A DNA stretch of 63,208 nucleotides, counting the filler, from Diploschistes diacapsis (Eukaryota), in the NCBI GenBank assembly GCA_023645945.1. It is 17 parts of 17 records of this genome, joined end to end, with 100 filler letters (N's around TTAATTAATTAA, not from the genome) between each part and the next. Parts side by side here need not be neighbours in the genome. Positions count along the whole stretch, not along the records: positions 56,161 to 58,444 come from JALAIB010002282.1; 16 more parts are not named here. One strand, given 5' to 3'. The notes beneath the pieces were generated by a model, which did no database searches, had not been told where the DNA came from, and worked only from the letters and a program-made list of their open reading frames with translations. Both the position numbers and the translations under genes were made by a program. Numbering within the stretch: position 1 is the first letter of the stretch; the number at the start of each line of letters is the position of its first letter. This document shows positions 1 through 63,208 of this stretch, piece by piece.

Positions 1-189
1 TAAATAAATAAATAAATAAAATTACCGTTCTCCTTTTCTACCTACGACTAAATAAAATGATTTCCCAGACCTTCTATTCATCACGTGACCCGTGTCACCC
101 TAATTGGACTATATATAAGGAATGGTTGGGAAGTGCCCGACTAGCTGTTGCGTGCCAAGTACTACCGACTAGTACCTTGGATCGTAACA
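1..189 (-). mobile_element. Partial LTR (family starting TGTTACGATCCAAG) inserted into a gypsy RT
   Basis: Reverse complement begins TGTTACGATCCAAGG, same terminus as LTRs at 49847 and 45423; body similar to 34895-35000 and 49750-49846. Confidence 0.75.
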
Positions 190-900
190 CGAAGTTCGTA
201 TTTGTTGAATCGTCGAAGCATTTTTTTAACTTTTTATCGATAATTCTCGAGTGTCCCGCTGAAGTAGATTAAAGTGTCGTTTAGATACGAGATAACGTAC
301 TCGTTTAAGATATCGCGTAATATATCGTTTATAAGTTTCTGTTCGGTAATTGATACGTTAATAAATTTAAAAGATATTATTAAATACTTAAATAGCCCGT
401 AACGTGTTTTAGATATTGTTTTTTATTTTTCGTTTATTTTTATTTTTATGAGGTTAAAGCTTGTTCGTTGGTCTAACTTCGTGTATTATAATGCGTTATG
501 TAATCGATCTCGCAATTCTTGAATATTCGGTATAGGATAATGGTTTTTCACGGTAATAGCGTTAAGCTTCTGGAAATCAATATAAGGTCGAAAAGTTTAC
601 CTTTTTTTACCGTTAGGTTTCGGTACGAAAATGATTAGAAATAATATTGATAATTTGGATTTACGAATGTGTCCTTTTTTGAATATTTTCTAAAGATATT
701 GCTTAAGGAATTTCAGCTCCATCGCTAATGTTTTGTAAAAAGATCTAAACTTTGGGGTTTCTTCGTCTATAAGTTCGATAATATGGTTTTAAGGTTTATA
801 TTTAGGTAGTGCTCGTAAGCTTATTTCTTCCTAAAAGAGGTATAATTATTAATAATATTTTTTAGAGATCTTTGAAAGGTAATTATTTTCTTTCTTATTA
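190..900 (-). mobile_element. Ty3/gypsy reverse transcriptase remnant, RIP-mutated
   Basis: Minus strand reads IDFQKLNAITVKNHYPIPNI...KTRYGLFKYLIISF...YLNDTLIY (degenerate YLDD). Confidence 0.85.
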
Positions 901-958
901 GTATTTTTATTAGTATAAGTTTTTATTTCTTATATTTAAATTTGTTAGTTAAGGTTCT

Positions 959-1126
959 TGTCAGTATAGACTCAAATTGTAGTGTGTGTAGAAGATGGAT
1001 TGCTAAAAGCTAGGTGGGCAGCGAGCCCTTATAGCTACTACAATAGCTGCTAAGTAGGTGGATGCCCAATGGCATCATCACCCATGGCATCACGAGCGAC
1101 GCCGGCGAAGATAGAAGTAAGCGACA
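959..1126 (-). mobile_element. Short LTR-like segment, probable 3' LTR of the adjacent chromovirus
   Basis: TGTC...GACA termini; GC-richer than flanks; lies downstream of the chromodomain on the minus strand. Confidence 0.5.
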
Positions 1127-2303
1127 TTCCTAATAGTTCAATAGTTACTATAATATCCATCGATATAAAATACTTATGTTTACATAAGTAATATCTCAAA
1201 TAAATATTAAATGAACGAGATAAACTCTCGATATTTAATCTTAAAATATTTTAATAATATTTCTTATTATTATTTCCTTTTCTCTTATCTTTAAAATAAT
1301 TTTATTCCTTCATCAAACTTACCTCCATCTCGTAGACATAATTTTAATTTTATACTTCTAATAGTTTTATTTTCACAACGTTAGCGTGCCTTATTTCGAA
1401 CTCGAGGATCCGATTTGTCGAATATTGTTATAATTCTCGATCGATGATCTATATATTATCGATAATATTATATTCTAATTATCGAATTAAATATTACGTA
1501 CTTTATCCGCGTTCCTTACGTATACGGCGCTTAATTAGTAATCGTTCGATTTCGAACTTTTCGTTAATCTCGATCGTTATAAACGGCGGCGGTAAAGATC
1601 GTCTGCGATAAAGATCGTTAATTGGATCTAATACCGGCTCGAGATACGCAATGTTAATAATATCGTAAATATAATAATAATCCGGTAACTATAATTTATA
1701 AACTAATTTATTAATACGTTCTAAGATCTTGAAGGGTTTAGCAAGCTGAACGGAAAGCTTAATATTAACTACGATAAATAACTTATATTTCCGATATAGA
1801 CGTAACATCGCAAAATCTCTAACTTTTATAAAATAGACCTTATAACGCTTATCGTAGGTTTCCTTCATAACAATTTCAGTTATAACTAGTACGTCCTTAA
1901 CGTCGGTCATTTTTAGGCGTAGTTTAACTAATTTAGCAATCTTACGACGTCGATGCTGTTGCTTTCGTAATCGTGCATCTCGAATATATTAAATAAATGC
2001 CACATCGTGAGCTTTAAATATTAATATTGGTCCGTTTATAAATGTTTGATCTCGTCGGTCTATATCTGGGGCAGATATGGTTATTGATTTTACTATTTTT
2101 TTTAAAGGATATCTTCTATTATTCGGGTTATCCTGATCTATAAATATCTTTTATAATATACTACTTCCGTTTAGTTTAGGTACCTCTGTCGCAGGTATAT
2201 ATATCTCCTTTATTCTTACAGATATCCGTACTTTTATATCAGGTATTCGTTTTTATATTATAGCCGGTATAATTATTATAAAATATATTTATGTTATAAA
2301 AAG
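1127..2303 (-). mobile_element. Gypsy (chromovirus) integrase C-terminus and chromodomain remnant
   Basis: KLSVQLAKPFKILERINKLVYKL*LPD (GPY/F-like region) followed by EKFEIERLLIKR. Confidence 0.75.
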
Positions 2304-2403
2304 NNNNNNNNNNNNNNNNNNNNNNNNNNNNNNNNNNNNNNNNNNNNTTAATTAATTAANNNNNNNNNNNNNNNNNNNNNNNNNNNNNNNNNNNNNNNNN
2401 NNN
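2304..2403. other. Artificial contig linker N44-TTAATTAATTAA-N44; identical linkers start at 27363, 29764, 32163, 34558, 36951, 39343, 41734, 44124, 46514, 48901, 51288, 53675, 56061, 58445, 60827
   Basis: Identical 100-nt spacer with stops in all six frames; the small contigs decrease steadily in size (2303 to 2282 nt). Confidence 0.98.
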
Positions 2404-4367
2404 GCCCACCAGCGCGCACTGCACATCTCCCATAAGCGACTCCTGGCACGCTTGTACGCGAAGCGCTCGTCTTCGCCGGTAAAGGTGGTGGATTTACGGA
2501 AATTCGGCCGACGGACCATTGTTCCAGATGCAGGCGTCGGTGGCGAGCGCTCGTCGCGCGCGAAAGGACCTGTTCCCTGCGAAGAGGATGTACCAATGGA
2601 GCGACCGGCGCCATAGACGGGGCCGAAGTCGGAGTCTTCGTCTGCGAGGATGGAGCGGGGGGAGGGGTGAGTAGTGCTGGGACTGTGGCGGGCTTTGGTG
2701 TTGGTGGTTGTGTCATGGTGATGGATGTGAGGGAGAGGCTGGACGTCATATTCTGGCGAGGAGGCGGAGGGGGTATAGGCGGAGATGTTGGGGCGGAAGG
2801 GCGAGGTGCGGTCTTGGTAGATCTCGGAGAAGGTTTCGGCATAGGTACCATCTTGAGACATTTCAGAGCTAGTCCTGGAATTCGGATCGGGTGTCCGGGA
2901 TCGGGTCTCGGGGAAGAAGAGGTCGTCCGGGCCGGCGGAGGCTTGGATCAGGAGCTTGCACTTTGCTTCATAGAGGGCGTCGAGGAGGGTAATGAAGCGG
3001 CGAGCTTCGTTTTTCTCGAGTAAAGAGAGAACGGGGACGTCGATGAGGATGAAGGTGTGGAATGTGGAGGCTAGGGACACGTAGTCGGCTGGGCCAAGAT
3101 TCCTTGCGCAGAGCTCCGGAAAGCTCCACAGGGAAATCTTGTTGAAACATTTGGGGATAGTCAGCACCCGACCAAAGACGCGGAGAGTTGCTGACTTCCA
3201 TGTGATGGACACAAAGGAATGAGATGTAGATTGAAAGCCAGGGAGTGACTTAATAACAGCTTCATGGAACCCGGCCGACAAGTCTTTCTGCCCGCTTTCG
3301 AATACTTCAGCTGGGGTAAGATGATAATATTGTGGCAAAGAACCATCTTCATCTTCCGGTTGATCTGCTGGAAGGGCTCCATCACCAATCGATCCACTGA
3401 CTGCCTCCTTGCTTCTATTCTCGCGAAAGGTTTTTCGTCTCCAATCTCGTTCGCCTTCCATTTCCCACACCTCACATCGAGCCCGCAGCACCTCAAGAAA
3501 AGCAGCAAAATCCGACTTCTGCTCTTGCGTGCTCTTGATCTCCCTTCCACTCCTTGATCGCCCTAGTATTGCGTCCTTCAGACTCTGAGAGGCCGGCGGA
3601 GAGGAAGCAGGGGGGCCGAACTCCAATCCAGAGGCCTTGGCCAGTTCCTCTGGCATTCTGTTACTCGTAGCAATTAGAACACCACCCAAATGAAAAAAAG
3701 ATGTAAATAAATTAGACAATATCTTAGATGCAGCTCTATCGGGGAATTGAAATTCGTCAAGAAATAAAATAGGGGAAGTTTCGATCATATCTCTGGCAAA
3801 AGAAAGTAACGAGTGTTCCTCGTGCAGGCCCGATGCATCCCTCATCTCTACCAGTCGTCTGATGCGCAGTTTCTCTAGCTTTGCAAAGGCTTCTAGCATG
3901 AACGTGTTGAAATGCCATCGACGCTTTTTGCGGTTAGGCAGGGAATTGGCTAACAGATCCACGAGCATGGACTTGCCCGTGCCCACTTCTCCATGGAGAA
4001 GGAGTCCCTGAGGAGAGTCAATGCTCAATGCCGATTCATGGCCTGTAATGGTTCTTATCAGGGCCAAAGATCCTTTATCAGCCTTCTGTTGTCGCCAAAA
4101 GGGTGAAAAGACGGGTTTAACATCGCCATCAGGAGGGCCAGGAGATCGCTTCGGATCATTGAGCACGGAAGATAGCTGATTTAGCTTCTGACGGTACTCG
4201 ACTTGTGGCTCGTAGTCCTTGAGGCGATGATAGAGCTTTTGAAGGTGGATAGCGAGTCGGTGCTGCGCCGGATCCGACTCGATCTTTTTCGTAGCTACAA
4301 GAGCACGATAGAGTACTAGGGGGTTGGTGATTGCGAGAGCTCTATTGGACGCAGAAGCTGCATTCAT
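2404..4367 (-). CDS. AFG1/LACE1/ZapE-family ATPase, 3' end cut by contig end
   Basis: DPAQ, Walker A GEVGTGKS, WHFNTFM, Walker B LFLDEFQ, IATSNR, EARRFITLLDALYE, FTGEDERFAYKRARSRL. Confidence 0.9.
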
Positions 4368-5133
4368 GGATGATTCCTGTGACAGGTCAGTTCAATGACT
4401 CTCACTACGAATCTACCTAGCCCATTGTTCATAACACGCCAGAAAATGTATGACGTACTGTATTTGACTACTAACGCGGACCTACTTCGCACAACTATTG
4501 TTTTCGAAAAACATATCAACCAGCTTGGTGAGGAAGACTGAATGTGTTTCTATCCAAAAAAAATCAAGTCGCGGTGGCTATGGGAAAGTGTTTGTTGGAG
4601 GGCGATTAAAGATCTCGAGATGGGCAAATCCATGCCTTACTTGCGGACAAAAGGTGCTTCAGGACAGCAGCCTCAGATTCTATGAGGACAATGCTCCTCT
4701 AAGCTCTAGGATTGCATAAATTACTATCTTTCCCACTTTTACCAGAAATCCCAAGAAATTGCAATCATACATGCTACTGTATAATTTTTATTGAATCAAA
4801 GAACTCGAATAGCCATGCCAAACGTCTTAATGGAAGGAAAGACTATGAAACGGTGCTACTGATGCATGGAGAAGAGCCCTGCATCTCTCTCGACAGAAGA
4901 AAAAAAAAACCAAATCCGCTTTAAGCCAGAAACTTTGTCCAAGGATGATGCCAAAGGAGCGCTAGAAAGGTAAGCAAGATGCTTGGAAAAGACCCGCCCT
5001 ATCTTCTACGCTCTTCGGCACAGTCAAGAAAAGTCCAGTCTGTCTTGCCCATTGTCTTTCCTGAATCTCCATCTCTTCAATTTTCGATCTCACATCTTAC
5101 ATCTCCACTCCCCTTCGCTCCTGGCACCATCTC

Positions 5134-6677
5134 TCAAAGTCCAGCCGGCAACACCCCGTAGGCAGCACCGCTCCCGCATTGCTCAACACGCTCGTAACCC
5201 CAACATTTTGCCCAATAACCGCCGTTCCTCCCGTCAGCCCGCCAAGCGCGCTCGCAGCCCCTGCGACTCCGCTTCACGTGCTCGCAACGCCGCACGCCGT
5301 TTGCAGGAGCGCCAAGCCAGAGCACGCACCCAACGCGACGTCGCTGGTAGGCAAGGCGGCGCACTCGGACTTGATAGCGGGCAGCTGAACGCAGAGTAGT
5401 GGGAGCAGGGCGCTCGTGAGAGCGGAGGAGGGGCCGGAGAGTTGTGGTCCCGCTTCTGCTTCGGCGTCACGAACCTTCAAGCCGGATGCGAGACCGGACA
5501 GTGCGGTTGCAGCGGCTGCGGGATTCGAGGTTTGAGCACCGATGACAGAAGTAATGGCCGCGACAGCGGTTGTGGCGACGTTGTTCTACGTGACGGCTGC
5601 AACAGGGTTCGAGGATACGGCGGTTGTAGCAGCTGCAGCCGCTGCGGTGGCGGACCATGCAACGGCGACTGATTGAACAACCGAAGAGGCGGGGGCTGGC
5701 GCAGCGGCTGGCAACGGCAGCGATGGTGGAGGTTGTGTTTGATGCTACCGAGGCCGGATTTGAGGCTCCTGTGACGGGGTTAGATGCCACTGCAGCAGGG
5801 CTCGAAGCTACGGCTGCAACGGCGGTGGTGGTTCCAGCGGGATTAGCCAGCACAGGCGTCGCGGCTCCAACATTGCCAAGGACGCTCGTGGCGCCACGTG
5901 CTGCTCCAAGAACGCTAGTAACATGGACTGGATTGCTCCAGACACTGGTGATAACTCCAGCACCTCCAAGAATGCTCGTAGCTCCAGCAGGGCTACCAAG
6001 AATACTGGTGACAGCCCCGGCGCTTCCGAGAACACTTGTTGCACCTACTGGATTGCCAAGTACACTCGTCGCACCGCACAGCACGCTCGTAGCTTTGCCA
6101 GCACCGCCAAAGACGCTCGTAGCGCCAGCGACGCCTCTCAGAGCACTGGTAGCGCCAGTCACGCCACCAAGAACACTCGTAGCCCCGTAATTCCACCCAG
6201 CGCACTCGTCGCCCCATTGAGACCAAACAACGACGTACACGGCGCCACACCCGAAGCCAGGGACGCGCAGCCCTCCTTCGCCGCCTGGACAGACGAGAGG
6301 GTAGTACAGACGTTATTAGCGGCCGTGACAAACGTGCACACGGGCTTCAAGAAGCTTAAGAGGAGCGCACTCTGGCTGCTACTGGTGGCGCTGCCGCCCA
6401 GGCCATCCAGAATTGGTGCCGGTCAGACCGGAGAGCTGGCGCTCCTCGATGTCGCAGAGGTTGAGACCGCCGGTGCTACCGCCAACGAGGCTGCCGATGC
6501 CAGGGAGGATGCCGGTGAGACTGCCCAGGCGACCGAGTTGGGGATACGCACTGGGATGGGGTTGCGTGCTTCGAGGGTTTTGAGGTTTGCGGGTTGGAGC
6601 TCAGCGTGGGGAATGTGTTTGGGGAGGGCGAGAGGGAGGATGAGAGCGAGAGTGCCGATTTTGACGGAGGGGCGCAT
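5134..6677 (-). pseudogene. Degenerate secreted Ala/Gly/Ser/Thr/Val-rich repeat protein with two 4-Cys modules
   Basis: Signal-like N-terminus MRPSVKIGTLALILPLAL; coherent protein recovered only by frame changes near 6540, 6415, 6185 and 5710; in-frame TAG 5586-5588 and TGA 5274-5276; 3' end approximate. Confidence 0.7.
5860..6215 (-). repeat. ~30-bp (10-aa) tandem repeat GATSVLGxxx, about 12 copies
   Basis: GATSVLGGVT GATSALRGVA GATSVFGGAG KATSVLC GATSVLGNPV GATSVLGSAG AVTSILGSPA GATSILGGAG... Confidence 0.9.
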
Positions 6678-7583
6678 TCTTATGCTTAGCGCTGTGGAAA
6701 ATGCGCGTGTGTTGAAGGGACCGAGGGCCTTATAGCAAGGAAGGGAGCTAAGGTAGGAGAGGATTTTGGAGCTGATTGAGTAGAAAGGCTGTGGAAGATG
6801 GATAGGTAGGCAACTGCCCGGGACGAAGCAGACTTAAGTACTGGGTCCAAGAGGCAGCGGGCAGTTTCTGGCTGTGGAACAGGTATCTCTATGGGTAAGG
6901 CTCTTGATCCTCGTATTATGTTCTCTGATACAGATGAATCCATTGTTCCGTAACGGCATTACCACGTGGATTCCTGAACGTCCAGACTTCAGCCCATGGG
7001 TGTAAATACTTCAGGCCTAGCGAGGCGTCTAGAAACAATGTATAGAGACCTTGACGCCATGATCTAAGTAAGGTTTCAGATGCTTGAGTATATCGAACAA
7101 AACACAACGTGAATGATTGCCCAGATGGATGAGATCAAGAACAGAGAGTACAATCACAATCGAATTCTGGGAAGCTCAGCGGGCACATGAACAGGGTGTC
7201 AAATCCCGATCTTTAAAAGATCCAAAGCTTGGTCGGCAAGCTGTCTCATCAGTCATTTGCTCGTAAGTCGATTATCAACGTGCAACAGTATACCTTACAG
7301 ATGCGGCTTCCCGTGGATACTCTTAGACTTATATGAGGCGGAAGCTCTGTAAGGTTTTTCTCAGTTGTAAATCGAATCAAAGTAGGCTTGCGGCCACTTC
7401 TAAAGAGGTAAACGTGGGAATCACAAGGTATGACTGTTTCTCTTTTCGAGACTGAGCTGCAACAGTGCCAAGCCCCTGCCCCCTATCCTTGGATGTAAAT
7501 TGACAGCACGAATTTCGGCATTCATTCTCGATTGTAGCAGAGCTGAGGGTATCAATAGCTTGCAATCATTTCTTCTCAATCGA

Positions 7584-9408
7584 TCAGTCCTCATCCCAAT
7601 TGGGGTTTTGTCCCGGTGGCTTCGGGCCTCCTGCTTGCCTGGCCACGATAATTTGATCCACACTGAGCACTGTTCTCGCAGCCTCTGTAGCAAGCTTAAT
7701 AGCCCATTGTTTCGAGACCAGAAGATCTAGAATACCCTCCTCTTCTGTGTCCAGCGTGCCTGTGCCGTCCTCATTGTCGATGTCCACCCCCAGACAAAAG
7801 TCTTCGTCATCGTCATCGTCATCGTCATCATCCTCATCTGATTTCTCCGATTTCTTGTTCTTTGCTGCTTTACTGATCGCAGCAAATGCTTTTTGATGAG
7901 CATTATACAGGGTGGCCAAAACCTCAGTAGCGTCCAATCCTCCTGATTCCGCAAGAGTACGTGGAATAACTTCGAATGCCTGACCATAAGCTTTGATTGA
8001 ATACTGCATCAACCCAGCTGTCCGTTCACCGAACGCAGTCAGGCGTTCAATCAACTGCATTTCTGTAGCTCCCGCACCTGGAACCAGTCGAGCGTCGCGT
8101 GTGATAGCCTTGATGACATTAACGCCATCGTCTACAGCACGCTCCACATCATCGAGATGGTTCTGGGTCGCGCCACGAAGAACCAGAGTCGCCGTTCTGG
8201 TAGCCTCGTTCTCTTGTCTGAACACGGTTACACGATCGCCGCCGATTTCGGTTGTCTCCACGACATCTACGGTACCCATCTCATCGGGCATTGGGGCACC
8301 AAGGCGGGCGAGTGGAGTGGCACCGACGACCCGGCAAAGGCGACGAATTTCAAACTTGGACAGAACTTTGATAACCAAGATACCAAAGCGGTTTAGATAG
8401 TGGAGTGCCAATTCTCCTACCGTAGTCCCGGCTACCAGAACGCGAAGACCGGAGTCGTGCAATTCTTTGACAATGCCTTCAAGCTGCGTCTCTTCCCCTT
8501 TCGTGAAATCGAGGATTTCCTTTGCGTTCTTCAATAGCACGGTTCCCTTCGTTTCGGTCTGAGAGATATCAATAGGGCAAGAAAAGACACCGACTTTTGC
8601 TTTCCTAGCTTTCTTCACCGATCCATCGGGTTCTCGCCCGAAAACCATTCCCTTGACTACCCTGCTCTGCTCTAGGCTTCCACCCATAATCTTCACCACG
8701 CGGATGTTGTCGACATTGAAATTCGCGGGGTTTTTTGGTAATGTCGCTAATACTGCTTCTGCTACCATGCCGGCTAGGTAGTCCTCCGAGCCACTCTGTT
8801 TCGAAGCGACGACAGTTCGGATGGCTTTGCTGAGTTCAGCTTTTGAGCGCAAATCCGAGACTTCGTCTATAGCAAGTGCTACATTGCCCTCAGCATCTCA
8901 AACCGCTCAATACAGTCCACGGGAGTCATACCATCGAGGATCTTCAAAGCTTCATTCTGCGCTCGCTCGTAGCCCTGCACAATATCGCTGGTCTTGAGAC
9001 CCAACCGTATAAGCTCCTCGGCCTTCTTCAATAGCTCTCCCGCCAGTACAATAACCATATTGGTGCAGTCACCCATTTCTGCTTCCTGCTGCTGACTAGC
9101 CATTACTAGCAGTTTTGCGGCTGGGTGTACGACGTCGAGCTCCCGCAGAATTGTCGCCGCATCTGAAGTCAGAACCATCTTCTGTAGGTGGTTGATGACG
9201 ATCTTATTGCGGCCGTAAGGTCCCAGAGACGTTTGTACGGTCGATGATATTGTTCTGCAAGCTTCTATATTGCGAATGACTGCTCCATCTTCTGCATCGT
9301 AGCTTCAAGGGTGTCAGCGTGAGAGTGATACTCCTGTAAGTGGAGATACCTTGAGTATCCTTGCTTGAACAGCCCGCTATTGGGCGCGTTTGGTATGGAT
9401 AAAGACAT
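7584..9408 (-). CDS. CCT8: T-complex protein 1 subunit theta; introns 9303-9349 and ~8879-8931
   Basis: MSLSIPNAPNSGLFKQGY-SYDAEDGAVIRNIEAC, TSDAATIL, VERAVDDGVN, VPGAGATE, C-terminal GGPKPPGQNPNWDED. Confidence 0.96.
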
Positions 9409-9825
9409 TGTTGCGTCAGAATTGCCAGTCTCAATAAATATGGGTGGAGGGTACTGTAGACCAAAGGATTGCGAACCTCAGAGTGATGTTCGTTAAATTC
9501 TTTTCGAAGCTCTCATATTTGCCAAGCCCACGCACCTGATGAGGGTTGCGTCCTCATTGGCTATTTGTGGGGCTCGCTTAGAGTACCCCCAGATACAGCT
9601 CCAGAGTTGCTTTGCATTTTTATACAGCAGCTAGCTATAGAGCACGGAGAGTAGGGTAGTGAAGCTAATAATCTTGTACTGTAGCTAATTCGCGAGATGT
9701 TCTATTTCACTATCTAAATATAGTCCTGTGCGTACCTCAAGCCATTCATACTTTAAGATGCCGCCTATAATATTAGGACCGTCTAGTCTATCGATAGAAC
9801 GCCTTTCATTTTTGTGATTGAGAGG

Positions 9826-11276
9826 TCAATCAAGTTCCTCGGCCGGGAGCCCGTTCTGCCATTCTACTGTAACACCGTTGGAGTGCCCATTGGATTGTCC
9901 GTTATAGTGTCCATTGGAATGCTCGTTGGAGCAGCCGTTGGAGCGACCATTTGAGTGACCGTTTGAAAGCCCACTCGTTACTTTTTGTCCGCGCTTCAGA
10001 GCCATAAATTCCATGTTAATACCCGGGCCAAAGGCGCAGGCAACGACATCCTCTTTGCCTATTTCAACATGCATCGGCTGTCTGAGTCTGTTCATGACGC
10101 TCATGACTGTTGCACTTGACGAATTGCCATGCTCCATGTAGACTTCATAGCTGGCTCGAAGATGCTGCTCTTGAATTGCCATGGCGGATTGAACTCCAGT
10201 GATGATAACGGATCCTCCAGGGTGCAGAGCCCAGTCGAAGTCAGTCGCTAATGGCAGCGCACCATCCCTGTGCAGCCTTGGAATTGACTTGATGAGCTCA
10301 GTAAATGCAGGTTGAACATTCTTGGAAGCCAATGTAGGAACTCGGTGTGAGAGTATGACCTTCCAGCCTGCCGCCATAAGCCAGTGATAATTTGTGGTGT
10401 TTTAGCTTACCTAGCGGATCAACATCGAACCCAAGGTCGACGTCGCTGTCTTCTATTACTTCGTGCCGCCAGCCAAGGATATTATACACTGGTCCATGAG
10501 CATCGCTCTTTCCTACACCGTTGCTGATGACGCATGCAGACGCTGCATCACTGAACAAGCATATACCTATTCGCACTTCTTGGTTATGATGGATAGATTC
10601 TAGCTCGGATCTCGCGAATACGCTTGAGATTTCGCAAGCCAGCACCAGTACACGTGCAGGCTTCCGCCTATATGATGCCCCCAGTGCTATGTTTGCAGCG
10701 GTCCGCATGGCCGCCATACCGCCGGAGCAGCCAATTCCCGCCAATAGGATTTTCTCCGCATTACGATTGATGCCAAGCTCTTTGATCACGAAATGATCAT
10801 ACCCTGGGTTTGCCGAATTGGTGCAAGTTGTCGATATAACATGGGTGATGTCTTGCAGGTCTCCTCCCCATTCTGCTAGTGCTTTTCTGCAAGCATTGAC
10901 CGATAGCTTGACGCCTTCGTTCATGAACAGCTCGTTCAGCTGCTTGATCGACGGCGGTTGCGCCTGGTTAACGATCGGATGATTGACATCTCCGATAGCC
11001 GAGCGACTTTCTATTCCGGTGAAGCGGTTGATTGATATAACTTTGGACAGCCTGCAAGCCCCAGGTCAGTTGGTGTCCAAGATCGCTTACGAACCGAGCG
11101 CACTGGAATCAAGCTCACGCTGTACTCTCCGGGTAATGCCTCTTGGCTAGCGTGTCCAGGTCCTCTGGAACAAGATGAAACGGAGGGTATTCAGAAGCTA
11201 GGCCGACAATGCTGAGCTGCAGATCATCTTCGAATCGTTCTCCACCTGTCGTATGAGAGACTGTAGGCGGTGACAT
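9826..11276 (-). CDS. Type III polyketide synthase (chalcone-synthase family); introns 11052-11118 and 10368-10410
   Basis: Catalytic Cys (GIGCSGG), His (WALHPGG), Asn (HGNSSSA); LFSDAASA; AFGPG; GT-AG introns restore the frame. Confidence 0.95.
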
Positions 11277-12054
11277 TGAACAGATGGGTGAGTGGCGCGG
11301 GCTAGGCCTAGATAAGATAAGGATCCGCACTTTCTTGGCTTGAATTGAACGAAGAGGGAACGCTTGGGGATTCTGTTGAGGGTGGAAGAAAGTCTCGGGA
11401 GGGAAGTTTTCAGGAACGAAATGGGGAGGGCAGGTCAACTATACTATAAGATTTAACATGTATAGCTGTATTAGTGATATCATGGCGTTTGTAGACCTGT
11501 TTCCCAGCAGGAATGGCATTTTCATGCGGACTGTGACAGTTAAAGCCTCTGGTGGCCTCAACAACTTTCTTAGCCCTAAGCATAACCTCGGCTGGGTAAC
11601 TGGGAAGTACGTCCGTCCATCCACCGCTATGGTTAACTCATGGGCGTCATGATTTCCAACGCAGGTCTGAGGATATTTAAAGCATAAAGCAGTTCTATAC
11701 TTTAAAGCTGCTGCAATTCTCCGTTAGTTGCGGAAAGCGTCACTGGATTTTTCGGCCTAGCTCTATATACAGTAAGCTTCATCCAATTGGGGAAGACAAA
11801 CGAGACCGAAGTTCGTGTAGGCTCCATTGCGTCAAGGGCTTTTTATGTCAGGTACGGAGGACTCTCATAGGCAGGTAGGCAAACTCAAGTTCAGCGATAG
11901 CTTCTGAGGGTGTGAAACAGCTTTAGGCTTTATGGAAGGTACGAAGTACTAGTATAATCCGGCATAAGTTGTGATTTCACACGTGCTTGCTCAAACAAAC
12001 AAGTCGTCGCAACGAAGTAGGAAGTCTATACTGCATGCTCTGTGCTATTGCCAA

Positions 12055-13810
12055 ATGTGGCAGCTTCTTGTGCTGGGAGTACTCGCATTTGCATCTTGGA
12101 CTATCTATAGTGAACGATCTCGGGCCATTACAAGGAATGGAAAACGGTTGCCGTGAGCCTCAGTCTCTACAACTATATAGTAGTTGTGTAGTGCTTGAAA
12201 CTCGCTGACTCTGCCTTATACAGCCGACCACCGGGTACTCTCCCATTTGCTGGATATGGATTATGGTTCCTGAGACCTCGGCATCAGTTGCTAGACTGGT
12301 TCGCGCGGATTCAACCAAGGTATCAAGGGCGAAGGCACCGTCGGTGACTATTGGCTGATGCGCTTAAAGGCTTGGTTTGGATACCTATGAGTTGGCGATC
12401 CCGACTCTTCCTCCCGCCATCATAATCAACGATCCGACTAACCTAGAGTATGTTCTGAAAAACACTGAGCTATTCGTCAAGGGAAAATTTTTTCGATCAA
12501 ATTCTTGGGATCTGTTCGGTAAAGCTGATTTAATCCTCGGTTCAGGACGTGCTTATTCATAGACTGCTATAGCGAACGGCATTTTGAATTCTGATGGAGA
12601 ACTCTGGCGCATCCAACGCAAGGCTGGACTCCGATTCTTCAGCAATTCTAACCTTCAGTACTTCATCGATGATGTATTGCCAGATTTGCTCACGCAGATG
12701 AATCAGCGGCTCGCTGTTGCGGCTCAATCAGAGAGTACAGTTGACTTGCAGGCGGAGTTGCTGGAGCTGACAACACGTCTGATGGGGATAATAGCGTACG
12801 ACGTAAGAAGTCATTACCATAGCCTTCGATCAAACTGATGGCTCTTCCAGTTTGAGATATCTCCAGAGCTCCCGTTTTCTCAAGCGTTCGATTACGCTTC
12901 TGCAGTCACTGCCAATCGGTTCACAAACCCGTTGTGGCGAGTAGACGACTTTCTGCATGGATTCAAGTTCGGTTCTTGTCTTCGAGAAGTGAAGTCCTTT
13001 GGCTTGGAGATAGTCAACGCCGCAGTAGGACGACGATCAACGGCTACGCAACCGCTCTTGGCGGGCCCATCCTCGATGCATACCATCCTGGTTGATTCTC
13101 TACTGGAGCATATTTCGAATCCGGAGACTGTGGCCGATGCAGCGGTCAATTTTCTCTCGGCGGGGCGCGATACCACTGCTCAGTCGCTGACTTGGACTGT
13201 ATATTCTCTTCTGCGTCATCCAGCATGGAAAACGGCGCTCCTGAACTCGATTCAAGACAGCTTTCCATCATCAGCCCGAGGCTCACCCTTGCCTCTGAGT
13301 TATGACGTCTTATCAGGGCAGCATGCTCTGCCATACGCGCAAGCTATCTTTGCTGAAGCGCTACGACTCAACCCGGCCGTGCCATTCGAGCTTAAAGAAT
13401 CAACCGCAGCGACAGTTCTGCCAGATGGTACAAATTTGCCCTCTGGTGCCGTTGTGATTTGGATTCCGTATGGCCTAGCACGTTCTCCTGAGATATGGGG
13501 CTCCGATGCGGCAATTTTCAATCCTAAGCGGTGGCTAGAGCGGCAAGTTGATGGCACTTTGCATATTGTCACGAGAACAGCGTTTGAGAACCCAGTGTTC
13601 AATGCTGGACCAAGGATGTGTATTGGCAAACGCATGGCTGAGGTGCTGGCTCTTCATGTCCTAGTCCAGTTGCTATGGAAATGGGATTTTGAAGAAGTAA
13701 GAGGACGGGGCGAGATAGGGGGGAAACGAGTGATGGCGGAAAGCCTGACAGCACCGATGCAGGGGGGGCTGCCAGTGAAGGTTCGACGTGTGATGGATAC
13801 AAATATTTGA
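12055..13810 (+). CDS. Cytochrome P450, fatty-acid hydroxylase-like; introns 12153-12223, 12320-12369, 12519-12572, 12803-12850
   Basis: N-terminal TM MWQLLVLGVLAFASW, PPGTLPFAG hinge, DGELWRIQRK, AGRDTTA, EALR, PKRW, heme motif FNAGPRMCIG. Confidence 0.95.
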
Positions 13811-14928
13811 AGACATTTTAGGGCATATTAACCAACCTTGTCGACTTCCTTGTTGACCAGAGGAATTGAAAGGAACAAAAGCTGGCCTTCGCTTGCCAGT
13901 TTCTCTTGAAGCGCGCTCGCATTGTTGCGCCCTTACTAGCCAAAAGCTCTCTTGAAACCTCTACAAGGTGCTGTTGCATATTAGCGGACTGGGAAGGTCT
14001 GGGTGTTTTTCTTCTGGATAAACCACTATGCTGACATCTAAGGCTGTCTGCTCCAATATTAGCAAATTCGATGCCCTGATTGCCTAGCGAATATAAACAG
14101 AGTTGTCTGTAAGGTCTTCAAGCATAGATTGAGACGGCGTAAAGACTCGGGATCTTGGCTTGCGAGGTCGCAGTCGAAGCAGATAGCTTCTTCGCTTAAT
14201 AGAATCAAACACAGAGATTCATGCCAAATAGCTCTATTAAAGAGGAAACGCTTCCAGGTTCTAGCGTCAATACAAGCAGCGTTAAGTATTGCTAGATTCT
14301 AGCGAAGGGTCCATAATGATGTTGATAAGAAACGGTGGAACATAAAGGCGTTTAAGAAGTTTGGCGTTGTGGGCGTTGTGGGCGATGTTTTGGGGTTTAA
14401 AGTATACTAGATACCTGTGGTAAGTACTTTCCGCCGACCACCAATCGGTTCACAGACTCCCGAGTCAGCATGAAAAGACACTCCGAGTCGTCTCTCTGGC
14501 CTATGCGATGCAATCGCATGTCTCCTGCTCCTGCTCAGTCAAGAACCTTCGACTTCAAGTTGCTCGGTTGAATAGGTAGACTATTTTCTTTCCTCCTTCT
14601 ACTGCAAGCACATCCTCCTAGCCTATACTCACAAATGCTTCGACACCGCGTTTACGAAGAACCACGATTACTAAGACAAGGCGTTATCAGGGCACCTGAG
14701 GAAGCACACTGCTGGGTCACAAGGCTCAGACGTAATTTGCTCCGTTTTCCATACCTACAATCTTTGGATACCAATAGTCCATTATCCCAGGTCTTCGTTG
14801 TGTGATCAGTGCTCTCCTGTATCTTAGCACACTGGATTTCTTCCGAGTTCTGCGGCTTGCAGGTAAAGCGCTTCATTCTCAGCATCGAATCAAAAATAGA
14901 CGCTTGACCCAGCAACATTCTATGTCCC

Positions 14929-17234
14929 ATGGACAGGTCCAGCAGAGGCCGTCTTCAGCCTCGTGGGCTTGATTCGGACGACGAATTCTACGCTTCTTCC
15001 CATTCTACCCAGACATCACCGGCCATGCAGCAGCGAGCTGGACGGGCCAGCTCAATGCGTCACTCACACCCCAAACCTCCACCCACGCCAAACACTGGTG
15101 TTCCCCCAACAATGCCCCAGAATGTGCCAAATCCGCTTCTACCTTCTGCCCCGGCATCCCCTCCAACTCCCGCTCCTAGTCCGACTCCCCTGCAAAGACC
15201 AAGCGTCTGGAACCATGCCAGTGTCGAGGTTGAGGATAGTGTTCTCAACGAGTTTCGGCTTGTCTTTAGTAGACTTGATATGGCTATAAAAGAATCCTGG
15301 CTCGAGTCGATCGTTGAGACCTGCGACAACCATCTCCTGAGCCATTTACACCACCTCGTGAGCCCGAAACTGAAAAAGGACCCTTTCCAGACCTTGCCGA
15401 ATGAGCTTTGCTTCAAGGTTGGACATGATGTCGGCATGCTTATCATAATGGCTAATAAATCTAGATTCTCACATTCCTTGACGACCCGAAAACCTTTGTT
15501 CGAGCATCTCGAGTCTCGAAACGTTGGCGGGAAATTCTAAATGATGATCAAGCGTGGAGGTTACTCTGCGAGAAGCATGCATACAGGAGAATGTCGAGTG
15601 GATCGTCGCCCACAAGCCCGTATGCCGTAAGCAATTTGACTTTCCTGGAACAGCTGCCTCATACAGAAAATAGTCTCGATCATCCAGCGCAAAATACGGA
15701 TAGGAAAGACACAAATTTCCTGAAAGTTGCTGAGCACATTCGAAGTCTTAAACGACCAAGGCCGAGGTCCACACACAGATCGCATTTCAAGCATAGATAT
15801 TTGGTCGAATCAGCTTGGAGGAAAGGAGGGCAAATGACGGCGAAGCATATTACACCGGATCAAGGAGTTGTGACGAGTCTGCATCTTACGAAGCGATATA
15901 TCATTGTGGGCTTGGACAACGCAAAGATTCATGTTTTCAATACAAAGGGTGACCTCCAAAGAACACTACAGGGACATGTCATGGGCGTTTGGGCAATGGT
16001 TCCTTGGGGCGATACACTGGTTAGTGGTGGGTGTGACCGCGATGTGAGAGTATGGAATATGGCTACTGGGTGAGGATCAAACGGGTTTGGAGTAAAGTAC
16101 GCAAACTAACCTTCCTACAGAGCTGCCATACATGCGCTTCGCGGCCATACGTCTACTGTTCGATGTCTGAAGATGGCGGGCGCGAACATCGCGATCTCCG
16201 GTTCCCGCGACACTACACTTCGTATATGGGACATCAAGAGCGGCACTAGCAAGGGCACTTTGATGGGCCACCAGGCAAGCGTCAGATGTCTTGAGATCCA
16301 CGGAGATTTCGTTGTTTCGGGAAGCTACGACACAACAGCAAAGATATGGAGCATCTCCACCGGCCAGTGTCTGCGCACGTTGCATGGTCACTTCAGCCAG
16401 ATCTATGCAGTTGCATTTGATGGAGTCAGGATTGCTACTGGAAGCTTGGATACCAGCGTTCGCATCTGGGATCCAAACGATGGGTAAGCTCAAGGGCATT
16501 CTGAACTTCGGAGCGTACTTACTAATCTGTAATGCAGCACTTGCCGAGCCATCCTACAAGGTCACACATCTCTGGTTGGCCAGCTCCAAATGCGCGGCTC
16601 GACTCTAGTAACCGGCGGTTCCGATGGCTCCGTCCGCGTCTGGTCTCTCGACACCTACAGCCCCATCCACCGCCTCGCTGCGCACGACAACAGCGTAACC
16701 TCCCTCCAATTCGACGACACGCGCATCGTTTCCGGCGGCTCAGACGGCCGCGTCAAGATCTGGGATCTCAACGCCGGCACTCTGACCCGCGAGCTCAGCC
16801 AGCCTGCCGAAGCCGTCTGGCGCGTCGCCTTCGAGGAAGAGCGCAGCGTCGTCCTCGCCAGCAGGCAAGGGCGCACCGTGATGGAAGTCTGGGACTTCTC
16901 GCCGCCCGAGGAGATGGAAGGGAGCGGCAACAACTCGTGGTCGAGGCCGCTGAGCGGCACGAGCCGGCCCGAAAGCGGTGTAGGAGGAGGTCTCGTCGAG
17001 GATGCCGTCATGGAGGACATCACCACGACGATGAGCAGCCAGAATGCTGCTGGGGCCGGACTCTCGCAGGCCAGGGTCGACGAGCTGAGGAACGCGTATA
17101 TCAAGCAGATAGAGGCTGAAGAAGCGCACGATCATAGGGCGAGGGAGAACGCGGCGGCAGGCTCGGCGTCGAGCAGTGGTGCGAAACCCGCCGCCGAGCG
17201 CGCGGATAGCGAAATGCCGGACGCTAGGAACTGA
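14929..17234 (+). CDS. F-box/WD40 protein (Cdc4/Sel-10-like); introns 15418-15464, 16070-16120, 16484-16537
   Basis: F-box DPFQTLPNELCFKILTFLDDP..RASRVSKRWR; multiple GH...SGSxDxTxRIW WD40 repeats. Confidence 0.92.
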
Positions 17235-17981
17235 AGACTGAGCTTTGAGCCAGTTCGAGTTTGTCAGCTTTCGGGCTCTGCTATTTTGCTACGCCGCGCA
17301 GGGGATTAATGATTGTCGCCACTTAGAAAAGCATATTGTCCCGTTTTCCACCAGCATATACCCGTCAGACACATGAAAGAGCAGGGACATATTAACCACG
17401 TTATGAAGATAGCAAGAGGACGGACAAGAACTGGGAGGCTCATAGGGCACGGTCTGGGGCCAGGAAAAGGTAGCGGTTTCTTTTTTCTCCATTTGAGCAG
17501 CATGGACGGGATGGGGCGGCTTCTGGATAGGTAGCTACGATTTAAAGAGAAAATAAAAATAACAAATGAATGACAACTATCGAAGTGCAGAAGATGGGAG
17601 GGCTGCGAAGGAACATTTCGGTTTCAAATCCTCAATCATGTCCTAGGAGCACTCCGGCTTTTGGAAATGTTCCCCGACAACTTGTTCCAACAAGCAGGCC
17701 CAAATTGGCAGAGCATTAAAAGGATCTATTCAAGGTACATGTGTATACGAATCGAACTTGGAGCGCTCGGGATAAAGGTTTTTGGAGAAAGGCTGAGAAG
17801 ATGGAGGGACTTCCAGGTGGTCGTAGATTTAATACTACTGCTATTCTTCTCTCATCCATTTTTTCCTCATTTGCAATTCCTTTGCATCCTTTTCTGTTTA
17901 TATCTTTTCTCGCCCTCGCTCTCTCGCCTTTCAGGTCCCCCGCCCGCAGCACCTTCGTCCTCAACAGACCCACAAACCCAA

Positions 17982-20604
17982 CTAATCATCCTTCCCCAAA
18001 TACGTCCACCCTAGCTCCCTATCCGCCCCATTCAATCCTCTCACCTTAACCCGCACCTCATCGCCCGGCACGACGTCCAGCGCCGAATCGCTCAGGAGCA
18101 CACCCTTGCGCTCTTCGAACACCAAGCCCTTCGTCGGCTTCCGCGCTGTCACCACCAGTTCTCCCTTCCCCTCTTTCCTCACCTCCACGCCCCTGTCTTC
18201 GAAGGAGAGATACTTCAATGGCTGCGGCCAGTCCACGTCCCTGGCCACAAAATTCCCATCCATGAAAACCCTGGCCGCCAACACGTGCGGCTCCTCGCTT
18301 ACGTTATCGATGGCACCGGCCAGGATATCCGTGGTCCCGTTGGGCGTGATTGCCACCTCCTTCTTGAGTACGGGCTCCTTGATGTCCTTTCCGCTCTGGA
18401 TGCTGATGAACCTCAGTTCCACGTCCGCCTTGAACTCGGCAAGCTTGCTGCTCACGACCCAGAGCTCGTACTTGCTCTCCTTCGCTGGGCGGGCATGGCA
18501 CACGCTCCAATCGTGGTGCGCCCTCTGCACGCCGACCGCTACAGGAGCGAGGACTCGCGCCATGGCATAGTACGCCGGCTTCTTGCGCAGGTAGTAGTCC
18601 ACAATCGCCCAGCTGGTGACGGGCCAGCAGTCGTTGAGCTGCCAGACCAGCGCGCCGCCGCAGAAGCGTTGCTGACCCCACCGCTTGCGCCAGCCACGGT
18701 ACCCGAACATCAGGGCCTCGGACTGCACGAGCTGCGTGAGGTGGATGAAGGCCGCGAGGTCCGTCTTCGTGCGGAAGTTCTCCACCAGGTACGTGGCGAT
18801 GCGCCGCTCGTGACCGTCGGCCTTGTTGTGGAAGTCTAGCATGTGCGATTGCGGATAAAGCTGTGTCTCGTCGGTGCAGTAGGCTTTAATTGTATCGATA
18901 TGCGGGAAGGCCTCCATGCCGAACTCGGAATTGAAGCGCCCGCCCATGGTGTCGAAAATTTGGTACTTTTCCTGCGTGCCGTGCCAGACGTTCCATTGGT
19001 GCATGTCGCCCACAGTTTGGTCCGACGTGATTTTTCCGTCACCCCAGGGAGAGCCGGGGTGGTAGGGGACGGAAGGGCTGTGCGCGGCGACAACCGAGGG
19101 AAGGATTTTCTCGTAGATGTAGCGGGCGGGGAAGTCGGTCTTCAGCCAGTTATCCGGATTCTTGTCGGCGTAATCGTAGGTCAGGCCGGCTTGCTCTTGA
19201 AGCTGATAGTCTTCGTTATTGCCCGCCCAAACGGTTAGGGAGCAATGGTGCCGGAGCCTCTTGACCTGAGATATGGACTCGGTTTCGATGGAGGCTAGGA
19301 GCGAAGGCCAGGTGGGGTAGTTGCCGCAGCCGAACATGAAGTCGTGCCAGATCATTATCCCCAGCTCATCGCAGATGTTGTAGAAGGGGTCTTCTTCCCA
19401 AATGCCACCGCCCCAGACACTGTTGGCTGGTCAGTGTCACATTGACCAGAATGCTAAGGCACGAACCGTATCATGACTTGATTGCCGTCGACCATCAGCT
19501 CCAGCCATTTGCGATATCTTTCTTCAGAAATTCTGGGGATGAAGCTATCTGCAGGTATCCAGTCTGAGCCACCACAGAAGATGTCGACGCCGTTGATGCG
19601 AAAGTAAAAGGTCTTGCCAATATGATCAGACTCTTGTACTAGATCCACATGTCTCAGCCCGATCTTTTTTGTCATTGTATCTACTTTCGCGCCGCACAAG
19701 AGTAGATCAGCCGAGAAATTGTATAGCGATTGTGTGCCATATCCGTGAGGAAACCAGAGCTTAGCATCCTTGATCTCGAAATCCAGCTTCGCGATTCCAT
19801 CTGCCCCTATCTTGCTCCTGCCTTTCATAATTTCGTTTCCACCTAGCCCAACACTGAAATCCACAGAAGATTCTTCTTCTTTGCCTTCCACTTCCACGAA
19901 GATGGTGCCGCTCACATAATCAAAGTCCGATGAGACTCTGTACTCGGCCCACAAATCCGCTATGCGGGCACAGTAGGTTTCTAGACGAATGCTCTTCCAC
20001 GGACCAGCCGTCATCAAAACTGGACCCCAGTCCCACCCCCAATGGTATTGTGCTTTCCTAGTTGTTAGTCGCGCTGGCTCTCCATTCCAGACTAGGTACT
20101 TGTGGTCTGGATGCTCTGTCATAAGCTCCCGTGCTCGAAGCAAGGCCGAGGCGAAATCAATCTCAAGTACATTCTCTCCTCCTGCCTGTAGGAGCTTGGT
20201 CACATCCACGCGGTGAGGGACAAACATGTTGTCACTCTCAAGGATGACCTTGCCATTGAGCTTGACAGTAGCGAAGGTGTCCAAGCCATCGAAAGCCAGA
20301 TATGTGACCAAGCCATCCTTGGACGGGGGCGCCGGCGGCAGGGAGGTCTTGTAAGTCCAAGACTTTTTTCCAACCCACTCGACGTCGAGCTCGTTGAAGC
20401 CTAGAAAAGGATCTGGTATCCTATTTCTGTCAGTCATGAGCCGCCGAGTCCGAGCGGAACGTTCTACTTCTTATTTGCCATGAGATCGAGGTGAACGCAA
20501 GTTGGCACCTTCTCGACGGCCATCCAAGCATCAGAGCCATAGTCGTCTGTCTGCTTGAACGTCCAGCCACTTCTCAAGTCATGAGTCACCACTTGGTCGC
20601 TCAT
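17982..20604 (-). CDS. GH2 beta-mannosidase without signal peptide; introns 20421-20467 and 19420-19466
   Basis: FDGLDTFA, RKAQYHWGWDWGP, RVWGGG across the splice, WHDFMFGC, acid/base WAGNNE, nucleophile SEFG, WQLNDCWP. Confidence 0.95.
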
Positions 20605-21738
20605 TCTGGACAATCGGAAAGCACGTCCAACAGTAAGCGCTCGAATTGCAGAAAAAGAGGCGAGACACCGTGGAATATCTCCTCACAAGAGCTTGAGCAG
20701 CAGAGAAGCAGCCGCCAGCATGCTTTGGGGGCTCGTCCGTTTATAGCATGGCTATATCTATGCATTTTGCATGTTGTCTCCAATTGAACCCCTCTATATT
20801 TAGCCAGGGCTGGTAGATTCCATTCTGGAACTCTAGTGAGCAGCACGATGCGGGGCACTGGCAGGATACCAGGTACCATCCGCAGGTAAAGAGGCAAAAC
20901 TTCCGGCGAGCGAGATCTTGATGTGATTTTTGATACTGTAGTACTGGATAGTTATCGATGTAAGAATTTTTGCAAAACGGAAGGTCCCTCCATGCTGCGT
21001 CGGACGTCTGGGCGTTATACTTTCCTATGTCCGTCCGAGTCTCATACCTACTGTACCCTACTGTACTGTACCACTATCTGCAGTGCAGGACAATTAACTT
21101 GGACCCGGGCCGGAAAACGTAGCTCCGTATCAAAGTTGGTGAGTCTATACTAACCTTGACTACTTGTGTATTTACACGTACATTTGGTAGGCCGTTGTTG
21201 GAGCCAACGTCTGGAACTGTCATTCAACGCCATTGCAAATTATGGCTAGATAAGAAAGAGAGATGCATGGAGGATTCGTATACGACATAAAGTTCGGGGA
21301 AGGTGCGGACATATTTCTTACCAGCACCGCTCCTGGTAACCCGCGGAGAATCTCGTGTCGTCGCGGCAGGCCCAGGCTACATCACCTACTAGCAATATGC
21401 GTAGGAATTTGGTGTTGATGATCTTCCAGACGGCGGCTATCCCACCTGACTTTGATCGAACCAGTTCATGCAAGGTCCTTTTGACGAGTAAATCGCGCGG
21501 AAATGTTTCATCACTTTCGTTAGATTAATAGAGCATGAGCTCGCATAGTTAGTCTAGTCCAAGAAGCCTAGTGACAGTGGCAAGACCCATTGCATATCCC
21601 TCCATACAATCCAAGAAAGCATGTCCATGGGCTTTTATACTTGATACCTCTTCCAAAGTGAGCTTTGACGTCCATCGCCAACTATTAGCTATCACTTGAT
21701 CTCCAGTTGAGATGACAAATTCTATGTCAAGTTCCTGT

Positions 21739-22830
21739 TCAGATGATTTCTCCTTTCTTGACAACAAACGCCTCTAGGGCAGACAGTGCAGCATAAACCC
21801 TGTTCTCAGCTTCAGGGAAGACGAGCGATCTGGGACCAAAGAACACCTCGTCGCTAACCTCTTCCGGATGCCGGGGCAGACAGTGCATGAACCTCCAACC
21901 TTCTTTCGCGCCTCCTCTTTTGGCGAGCTCCGCAGTGACTTGAAATCCCTCGAACTCTTTCATCTTCTTTAACTTTTCGCTCTCCTGACCCATTGACACC
22001 CAAGTGTCTGTGACGATAATGTCCGCGTCCTTCATGGCTTCCTCGGGCACATTGGTCTCCTGGAGAGTCATGCCAGACTGTGTGCCCTCGGCGTTTTCCA
22101 TTATCAACGTCCTCATTGCCTGTGGGATCTCATATGGCTTTGGCGTGGCGACGGCAACATGAACCCCAAGCTTGGCTGCAGCAACAGCGAGATCGAATAG
22201 AACGTTGTTTGCATCCCCAACCCACGCTATCTTCAAACCTTCGAGACCTAACCCTGGAATGCCTTGTTCGGGAGCACGGCCAGCGCTTGTCGAAAAAGTT
22301 TCGTACACGGTCAGGAAGTCTGCGATTGTCTGCAGAGGATGGAAAGCATCGCTCAGTCCATTTATCACAGGCACGGAAGAATGCTTGGCTAAGTCCACGA
22401 CATCACTGTGGGCATCTACTCGGGCGACAATGCCATGGACCATGCTTGAAATGACGATGGAACTATCGTAGAGAGTTTCATTGACCTTCAGCTGAATGTC
22501 GTTCTTTCCCAGGAACATTGGGTGGCCCCCCATTGCAACCACAGCGGATTCTGTCGAGACTCGGGTCCGTGTGGACAGCTTAGAAAAGAGCAAGGCTATA
22601 GTTTTCCGTGCCAAAGCATTTTCTAGCATCGAAGGAATCGAGCCTGACTTGAGGGCTTGTTTATGCGAGGAGGCATTACGTATCAATGTGATGAGCTCGG
22701 TAGGTGACAATTCAGCAATTGACAAAAAATGTCGGGGAGCAAATGGGGAGGTAGAAGGTGAATGAAAATGCTTCGCAGTGGTTATAAGACTTCGAAAACC
22801 ATGCCTGCGCATGGTTCGAGAGAGGAACAT
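21739..22830 (-). CDS. ARG3: Ornithine carbamoyltransferase with mitochondrial-type presequence
   Basis: STRTR, HPLQ, GDANNV, TDTWVSMG, HCLP, AENR; Arg/Ser/Thr-rich N-terminus. Confidence 0.96.
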   Translation of the reverse strand: MFLSRTMRRHGFRSLITTAKHFHSPSTSPFAPRHFLSIAELSPTELITLIRNASSHKQALKSGSIPSMLENALARKTIALLFSKLSTRTRVSTESAVVAMGGHPMFLGKNDIQLKVNETLYDSSIVISSMVHGIVARVDAHSDVVDLAKHSSVPVINGLSDAFHPLQTIADFLTVYETFSTSAGRAPEQGIPGLGLEGLKIAWVGDANNVLFDLAVAAAKLGVHVAVATPKPYEIPQAMRTLIMENAEGTQSGMTLQETNVPEEAMKDADIIVTDTWVSMGQESEKLKKMKEFEGFQVTAELAKRGGAKEGWRFMHCLPRHPEEVSDEVFFGPRSLVFPEAENRVYAALSALEAFVVKKGEII

Positions 22831-22925
22831 TTTCGTTCAAGTAGATGATATATATGGTATATTATCAGTTTTTTGGGTTTTTGGGGTGTAAGGAAAAGAA
22901 AGCCACCATCTGTTAACTAGCACAC

Positions 22926-22976
22926 CACTCTGGAGCACTCTGGGGCACTCTGGGTCACTCTGGAGCACTCTGGAGC
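22926..22976. repeat. 10-bp tandem repeat (CACTCTGGAG)x5 in the ARG3 upstream region
   Basis: cactctggag cactctgggg cactctgggt cactctggag cactctggag. Confidence 0.9.
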
Positions 22977-23301
22977 TTTCCTAACAACGCTGTCGAACTT
23001 GTTTAAAGTCAACAAGATAGAAAAGCGAATCTGCATAGAAAGCTGAAACGAGAATTATGCAGTGCATAAATAAATCTTTTTGGGATTGCGAACTTATGAA
23101 ACTATTCCAGCCTTGGACAGAGAGAGTCGTCACCTGCAACTAGACCTAAAACAAGCCCCATCTTTATCTATTTCTCTCATCTTAATTACGCTTTCGCTTT
23201 CACGTATTCCAGAACGATTGCCTTCTGGAGCCCATCACTAGTTTTATCCCAACATGCTTTGGATTTCTTTCTTCGCTTGACACATTCCTCCACAACCCAC
23301 C

Positions 23302-26119
23302 ATGTCCGATAACCCCGCCTCGCCACTTCTAGGCGGCAACGACCGTGAGAACAACTCTGGGCCTGCGGCGGCCAATGGACAAAAGCCAGGAGCTACATCA
23401 TACAAGAGGCCACCGCATTTGTTGAATTACTCTGATGAGAATACGCCACTTTTGTCGAGAGAGCCGGACAGAGAAAACGGGGATGCTGGCGAAGCTGGAG
23501 GAGCCGCAACAGACTTGATATCCATACCGTCACTACACGGAGATAGTAGTAGAAAGAGGGCACGATGGCGACTTCCAACAATAATATCGATATCCGTACT
23601 CTTTCTCGTCCTCGTTGCAATCTTATTCTTTGGCTTCGCGATGCCCTCGGTTGTGGAGGAGTACGCTCAGGAGGCCGCAGTCTTCGAGCCAAAAGATCTC
23701 TCCATAGTTTCAATTACTGCCTCGGGTGTCAAAGCTAGAATTAAAGGAGACTTTGTACTAGATGGGTCAAGGGTCAATAAAAAGCCGGTACGAGATTTAG
23801 GACGGTTCGGAACCTTCATTGCTGCAGCAATTGAAGCGACACCCTCGAACGTCCACGTCTATCTCCCGGAACGGGGCGGTGCCATTCTCGGTACCGCACA
23901 GGTTCCTTCCATGGTGATCTCAATTCGGGATGGGGAAGTTAATCATCTCGACTTTGAGACGGAAGTGGCACCTGGTGAATTTGATGGTCTTCGTGAGTTA
24001 GCTAAAGACTGGGTCGATGGAAGGCTCAGTAAGCTTCGAGTTACTGGGAAGGCCGATGTAGCGCTCAAGTCGGGCATCTTTCGCTTAGGAACACGCGCTG
24101 TTTCTAGAGATCTGCTCTTCAAGGGTAGGCGTCGTCCTATAGCTACTTCTTTGCAGAAGCTAACATGGCAGCAGGCTCCAATATTCCCACAATGCCGCAG
24201 TATAACCTTACCAAGTTCAACATCCATGAGGTAAACCTTCCCGCTGGACACAACGGTATCGCCGTAGATGCCTCGGCCACCGTCTTTAACGACTACCCTC
24301 TTACTTTTAGTGTGCCTCCTATTGCCTTCGAAGTTTTGGTCCCTGGATGCATGCCGGACTCCTCAATTTCTGTAGCCGAGGCCACAACAGACAAAATCCA
24401 AGTCAATGCGAAGGAGGATATTGCAGTTACGGCCCAAGGACTAATCCGAGATCTCCCACAAAACCTTGTGGCGATTTGTCCCGATTCCATGAAATCGCCT
24501 CTAGATAACCTATTGAGCCAATACATGAACGGCGATAGGACGACTTTCTTCGTCAAGGGCGCCGAGAAGCCACTCAGTGATACTCCGACATGGATTACTG
24601 AACTCATGAGGGAGGTGACTGTCCCACTTTCGATAACGGGCCATTCTTTTAAGAATCTTATCAGAAATTTCACGATGAATGATGTTCATTTCAGTCTTCC
24701 GAACCCTATAGCCGATCCAAATACTCCTGAGGCCCAGCCGAGGATATCTGCTGCGGTCAAGGTCGTTGTGAACCTACCCGAAGAAATGAACTTTCCAGTC
24801 GATGTGCCTCATGTCAGGGCGACTGCCGATGTCTTCTTTCATAACGAGAAACTTGGTGAACTTAATCTTCACAAGTGGCAGAATTCAACCTCGCACCGGA
24901 TTGAGCCTCACGGAAGTTCTCCGCCGGGCATTGTCATCCATACGGATATAGAGAATGCACCCTTGAATATCACAGACTCAACAGTGTTTCAGAAAGTTGT
25001 TTACGCGATGCTGTTTGGTAAGGAGGAGGTGATGCTGGGTGTTCAAGCCAGGGTGGATATCGAAACCTCAAGTGCCTTCGGCAATCTAGTTGTCCGAGAC
25101 ATACCTGCGAAGGGCAAGGTGCCTATCAAGCGTTAGTCTTTTTCGTGGACATCCCGCATCCACTGCTGATGGGCTCCTCAGCTCTATCGGGGCACGGCAT
25201 AAAAAGCTTTGCTCCCAAGATTGGGTCGTTGAGACTTTTGGACACGACACCATCTTCCGTCCTCCTGGCGGTTCTCGTCAACATCACAAATCCTACAAGC
25301 TACTCGGCCACGGTTCCATTCGTTGATATTCAAATATATATCGATGGCACACTAGTCGGTAATGCCACAACTGAGTCAGTCAGCGTTGGCCCTGGCATCA
25401 ATGAAAATATCCCCGTACAAGCGAAATGGGACCCAGCAGGCCTGGGCGGCGAAAAGGGAAAAGCTGTAGGCCGAGACCTGGTATCACGCTACATTTCTGG
25501 TATGCGGCTTATTCTGCTATCTAAGCTTTCGACTGACTCGCTCAGGTTACAACACCACGCTCACTTTACGCACGCATAACGACTCTATCCCCTCCCTCCC
25601 CGTCCTCGGGCACGCACTTTCGAACTTCTCCGTGGACATACCGACACCCAGACTCAAGACACCCCCAAATCCGGGCCATCCCGATGATGACCTCGATGAT
25701 GACCATCCTCACTTTATCGACGACGCTACGGTCAGTCACGATCTTTTCAAGATCTACCCGCGCTAATCAAATGTTAGATGCACCTTATCTCCTCTACCGC
25801 TACCTTTACACTCCTCTCACCTTTACAACATGAAATAGTGTATGTTACCTCTATAGATGCAACAGCATTGTATAATCATACGGAACCTGTGGGCAAAATC
25901 CTATACGACATGCCCATCGCAGTGCCACCTGGTGCTACCACTACACCTAGGCTGCCGGTAGACTGGAGTTTAGGAAGCGTGGGTTATGATGCGATCAAGC
26001 AGGCGCTTGGTGGAACCTTGAAATTGGATGCTAGAGCAACTGTTGGTGTTAGGATTGGTCGATGGGAGCAAGAACTGTGGTTCATTGGTCACGGCATTGG
26101 GGCTCATGTAAAGATATAG
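23302..26119 (+). CDS. Single-pass membrane protein, DUF3712/Tag1-like; introns 24125-24174, 25132-25181, 25500-25545, 25731-25777
   Basis: ENTPLL dileucine-like motif, one TM (IISISVLFLVLVAILFFGFA), repeated beta-rich NPT/N-glycosylation segments; introns restore the frame. Family from memory. Confidence 0.7.
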
Positions 26120-26418
26120 CTTGTTACAGAAAGGAAATGGGTTATAAGGCGTTTTTTCAGCTGGGTGTTGATGGACAGCATACGATATACCATTCACAGC
26201 ATCAATGACACGAATACAAGACCTGATAAAGGAAAAGCAAATTCGATTTCAGCGGCGGCTCTTACGTTCAAAGCATTGCGAAGGTCGCCCTTTCGCTTGC
26301 TCTGCCGAGAAGTACGTAGGATTTAAAACCTAAATCGACTTCTATCCAGCAAGATATACACCATGGAGAAGGCCTCCAGCATCAAATGTCCCTCCCGAAA
26401 AGAATCCCAGCGATCACT

Positions 26419-27362
26419 TCAACCAGGCGGAAGTGCGGTAGCATCAACGACGTTCTCGACGTCCTTCTCAAGCTCTTCACCGGGCGAGGACAAGGGAGTT
26501 CTCGGAAGCGCCGTGAGACCTGTGCGCGACGACTCGAGGACACCAAAGGGAGTTATGAGTGCCATGAAGGAATCGATTCGAGCTGGTTTCGCGGACCTGG
26601 AGCACACCGCATCAGCACTCACATTGTAAACACCAGCTTGCTCTGCACTTACAGCTCCACAATACAGTTGTTAGTACTAATATCCAGCACCTTTCCCCCA
26701 AACTGATGCGTCATGCGCGTGATATGGTGCAAATGCTCATGCTTATGCCTCAGCGCCTGGCTGGCCGCCAACTGCCTCGGATGAAAGCTCCCGCTCCTTT
26801 CAGCAACCATTTGCTCCATCTGCTCCTCCAAGCTGCCGACCCGTTGCTGCTGCTGCTGCCGACCCTCGCCCTCGCCCTCTCCCATCTCCATCCCCGCCTC
26901 CGCCTCTCCCCCCGCCTCTCCCGCGTACTGCCCATGCCCTTGTTCGCTCTCCGCAGCCGTCATCTCCCGATGATGCGCCAGCAGCTCCTCGAAAAACTCC
27001 GGGCCCAGGATGCTCACCTTGGCGAGCAGCAGCTCGCGCTGCACGAGCGGCGCGTCCGTGTAGTCTAGCACAGCCCAAACGGGCACCAGATCCTCCAACT
27101 GGCGCCGCGCCTGCTCCACGACGCCGTCCTGGCCCGTCAGCACAATAGTCATGCGCGACAGGTCCTCGACTTCCGTGTTGCAGACAACCAGGCTGTCGAT
27201 GTTGAAGCCGCGTGCGGCTAGGATGCCGGATACGCGCGACAGCACACCGGGCTCGTTCTGTACGAGGCAGTTGAGGATGTGGCGCTTCGGTGGCGTGGAG
27301 GAGGGGAGCGGCGTTTCGTAGAGGATGGAGGATACGGCGGCGGGCGCGGACCAGGAGGGGGC
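26419..27362 (-). CDS. ILV6: Acetolactate synthase regulatory subunit, 5' end truncated; intron 26597-26652
   Basis: LNCLVQNEPGVLSRVSGILAARGFNIDSLVV, EQARRQLEDLVPVWAVLDY, RELLLAKVS, C-terminal LPPG. Confidence 0.95.
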
Positions 27363-27462
27363 NNNNNNNNNNNNNNNNNNNNNNNNNNNNNNNNNNNNNN
27401 NNNNNNTTAATTAATTAANNNNNNNNNNNNNNNNNNNNNNNNNNNNNNNNNNNNNNNNNNNN

Positions 27463-29530
27463 AAGTTATAGAACTCGAAAATTAAGGAAAAAAACGAAGT
27501 ATTATTATGGTTCAACGGGGGTTAGTTATATACGTAATAAATTATAATCGAGAATAAACCGTTTTATTAAATTATTATTATTATCTAATTCGGTTCCGTT
27601 CGTTCGACTTTTTACGTCTTTAATGTTATTTTTTTATTAATAATCACCGCGACGCGCGCGCGGGTATCCCCCGTTATCATAACGGTATACCATTTTTTTA
27701 ATCGATATATATCGTTCTAATATAAATTCCGTTACGATTTTTAAATAATTACAATATCGTAACCTTTCGTCTTTTCGTTTATAAAAAAGGATATTATTAT
27801 TTTATTTTTATTTTTCTATACGTTGTATTAATAGATAATGATGCTTAATATAGATTAATTACTAAAGTTATACTGTTCCCGTTATTCCTTTTTATCTCGC
27901 GTAAATCTTCTAAGTCGCCAACTTAGAAGGACCGGATATCGACCGAATCTTTTACGAATTTCTATAATTATTTCATTATAGATTAATTTTCTCGACGGTA
28001 AACTATTATCGTTATATAATCGGCGCGCGTTCGTTTTTTTTTCGGACCCGTGTTTTTCGTTCTTTTTATATTTTTATCGTTATAATTCCCTATAATAATC
28101 TTTTTTATTATTTTATTGGATTCCGGTTCGATACGCGTCAGATCCGTTAATATTACGGTTCTGGACAGGCTTCCGATTAGGTCCCGGAAGTCGTCCGGGG
28201 ATAAGAAATAAAACGAATTCGATAGAATGATTAAAGCTATAGAAGAAGTCGAGGAAGGGAAGGAATGCGAAAAATAAACGTAGGAATGCGATCTTTTCTC
28301 GTATCTTATATTAACCGTCGGGAAATGCGTCTCGGTTCATTCTTAAAATATTCTCGATTTTATATTATATTCTTTATAAACGCGGTTCGCTGCCGTTTGG
28401 CCTACGAGGCATTATCTTAACCATAACGGGTGATCTTTATAATTATAATTTACGTATTTATAACTTTAAGATTACTCTTTCGTCGGATAAACGTTCGTCT
28501 CGTAAATCATACCCGCGTAAAACCCGTAATACTTCGATCGTCCGTAACGGGCTATTATATATTTAAAATTATAGTAATTAAAACATTACGTAATACGATA
28601 ATTTCCGTAAAATGATTCGTAATTATAGATTTTATTATTTTAAAGAAAACTTTCCGTTATTAATTTATTAATTATTTCCGGCGTTCCGATTACGACGAAT
28701 AATAAATTTATTTTTTTTTCGTTTATTAGGATTCGCTTTTTTTATATTGGTCGGCGTATTATATTTTTTAAATTCGGGTTTATTTTATTAATAACGTATA
28801 CCGCCGCGTTTTATTCCGTAATGTTTACGGAATTTATTCGTATTCTATATATCATTATTATAAATTTTTTTCGTATTACTTTCGTCTCTCGTTCGAATAT
28901 CGTTATCCATTCTTTTATTTTTTTAACTTCGTTTTTTACTTCTTTTTAATCTATTACGAATCTTACGTCCCCGTTAAAAAACCGTCGGGCTATAATAATA
29001 TTCTTTATTCCAACTTTTTTCGCGTCCGTTATTAACTCGGGCCCATTCCGTTACTTTTTCGTTTATATCTTATTTCTTAATTGAATTATAACTTTTTTAA
29101 TCGTTCTTTTTAATACTTCTATTACCTTATTTTTTTTTTCGAGGATGGAATCTATTACTTAGGCCCAACTCTTGTTTTCGGTGTTATTACGGTTACTTTT
29201 CTATTTTTTTATAATTCCCTATATCGCTTTTATATCTTCTTTAATCATATTTAATCTTTCTTTTAATTTTAACGCGTTTTTTTTACGATTAAATTCTAAC
29301 GCGCCGGCGTCGTTTCCGCGTATTATTTCCGTTATTATAATCTAAAATTATATTAATCTTTTATTTTATTCTATTTTCACGTATGTTCCGATTATTTATA
29401 TTACATCTTTTAATCTATCTTTCGCGTTCGAGTTCTTCGTCGGCCCGCATGCGCGATTTTATTAAAAATAAGACGCGTCACGACGCGACTCTCTTCCTCC
29501 TCGTTGCGTCGTTGCCATCTCTCCGTTGTT
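27463..29530 (-). mobile_element. Non-LTR retrotransposon (Tad-like LINE): ORF1 and start of ORF2 AP-endonuclease, RIP-mutated
   Basis: Minus strand near 27830-27730 reads *YNV*K and YDIVII*KS*RN, which revert to QYNVWK and YDIVAIQEPWRN; second copy at 46614-48015. Confidence 0.75.
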
Positions 29531-29863
29531 GTCCTAGGGGCAATTAGTAATATTATCGAACGCTTAACGGTATATCCGGATATGCTGATTTTCTAATGAC
29601 GATATTGAAAGGTCAAATGAATAAGATATAAGAATAACGTTTATCGACAATGGCTTCCGTTAATATATATATATAAAAATTAATGTTACAAAATAAGTAT
29701 CTCGCGCATAAAGATTAAGACGAAATCGATTAATTAAACGTTTGTTTTTTATAGATATAATACNNNNNNNNNNNNNNNNNNNNNNNNNNNNNNNNNNNNN
29801 NNNNNNNTTAATTAATTAANNNNNNNNNNNNNNNNNNNNNNNNNNNNNNNNNNNNNNNNNNNN

Positions 29864-32011
29864 ATGCTAAAGGGAGCGAAACAAAAATACGTTTTTTAAA
29901 ATTATATAACGATGATTTAATATTATATTAGAAATATAATCATAACTGAACTTAAACTGAACGATTCAGTTATAATATTTAAAAAACATTAAACAAAAAA
30001 AAAGCCGTTAATAAACCACTTCCGCGTCTAAAAATCAAGATACTACAACTACGTAAATCTAAAATTATTATTTAAACGGTAAAATAAGCTAATAGATAGA
30101 ACAAGACTTTATATATTAATTAAATATATCGACATCGATAAGTAATATAAGATCTAAATACTAGATCTTTAAAAATTCATTAAAACGAGCTCGGTCAGAT
30201 TTAAAAAAAATAAAACATTTATTTTTTAAGAACTGAAACTTCCCGAAAGCTATAAGGAAAACGATAACGTAATACTTATCCGAAAGCCAGTAAAACGACC
30301 AGCCGTTAACCCAATATATAATATCGAGGGAATAAATATTTCGTTAATAATAAACGACAATAACACGTTAATCACGGACGACAACAAGGCATTAATAATA
30401 TAAAAACAGGGAATTCAGAACGAATATATTAAACTATTTAAACTAACGGTAGATTATAGCATCTTAAAGGCCTATATTTTAAAAGATTAGATAAAAGATA
30501 TTAAACTATTTAAATCGGTTGCAGATCACAGTACCCTAAGGGCCGATACTCCAGTCAAGAAGTTCTTACGAATAAAATTTTTAGAGAAAAATACTGAACC
30601 TGAACTCGAACCTGAACCCGAATTCCACCTTAAACCTAAATCAACTAAAATAAACGTGAATAATGCATCAATAATAATAACTACGTATCAGAATAAAAAG
30701 CTATTTAATACGACCCCTATTACTAATAAACGAGAACGGGACAATAAAGAATACTCGTCGATTAAAACCTTAAAAAGCCATGTCGCGCTAATCGCCAGCG
30801 AGCAGGAAATAATCAGCGACGTTAAATCAAAATTATCTCGAATCAGCATTCTAAAGAACTATAAAGAGGCCATCAATAACTCAATCTTTAAAAAAGAATA
30901 AAAGGAAACAATAAGAAAAGAAATCGATTCTTTATTCTTAAATTAGACCTAGACTGAACTACTTGAACCAAAGAATACCAACATAATAAACTCAAAATAA
31001 ATATTCGACGTGAAATACAATCTTAATAGCGACATTAAGAGGTTCAAGACTAAATTAATCGCAAAAAGGTTCTCGCAATAGAAAAGAATCAATTTTGACG
31101 AGACATTTATTTTTATTATTCGAGCGAACTCTCTACGCATCTTACTAACGATCATCGCAACAAAAGATTTAGAATGTCATCAAATAGACGTTAATAATAC
31201 ATTTACGGAAACGTCGTTGACGCATTAGATCTATATAGCGCCACTTAAAGGATATAACGTCCCTAGGAATACTATCTTAAAGATCAATAAAAGCTTATAC
31301 GGATTAAAATAAGCAGCAAAGAACTGGCATAAAGAATACGGCAATATAATCCTAAACCTAAGATTTAAAAGATGCGACGCCGACCCTTATATTTTCACCC
31401 TATAAAATCAAAAGCTATTAATTAACTTATACGTCGACGACATCATCGTAACAGCACTTAAATTACGAGACGTGAACTGGTTTAAAAAAACCCTCGCTGA
31501 ACGTTACAAGATTAAAAATCTAAAAAAGATTAAAAAGATCCTAAAAATAAGAGTTCAGCGACAACGCTAAGGAATAATTCAGCTGAACTTTAATCAAGAA
31601 GCTTACGCTAAAAAGATGCTCGATCGGTTCAAGATGGCAACGAACACGCATAAAAATCAAAAAATCCCACTTAATAAATATAGCGGTATTAAATAAAACG
31701 ACTCGCCTAAATTAACGGACAGGATTCAGTATCAAGAAATAGTTAATAATATTATATATATAATAGTCTATATTAAACAAAACATTGCCTTCGCAATTAA
31801 AAAACTTAATTAATATATAAGTAATCCCCATCTCCATTATTTATATATATTTAAAAGACTACTCCGTTATATTCGAAAAATTAAAGATACGAAAATTCAA
31901 TTCTTAATTAAATCTGAATCTAAATTTTTGAAGTTACGAAAATATTCTAATATAAATTACAAAAAAGATAAAATAAACCGAAAGTTTACGCATAGACATA
32001 TCTTTTAGTTA
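29864..32011 (+). mobile_element. Ty1/copia pol remnant (RT and start of RNase H), RIP-mutated
   Basis: RFKTKLIAKRFSQ, ECHQIDVNNTF, KINKSLYGLK*AAKNW, LYVDDII. Confidence 0.9.
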
Positions 32012-32162
32012 TGTTTGGCAACGTAATGGATATATTGAAGTCTAGAGGTCTTATCTAGGAGGTTATCCTACTTTGCAGACTTTTATCCTGTGGGATACAT
32101 TAAGCCCTACTGTCTACACTATTCCTTATTCGGTCTAGTTGGAATTCTAGGAAGTTTAGCTG
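32012..32162 (-). mobile_element. Copia LTR (partial) inserted antisense into copia RNase H
   Basis: Near-identical to 50672-50822 (tgtttggcaacgtaatggatatattgaagtctagagg). Confidence 0.85.
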
Positions 32163-32262
32163 NNNNNNNNNNNNNNNNNNNNNNNNNNNNNNNNNNNNNN
32201 NNNNNNTTAATTAATTAANNNNNNNNNNNNNNNNNNNNNNNNNNNNNNNNNNNNNNNNNNNN

Positions 32263-33363
32263 GCTCGACAATCATCCCCTCCGCCCTCCCCACCAGCTCC
32301 CTGACGCTCCTCCGACAATGCTCAAAGCTGCCAACGCGCTCCATATACTCGACCGCATACCGCTTGACCTCCGGGTCTGTCGGCTTCTGCTTCAGGATAT
32401 TAAGTAGCTGCCGATTGCCCACGTCCGCGCGGACGGCGTGAATGATGGGAAAGGAAAATTTGCCCTCGGTCAAGTCCTCGCAGAGGCCCTTGTTGTCCGC
32501 GTACGTCGCGGACCAGAGATTGAGGTAGTCGTCTCTGATCTGATACGTTATCCCTAGCAGGTTAACGAGGGGCACGAAGTCCTTAGTTGTGCTGGATTCC
32601 GCCTGCATCAGCTTGACGGCGAGCCGGAAGAGGCCGCCGGTTTTGTTGCCAACCATTTCGAGGTAGTCTTCTTCCGAGGGGCAGGTCAGGGTGTCGCGCC
32701 AGTAGAGGTCCATGCCCTGCCCGCGGTGCAGGTTGCAGAGCTCTTCGCTGTAGATTTGCACGAATTTAGGGTTGTTGAGCTTCTGGAGCTCCTGCAGGGC
32801 GAGGAAGTAGACGTAGTTTGCGCTGTTGAGGGTTTGGGCGTTGCCGAATATGTGGTGGGCAACGGGAATGCCGCGGCGGAGGGAGGAGGAGTCCTCGATG
32901 TCGTCGATTCTGAGGTGGGGGATGAGTGTTAGAGAAAGGGACTGTAAGGGATTGTTGAAAGGTATTCGGGGGCTTACAGGAGAGAGGCAGTGTGCAGCAT
33001 GCCAATGACTTTGTTTATGATGGCCAGTTTCTCTGGGGGAACTTTGAGCCAGTCGTTGAAGGCGGCTATCATTTGGCTGCGTATATCTTTTCCCGGCTTG
33101 TCCATGAGGTAGTCATAGGGTCCGAGGATTATCTTTTCCTTTTCCCTCGTCCATGTACTGCCATCCCCACGGACATAGTCCTCTGGAATGGATTTGAGCG
33201 ACTCCGAGTTCGACGGCATTCTCTTGTGTGAGGAAGATATCCAGTTGCTCTCTGACAACGGCCGAAGAACTGGCTTGGCTGGCTGGACAAAGGTTCGGTT
33301 CAAACCAGTGGAGCTTGTTCGAGGGGGGATTGCATTTGGCGATTTAAACTCTTCGCTCACCAT
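32263..33363 (-). CDS. Geranylgeranyl diphosphate synthase (BTS1/al-3 type), 3' truncated; intron 32910-32977
   Basis: [52 protein letters not shown]. Confidence 0.95.
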
Positions 33364-34011
33364 GGTGAGTGAAGGAAGATGTCATGCAAGGCTGCCTCGG
33401 GGGGTTTCAGCAAGGGGCAGCAGCAGCAGCAGGCGGTACACGCCCCAGGAAGCTGCAAACTGCCTGAGGTAAGGCAATGACGCAAAGAAAGGAATGTCTC
33501 AACCGAGACGCACACCATCTACAATGTTCACGGCTCAAGAGCGATTCATCACAAGACTGCTGATGTGAAGATCTCCTTGCATAGTATCAGGCTTTGTGCG
33601 AGGCATCTTTGCAACACTAAGCGACGAGTATTTTGAGACGAAGCTGAGACGAAGCTGAGACGTCATGCCCGTGCATCTGAAAAGGGAAGCATCTTCTGCC
33701 ACCACGCTGGAAGAACAGTTGGTGTATTTATCAGATGTTTTTACAAAGTTTTACTAGCTTACAATCATGTAGAATTGCTTGTATCTTCACATGATGTATG
33801 ATGTACAGTGCCGTGCTTTGGTTCCACAGCCTAACAAGACTGTTAACCGAAGGAGCAATATCAATAAATATCAATAATATCAATATCACTAGTGTCTATC
33901 TGTACTAGCCTCACCTCACTAGTAGCGTCATAGCAACCGAAGCGAGAACAACCAAATCTTTGGAAGTCGGGAATCATCGCTCTAGGCATCCTGCAGTATC
34001 TCGAGCACGGA

Positions 34012-34533
34012 ATGGAGTCGTTACTATCTCACTCCTTCGACTACCTCTCCTCCAATGACTCAACCAAGATCCGCAAAGGCCTCAGGCAGCTCGAGGGCCT
34101 TCTTGCGCAAATATGTCTGTCACAAAGCGGCCTCACATCGTCGCCGGACAAGAGACGATCGATAGCAACAACACAGCCAAAGGACAGTGCGCCGAAAGAG
34201 CTCGCGGCTCTCGTAAACGATCCTGCCTTTAGAGAATTCTTCAAGCTCCAAGAGGGTTTCCAATGGAACGGCATGCGCTTCTCGATTCAAGAAAGCGCTC
34301 ACAGACTAACTGGCCCACAGTTGCGCTACGACTCATTGGCTGCCTCGAGCGATTACTAGGCAAAGGAAGCAGTAAGATACATCCATCCATTCATCCACAG
34401 CCAGAATCCAGCTTATCCAAAAAACAGATGGTCAAAACGACCTCCTCATCGTCGCAACCCTCAACCTCCTGCACGGAATCCTCCTAATGCACCCGCCCTC
34501 CCGCTCCCTCTTCGCCCGCGAAATCTACATGAA
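34012..34533 (+). CDS. Cdc14 SIN-component protein (S. pombe cdc14 type, not the phosphatase), 3' truncated; GC-AG intron 34271-34320 and GT-AG intron ~34372-34427
   Basis: KIRKGLRQLEGLLAQIC, DPAFREFFKLQEGFQWN-VALRL, GILLMHPPSRSLF. Confidence 0.8.
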
Positions 34534-34657
34534 TGTAAGCTCCCCACCGTCCCGATCNNNNNNNNNNNNNNNNNNNNNNNNNNNNNNNNNNNNNNNNNNN
34601 NTTAATTAATTAANNNNNNNNNNNNNNNNNNNNNNNNNNNNNNNNNNNNNNNNNNNN

Positions 34658-35359
34658 ATATCTTTTATAACGAGAAGAGATAGACGGTATGATAACATAA
34701 CGGTAAAAAACTAAACAGTAAAAGTAAAAAAAGTTAACGGTTTTATTTATTCGAAAAATTCGATTAGCGAGTTTATAATTACGAGAAATTAAAGAAGATA
34801 TCGTTGTCCCACGACTTAAGATTATTTTTTATTTAATACTTTATATTTATTTTTCGGAACTTATCGGGCCGATAAGGTTAAAGGAGAGAAATAGAGTTAT
34901 AATTTAAAGTGACTAGGCGGTTATTTAGCATTTCACAGCTAGTCGGGCACTTCTTAATCATTTTTTATATATAGTTAATCACGGACGCTAAATTACGTAA
35001 CTGATAGATTTTTAATGACAGATATTTATTAAAGATAGATCTGCCTGAGCAATTACTTGTTAATAATAGTTTTATCGCAGCAGCTCTACTGTCGGCAATC
35101 AACTATCGTCCTAAATTATATAAGAATACCGCTATAACTTTTTCGAGTCGGGACGTGTTTATTTTTATAAACATCTTTAACGATTGTTCGAGATTAATTT
35201 ATATTCGTTATTCTTTATTAACGGATAATAATCTTTTTATAGATCAGTACAGATCTATAACTGATTTATTTCTTCTTTTACCACATTCCTCTTCTAATAG
35301 AGACCAAATCACCTTGATCAATACCTCGTGTCTACATTGTAGAGATAGAGATCATAACA
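34658..35359 (+). mobile_element. Gypsy 3' region, polypurine tract and 3' LTR (~34895-35359)
   Basis: Homologous to 45240-45877; purine tract aaaggagagaaatag; ends GAGATCATAACA. Confidence 0.8.
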
Positions 35360-36457
35360 CTATTGACTACGAAATCACACTACATTCCCCTACTACACCA
35401 CCTACGACTATCTACCTACTACAGCAAAAGAAGTCTCCCTAGACAGCGCGCCTTATGTTTATAATGAAAGCCAACCTAAGGACTTCTCTAAGGACCCTTC
35501 CACATCTTACGAAAGATAAGGAGAAGGTTACGATCTAAAAGTTCTAGATATAACAAAAAGACATTATTTACAAAAATATAAAAAAAGAAATGAAAAAAGC
35601 ATCTAATAATCCCTAAACAACCTACCAGCATTAGAAGGATGAAAAAACAAAATTTAATTAAGATACATTTAGAAAGTTAAGTTACGAATAGATGAAATAT
35701 TAAAAAAGAATTAGAAATTAAAGATTAGCGATATTAGAAACGATAAATATTATTAATTCGAATTACTCGATAATGGATGAAAATTAAATAGATTAACCAA
35801 AATTACGCGAATACGAACACGAGAAAAAAAGATCGAATACGAATAAATAGATTAAATAAGATTATACGAATACGAACGTTAAAAAAAAGAATCGAATACG
35901 AGATTAAATACGAATTTTAAAAAGAACAACAAAAAACAAATAAACAAAAGAACCAATATTATCGAAACGAGAGAACCAAAAAACAAAAAAAAGAAAAAAA
36001 GATCAACAAAAGAATAAAACGGATATTAAGAATAAAGAAAAAAAGTTCGGTACATTATCAAAGCCCTAAGCTTTACAGCAAAAAAAACAAGAAAAAATAT
36101 GGTATTATAATTCTAAAAAAGAATCAAAAGAGTATAAAAAAACGGTGGAACAACATAAAGAGTTAAGCAAGGAATATCGTTCTTCTTCTTCTTTTAATTA
36201 TTTATAAACCAACCCGGAAAACTATTCACGAACTATCGCGTCTCTCTTTCTTTCGTAATTAACTTATAATTCCTTTCACGTACTAACATTATTAAGGAAC
36301 CCCAGAGACCACTATTTAAACAATATAAAGACGATATATCGTGATCCTAGACCTAAGATCCTATTAAAAACAAACAATCAACCCGATATCATACCCTCGA
36401 AAAAAAGCGAGCAATCAAGAATGTTTACTTAAAAAGAACCGCTGCCACCGAATAGAC

Positions 36458-36950
36458 TAGGCTGGCCGTCACGGACACGGCCGTGGCAGTGTCCGTGTTT
36501 TGAAATTATCAGTCGTAGTGTCCGTGTCCGTGCTTTCACTGCAGTGCAGTGTCCGTGGAAATGTCCGTGTTTTAAATTTTTTAGTCGTAATATCCGTGTC
36601 CGTGTTTTTATTATAATATAATATCCGTGAAAGTGTCCATGTTTTAAAATTTTTAATCATAATGTCCGTGTTAATAAATTTATTACCGTGTCCGTGCATT
36701 TACCGAAACATTTTTAAATAATATTTATTTTTTAATAATTTAGAATTATTATATTTATTTTTTACGTTTTTATTTTTTCATTACGGTATTTCGGTGAATT
36801 TACGATAATGTTTCGATGAATTTATTATAATATAATGTCCGTAATAATATCGTGTTTTAAAATTTTTAACGGTAGTGTCCGTAAAAGTATCCGTGCTTTA
36901 AAATTTTTAATCGTAATGTCCGTGTCCGTGCTTTTATTATAATATAATGT
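36458..36950. mobile_element. hAT-like MITE end with GTCCGTG subterminal repeats, truncated by contig end
   Basis: Begins TAGGCTGGCCGT, matching the TIR of 60482-60755; many gtccgtg motifs. Confidence 0.75.
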
Positions 36951-37050
36951 NNNNNNNNNNNNNNNNNNNNNNNNNNNNNNNNNNNNNNNNNNNNTTAATT
37001 AATTAANNNNNNNNNNNNNNNNNNNNNNNNNNNNNNNNNNNNNNNNNNNN

Positions 37051-38164
37051 CATCTATATTTCTTAAATAATCGTGCCTTCTTTGAATTTATAGTTAACGA
37101 ACTCAAGGTTCAGCTGGCGACGTTCAGGTTCAGTAATCGTCTAGTATTTTGCCTGCAGAGAATCCCATCTAGCTTTCGTAGTAAATAAACCACGAAAACG
37201 TTCTTAGTCAATCTCCCCCGTATAGATCATAATTTAGTAATTTATTTTAGATTAATCTTTCTTCTATTATTTAGGTATTTTGTCTAAAATTGAATCTAAA
37301 TCGGTAAAAATAGATGATATCGAGTTATTCAGGATGTCTATAACAAACTATAATGGCTGATTATTAAAGTCGTAATCCACCTTTTTATTTTCAAGATATA
37401 TACGTATGAGTTCGAACCATTGTTATTGATTTTCTTTTCTTAGGATGGAAGCAACCCGCTTCTTAGATAAAATGTCGTCCATCTTATTACTATTTTTCGT
37501 AAATAAAGAAGATTTATTAAATAAATAACTCGTAATTAGTAAGTGATTAATGAATAGTACAAAAAATAATCCTCTATAATAGAAATAAAGGTAATCGAAG
37601 GGTTCAGCGTGGTTCAGCTAAACTTCGATATTAACGAAAAAGAAAAGAAGATTGTTTTTCGTTGGCCTGTACAGATGATATCTAGATCCAACTACTTCTT
37701 ATTTAGACCTACCCTAGGCCAGCGTATTAAGATCCCGCGTTCTTTTAAAGTAATATAACTTCTATTTTTGAATCAGCCCACCCTAAAGTCTTATGATTCA
37801 GATTCTAGGTTTTTTAGATCTCTTCGATTTAACCTACGTTAGGTAACGTAATCGGTACCCGCGTTCGTAACCGTAACAAATACCGGGAAACGTAATTTCA
37901 ATAAACGATTAAGCGTAATAAAACAGGTGCTAATCCGAGCTCATAACCTATTTAATAACGTAATAGATGTATTAAAGTCTAGAAATCTTATTTAAAAAGT
38001 TATTCTACTTTACAGACTTTTATCCTCGTAAGATACGCTAAGCACTACTACCTACATTATTCCTTATTCGGTCTAGTTGAAATTCCAGAAAATTCAGCTG
38101 AACTGAACCTCCTTCTAGAATTCAGTTGTACTCCCAGCCATGCCTTCTGCCTGTCTGCTCAACA
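37051..38164 (-). mobile_element. Copia 5' end: LTR 37949-38164, PBS 37937-37948, gag start ~37482
   Basis: LTR begins TGTTGAGCA; immediately followed by GGTTATGAGCTC (copia/Ty5-type internal tRNA-iMet PBS); MDDILSKKRVASILRKENQ*QWFELIRIYL. Confidence 0.8.
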
Positions 38165-38199
38165 AAAATTTTAAAATAAATAGATTTAAAATAAAAGTT

Positions 38200-39215
38200 A
38201 TAATATTTTAAAAGAACGCGGGTCTTTATTACGCTGACTAAAAATAGGCCTAAATAAGAAATACTCAGATCCAGATTCGTCTATATAGGTTAAAAAAAAC
38301 CTTCGACCTCCTTTTTCTTTCGATAATATCGAAGTTTAATTAAACTTACGCTAAATCTTATCGATCATCTTAATAACCTTCGACACTTAACAAAACCGTT
38401 ATCTTCTTTATTAAACCTAGTCGAATCTCTTATCAATCTTCGAAATCTAGTAGAATCGTTATTTTCGCTGTTAGACTTTTTCGATCGGATCTATTATCGA
38501 AAATCAGCTGAATTACGCTAAATCGTCTCGATATTTCCGATAATGATCGATATTTAGCTGAATCACGTTAAACCCTTTCGATCTTCGTTATCTTCGATAT
38601 TTAATAATATCGTTATTTATATTATTAGATTTAATCAAAAGTCTTTTTAATTATCGAGATTTAGCTGAATCACGCTGAACCTTCTCGATCTCTCGTTAAC
38701 CCTCGATATCTAATAAAACCGTTATTTACGCTATTAAATCTAGTCGAGAACCTCGTTAACTATCGAAGTTTAATTAAATTCTTATTAAACTTACTCGACA
38801 TCTTCTAAGAATTCGATATCTAACTAGATCTGTTATTAAACCGACTCGATACTTTCTAATAATTTTCGATATTTAATAGGACCGTTACTTACGCTGTTGA
38901 ACCTGATCGAATTTCATATTAATTTTCGAAGTTTAGCTGAATTATTACTAAACCGTTTCGACATCCATAATAATCGATATCTAGTCTTGCCGCCGCTGGA
39001 CCGATTCGATCTTTCGATAATAATCGATATTCAACTACGCCTATTGTTAAACCTACTCGATATCTTCGATCACAATCGAAATTTAATTAAATCTTACTGA
39101 ATTATCGCGATATCTTCGATAATTATCGAGATCCAATCGAACTACTTCTAAACCTACTCGATTACTCATTAATTATCGAAGTTTAACTAAACCGCTGCTG
39201 AATTTAATCGATTAC
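38200..39215 (+). repeat. Inverted paralogue of the copia leader with degenerate tandem array (ATCGAAGTTTAGCTGAATCACGCTGAACC-like)
   Basis: 38205-38360 is the reverse-complement homologue of 37600-37750; the motif recurs many times to ~39210. Confidence 0.7.
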
Positions 39216-40411
39216 TTTCGTTTTTATTATAAAGCATTACCCTCTATACTATTATTAAAATATTAATTATTCGTTATTCATTTATCTTTAAAAATAGTAA
39301 TAATATAAATAACAATTTATTTAAGAACGGATTGTTTTTATCNNNNNNNNNNNNNNNNNNNNNNNNNNNNNNNNNNNNNNNNNNNNTTAATTAATTAANN
39401 NNNNNNNNNNNNNNNNNNNNNNNNNNNNNNNNNNNNNNNNNNGAAGTGTTAATAACGAATATAATTATAATTCGCGTTAGAAACGTATTTTGTAATCCGA
39501 ATATTTTTGTTTTATAATCGTTCAAGTGTCTGGATCGTATTTTTTATATATTTGATTAAAATATTTAAAAGGAATCTTTACGTTTTTAACGCGAATAGGT
39601 CTATATTTTTCATTATTTTAATCTCGTAATAATCTTTCGATATTCGAAATATACGAAAAGATAGGAGGTATAGGAATCTCGTTTTTAACGTATCGAACAG
39701 TTTGTGAAAGAAGACGTATAACGATTAAATATTGTTATTTCGTTGGCGATCTTATTTTTTCGATCGTTTGAAACGAGGTTCCGCGTGCTTTACGTTTAAA
39801 ACGAGTTTGCGGCGTTTTCGGAACGAGTTTTCAAAGTCTTTCTTCGTAAATGCTGGCATAGACGTCTCGAACGTTTTCGTTTAATATTTTTTTTATCTTA
39901 GGATTGTCTGGCGTGAGATGTATATAATGATTCGTTTAAAACAGAGGAATCGAAGAATGATTTAAAACGCGAATAAAGACTGGATTCGTTTACGGCGAAA
40001 AAAATAATATGGAGGTAGATAAAGGCTCGTTATATAAAAACGGATTTTCGTTAAAAACGTTGATAACGAATCGATTCGTAAAAATCGAAGAAAAAGAAAT
40101 AGATTCGAATAAATTCGTTTACGACGTATAAGCGAAGTTAAGCGTTAGAAACGAAGAAACCTATTTGAATAATTTGAGGCGTAGAAGTTTAATAATTTCG
40201 AATCTATTTTGCTCGTATACGATAATTTAATTTTATATAACGCGTATAAAACGAGAAAAAGTCGTTGATTTAACGTTTTGTACGATAATCTTATTAAAGA
40301 ACGTCGTTGTGTTTAAAATTCGACGTTTTTTTGTTTTTATTGTTCTTATCGAAAATAAATAGCTTTTGACGTTGCGGAATTTGTTTTTTAATAACGGTAT
40401 TTTTCGAAGGT

Positions 40412-40667
40412 TGAAACGCCAGCGCAGGAAAGGATGCTACTCTACCGGGGGCTGAGCCTGATCTGGAAGGATCACGTGTAGCTGCAATCTGTAGGCTGAA
40501 TGGTTCAGATTCGAAAAGATGAAGAAGGAACTATCTAGGTGGGAGCAGGGCACATATAAATACTGGGTGCCAGCCCTACTGCCCTACGGGGTTCAACCCT
40601 TGAACCCACAAACGATCAGGATGTTCCAAATGCTTCAGGAACCCCGATGCATTGTTTCCCTATTACA
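40412..40667 (+). mobile_element. Short LTR-like element (~256 bp), little RIP
   Basis: TG...CA termini, internal TATAAA, 3' end (aatgcttca...tgtttccctatta) shared with ~48455-48491. Confidence 0.6.
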
Positions 40668-40729
40668 CTATATGTAGGTGCGTGGCTGTGGCAGCAGGTG
40701 GCAGATGTGTAACCCCGCAGGCCTTATAG

Positions 40730-41733
40730 AAAGCCGTCGACGCGATCATGGTAATCGTAGACAGGTACTCTAAAATGGCAAAATATTTTAGTGTGTCAAA
40801 AACGTTGACAGCAGTTAAACTAACAACATTATTTATGCAAGAAATCGTGTAAAAATATGGTGTACCTATGGGTATCGTGTCAGATAAAAAATCGCTATTC
40901 ACAAACGCGTACTAGAGCGAGATCTACTACCAAATAAAATCAAGCAGAAACTAAGTATTGCTTTTCATCTTCAGACTGATGGTTAGATCGAATGGTAGAA
41001 CCAAACGCTTAAACATTACCTACGAATATACTATATAAAGTAACAGGATAACTAACCTAAACTATTATTAATTATAAAATTTATATATAATTCTAATAAG
41101 CATTCGAGTACAGAAATAAGCCCCTTTAAAGCAGTTTATGGAAAAAAACTGAATTTTTTTAATTTCGAAGACGAAATTATTAAAAAAGAGGTACCAGCTA
41201 TCGTAAAACGAGTTCAAAACATATTAACAACAAAATAACAGCTTAAACAAAACCTAATATAAGCTCAAGAATGGCAAAAGAAATATTTTAATTAAAAACA
41301 TAAACCTAAAAGTTATAAAATTAGAGATCTAATAATGCTATCTATAAAGAATCTGAATTAAAGAAAACCGAATAAGAAATTATCGTATCGATATATTAAG
41401 CCATTTCGCATTATAAGAGTAACGAGATCGCAAATATATAAATTAAATAAAATATATCTTATATTTCATGTATCGTTCCTAGAGCCTTATACTACAAGAA
41501 ATAATTTTAATAATAACGAGTATCTCTCACCCACAGATCTTATAGACGATAAAAAAGAATAAAAGATAAAAAAAAATATTAAACAGAAGATTAAAAGCTA
41601 AGGTCCTATAATACAAAATATAATAAAAGGACCGGCCGTTAGAATATAATAACTGGATATTAATAAACTAATTTAAAAACGTCACGAGCATGCTCGAAAA
41701 TTATAAAGCAGTTCATCCATAATTTAAAAGAAG
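40730..41733 (+). mobile_element. Gypsy integrase core and C-terminal remnant
   Basis: DAIMVIVDRYSKM, GVPMGIVSDKK, AFHLQTDG*IEW*NQTLKHYLR. Confidence 0.9.
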
Positions 41734-42451
41734 NNNNNNNNNNNNNNNNNNNNNNNNNNNNNNNNNNNNNNNNNNNNTTAATTAATTAANNNNNNNNNNN
41801 NNNNNNNNNNNNNNNNNNNNNNNNNNNNNNNNNGGAAAAGGGAAGAGGGGGAAGGGGGTTTGGGAGAAAGTAGATAGAGGGGTTGGGATTAGGATGGGTA
41901 CTGCACTGGACGTGAGGTGGGAGGGTCGGGATGTTTGGTGTTCATGTTATGTGGATTGCACGGCTTGATTCAAGGGGAACAAAGAAAGCAAAAGGGGGTG
42001 ATTTTCTTGCTTTACGGGAATGGCGCAGAATAGAAAAGAGTTGCTTGAACGGTTATAACAACTTATGCATTGGAGTGATGTAAAGCCTACCCCTAGTAAT
42101 TGTGCTAGATAGATTGTTCCGGAAAATTGTTGTGCCAAGTAGGCGCCTCCCCAAGATGTTTCACAAAAGAGCTTCGCACACCAGAACGACTTGGCCGGAA
42201 ACAGCAACCAGTGCTACGAGTGTCAGAGGTGAACAAATATGACCCAGCATTTCTTCAATGCTATCGAGTTTCAGCGCTGCTTCTGGCATGTCGCTGGAAA
42301 CTTCTCGCAATCCTGGCGAAGCCCTCACCTGCTACCGCAGCTCGGCGAATACCTCAGCTGAGTGTTGTCCGTGTATCTTCTCTTTGAAAGGAGTTCTAGA
42401 GATCGTTTGATAGTTTCGGCCGGCTTTGAATCCCCGGATCAGAACGTCAGC

Positions 42452-43826
42452 ATGAACATTTTGACTCCCTTTCGCGAGCGGCTATGGCATTATTTCTCGC
42501 CTGGGAAATTGCAAACGCCAGTCTCCCCAAAGCCACCGTCTCCAAAAACCGAGCCACCATACAAGTTCCAGAAGGGCAGATTTAAGGCAGGACAAATAAG
42601 AAGGCAGAGTCTAAGTCCTACCGTCAAACGTCAGAAACAACACCATGACTTAGACCCCGTCCACGACTCGGAAAAAAGCGAAGACCCGGACCAGTCAGAC
42701 GACGCTCTTAGCGACATCGACGAAGACGGCGAACCTAAGGCCAAAAGACTCCAGCGCTTAAAAGAGGATCCCAATAACAATGACTTCGAACCCGAGGATG
42801 AAGCAGAGGAGCCAATTGCCGACATTACTCAAGAAGAAAAAGACGAGTACGGAATTGGCGTCACCATTGAGCCCGTAGCGCACGCGACACTCGAAGATCC
42901 CGACTACGAAGGCTGGACTCAAGATGAGCTCGATCTCCACAATAGACTTAACGACCGCGGGGTTGTTCCCCTGCTATATTCAAGGTGGAAAATCGACTTT
43001 CCTACGATTCCCGACGTCCTCTTCACGGACAACAAAGACGAGGCGTATATCAAGGCTGAGCAAGGGACTGAGTTTCGCGGTAGGCCTCATAGTAACTCCT
43101 ACTTGTTCCTCGTGAGCTAACATGGATGCTGCAACTGAAGGCTCCAGAGCCCTTTCTATCCTTCTTCAAGCCGGTGTTCGCGCGAGAGATTGCAGCGCCG
43201 TATCCCGCAAAAACCCTGCCCCAATCATCGCGCGCGCCATCAAAGATTACATTATCTGGTCACTGAAAGACGTTGGTCTCGACGAGCGAGCAATCACGCC
43301 TCTCGTATCGGTCATGGCCGCCCCACGTACAGAAGCCATCGCCAAGACCGTCACACGTATGACAACCGAATTACAAGGTCTTGCTGCCCAATGGCGAGCT
43401 ATCTGGGCCGATGCGCAGACACCCTCTGCCGATGAGGAAGAGGAGGACGCTTCAATGCCCCAGTGCCGCAAACGAAGACAAGATAGTCCCATAACCGCTG
43501 GCCGAAAGCGCAAGCGTTCACCCAGCGCTAACCCCAGCGCTACCTCCTCCAGCCTCGAAAAGAGTATCTCAAGCGATGAGCCTCTTCCAACACTCTACGG
43601 CATAGTTATCGCACGCACTATCATGGCTTTTGTTACGTACGATGCGGCGCTGGAGGATTCGAGCGTGAGGAGCTTGGCGCTCTTCAATTGGCGTGAGCAG
43701 GGCCAGGATGTGTGGAACGCGCTGGCCGTTGCGCTGATGGTTGTGCAGGCCAGAGAGGTGCTTGTAGCGCTTGGGGTGGAAGGGAGGGTGAGGTGGGGAA
43801 GTGAGGGTGGGGATCCTGACGCATAA
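42452..43826 (+). CDS. Hypothetical protein; intron 43080-43140
   Basis: Two long ORFs joined by a GT..CTAAC..AG intron; acidic N-terminus, basic RKRKR motif; no recognised domain. Confidence 0.75.
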
Positions 43827-43991
43827 AGTCAGATTCTGGGCTGAGAAGGTCGCGGGAAGGGCCATGGAGTCCTAATTGTAGAGAGGAAGTTTACTTTGGG
43901 CTAGGCGTTGCTATGATTACTTGAGGGTTTTTTTAACATTAATATCACCACCCGGGTTAGTTGCGAGGTCCTCTCGGTAGCTAGATATCCA

Positions 43992-44123
43992 CTAAACAGA
44001 CGCACACTCCAGCGGCAGCTTCCAGTTGAGCAGATTGAACGGCGTCTGCTCATCCCGCACGCAATCCTTTGAAATCTTTACCGTCCTCGCCATTTCATTC
44101 GCTGACCGCATGCCCTTCCCCTC
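43992..44123 (-). CDS. Possible 3' end of an unidentified gene
   Basis: Open frame EGKGMRSANEMARTVKISKDCVRDEQTPFNLLNWKLPLECASV* running off the contig. Confidence 0.35.
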   Translation of the reverse strand, partial: EGKGMRSANEMARTVKISKDCVRDEQTPFNLLNWKLPLECASV

Positions 44124-44223
44124 NNNNNNNNNNNNNNNNNNNNNNNNNNNNNNNNNNNNNNNNNNNNTTAATTAATTAANNNNNNNNNNNNNNNNNNNNN
44201 NNNNNNNNNNNNNNNNNNNNNNN

Positions 44224-45877
44224 GTATTTACGGTATTACGTTAATCAAAACATAGATAATTAAATAAAACTATTATTAAACGCCGAATATTATCTTAATA
44301 ATAAATATAAAGAAGTTAAGAAAATTTAAAATACATAATCACTTAATAACGAAATACTGAACGATATTAAAAGATTAAGAATCTTAAAAAAGAATCCTTA
44401 ATTAAAAAAGGAAGATAAGGTTTATTTATATATAAATAACCTTAGAATACGCAAACCTTTTAAAAAGCTCGATTACGTTAAAATCGAACCTTTCCTTATC
44501 GATAAATAACCTTTTATATCAAACGAAACTAAACGAGTCAATTATCGATTCAAGTTATTAAAAAACGCGAAAATTTATCCAGTGTTCTATTCCCGATACC
44601 TCGAATTAACATATTTAAACATATCGTTACAAGAAACCTTCTATTTCGAATCAAACAACGAAAACGAATACGAAGTCGAGAAGATTCTGGATAATAATCT
44701 TAAAGGATTTCTTATTAAATAAAAAGGATACCCGACAGAACAGAACACGTGAAAATCCCTAAAAAACCTAAACAACTGCGGAAATAAAATAAAAGAATAC
44801 CGCAGATTCATCAAAAAGGTCAGCTGGCTAATTAGCGGCACCTCCATTCAATAAAGGCAACTCCCTAGGATTATTAACGAAGAAAGATAGGTTTCCGTCG
44901 AGAATCTCCGCCTCAAATACCGATATATTAATTATAATACGGCCTAAATTTTCACCTTCCGTAATTAATAATTCCGTTAAATATTCTATCTTCGTATTAA
45001 TACGGGCTTATGCTTTTTATAAAAGAAGTTTATTCCGCTCGATACGACGAGCAAGTTTAAGAAACCGATCAATATCTTTTTATATAGACCGTTCTAACAT
45101 ATCTTATGTCCGCTTTAAACGAGCTTATAACATTTCTACGCAAAAACGACCACGGCGTACATATTCTAAACATTTTAAAACCCTAGAACTAGACGATATA
45201 ACGAAATAGAACTTATCGTTAAAAGAACAATATTTATAAAAAAAAACGGCAAGGATTTTATAACGAGCAATAAAACGGGAAAGTTGGATTCGTTCGACGG
45301 ACCGATTACGAGAAGTTAAAAGAGATATCGTTATCCCACGACTTAAGATTCTTTTTTATTTAATATTTATATTAAACCTTTCGGCGAATCATCGGGCCGA
45401 TAATATTAAAAAAAAAGGATAATATTACGATTTAAGTACCAGACTTAACACGTTTTAACTTTATATATAGATCAGTTACGGGATTAGGGGTCACGTGATA
45501 CGTTTATTACTCGCGTTTATTTCCGTAAGCGGCGAATAAGCTTTCGCCACCGCTCGATAATCGCGCTTATTTTCGTAAATAACGAGCCTCGAGGGTACCG
45601 CTCGCTAAATTTACGATAAACGGCGAGCGAGCTGATTATATATAAACACGACTTTACCTTCGTAAAAGAGGACGTGTTTATTTTTATAAATATCCTTAAT
45701 TATTACTCGGGATTAATTTATATTCGTTATTTTTATTATTAGAAAGATTTCTTTTTAAAAATAGTCTAAAACTTATAACTGCTTTATCTTTTTTTCCTAC
45801 TATATTCCTCTTCTAACAGAAACTAAACCCACCTTGATCCTACTCGTGTATACCTTATATAGATAGAGATCATAACA
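44224..45877 (+). mobile_element. Chromovirus 3' end: integrase tail, chromodomain (~44660-44800), extra antisense ORF, PPT, LTR 45423-45877
   Basis: ENEYEVEKILD..FLIK*KGYPTEQNT*KSLKNL; LTR matches 49847-50307. Confidence 0.88.
44828..45328 (-). pseudogene. Antisense accessory ORF with Zn2Cys6-like spacing, RIP-mutated
   Basis: 167 codons in one frame; 45140-45238 reads Y-x2-C-x6-Y-x11-C-x2-Y-x6-C with the Tyr codons being TAT (TGT after RIP). Confidence 0.65.
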
Positions 45878-46613
45878 CCTTACCGGTTCAGGTTCAGTTT
45901 TAAACAAAACATCTAAATAATAAAAAAAAGATCAATTTAAAGCAAATTATTAAGTTATGATCTATATAGGGGAGATCGACCAAGAACGTCTTCGTGGTTT
46001 ACCTATTACGAAAGCTAGATGGAATTTTCTATAAGTAAAATACTAGGCGATTATTGAACCTAAACGTTGCCAATTGAACCTTAAGTTCGCTAATTATAAA
46101 CTCAAGGAAGGCACGATTATTTAAAAAGTATGGATGCATTTAATAAAACTTTTAAAGAAGTTATCGTATAGACGAACCGAGTATGCTCTAAAAGTTTTTT
46201 TTTAGTAATTATTTACGGTATTGCCGCCTAATTACGGAATTATTATCGACGTTATTAACACGTAAATCGATAATGTTTTATTCGTTAATATCGATTTCGA
46301 TAGATAGCTTAATAGGCTTACCGATAAGCAAGATAAATTAATAGAAGAAGTTGTAATATATTCCCTACGTTATAATAGATTATAATATTTTAAGGGTTTC
46401 CGTTTTTAGGGACGATCCGACGAAAGACGACGTCGTTATTTTAATTTAATAAAAGGATATTTATTTTGTAAAAATAATAATTATCGCGTAATATAATATA
46501 AACTCGTTAAAGANNNNNNNNNNNNNNNNNNNNNNNNNNNNNNNNNNNNNNNNNNNNTTAATTAATTAANNNNNNNNNNNNNNNNNNNNNNNNNNNNNNN
46601 NNNNNNNNNNNNN

Positions 46614-48015
46614 GTACGCGTTAGATTCGTTGGTATTACGGTTTTGAGCGAACTTCCGGTTAGGTTCCGAAAGCCGTTCGAGAACGGGAAATAAAACAAA
46701 TCCGATGGGATAATTAGGGCTATAAAAGAAGTCGAGGGGGGGAAAGAACGCGAAAGATAGGCGTAAGAATACGATCGTTTTTTATATTTTATATTAATCG
46801 TCGGGAGATGCGTTTCGGTTTATTCTCGGAATATTCTCGGTTTTATATTATATTTCTTACGAGCGCGGTCCGCTATCGTTTGGTTTACGGGATACTATCT
46901 CGATCATAACGGGTGACCTTTATAGTTATAATTTACGCATTTATGATCCTAAGGTTATTTTTTCGTCGGATAAGCGTTCGTCTCGTGAGTCGTGCCCGCG
47001 GAGAACTTATAGTACTTCGGTCGTCCGTAGCGGGCTATTATGTGCCTAAAGCTGTAATAATTAAAACATTACGTAATACGGTAGTTTCCGTAGAATGACT
47101 CGTAGTTATAGATTTTATTATTTTAAAAAAGATTTTTTATTATTAATTTATTAATTATTTCCGGCGTTTCGATTACGATAAATAATAAGTTTATTTTTTT
47201 TCCGTTTATTAAGATTCGTTTTTTTTATATTGTTCGACGTATTATATTTCTTAAATTTAGATTTATTTTATTAATAATATATATTGCTACGTTTTATTTC
47301 GTAATATTTACGAAATTTATCCGTATTTTATGCGTTATTAATTTAAATTCTTTTCGTACTACTTTCGTCCTTCGTTTAAATATCGTTATCTATTCTTTTA
47401 TTTTCTCGATTTCGTTTCTTATTTCTTTTTAATCTATTACGAATCTTACGTCCTTATTAAGGAGCCGTCGGGCTGTAATAATATTCTTTATTTTAATTTT
47501 TTTCGCGTTCGTTATTAGCTCAGGTCCATTCCGTTGCTTTCCCGCTTATATCTTATTTCTTAATCGAATTATGATTTCTTTAATCGTTCTTTTTAATATT
47601 TCCATTATCCTGTTCTTTTTTTCGGAAGTAGAACCTATTATTTAAGTTTAATTCTTATTCCCGGTGTTGTTGCGGTTGTTTCCTTATTTTTCTATAATCT
47701 TTTATATCGCTTTTATATTTTCTTTAATCGTGTTTAATTTTTCTTCTAATTTTAACGCGTTTTTTTTACGATTAGGTTCCGACGCGCCGGCGCCGTTTCC
47801 GCGTATCGTTTCTATTATTATAGTTTAGAATTGTATCAATCTTTCGCTCTGTCTTACTTTCATATATACTCCGATTGCTTATATTGCGTCTTTTAATCTA
47901 TCTTTCGCGTTCGAGCTCCCCGCCGGCCCGCATGCGCGGTCCTGCTAGAAATAAGACGCGTCACGACGCGACTCTCCTCCTCCTCGTTGCGTCGGTGCCA
48001 TCTCTCCGTTATTGC
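46614..48015 (-). mobile_element. Second copy of LINE ORF1 region
   Basis: Colinear with 28130-29530; differences are mostly C/T and G/A transitions. Confidence 0.85.
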
Positions 48016-48018
48016 CGT

Positions 48019-48307
48019 ATCGATAGGTTTATTAATTTCGTGGGTTTCGAATCTATAGTATATCTTTTGGTCATATAATCTTTAACGAATACGAAGATTT
48101 CCATTCGATTATATTTTAGCATAAAGTTTAGTTTAATTGAACCTCCGAGGTTTAGTTTAGTTGAAATTCCTAGGTTCTGATTAGAACGATTCGGGAGTAG
48201 TAGATAATAAGGTTTCGCGGATCCCGTAGGGTATAAAAGTCTGCGCAGTAGGATATCTTCATAGATTAGACCTCTAGACTTCAATATATCCATTACGTTG
48301 CCAAACA
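48019..48307 (+). mobile_element. Copia LTR variant (start approximate)
   Basis: Ends gacctctagacttcaatatatccattacgttgccaaaca, reverse complement of the 32012 and 50672 termini. Confidence 0.7.
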
Positions 48308-49405
48308 TTAGATTTAGTATCTTCGTTGTCGTGAATTTTAATAAGTTCTAACGATCCGTGTAAATTCAGTTTTCTTTATCTCCTGTACCTAAATGTAACA
48401 GCGGGGGTAGTGCCTAATAGGTAGCAATATCCCACTGAGCCAAAATATTAACCACAATGCTTCAATAACCTCGAAACACTGTTTCCCTATTATGTAACGA
48501 ATGACAAACACCGACGTTTGAAAAGTAATCAAGGAGTGGTTAACTCGTCGTTTACGTGGACTCGTTATTGACTCGTCGTTAACACGGCACGATTGAATGG
48601 GTTATTATAGAAATTAAAATATATAAGTCACCGTACTATTTAATTGCTGAAATAGCCCGTAATTCGATTTCTCTTTTTTATAATAACTTTATTTAATAAA
48701 GGTGTAATCTTAGGCGGGTATTATTATTATATATATGTGGTTTTAATCGTTCGTTATATTGAAATTATTATTAACTCACTTTTTAAACTCAAAAATATTA
48801 AAAATATTTAACTTAATAAACTAAACTAGACGGAAAGATTTTTAAAACATGTTTAAAAACAAAAAATAAACCTAATCTAAATTAAAGTAAACATTATCAC
48901 NNNNNNNNNNNNNNNNNNNNNNNNNNNNNNNNNNNNNNNNNNNNTTAATTAATTAANNNNNNNNNNNNNNNNNNNNNNNNNNNNNNNNNNNNNNNNNNNN
49001 TACCTACTACAGCAAGGGAAGTCTCCCTAGACAGCGCGCCTTGTGTTTATAATAGATACGACTCGATTTATATAAATACGCGGTCACGTATAAAACCCGT
49101 AATATAAACGATTTTTCCGTTTTTAACGCTATTAATACGAAAATCTTAATAAAAATTTAAAGCGAGTTATAAGAACCATTATTTAAATTTCTTACGGTTT
49201 CCGTTATATTTATTAGATTTCTAAATTTTTACCTTAAGAACGCTTTCACCGGCTTTATCGTTATTTCCGAGATTGTTTTTTTTGACTTTCGCAGTGTTCG
49301 TTATAACTATATCGGATTTTAGTGTTTTTTAAAATAATACGGACCTAATTTTTAACGATCGCTCGGTCGTGCTTTTTATTATACTTATTTTAAAAAATGT
49401 TTAAA

Positions 49406-49846
49406 TATTATGATCTTTATCTTTATAACTTAGACACGAGATATTAATGAAAGTAGATTTAGTCTTTAATAGAAAAGAAATATAAAAAAAAAAGAAATAA
49501 ATCGATAATAAATCTGTTCTAATTTCTAAAAAGATTATTATCTAATAATAAAAATAAACGAATATAAATTGATCTCGAGTAATCGTTAAAGATATTTATA
49601 AAGATAAACATACCCCGACTTATAAGAACCATAACGCGTTCTTATATAACCGACTGTTTCTTAACGGAATAGATTAATAGATGGGTAAAATTATCGTTCT
49701 CCCGTTCTATTTACAAAAAATATAATAACCTTTAAGGCTTTCTACTTATCACGTGACCAGTGTTACCGTGATTAGATTATATACAAGGAGTGGTTGGGTT
49801 AGGCCCGATCAGCTGTGAAGTGCCAAGTGGACTACCACCTAGTTAC
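49406..49846 (-). mobile_element. Gypsy LTR, inverted, lacking ~15 bp of its 5' end
   Basis: Left end tattatgatctttatc = reverse complement of gatagagatcataaca after RIP; 49750-49846 matches 80-175. Confidence 0.75.
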
Positions 49847-50307
49847 TGTTACGATCCAAGTACCAGACTTGGCACGTCCCAGCTTTGTTGTATATAAGTC
49901 AATCACGGGACCAGGGGTCACGTGATGCGCTCACTGCTCACGTTTATTCTCGTAAGCGGCGAGTAAGCTTTCGTTATCGTTCGATAATCGCGTTTATTCT
50001 TATAAGCGGCGAGCTTCGAAGGCACCGTTCGTTAAATTTATAATAAACGGCGAGCGAGCCGATTATATATAAACACGATTTTATTTTCGTAAAAGAAAAC
50101 GTATTTATTTTTATAAATATTTTTAATTATTACTCGGAATTAATCTATATTCGTTTATTTTTATTATTAAAAAACCCTTCTTTCCGAAGATAATCTAAAA
50201 CCTATAACTACTTTACCTTCTTCTCCTACTTATATTCCTCTTCTAAACGAGACCAAACCCACCTTGATTCTACTCGTGTATACCTTGTATAGATAGAGAT
50301 CATAACA
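49847..50307 (+). mobile_element. Complete gypsy LTR (461 bp)
   Basis: TGTTACGATC...GATCATAACA imperfect inverted termini; colinear with 45423-45877. Confidence 0.88.
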
Positions 50308-50671
50308 CCGCTAACGTTTTCTTATATAAGAACAGAATTTTCGCAGACAGAAATAGTTCTTCAAAAATTATTTCATCAATACACCTATCGTCTAGCAGAG
50401 ATCTAGCTACCGAATAGCCACTTATCTGCCTTATTGTCATACTGTAGTATTAGGCTTTACAATTTTTTAATCGAAATTAAGAACGTCGTTTGGACGGAAA
50501 AGAATTATAAGTTTAAAACCTTATTATCGTATCGATTATATAAAAAACATATAAATTATAAAATATATAAATAACGACGTTATAAATCTCGATATTTTAA
50601 TTAATAAACCCCGTCTTACTTAAAGAAAAGGAATTAGGATACTTAACGGGGGACTTTTAATTAAAAGAAAG

Positions 50672-51287
50672 TGTTTGGCAACGTAATGGATATATTGAAG
50701 TCTAGAGGTCTTATCAAGGAGGTTACCCTACTTTGCAGACTTTTATCCTCGTGGGATACGCTAAGCCCTACTACCTATATTATTCCTTATTCGGTTTAGT
50801 TGGAATTCTAGGAAGTTCAGCTGAACTGAACCTCGGAGTTTAACCGAACTGAACCTCCTTCTAAAATTTAGTTATATTTTTAGTTATATCTTTTGTTTAT
50901 TTGTTTAATACTCCCCTATAGGCGGAATTATTCGATATATCTATATACTTTAATTAAATATCTTTTAAACTAGATCGAGTCCTTTAATAAAAACGTCGTG
51001 TTTCGAGTAATTTAATAGTTTCGTAAGCTTATTAACAATTATTTTATCGATAGGGACATAAGACACTTTAATACGTTCTTACTTAATAAGATCTCGTACG
51101 TAATGATAAGTAATATCGACGTGTTTTGAACGGTCGTTAATTCTTACGTGTTTTATTAAATCTAGAGAACCAATATTATCGCCGAATAGATTGATAGTAT
51201 ATAGAAATAGTTTTATAAGATCAGAATAATTAATATCTCTTAAGAAGTGTAAATATCATAAGTTTAATTAACGGTATAAGATAAACC
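50672..51287 (-). mobile_element. Copia 3' end: RNase H, PPT, 3' LTR 50672-50910
   Basis: DRSKHVDITYHYVRDLIK, DVFIKGL, ATAGGGGAG immediately before the LTR. Confidence 0.85.
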
Positions 51288-51782
51288 NNNNNNNNNNNNN
51301 NNNNNNNNNNNNNNNNNNNNNNNNNNNNNNNTTAATTAATTAANNNNNNNNNNNNNNNNNNNNNNNNNNNNNNNNNNNNNNNNNNNNGTTTGCATGGGCT
51401 GGAGTTCTTGGGGGGAATGTGTGCTGACGATTCTTAGTGTTTCAAGCAGGGGAAGCCCGGCGACGAGGTGCTTGTTGTTGCTTATTCTTTGACGCCGGCT
51501 TTCGGATAGCAAGGCGACGGGAGCGGCACAAATTGAATTGCCCAGGCAGGTTTTACTGATAGTATCTTCAGAATGCGGAGGAAACAACGAGCAAGGAGTT
51601 GGTCGATGCGAATATGAATAGGTATTGATGCACTGGCGGATGCTCTATCTGTTACCAATACTAAACTAAAACCGACTCCTAAATTGAGAATACCTTCCAA
51701 CACATCATAAGTCATCAATGACAACAACAACAGGGGTATACGCAAGCAATGCAACAGAACATGACCACCAACAACCAAGAAA

Positions 51783-53053
51783 TCAAGCGCTATGGCCGAC
51801 CAAATCTGCAAATTCGGCAAGCTCCTGCTCCGGCATGGGATATGTATGCTGAGGCTCTGGATATACACGAGCTTTGACCTCATCTAAGTATGTATAAGCA
51901 CAAGCATTGAAGGCGGGGAGATGGTTGCTTACCTTTGTACGCTTGAATAGCCCTCAGACTCTCGCCCCAGACGTCACCATACTTCTTCACGAACTTCGGG
52001 AGAAACCTTCCGGGTGGAAAGTTTCCGGACATGTCGACCTGCACCAACACTTGACCGGAGCAGCTGTTACCAGCACCGATGCCGATAGTGGGGATGCTCA
52101 GCTTTTGGGTCACGATCGAAGCCACCTCGGCCGGCACAGCCTCGAGCACCACGCCGAAGGCTCCGGCTTCCTGGACGGCAAGAGCATCCTCGAGGACCTT
52201 GACGGCACTGGCGGTCGTCTTGCCCTGAACACGGAAGCCACCGAGTGCATTCTGGCGTTGGGGGGTCAGACCGACGTGGGCCAAGACAGGGATGCCGGCA
52301 CGAGTGATGCGCTCGATGGTCGGCACCATCTCCTTGCCGCCTTCGAGTTTGACGCTCTGCACTCGGCCTTCCTTGATCACTCTGATAGCGGACTCCAGGG
52401 CTTGCTCGGGTGCAACCTCGTACGAACCCATTGGGAGATCACCGACCTGCCTGATGAGCTTCCCTGATACACTATGCCAAGACATGGACACTTACGGTAA
52501 AGGCCGACTTGGTGGCACGCGAGACGCTCCTGCAATGAAGTAACATCTCGTCCATGAGTACCTCGCTTGTATCTTCCATGCCAAGAGCTACCATGGCTAG
52601 GCTGTCGCCCACGAGCACCATCTCCATGCCAGCGTGGTCGGCGACATGGGCACTGGGGAAGTCGTGAGCAGTGATCATGGTGATCGGCTCTCCTTTCTGA
52701 TAGAGCTTGCGGAGGGTCTCGATGGTCACCTTCTTCCTCGGACTTGCTAGCGAGCTGCCCAAGGGGGAGTGCGAACTTTGCCGGATCTGGTTCGGTGTCG
52801 CAATGCTGACGGCAGCGAAGGATGGGTGCTGAGCCAGTGTTGCTGACGTCGGTATCGACTTTGTCAAGCCATTGCGCGAGGCCACCGATCCTTTTTTTGG
52901 AAGCGCAAAGCTTGCATGAAGTCCCCTCGTGGGTTGGCGGCGACCGGCAAGCAGTTCAGTAGCTTCAAAACCACGTGCTGTGGCAGTCGTTCGCGATAAT
53001 GCACGTCGCGCAAGAGGCCTTGCAGCGGAATGAAGAGCGCAAGATGCAGCCAT
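51783..53053 (-). CDS. ECM31: 3-methyl-2-oxobutanoate hydroxymethyltransferase (PanB); introns 52447-52495 and 51884-51932
   Basis: MITAHDFPSA, LVGDSLAMV, GDLPMGSYE, VKLEGG, AHVGLTPQ, TIGIGAG, GQVLV, PKFVK; Arg/Ala-rich presequence; start codon inferred. Confidence 0.94.
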
Positions 53054-53774
53054 CGCACCGAAACGGGAACTTTTCGATGGCGTTTGATGGAAACCAGCTG
53101 AAGCACACAACAACCGGCCAACAAGTCTTTGACGAAGAAAAAGGACATTTTGGCAACTCTGGCTTGCGACCGCTCTTTTATGGAGTTTGCTGGTATAAGT
53201 CCTGCTGCGGAATATAGAGCACAGTGGAGGGTTTTCCCCAAGGCGGGTTTTGTAAGAAACGGTGTGTCCGTGTTGTTGGATGCCACCACCCCTTCCGACC
53301 GGCCGACCGAGGCAAGCTTGGCGGCCTGCCTAGAAGCCGCATTGGGTTTAACGCGGCTTTGAGCTACTGCAGGGGCAGCGAGATAAGGGGGTTTTCAGTG
53401 GAGGATTACCCGATGTGCTACCTGCAAGTTCCTGTTCAGCTGTTAGTTTAGCGGGTAGTCGTCTTCCGGTCAGGAGTATCAGTAAGCAAACCGACCTTTA
53501 TTACGCTAGCAATTGGTCAAGGCTGAAGGCTGTGTCTTCTCACTGCAACTACAGACCAGCTAGAGCTGAATTAGTCAAGCGCAGCCGATAAGCATAAAGT
53601 GCATAAAATATATAGAGTGCATAAAGTGCAGTGCATAAAGTGCATAAAGTTTTATGCTTGCCGTTGTAGTCATANNNNNNNNNNNNNNNNNNNNNNNNNN
53701 NNNNNNNNNNNNNNNNNNTTAATTAATTAANNNNNNNNNNNNNNNNNNNNNNNNNNNNNNNNNNNNNNNNNNNN

Positions 53775-54201
53775 ATTCCGGGGGGGGCGACGCTCGGTGA
53801 GTCGATAATGATGATGATGATGATGATGATGTTGTTGTTTTTGTAGCCGTATTTGTTCTTTGTGTATTTTGTGTGGGGGCGTATTTTGTGCCTGTGCTTT
53901 TTTCCTTGGCGCTGACGGTGATGGTGGGAATGTAGTGTTCGAAACGGAGCTCGTGTCCATCAACGGCGTGCCGGAGGAGCCGCGCGTGCTGGTGCAGGAC
54001 GCCGCGGCGGACAAGTCGGCGGAGGATGCGGTGAAGAAGGTGAACGAGGCAGTTGCGGACGGGGCCAAGGAGGAGGTGCAGCAGAAGGTGCAGGAGGAGG
54101 CGAAGAGTATGGAGGCGGCGAAAGCGGAGCCCGCGGAGCCGGAGGCCGGGCAGAATCCGCAGGAGGAGACGCAGAAGGAGAAGGGGAAGGATGAGCTGTG
54201 A
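53775..54201 (+). CDS. ER FKBP-type peptidyl-prolyl isomerase (Fpr2/FKBP22-like), 3' part; intron 53797-53935
   Basis: Spliced IPGGATL-VFETELVSI is the FKBP C-terminal strand; ends KDEL. Confidence 0.85.
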
Positions 54202-54421
54202 GTGAATTACAGACGGATAGTGCTGGAGTTGCTGGGTTTGGACTAGAGGTGGCAGTTGTGAACTTGTAGAGGTTAAGGTGTTGCGTTGAGCTCCACTTCG
54301 TCTAGTCTGAACGACGAAAAGTGATATTGAGCCATATAAGCGCTTTCTCCATGCTTTTCAGCTATGTAACCAAACGCCAATGCCAATGCTAGAACTATGG
54401 GTATCAACCTATCCATGCAGT

Positions 54422-55516
54422 CTAATCCATAGCCTCCAAATCCTTCTCTCCCATGGCGCCGGGATCCCCCTCGCTAATCAATATCCCCACAAGACAATCC
54501 CCCAACAGCCCATCCCAGTTGACCCAAGGATGGATCTCCTGAAACAGTCTCTCCGCCTCTCCCACTTTGCCAGCGCCCCTCATCAACTCGCCTACCCCTC
54601 CCGGATGAAACTTTTGATACGGCGTGAGATTGTATACCTTCCCCATGTAGGTGCCCCATGCATCACGCCCCCTGCGACCGTTATACTGGCGAATTTGCGA
54701 GGGCGTAATTTTGATGAGCCGTGGCGGTACTATCTCGCCGCGGAGGAAGGTAGGTGTAGGAGGATTCTTGATCAGATGGGCCCAGTCAAGCGGCGAGTGG
54801 CCCGGCTCTAGTTGAACTTTCTTTGAAGGGCGTGAGGATGGTGGGAGTGTTGATGTTGAGGGGGCAAGCCCAGCGCTTTGGGGGGCTCGGAGGTTGCGGA
54901 GAGGGCCGCCGCGAAGAGAGGATGCGGCAGATAGGGGAGGGTTGAGGGAGCCGTTGAGTTTGGGGAGGGGTTTGAGGGCTGATGGACGGACTGAGGGTGG
55001 GGGCATGAGGGTTGCGGAAGAGAGGGTGCTTGGCTTTCGAGAGGCGAAGGCTGGGGCTGATTGTAGGGAGAGAGAGTCGGGTTTCGGGAGGGGGATCTTG
55101 GAGTTTATTGGCGCCGGCGTTGCTTTTCTGACTTTGATCCCATGGGCTCCCTGTTTTGTATTCTTTGATGCGGTACCCTTTTCTACAGTCGAGAATTCGA
55201 GAGCGAGTTGAGGAATGCTGGCATTCTCCGGCTGCAATTGAGGCACTACTTTTGGGGTCGACTCCCCGGAGTTGTCCTCGAGCTGCATGATCTTCATACT
55301 CTCCGTGTGCAAACCGCTCTTTGGCACAATATTGTTACTGTCATAGTCCGACTCTTTCCTTTCCTTGCTCTGCGTTACGCCTTCTGAAGGCTTCAACGCG
55401 TTTGTTGCTTTTCCGATGGTATCGTATTTGGAAAACTTCCACCATGCCGCCGAAGAGACCTTATAAATAAGGAATGAAAGCGTCACGACAGTGATACTGA
55501 GCGCCACTAAGACCAT
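54422..55516 (-). CDS. Cytochrome b5-like heme-binding protein (Irc21-like) with N-terminal hydrophobic anchor
   Basis: LEPGHSPLDWA, GKVYNLTPYQKFHPGG, IHPWVN. Confidence 0.85.
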   Translation of the reverse strand: MVLVALSITVVTLSFLIYKVSSAAWWKFSKYDTIGKATNALKPSEGVTQSKERKESDYDSNNIVPKSGLHTESMKIMQLEDNSGESTPKVVPQLQPENASIPQLALEFSTVEKGTASKNTKQGAHGIKVRKATPAPINSKIPLPKPDSLSLQSAPAFASRKPSTLSSATLMPPPSVRPSALKPLPKLNGSLNPPLSAASSLRGGPLRNLRAPQSAGLAPSTSTLPPSSRPSKKVQLEPGHSPLDWAHLIKNPPTPTFLRGEIVPPRLIKITPSQIRQYNGRRGRDAWGTYMGKVYNLTPYQKFHPGGVGELMRGAGKVGEAERLFQEIHPWVNWDGLLGDCLVGILISEGDPGAMGEKDLEAMD

Positions 55517-55745
55517 AGTATGCGCTGTTTGACCGTTTTGTTTGGATGGTAGGTAGAAGTATAAACACAGGAAGCGTACCTAAAAATAAACCATCCAGGG
55601 ACGCATCAATAAAATGTCATACTGCAGGAAACCGTACAACCTGAGAGAAACACTTTTTTTCCCCAACTCGACCGCATTTGATATATCCTCCAGAATAACA
55701 AGCACCCGTTACCTACCTCTAAATCTCCAGCTTCACCATTCCAGC

Positions 55746-55957
55746 ATGGTCCCCCGCTCCCTCCACCGCACCGCGTTCGCCTCCCTGCAGCGCCGCTCTA
55801 CGCGCTCGATCGCCATCCAATCACACCCCCGTGCGCTCACTTCCCCATGCTCCTCCCAACAGCGCGCCTCACACTCACGGCAACGGGGCCCTCCGCACAG
55901 AACATACGCGACGTCCAAAAGCCTCGCGGACACCAAGATCGACCAGATACAAGAACA
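55746..55957 (+). CDS. First exon of a probable mitochondrial protein, truncated
   Basis: Arg/Ser-rich presequence MVPRSLHRTAFASLQRR..RTYAT, then ADTKIDQIQEQ followed by a GTACGC donor. Confidence 0.5.
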
Positions 55958-56160
55958 GTACGCGCGCCATCCTGCTTGCCCTGCCCTGCCCCACCCTGCC
56001 CCCTTCCCCAGCTCCCACGTCTCCATCTCCGTCTCCTTCTCCGTCTCCTCACAACCATCTNNNNNNNNNNNNNNNNNNNNNNNNNNNNNNNNNNNNNNNN
56101 NNNNTTAATTAATTAANNNNNNNNNNNNNNNNNNNNNNNNNNNNNNNNNNNNNNNNNNNN

Positions 56161-58170
56161 CCTTTATAATAAGCCATTATATTCTATATAGAATGTTTTA
56201 TTATTTCTAATATCTTAATATTAGTACGTTCGTGACTTATAAACGCGATCGTGTTCAGATATCCTTCGTAATTTAACAAATAACTTTCCTAATCGCAAGA
56301 ACGGGGGCTATTCTCGAAAGCAGCACTGCCGATATTAGAGATTTAAATCAAACCCCGATCTATCGGGACTATAAGCTTAAGCTCCTAAAACCCCTAAATG
56401 ACGAATTATTCCTCGTCCTCGAAGTTATTTTTATGTACGATAAAGATAAGCGAAAACGGTTTTAGTTTAAAACGTTTATATTATACGAAAATAGAATATA
56501 TTTAATTATATATTTTATTATTATGTTTTACTTTCTCGCGTTTATCGATAACGTTTTTCATCCGGTTTTAATAACATAAGATTTTTATTTTACGAAGATG
56601 CATAACTTTAAAACCCTCGACGATAAGATTAACATCGAATTTAAATTTAGAAAAGATATCCTTAATATTTCTATTTATAAAACATTCGAGAGAATTTTTA
56701 CCGGTATTTATACGTATCCGATTAAAACGATATCGGTGATATCTTATTACCGTATCATGAAACGTCTCGGGCAGTTATTTGACTTACTTTATCCTTTTAG
56801 GTTATATTGTTTTCGTCGAGAGGATGGAACTGAGCTTATAGGTTAGTGATTTATATCTTTATTAAGAACTTCCTTAACTTTTAAAGCTAGATCGCGGAAT
56901 TAATAATACTTAACGTAATTAGATTATAAGTTATAAGAAAGCGATAACGTTCTAAAAATGATATTTCTTATCCAGAATTATTATCGATACGCAAACAATA
57001 TTTTTAAGGTAAGAACCTATATCTAACCTTATTAAAGAGATAAGGAAAATGGCCTTGCGCTGCGACCTTAATTTTTCAAAAGGACTAACCGAGGCTTAGA
57101 AAAAGGAAGCCCATTTAACCGAGGATCTAGTCTAGATCTAAATTGAATGTAACGAATTAAGATGTTAATTCAAGTATAAGTATCAGTATATTAACCAAGT
57201 TCCGGAAGATTGTATAAAATTTAAAAAATATCGGGAATTAAATCAAAAAATTAAGATATTAAAACTGCGATATAAACGGAAAGCTTTTGACGGTGTATTT
57301 AACGACTTTCATTCTAATACCGATCTTAAATCTATGATTATATAATTTAAAGGCGAATTATTTATAATTATAATTAATTTATCTCCCGTACAGCATAATA
57401 TACCACAACGAAATAAATTAGTAAGAAGTTTTTTTAAGCTTATTAAAGACGACAATATTTGGAATCGGATTATTATAATTATGAGCGAGCTGTGTCTTTT
57501 TGTCGAAGAAAGGTTTCGTTAATCTATTTTTTTTATAATTAACTGTTTATTGGATGCCGCAATTTACGTTAATATACTCGTATTAGATACGACTTCTTAA
57601 ACTACGGAATTTCTATTACACGTAAACGTAATATCGAGACCCGCGATTAAATCGTAGTTACGCGATTCTATCCTTTTCTCGACTTATCACTCGATTTCTA
57701 TTAATATATTTATATTAAATATCTCGTTAATAGTAAAACTTCTTTTATATTAATATAAGCTTCTGAAAAAGCGTTTAATAAAATTTATCGAATTTATATT
57801 AAAACGCGTTACGAAATAATATTTATAAAATCCCGTAGATTCTTTAGCCCGACAACGAAAACCTATATTACAGAAATTTCCTCAAGGTTTACCGACTGAT
57901 CCGAAATTACGAGACCCTTGTCGCCGTCTGTATATCTATTTATTCTACGTCGAAAGTAGAGTCAAAAGTTATTTCATTTATACCTACGGTCTTCGACGGC
58001 ATTACCGCATAAAGTATTTTGCTTACTAGACAGGTTCCTTCTATTATTTTATTTTTAATTGTAACATGTTGATCCAGGATCCGGATCGTTTCGCTGGTTA
58101 TATAATTAATAATTATAGAACGGTCGTTAAAGTACGGGTATTAATCATAAATAGATCGACGAGGTAAGTT
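56161..58170 (+). pseudogene. DUF3435 tyrosine-recombinase gene (Starship captain-like), RIP-mutated
   Basis: KRDRVQI..ARTGAILES..YRDYKL..LVLEV..LAFIDNVF..LYCFRR, intron ~56841-56890, RN*IISY (reverts to RNWIMGH), C-terminal GLRRHYR zinc-finger-like segment. Confidence 0.75.
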
Positions 58171-58981
58171 AAACCCGGTCAATTTACTACCTTTACTTTC
58201 TAGATCCTTTTGTACAGGTTAATGTAGCTTAAGTTAACCTAACTTCGATTATTTTTATCTATATATCCTATAAATCCTTTGCTGCGATCAAACGTTTGTA
58301 ATAGAATCTTATATCTGTTTGTTTCGAAGCTCGGGATCTTTTTTTAATCGATTCTTAATTATCTAATATAAATCTTCGCGTTTAGGTTGTAAGCGTATAT
58401 TAATTGGAGATATTTTAAGACCGATTTCAGCTTCTGTTATAAATNNNNNNNNNNNNNNNNNNNNNNNNNNNNNNNNNNNNNNNNNNNNTTAATTAATTAA
58501 NNNNNNNNNNNNNNNNNNNNNNNNNNNNNNNNNNNNNNNNNNNNGTGGAGGGGAGGAGCAGTGATGAGATTACGCCGGTGCTGGTGGGGGAGGTGGAGAG
58601 GAGGTTTTGCTAGGGGGTGAAGAAGATGTTTGGGACGAAGGGGGACTTGGTCGTGCTAGGCAGCATCGCAGCAATGGCGGAAGCAATGGCGGAAGATTTC
58701 GATACATGAATTCAAATAGGGGCGAAAAACCTGGGGAGGCCCCTGTTCATGTAGCATTCGATATTCCATCACCCTTGGAGAAATATCGGGTTACACGTTA
58801 CGCTATATCAGCTTAGCCTATACTTCTGTACGGAACATAACATACAGCGCTCAATGCGCAAAGCGCTTAAACCGCAGCGCATAGACGCCACAGGATGCAC
58901 ATCATATATGTCCATCTATAACATACTCCACAACGCAAGAGTCTCAAGGACCAACAAAATCCCAAGAAATAGCGAACGCCT

Positions 58982-60274
58982 TCATAACCCACCAGCTTTC
59001 CCATTTCCCAATCCAAACCCCCTTTCCACATCTCCACCTTCGCTTCTTTCATAACCCGGTTCATCCACATAGGGCTCATCCTCATCATCCCCCCACTCAA
59101 AATCCACCTCCTCGCCCCCCTCCTCGCTCCTCCTTAACCTCTGCTCCTCTCCTCCAGCCACACCCTCCTCCTCACCTAGGTCATCCACAAAAGCGTCCGG
59201 ATGCTCCAGACCCATATTCCCACCCACACTGCCTCTGACCCTACCTCCGGCCCTCCTCCCTTGAGTCCCCATCTTAGTCCTTTCTTCAGCTTCCAACTGC
59301 CTGGCCCTCGCCTGTGTTCTTTGGTACACCCACGCCCCCGTCGCAACCCCCAGCACGCCTCCCAAGATGATACTCGCCCAATTGATTACCTTCGTGCCTG
59401 TATCCATATCCCCGGCCAGCGCCTTCAGCCTGGAGCCGATAAAGACGTGTATCAACAGCTTCGGTGTCGCTATCGCAGTCGCAAGAGCGAAGTTGAGAGG
59501 TGAGATAGTGTGGAAGGTGCTTAGCGCGCCGTTGCTGAGCGAGTAAGGAAGGGGGCAGAGGCGAATCATGATAAGAAGTTTGAGCCCGTCATTTTGGAGC
59601 ACGAGGCTAAGGGCGTTGAAGCGGGAGTCGGAGGCGATACAGCGCTGTGCCCAGGAGGAAAGGAGGTATCGGAAGAGGAGGAAGGAGAGGAGCGAGCCCA
59701 GGACATTGGCTGTGGCGACAATAGGCCAGCTGTATGGAGATGAGGATCGATAGCTAATGGAGAGGGAGAGGGGGGGGGAAATGAGGGAGAGAAAGGGAAA
59801 CCTTTACCCCATAGGAAAGCCATAAACAAAGCCTGCGATCGAGACGCAGGTCGAGTAACCAATTACAGGTGGGAAAGCGGTTAGAAACGTAAGCGTCCAG
59901 AGAATGGCCCACCCTCCCGGAAGCGCAGCCCATGCATCGGCCTTCGGGCGCAGCCAGTCGAGGATGGCATGGTTATAAACGAAGAAGAGGATTGCGAGGG
60001 TAAAGGCCGTAATATTGAAAGCAACAAATGCTGTCCTCTGAAAGGGAGACATCTTCTGCCAAAGACGTATGGCGCGTCGGTTCAGCTTGGTTGCCGTGTA
60101 GATGGCTCGCTGGATGTAGGTCTCGCTGCCGTAGAAGCTATCGCTGCGTGTGTGCTGGCTTAGGGAGGATTGCGTACGCTGCCATGAGGGTCTCGTTGGG
60201 GATGGGAGGGGAGAGCCGTCATTGTTGGGGGAATACGGCGGGGAAAGGGCAGTCGAGGTAAAGTCTGAGGGCAT
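58982..60274 (-). CDS. TVP38: Golgi membrane protein, DedA/VTT (SNARE_assoc) family; intron 59730-59807
   Basis: [45 protein letters not shown]. Confidence 0.9.
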
Positions 60275-60481
60275 TGGATATGGATGGCTCTGACGAGAGA
60301 CTCGAGATCGTTGGAGAAAGAGAGATTAGCAAATCATTGTTGACAGTTTGATCTGACCGAGAATGGGAACAACGAAGCTCCAGGTCGGATAGAAGTAGGA
60401 GATGGACGTTGCGGTTTCACTTTCCGCTTTGAGCTTTTAGTGGCTTAGAGTCCCGGGTTTTTGGGGTGTAGTTATTTTAAC

Positions 60482-60755
60482 TAGGCTAGCCGTTTCGTGC
60501 CACGGACACTGACACGGACACCGCAACAAAAATTTTCTCGGCACGGATACTGACACGGATACTATATTGTAATAAAAGCACGAACACGTATACCGTAACA
60601 AAAAAATTTTCGCCACGGATACTAATACGGATATTATATTATAATAAAAACACGGACACGGATATCGTAATTAAAAAATCTAAAATATTAATACTGATAC
60701 TGCGGTGTCCGTGTCACTGACACCGGCAGTGTCAGTGTCAGTAACGGCCAGCCTA
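60482..60755. mobile_element. hAT-like MITE, 274 bp, 13-bp TIR, 8-bp TSD
   Basis: TAGGCTAGCCGTT ... AACGGCCAGCCTA; flanks ATTTTAAC / ATTCTAAC; CACGGAC subterminal repeats. Confidence 0.88.
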
Positions 60756-60926
60756 ATTCTAACCGAAATAATTGCGGTCATTTATTTTAGCGTGCGGCGT
60801 AGGATATTAACATGACGGAATAGTCCNNNNNNNNNNNNNNNNNNNNNNNNNNNNNNNNNNNNNNNNNNNNTTAATTAATTAANNNNNNNNNNNNNNNNNN
60901 NNNNNNNNNNNNNNNNNNNNNNNNNN

Positions 60927-63208
60927 TTCTTGAACCCTATGGCTCCGCATATAGCCCTTAAATGTCGAAAATAAAGAGAACGCTCGCGACATTTAGAAAT
61001 AAAGTCTTTATATTATTACAGAACTTCCTTCTAAGTAAGATACTTTTAGTTTAAGATAATATATAATTTCTCCTCTTACTTACAACCGTAGTTCTATATT
61101 TCTAAATTAACGAGGGCCATCCGTCTGGCTTTCATAATAACTCGTATAGGCGTGATAGATAAAAAAAGATTATCGAAAATAATAATTCTAATGCTTTCTC
61201 GATCATAGGATCCTAAGATCCCCTATTTAAGCTCGATGATTATAGGATCTGTTAACTTAGCGTTTTCGTTAAATACCGAGGAATCTCTAATTGCTAACAA
61301 AGAGAGCTGTCTGTTAGGAATTATCGATCTACGCGCTTCATCTTTTTTTATAAGTAGGTTAAGGTCGACCGGGATGATTAAATCCGGTACAATATTTAAT
61401 TAAACACGCCATAAATTTATATCAGAAGTCGCTAATTTATTTATTATAAAAATAGATTATTCCGTTATTATTATAATATCTTTATCTAGCGGATCTAGAG
61501 TGTCTTTAATATATTTAATCGTTTTCTATACATTCGAAACTAATAATATTCGAGTTTTATATATCTTTATTACAGTTCTTTTAAGGCGAGAGGTTATTAT
61601 ATTAATCAGAAGTTTCTAAACTAATTTAATATATTTATTTATTAATGTAATAAAGATATTTATTATCTTTATATAGACCTCGAAAGATCCGTGTATGTTT
61701 TTAAAATAAATAAATCTTATAAGCTGCTTTTTTTATAGCTTATTTATTCTTTCAATGGCGTTACCGATGCGTAATAATTTTTGTTTATAGTTTCGTGTAA
61801 GTTCCTTTGCCGATTTTTATTCTTCCTCGTATGCGACTTCTGAGACACTCGCCGTAATATATGAATTCTTTTTTTTAATTTTTTTAATTAGTTGTCCGAG
61901 GTAATCTGCCGTTAAATAAATCGTTACCTCGATTTTAATTTTAGCTTTATAAATCAAAGGGTATTTATCTTTTAACGGCTGTTTCTTTATATAGTTAAAG
62001 AAATTTTTTATGATATTGAAGTTGCTTCTATCTGCCAGTATTATTGGTATTTGATAATTATTCGATTGTATATGGTTTTTTAATAGCGCGAGGGGTTAAG
62101 GAATCGGTAAAAAAGGTGTATTATTAGTCATACTAGATCTTTCTAAAGGTGATTAGGAGAGCAAGTTAATAGGTTTTGTAATTTAAAGTTAGGTTTCTTA
62201 ATGACCGATCTGTGTTTACTGTTAAAGATAGTTCGTATGGTCTGATTTAAACAATTTAATTATTAAATTAAATTTGATTATTAGAAGTGTTTTTTGCTAA
62301 TGGATTTCAACTGTCAAACTATATCCTAATATCCGTTAAGCAAGATCTTATAGCACGTAAGTGAATCAGAAGCTCGAGATACCGCAAAAGGTTAAATAAA
62401 ATCTTAATATAAAGCAAGATTCTTAAGGAATATTAAATAAGATATTAAAGCATAAGTATTGATTAAAGCAAAATAAGCATATAAAATCATAAAATTTTGT
62501 GACGCAGAATGAAAAATATTTATAAAGAAAATTTCTAATATTTCTAAATTTATAAAGGGTTTATTAAGAATTTAACTAGATCTTTCCCTCTCCTTTACCA
62601 TTAAAAGGTCTTATCTTTTATATTATTACCGCGAAGTCCTTTCTTATAGGTATGTACTTTCTTAAGACATTTGGGGGAATTTTATTTTTAGGATCCTCAT
62701 TAATATATCCTTCCGACACTTCTTTTACAAATCTATTTTCATCCTTTTCGACCGTCGCTCCAGAATTGGGCACTATTATATCTTCCCTAGGATCAACAAC
62801 AAAGGCCTTCAGCCTTTTATTTGTAAAGGTTCCAGCGAGGTTAGTTTTATCTAGTTCCGTAAGTTTAAAAACTGATTTCGTTTGGTTTATATAAGTGATT
62901 CGGTAAGAACCGAGTTACTAAAAATTTAATTTTCGAGATACGGAATAGTTTTCTTAATATTTATTATTATAAAATAGTACAAGATCTCTAATATGAAAGA
63001 AATAAACCTTCGTATAAATACTTTTATAACGTGAATCGATTATTTGGTCTTTCCGACGTTTTATTTTAATAGAAATTTCTTTTATATCTTTATCTCGGCT
63101 TTCTAGTTGTTTTATTCTTGCCGCTAAAAGATCGGTACGGTTATAAATATCATTTTATAATAGTATCGTCCACGTAATACCTTCCGTTTCGATTAATAGG
63201 ACATATTC
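60927..63208 (-). mobile_element. RIP-mutated gypsy-type element: integrase C-terminus (~62620-63208) and long downstream region
   Basis: LGSYRITYINQTKSVFKLTELDKTNLAGTFTNKRLKAF resembles the GPY/F integrase tail. Confidence 0.6.

Follow-up and report, generated by a model that had tools for sequence, protein, structure and literature searches.

A RIP-degraded, 5′-truncated DUF3435 recombinase gene of probable Starship-captain type in the lecanoromycete Diploschistes diacapsis

The window, by which we mean the whole 63,208-nucleotide stretch of Diploschistes diacapsis DNA that was analyzed, consists of 17 contigs concatenated via N/TTAATTAATTAA spacers. One of these, a contig of 2284 bp at positions 56161-58444 with a GC content of 0.30, carries the remnant of a recombinase gene on the plus strand. 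The plus frame from 56163 reads YKRDRVQISFVI*QITFLIARTGAILESS...FLAFIDNVFHP...YPFRLYCFRREDG, and the plus frame from 56161 reads RN*IISY, then GLRRHYR...DRF; all peptide strings quoted in a preliminary description of the locus are found in these two frames. That description had assigned them to a DUF3435 tyrosine recombinase. We scanned the translated frames against Pfam with stops taken as X and no reversion. DUF3435 (PF11917; cut-off 25.8 bits) matched frame 1 at amino acids 24-224 (profile positions 19-207 of 418, 31.0 bits, E = 1.7e-7) and frame 2 at amino acids 245-430 (profile positions 210-398 of 418, 36.6 bits, E = 3.3e-9), and the assignment thus holds, with each exon of the mutated gene exceeding the gathering cut-off as it stands. 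The remaining plus frame was without a Pfam match, and the three minus frames gave a single sub-threshold match, to an unrelated family. Stop codons were depleted in precisely the two DUF3435 frames, over the matching stretches.

The two DUF3435 frames are connected by an intron at 56842-56890, on the plus strand (49 nt, GTTAGT...TAG, phase 1). With this GT-AG intron taken out, the translation is colinear without gaps with the intact relatives P0038 and P0003, and profile position 207 is joined to 210. Relatives show a frame break at the same profile position, ~207-208. The intron that had been proposed between the frames is therefore borne out. Upstream of it lies the exon-1 remnant (56161-56841, plus strand; profile 19-207), whose 5′ end is cut by the contig start; roughly the first 120-145 codons are missing. 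The exon-2 remnant (56891-58203, plus strand; profile 210-398) contains the remainder of the DUF3435 domain, which runs to ~57450 and is followed by a variable linker, and a C2H2-like finger pair at ~57937-58116. Reading continues past the finger pair to a natural stop, TAG, at 58201-58203, which moves the end of the coding remnant from the 58170 given earlier. The gene contains 22 premature stops, 4 in exon 1 and 18 in exon 2; with these and the missing 5′ part, there is no open reading frame able to yield protein. Beyond the natural stop is an AT-rich, RIP-type 3′ flank (58204-58444, GC 0.29). This flank still belongs to the repeated unit, as a diverged contig from metagenome run X1 (see below) extends to at least 58345. 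The 2284-bp contig holds the gene alone, and neither an element end, nor a direct or inverted terminal repeat, nor cargo was found on it, in agreement with the earlier remark that cargo and boundaries are not visible on a contig of 2.3 kb. Searches of the rest of the window by blastn and tblastn revealed no further copy of the recombinase gene, no other DUF3435 sequence, and none of the cargo found in relatives.

We assigned catalytic positions through an alignment of P0038 to XerA, which is weak across the R...LGH region (E = 0.011). By this assignment, the first catalytic Arg (AGA, 56298-56300), the Arg of a ‘YCFRRE’ box (56814-56816), and the presumed nucleophile Tyr (56962-56964) are retained, all on the plus strand. 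The pentad named for tyrosine recombinases is R-K-H-R-Y (PMC10104507), to which a second His is added as a catalytic residue; the Lys could be placed only with low confidence. The His of the LGH motif is now Tyr (TAT, 56932-56934): the string RN*IISY noticed earlier is present, but it is a mutated form of ..RNQILGH rather than a sequence in its own right. Even intact members of the clade have Tyr, not His, where the ‘HxxR’ box begins. For the C2H2-like pair, the Cys and His columns are invariant in 12 relatives, and amino acids 594-654 of P0038 match a GLI zinc finger (E = 5e-4); mapping of the ligands onto the window gene revealed that 6 of the 8 are now Tyr.

Comparison of the frame at 56893-58167 with 1.84 billion representative proteins yielded P0001 (438 amino acids), its nearest intact protein, at E = 3.9e-116, with 50% identity over 412 residues (query positions 13-424). 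At E ≤ 1e-3, the exon-2 frame had 37 matches, and PF11917 was present in 18 of the 21 that were scanned. P0025, a full-length relative, also passes the Pfam Phage_integrase model (29.2 bits; cut-off 27.1). Exon 1 matched amino acids 146-347 of P0038 with 31% identity (BLASTP, E = 2e-30). When longer relatives of exon 1 were sought by a word-based method, none of the 477 candidates reached E ≤ 1e-3, which is weak evidence. In a tree, the window gene paired with P0001 (SH-aLRT 100), this pair grouped with one of two lineages of relatives described below (lineage 2, SH-aLRT 86), and the resulting clade grouped with the other (lineage 1, SH-aLRT 86). The window gene is thereby placed between two lineages that head insertions. 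The branches bracketing it are moderately supported, as 86 is under the 95 mark, and the tree was made by quick search only, with a compositionally deviant row for the window gene. As to the host, the window also includes a 25-kb contig with a TCP-1 theta gene that shares 90% identity with its counterpart in Thelotrema lepadinum, and every named match among the 120 listed was from Lecanoromycetes.

RIP in the gene, which the preliminary description had read from the sequence, is well supported. The contig has a TpA/ApT ratio of 1.10 and a (CpA+TpG)/(ApC+GpT) ratio of 0.50, compared with 0.66-0.83 and 1.19-1.35 for six GC-normal contigs of the window; the usual thresholds for RIP are ~0.89 and ~1.03. 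Among the 211 mismatches to P0001, 157 were explainable by C>T or G>A changes alone, while the reverse direction alone could explain 16. Across 1000 shuffles, the C>T/G>A count was 43.3 ± 5.6 and never exceeded 61. The stops tell the same story, as 14 of the 16 that align to P0001 fall on its Q, W, or R codons. When RIP-type changes are discounted, the residual divergence from P0001 is about 13%. Of the remaining C contexts in the contig, CpG was kept (121 sites), and CpA (47) and TpG (54) were depleted.

Further copies of the gene were detected in run X1, a lichen metagenome that is probably the source sample. Ten X1 contigs match the stretch, four at ≥99% identity and six at <90%, and together they cover 56236-58345, which includes the gene and part of its 3′ flank. 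The diverged copies are 84-88% alike. Their differences comprise 211 transitions (48 A>G, 68 C>T, 40 G>A, and 55 T>C) versus 11 transversions, and 39 of the 40 best-supported sites that differ between copies are transitions. At C/T sites, the next base was A in 11 cases, T in 11, C in 2, and G in none; at G/A sites, the preceding base was T in 9, A in 4, and G and C in 1 each. These six diverged contigs, which differ almost only by transitions, support the earlier suggestion that there were copies enough to trigger RIP. However, since X1 is probably the metagenome of the source lichen, the extra copies could sit in another thallus genome, and X1 is therefore not independent support. None of the X1 contigs extends beyond the ends of the window contig. 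The bin 58394-58444 was without coverage in X1, and two other runs from the study, X2 and X3, contained no contigs matching the stretch, neither of which implies absence.

Intact relatives were detected in metagenome contigs, with 20 loci in all. In one lineage, the homology of eight loci starts at the same nucleotide (CGCGTAGT...), and the eight have 7 unrelated upstream flanks. In a second lineage, five loci share a start (CGCGTAAT/GT...) and have 4 different flanks. The 5′ terminus of the intact relatives is conserved and nucleotide-sharp (CGCGTA[AG]T), and 24-39 nt inside it lies a 5-bp inverted repeat with a variable 6-nt spacer (TTACC-N6-GGTAA), an arrangement similar to the core site of a recombinase. 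The first gene encountered is that of the recombinase, located 738 or 955 nt inside the sharp 5′ end and pointing inward. Downstream, relatives carry either a SIR2 gene and an AAA_11/12 helicase gene or a chromo-domain ORF and a ferric-reductase FAD_binding_8 ORF, and a DUF3723 fragment lies upstream of the relative at locus L002. DUF3723, ferric reductase, patatin-like, and NLR genes are companions of Starship captains. One lineage measures ~10.7-12.6 kb, which is below the size of published Starships, and another, which includes the ferric-reductase ORF, is at least 13.1 kb. As homology among three copies fades over ~30 nt, the 3′ ends are located only roughly. Terminal inverted repeats and target duplications were looked for in the relatives, with only an 8-nt near-match (ATTACGCG), which is inside the element, as the outcome, and no empty site for their insertions was found. 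For one of the contigs that carry these relatives, the flanking sequence is lecanoromycete. The captain-positioned relatives are just 34-43% identical to P0001.

The gene at 56161-58203 is almost certainly a DUF3435 recombinase pseudogene destroyed by RIP. Taken as a whole, the remnant is quite probably a dead, 5′-truncated recombinase gene of Starship-captain type, with a DUF3435 domain, a conserved intron, and a C2H2-like pair, from a lecanoromycete in which copies were hit by RIP. From the position of its relatives, we infer that this copy formerly stood at the head of a mobile element with cargo, and there is a good chance that it was the captain of an element of Starship type. If it behaved as other members of the family do, the intact protein would have bound the ends of its own element, cut and rejoined DNA through a covalent tyrosine intermediate, and moved the element with its cargo by excision and insertion elsewhere. 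The element probably reached two or more copies in this genome. RIP then acted on them in the course of sexual cycles, so that C became T and G became A in CpA and CpT contexts, with CpG spared. The outcome was the 22 stops, the replacement of the conserved catalytic-site His by Tyr, and the conversion of 6 of the 8 zinc ligands to Tyr.

We considered other explanations for the locus. The most serious is that the gene came from a tyrosine-recombinase transposon that was small and multi-copy, Crypton-like or otherwise compact and recombinase-led, and that RIP hit as an ordinary repeat, rather than from a giant Starship with cargo. We regard this as unlikely, although several observations are in its favor. 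One sample contains at least two copies, and probably three or more, which is atypical for Starships as these are described in the literature, namely as low-copy. The best-delimited relatives measure only ~10.7-12.6 kb, DUF3435 repeats were earlier labeled Cryptons by repeat annotators (PMC9156397), and a 17.9-kb recombinase-only candidate was deemed a likely false positive in the Tangerine paper (PMC13486527). Repeats of an ordinary kind are also present in the window: it has 10 other AT-rich contigs, and Pfam scans of six chosen frames from these revealed retrotransposon domains in two, as expected for wrecks of LTR retrotransposons, and nothing at E ≤ 1e-3 in the other four. Against a Crypton-like origin, PF11917 is matched above its cut-off, and in published trees all DUF3435 captains fall into one clade, equally distant from the recombinases of bacteria and from fungal Cryptons (PMC9156397). 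Moreover, the relatives bear further genes downstream of the recombinase, and the lineage with the ferric-reductase ORF reaches at least 13.1 kb.

It is still less probable, indeed very unlikely, that the gene was a resident, non-mobile DUF3435 paralogue, solo or domesticated, that was mutated by RIP leaking from neighboring repeats rather than through its own duplication. Captain-like recombinases of lichen fungi do often occur without a recognizable element, with 16 reported in Xanthoria (PMC13486527) and 1-14 per Peltigera genome (bioRxiv 10.64898/2026.06.16.732702). Since the entire contig is AT-rich, the surroundings of the gene are RIP-affected too. However, the diverged copies over 56236-58345, with transitions in both directions, have the pattern of independently mutated duplicates, and the relatives have clearly inserted at numerous distinct sites. 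That the locus contains no gene, and that its likeness to a recombinase arose by chance from AT-rich, low-complexity sequence, has practically nothing to recommend it. AT-rich DNA does yield many pseudo-peptides rich in Ile, Asn, Lys, Phe, and Tyr, and of the six frames of this contig, four had no credible Pfam match. Chance would nevertheless have had to produce the match to P0001 (E = 3.9e-116 in a set of 1.84 billion proteins, 50% identical across 412 residues) and two colinear Pfam matches connected through a GT-AG intron at the position of the frame break in relatives. The Pfam matches, the P0001 match, and the test of mutation direction refute this explanation.

A captain-type recombinase fits what has been described for Starships. 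Captains belong to the DUF3435 recombinases and sit at the element's 5′ end (PMC9156397, PMC11162782), and transposition of Hephaestus requires its captain, HhpA (PMC10104507). Judged by published descriptions, the window gene shares its Pfam family, PF11917, with HhpA and with Kirc, the captain of Enterprise. It has the same layout of conserved residues, Arg ... Y/HxxR ... LGH ... Tyr, as far as the weak XerA-based assignment goes, and its relatives are likewise the first gene at the 5′ end, pointing inward. The Enterprise captain is described as having an extra zinc-finger domain (PMC11162782), to which the C-terminal C2H2-like pair would correspond. The window copy differs from these captains in that it is a pseudogene with 22 stops, a missing 5′ end, and no visible element ends or cargo. 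It also differs from fungal Cryptons. These too are eukaryotic tyrosine-recombinase elements of a few kb that can be multi-copy, but in the published phylogeny their recombinases stand apart from the DUF3435 clade (PMC9156397), while the window gene is a PF11917 match with cargo-bearing relatives.

The nearest published comparisons are in lichens. A survey of 554 lichen-associated genomes reported 1,508 captain-type recombinases (PMC13486527). The published captain alignment comprises 1,222 + 494 representative recombinases, with two Cryptons as outgroups in that survey, and the named captain families include Tangerine, Phoenix, Galactica, and Prometheus. The captain-like recombinases described there and in Peltigera (bioRxiv 10.64898/2026.06.16.732702) share with the window gene their occurrence in Lecanoromycetes, the gene family, and a setting of RIP-affected repeats, and most are likewise without a delimited element. 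The searched text of these two papers contains no mention of zinc fingers. Tangerine is described from one locus only, while relatives of the window gene occupy 7 and 4 different sites, and the Tangerine family is marked by its own clade in the captain tree and by a short or absent core-binding domain (PMC13486527). The Peltigera elements are reported without a captain at the 5′ end (bioRxiv 10.64898/2026.06.16.732702). Duplicates inactivated by C-to-T and G-to-A changes also have precedents, in the form of duplicated Hephaestus, which was destroyed by RIP after a cross (PMC10104507), and what may be a degraded Tangerine copy in Xanthoria calcicola (PMC13486527). Compared with these derelict Starships, the window shows only a 2.3-kb fragment, and its mutation is heavy (GC 0.30) rather than that of fresh, single-cross RIP.

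By itself, the locus is of little weight, as it is another copy of a captain-type recombinase that RIP has destroyed. Published accounts (2026) already cover captain-like recombinases in lichen fungi and the degradation of their Starships by RIP; the supplement of the Tangerine paper (PMC13486527) may well already contain this very lineage. What the locus contributes is a clean, quantified case of RIP acting on duplicated captain genes in a lecanoromycete. The relatives, whose sharp element ends occur at many sites, provide a concrete handle on Starship-type movement in lichen fungi, where active movement was left open by both studies (PMC13486527; bioRxiv 10.64898/2026.06.16.732702).

A broader model, which we offer tentatively, is that the pseudogene derives from a lecanoromycete lineage of recombinases with a C-terminal C2H2 pair, the intact members of which head compact, multi-copy elements (~11 to >13 kb) that are culled by RIP. 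If this model is correct, the insertions at 7 and 4 distinct sites would give the first direct indication that Starship-type elements have transposed repeatedly in lichen-forming fungi. RIP would then cull such elements to different extents, lightly at locus L006 and heavily in the window. In the lightly mutated pair of relatives L004 and L006, 64 of 66 C>T differences were at CpA.

Translation of the pseudogene contig with stops read as X, and without reversion of any mutation, gave matches to DUF3435 (PF11917; cut-off 25.8 bits, profile length 418) in two plus-strand frames. Amino acids 24-224 of the frame from 56163 matched profile positions 19-207 (31.0 bits), and amino acids 245-430 of the frame from 56161 matched positions 210-398 (36.6 bits). 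The family assignment made in the preliminary description therefore stands, and all the peptides it quoted are present in these frames. The third plus-strand frame had no Pfam match, the three minus-strand frames gave one sub-threshold match only, to an unrelated family, and stop codons were depleted in precisely the two PF11917 frames, over the matching stretches alone. A 49-nt phase 1 intron (GTTAGT...TAG; plus strand, 56842-56890) joins the two parts. With it removed, '...YCFRREDGTELI-D-RGINNT*RN*IISY...' aligns without gaps to '...YCLRRDIATSLADSGTSQPQLLQILGH...' of an intact relative, and the frames of relatives break at the same profile position.

The second frame extends far past the Pfam domain. 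With 56893-58167 as query, HMMER returned 37 matches at E<=1e-3 among 1.84 billion representatives; PF11917 was present in 18 of the 21 scanned. The best match, P0001 (438 aa; E 3.9e-116, 50% identity, query 13-424), ends in KPGQLATFTL, which aligns to KPGQFTTFTF* in the window. Since the alignment runs through the last residues of P0001, the coding remnant ends at a natural stop at 58201-58203, not at 58170 as previously placed. Exon 1 aligns to residues 146-347 of the full-length relative P0038 (711 aa; E 2e-30); thus, roughly 120-145 initial codons were lost to the contig start.

The window's copy is dead, its frame interrupted by 22 premature stops (4 in the first frame and 18 in the second). 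Over 424 aligned positions it is identical to P0001 at 213 and mismatched at 211. C>T or G>A changes alone, starting from a codon of the P0001 residue, can produce 157 of the 211 mismatches, while the reverse changes explain only 16; when residues were shuffled among the mismatched sites 1000 times, the count was 43.3 +/- 5.6 (maximum 61). Fourteen of 16 aligned stops fall on Q, W or R of P0001, and identity to P0001 is ~87% once RIP-type changes are discounted. Because the contig has kept CpG (121) and lost CpA (47) and TpG (54), its dinucleotides argue against CpG deamination and for RIP. The stops, the directed mismatches and the CpA/TpG loss all uphold the inactivation by RIP proposed earlier. 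The term 'derelict', as it appears in excerpts of the starfish paper (PMC11162782), fits this copy.

A C-terminal 'GLRRHYR..C..DRF' segment, reported in the preliminary description, is present on the plus strand and is now read as the remains of paired C2H2-like fingers. The columns CLFC...LRRHY..H and CP...C...F..HA...H are invariant in 12 relatives, and the finger region of P0038 matches a GLI five-finger protein (E 5e-4). Six of the eight zinc-ligand positions in the window are now Tyr (TGY->TAY, CAY->TAY). Active-site residues were assigned through a weak XerA alignment (E 0.011) and a Pfam Phage_integrase match (29.2 bits) in P0025, another database relative. By this assignment, three residues survive in the window's copy: the first Arg at 56298-56300, the box Arg at 56814-56816 and, at 56962-56964, the Tyr presumed to be the nucleophile. 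The LGH His has become Tyr (56932-56934). From what is known of the family, the intact protein would bind the ends of its element, cut and rejoin DNA via a covalent phosphotyrosine intermediate, and excise and then reinsert the whole element; the fingers would probably contribute DNA binding. According to excerpts of PMC10104507, experiments with a frameshift and its complementation showed that transposition requires the captain HhpA.

In seven of 21 database proteins (P0001, P0002, P0006, P0008, P0011, P0012 and P0015), the sequence opens with 'MGH', which corresponds to position 223 of the Pfam profile, just past the conserved intron; exon 1 and the initial catalytic residues are thus missing from them. 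To judge from these sequences, gene callers seem to have overlooked exon 1, and some of the 'short captains' that catalogues list may be artefacts of annotation.

Neither blastn nor tblastn found a second copy of the pseudogene inside the window. We aligned contigs of X1, the sole public run matching the stretch, at 80% likeness; X1 is a metagenome, probably the window's own source sample, from whose contigs copy number is not readable. Ten contigs, jointly covering 56236-58345, aligned: four at >=99% identity, representing the window's own copy, and six at <90% (84-88%). Differences were nearly all transitions (A>G 48, C>T 68, G>A 40, T>C 55, versus 11 transversions), and such two-way transitions between copies are the pattern of independently mutated duplicates, in agreement with the earlier claim of multiple copies. 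Of the 39 transition sites with the best support, those of C/T type were followed by A (11), T (11) or C (2), never G. Two diverged contigs overlap each other at 57754-57978, and there may thus be two or more further copies.

Because the window joins 17 separate contigs, with N/TTAATTAATTAA spacers between them and in descending size order except for one 25-kb contig, its adjacent pieces are not neighbours in the genome. Eleven contigs, the pseudogene contig and ten like it, are AT-rich in the manner of RIP and ~2.3 kb each. The pseudogene contig (56161-58444; 2284 bp, GC 0.298) has a TpA/ApT of 1.10, a (CpA+TpG)/(ApC+GpT) of 0.50 and a composite index of 0.60; in the six GC-normal contigs, the 25-kb one included, the two ratios are 0.66-0.83 and 1.19-1.35. 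On the 25-kb contig, the TCP-1 theta gene shares 90% identity with its Thelotrema lepadinum counterpart, and the named proteins among the 120 matches listed are all from Lecanoromycetes. Together with the lichen metagenome label of X1, these relatives identify the host as a lichen-forming lecanoromycete.

With stops read as X, Pfam also detected remains of RIP-degraded LTR retrotransposons: a Ty1/copia-type RVT_2 (144.7 bits) at 29864-32162 on the plus strand and a Ty3-type integrase SH3 domain resembling that of Tf2-1 (32.4 bits) at 1-2303 on the minus strand. The four other frames of AT-rich contigs scanned with Pfam had no match at E<=1e-3. Pieces 27463-29763 and 46614-48900, and further AT-rich pieces, are mutually diverged copies, with matches such as 81.8% across 1400 nt, 82.6% across 461 nt and 92.8% across 152 nt; thus, the genome holds several RIP-affected repeat families. 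Within the window, we found no relation between these families and the DUF3435 contig.

The 2284-bp pseudogene contig lacks the gene's 5' end, an element boundary and cargo. Scanning metagenome contigs with a 12-relative alignment yielded 20 loci, 34-43% identical to P0001. Among the eight loci of lineage 1 (element starts at L002:8142, L015:8143, L011:8160, L005:4385, L010:1478, L004:122, L006:178 and L003:1), mutual homology begins at one nucleotide, CGCGTAGTCTGTGTGCAGGTGAATTAC. The upstream flanks of seven are unrelated, and the L003 contig ends exactly at the element start. In lineage 2 (L007:271, the same as L009; L008:1099; L012:7898; L020:7927), homology begins at CGCGTA[AG]T... next to four different flanks. 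The CGCGTA[AG]T terminus is conserved and nucleotide-sharp in both lineages of these intact relatives from lecanoromycete contigs, at 7 and 4 sites, which suggests recently mobile captain-led elements. Upstream lie ordinary genes in L015 (IPP transferase, GET4, aspartyl protease) and a kinesin gene in L011, whose named relatives are all Lecanoromycetes. Two groups of differently flanked copies, L004 with L006 and L008 with L012 and L020, each have a common accession prefix and probably each come from one assembly. Recombinase homology is oriented inward and begins 738 nt from the element end in L002 and 955 nt from it in L007, with no intervening ORF >=130 aa in either.

Just inside the 5' terminus, columns 24-39 of alignment A3 (e.g. 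L002:8165-8180) hold a 5-bp inverted repeat with a variable 6-nt spacer. Each lineage has its own version, TTACC-N6-GGTAA or TTCCC-N6-GGGAA. Pairing is 98.3%, but the one compensatory change is an event that happened once, between the lineages; on this thin evidence, the repeat might act as a recombinase core site or form a hairpin.

We placed the window's gene in a tree of 37 rows, together with 16 distinct loci (four duplicates dropped) and 20 proteins, those of the 39 that reach 270 aa. In this quick search, with SH-aLRT only and rooted on Teloschistes proteins, the window's gene and P0001 (100) grouped with lineage 2 (86), and that clade with lineage 1 (86). Genes in captain position thus bracket the window's gene, with moderate support.

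In the excerpts available, captains are DUF3435 recombinases at the Starship 5' end, in a clade separate from Cryptons (PMC9156397, PMC11162782), and RIP of duplicated Starships is shown experimentally (PMC10104507). A survey of 554 lichen-associated genomes lists, in the parts accessible, 1,508 such recombinases, the new Tangerine family, RIP-affected lichen repeats and a putative RIP-degraded copy (PMC13486527); Peltigera is reported to carry 1-14 captain-like genes per genome (bioRxiv 10.64898/2026.06.16.732702, in part). Since lichen captains and Starship RIP are already published, the window's gene adds a member to a known class. As excerpted, however, Tangerine was found at a single locus (PMC13486527), whereas relatives of the window's gene have conserved 5' termini at several; Peltigera elements are described without a captain at the 5' end (bioRxiv 10.64898/2026.06.16.732702, in part). 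The possible novelty lies in the relatives of the window's gene: their 5' termini are sharp and conserved across 7 and 4 different sites, and the inverted repeat lies at nt 24-39.

RIP was also evident between two lineage 1 relatives. L004:122-3152 and L006:178-3208 differ by 143 substitutions, of which 123 are C>T (66) or G>A (57) in L006; 64 of the 66 lie at CpA and 52 of the 57 at TpG. The recombinase of L006 has 7 stops, so that L006 parallels the window's copy at a lighter degree of RIP, and the pair is a fresh case of RIP acting between copies.

Downstream of the recombinase, lineage 1 carries a SIR2-family ORF, joined in L015 by an AAA_11/12 helicase. In lineage 2 two ORFs follow within 5 kb, one with a chromo domain and the other with FAD_binding_8 (ferric reductase). 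Lineage 2 copies are alike over >=13.1 kb and likeness in lineage 1 fades at ~10.7-12.6 kb; we found neither a fixed 3' end nor an empty site for these elements. Directly downstream of the intact L011 recombinase, at least 10 kb (L011:11000-21107) has a GC content of 23-31%, mostly 23-27%, and looks like a large RIP-affected region behind a captain. About 5.5 kb upstream of the L002 element end, L002:2276-2836 holds a TPR_12/TPR_10 ORF and a short match (27.1 bits) to DUF3723, a typical Starship companion gene, so this element may adjoin or sit within another Starship-like region. At L013:9697-11358, BLAST against L014 gave a ladder of matches at ~126-nt offsets, pointing to a tandem array of ~126-nt period 1.4 kb downstream of a truncated recombinase relative.
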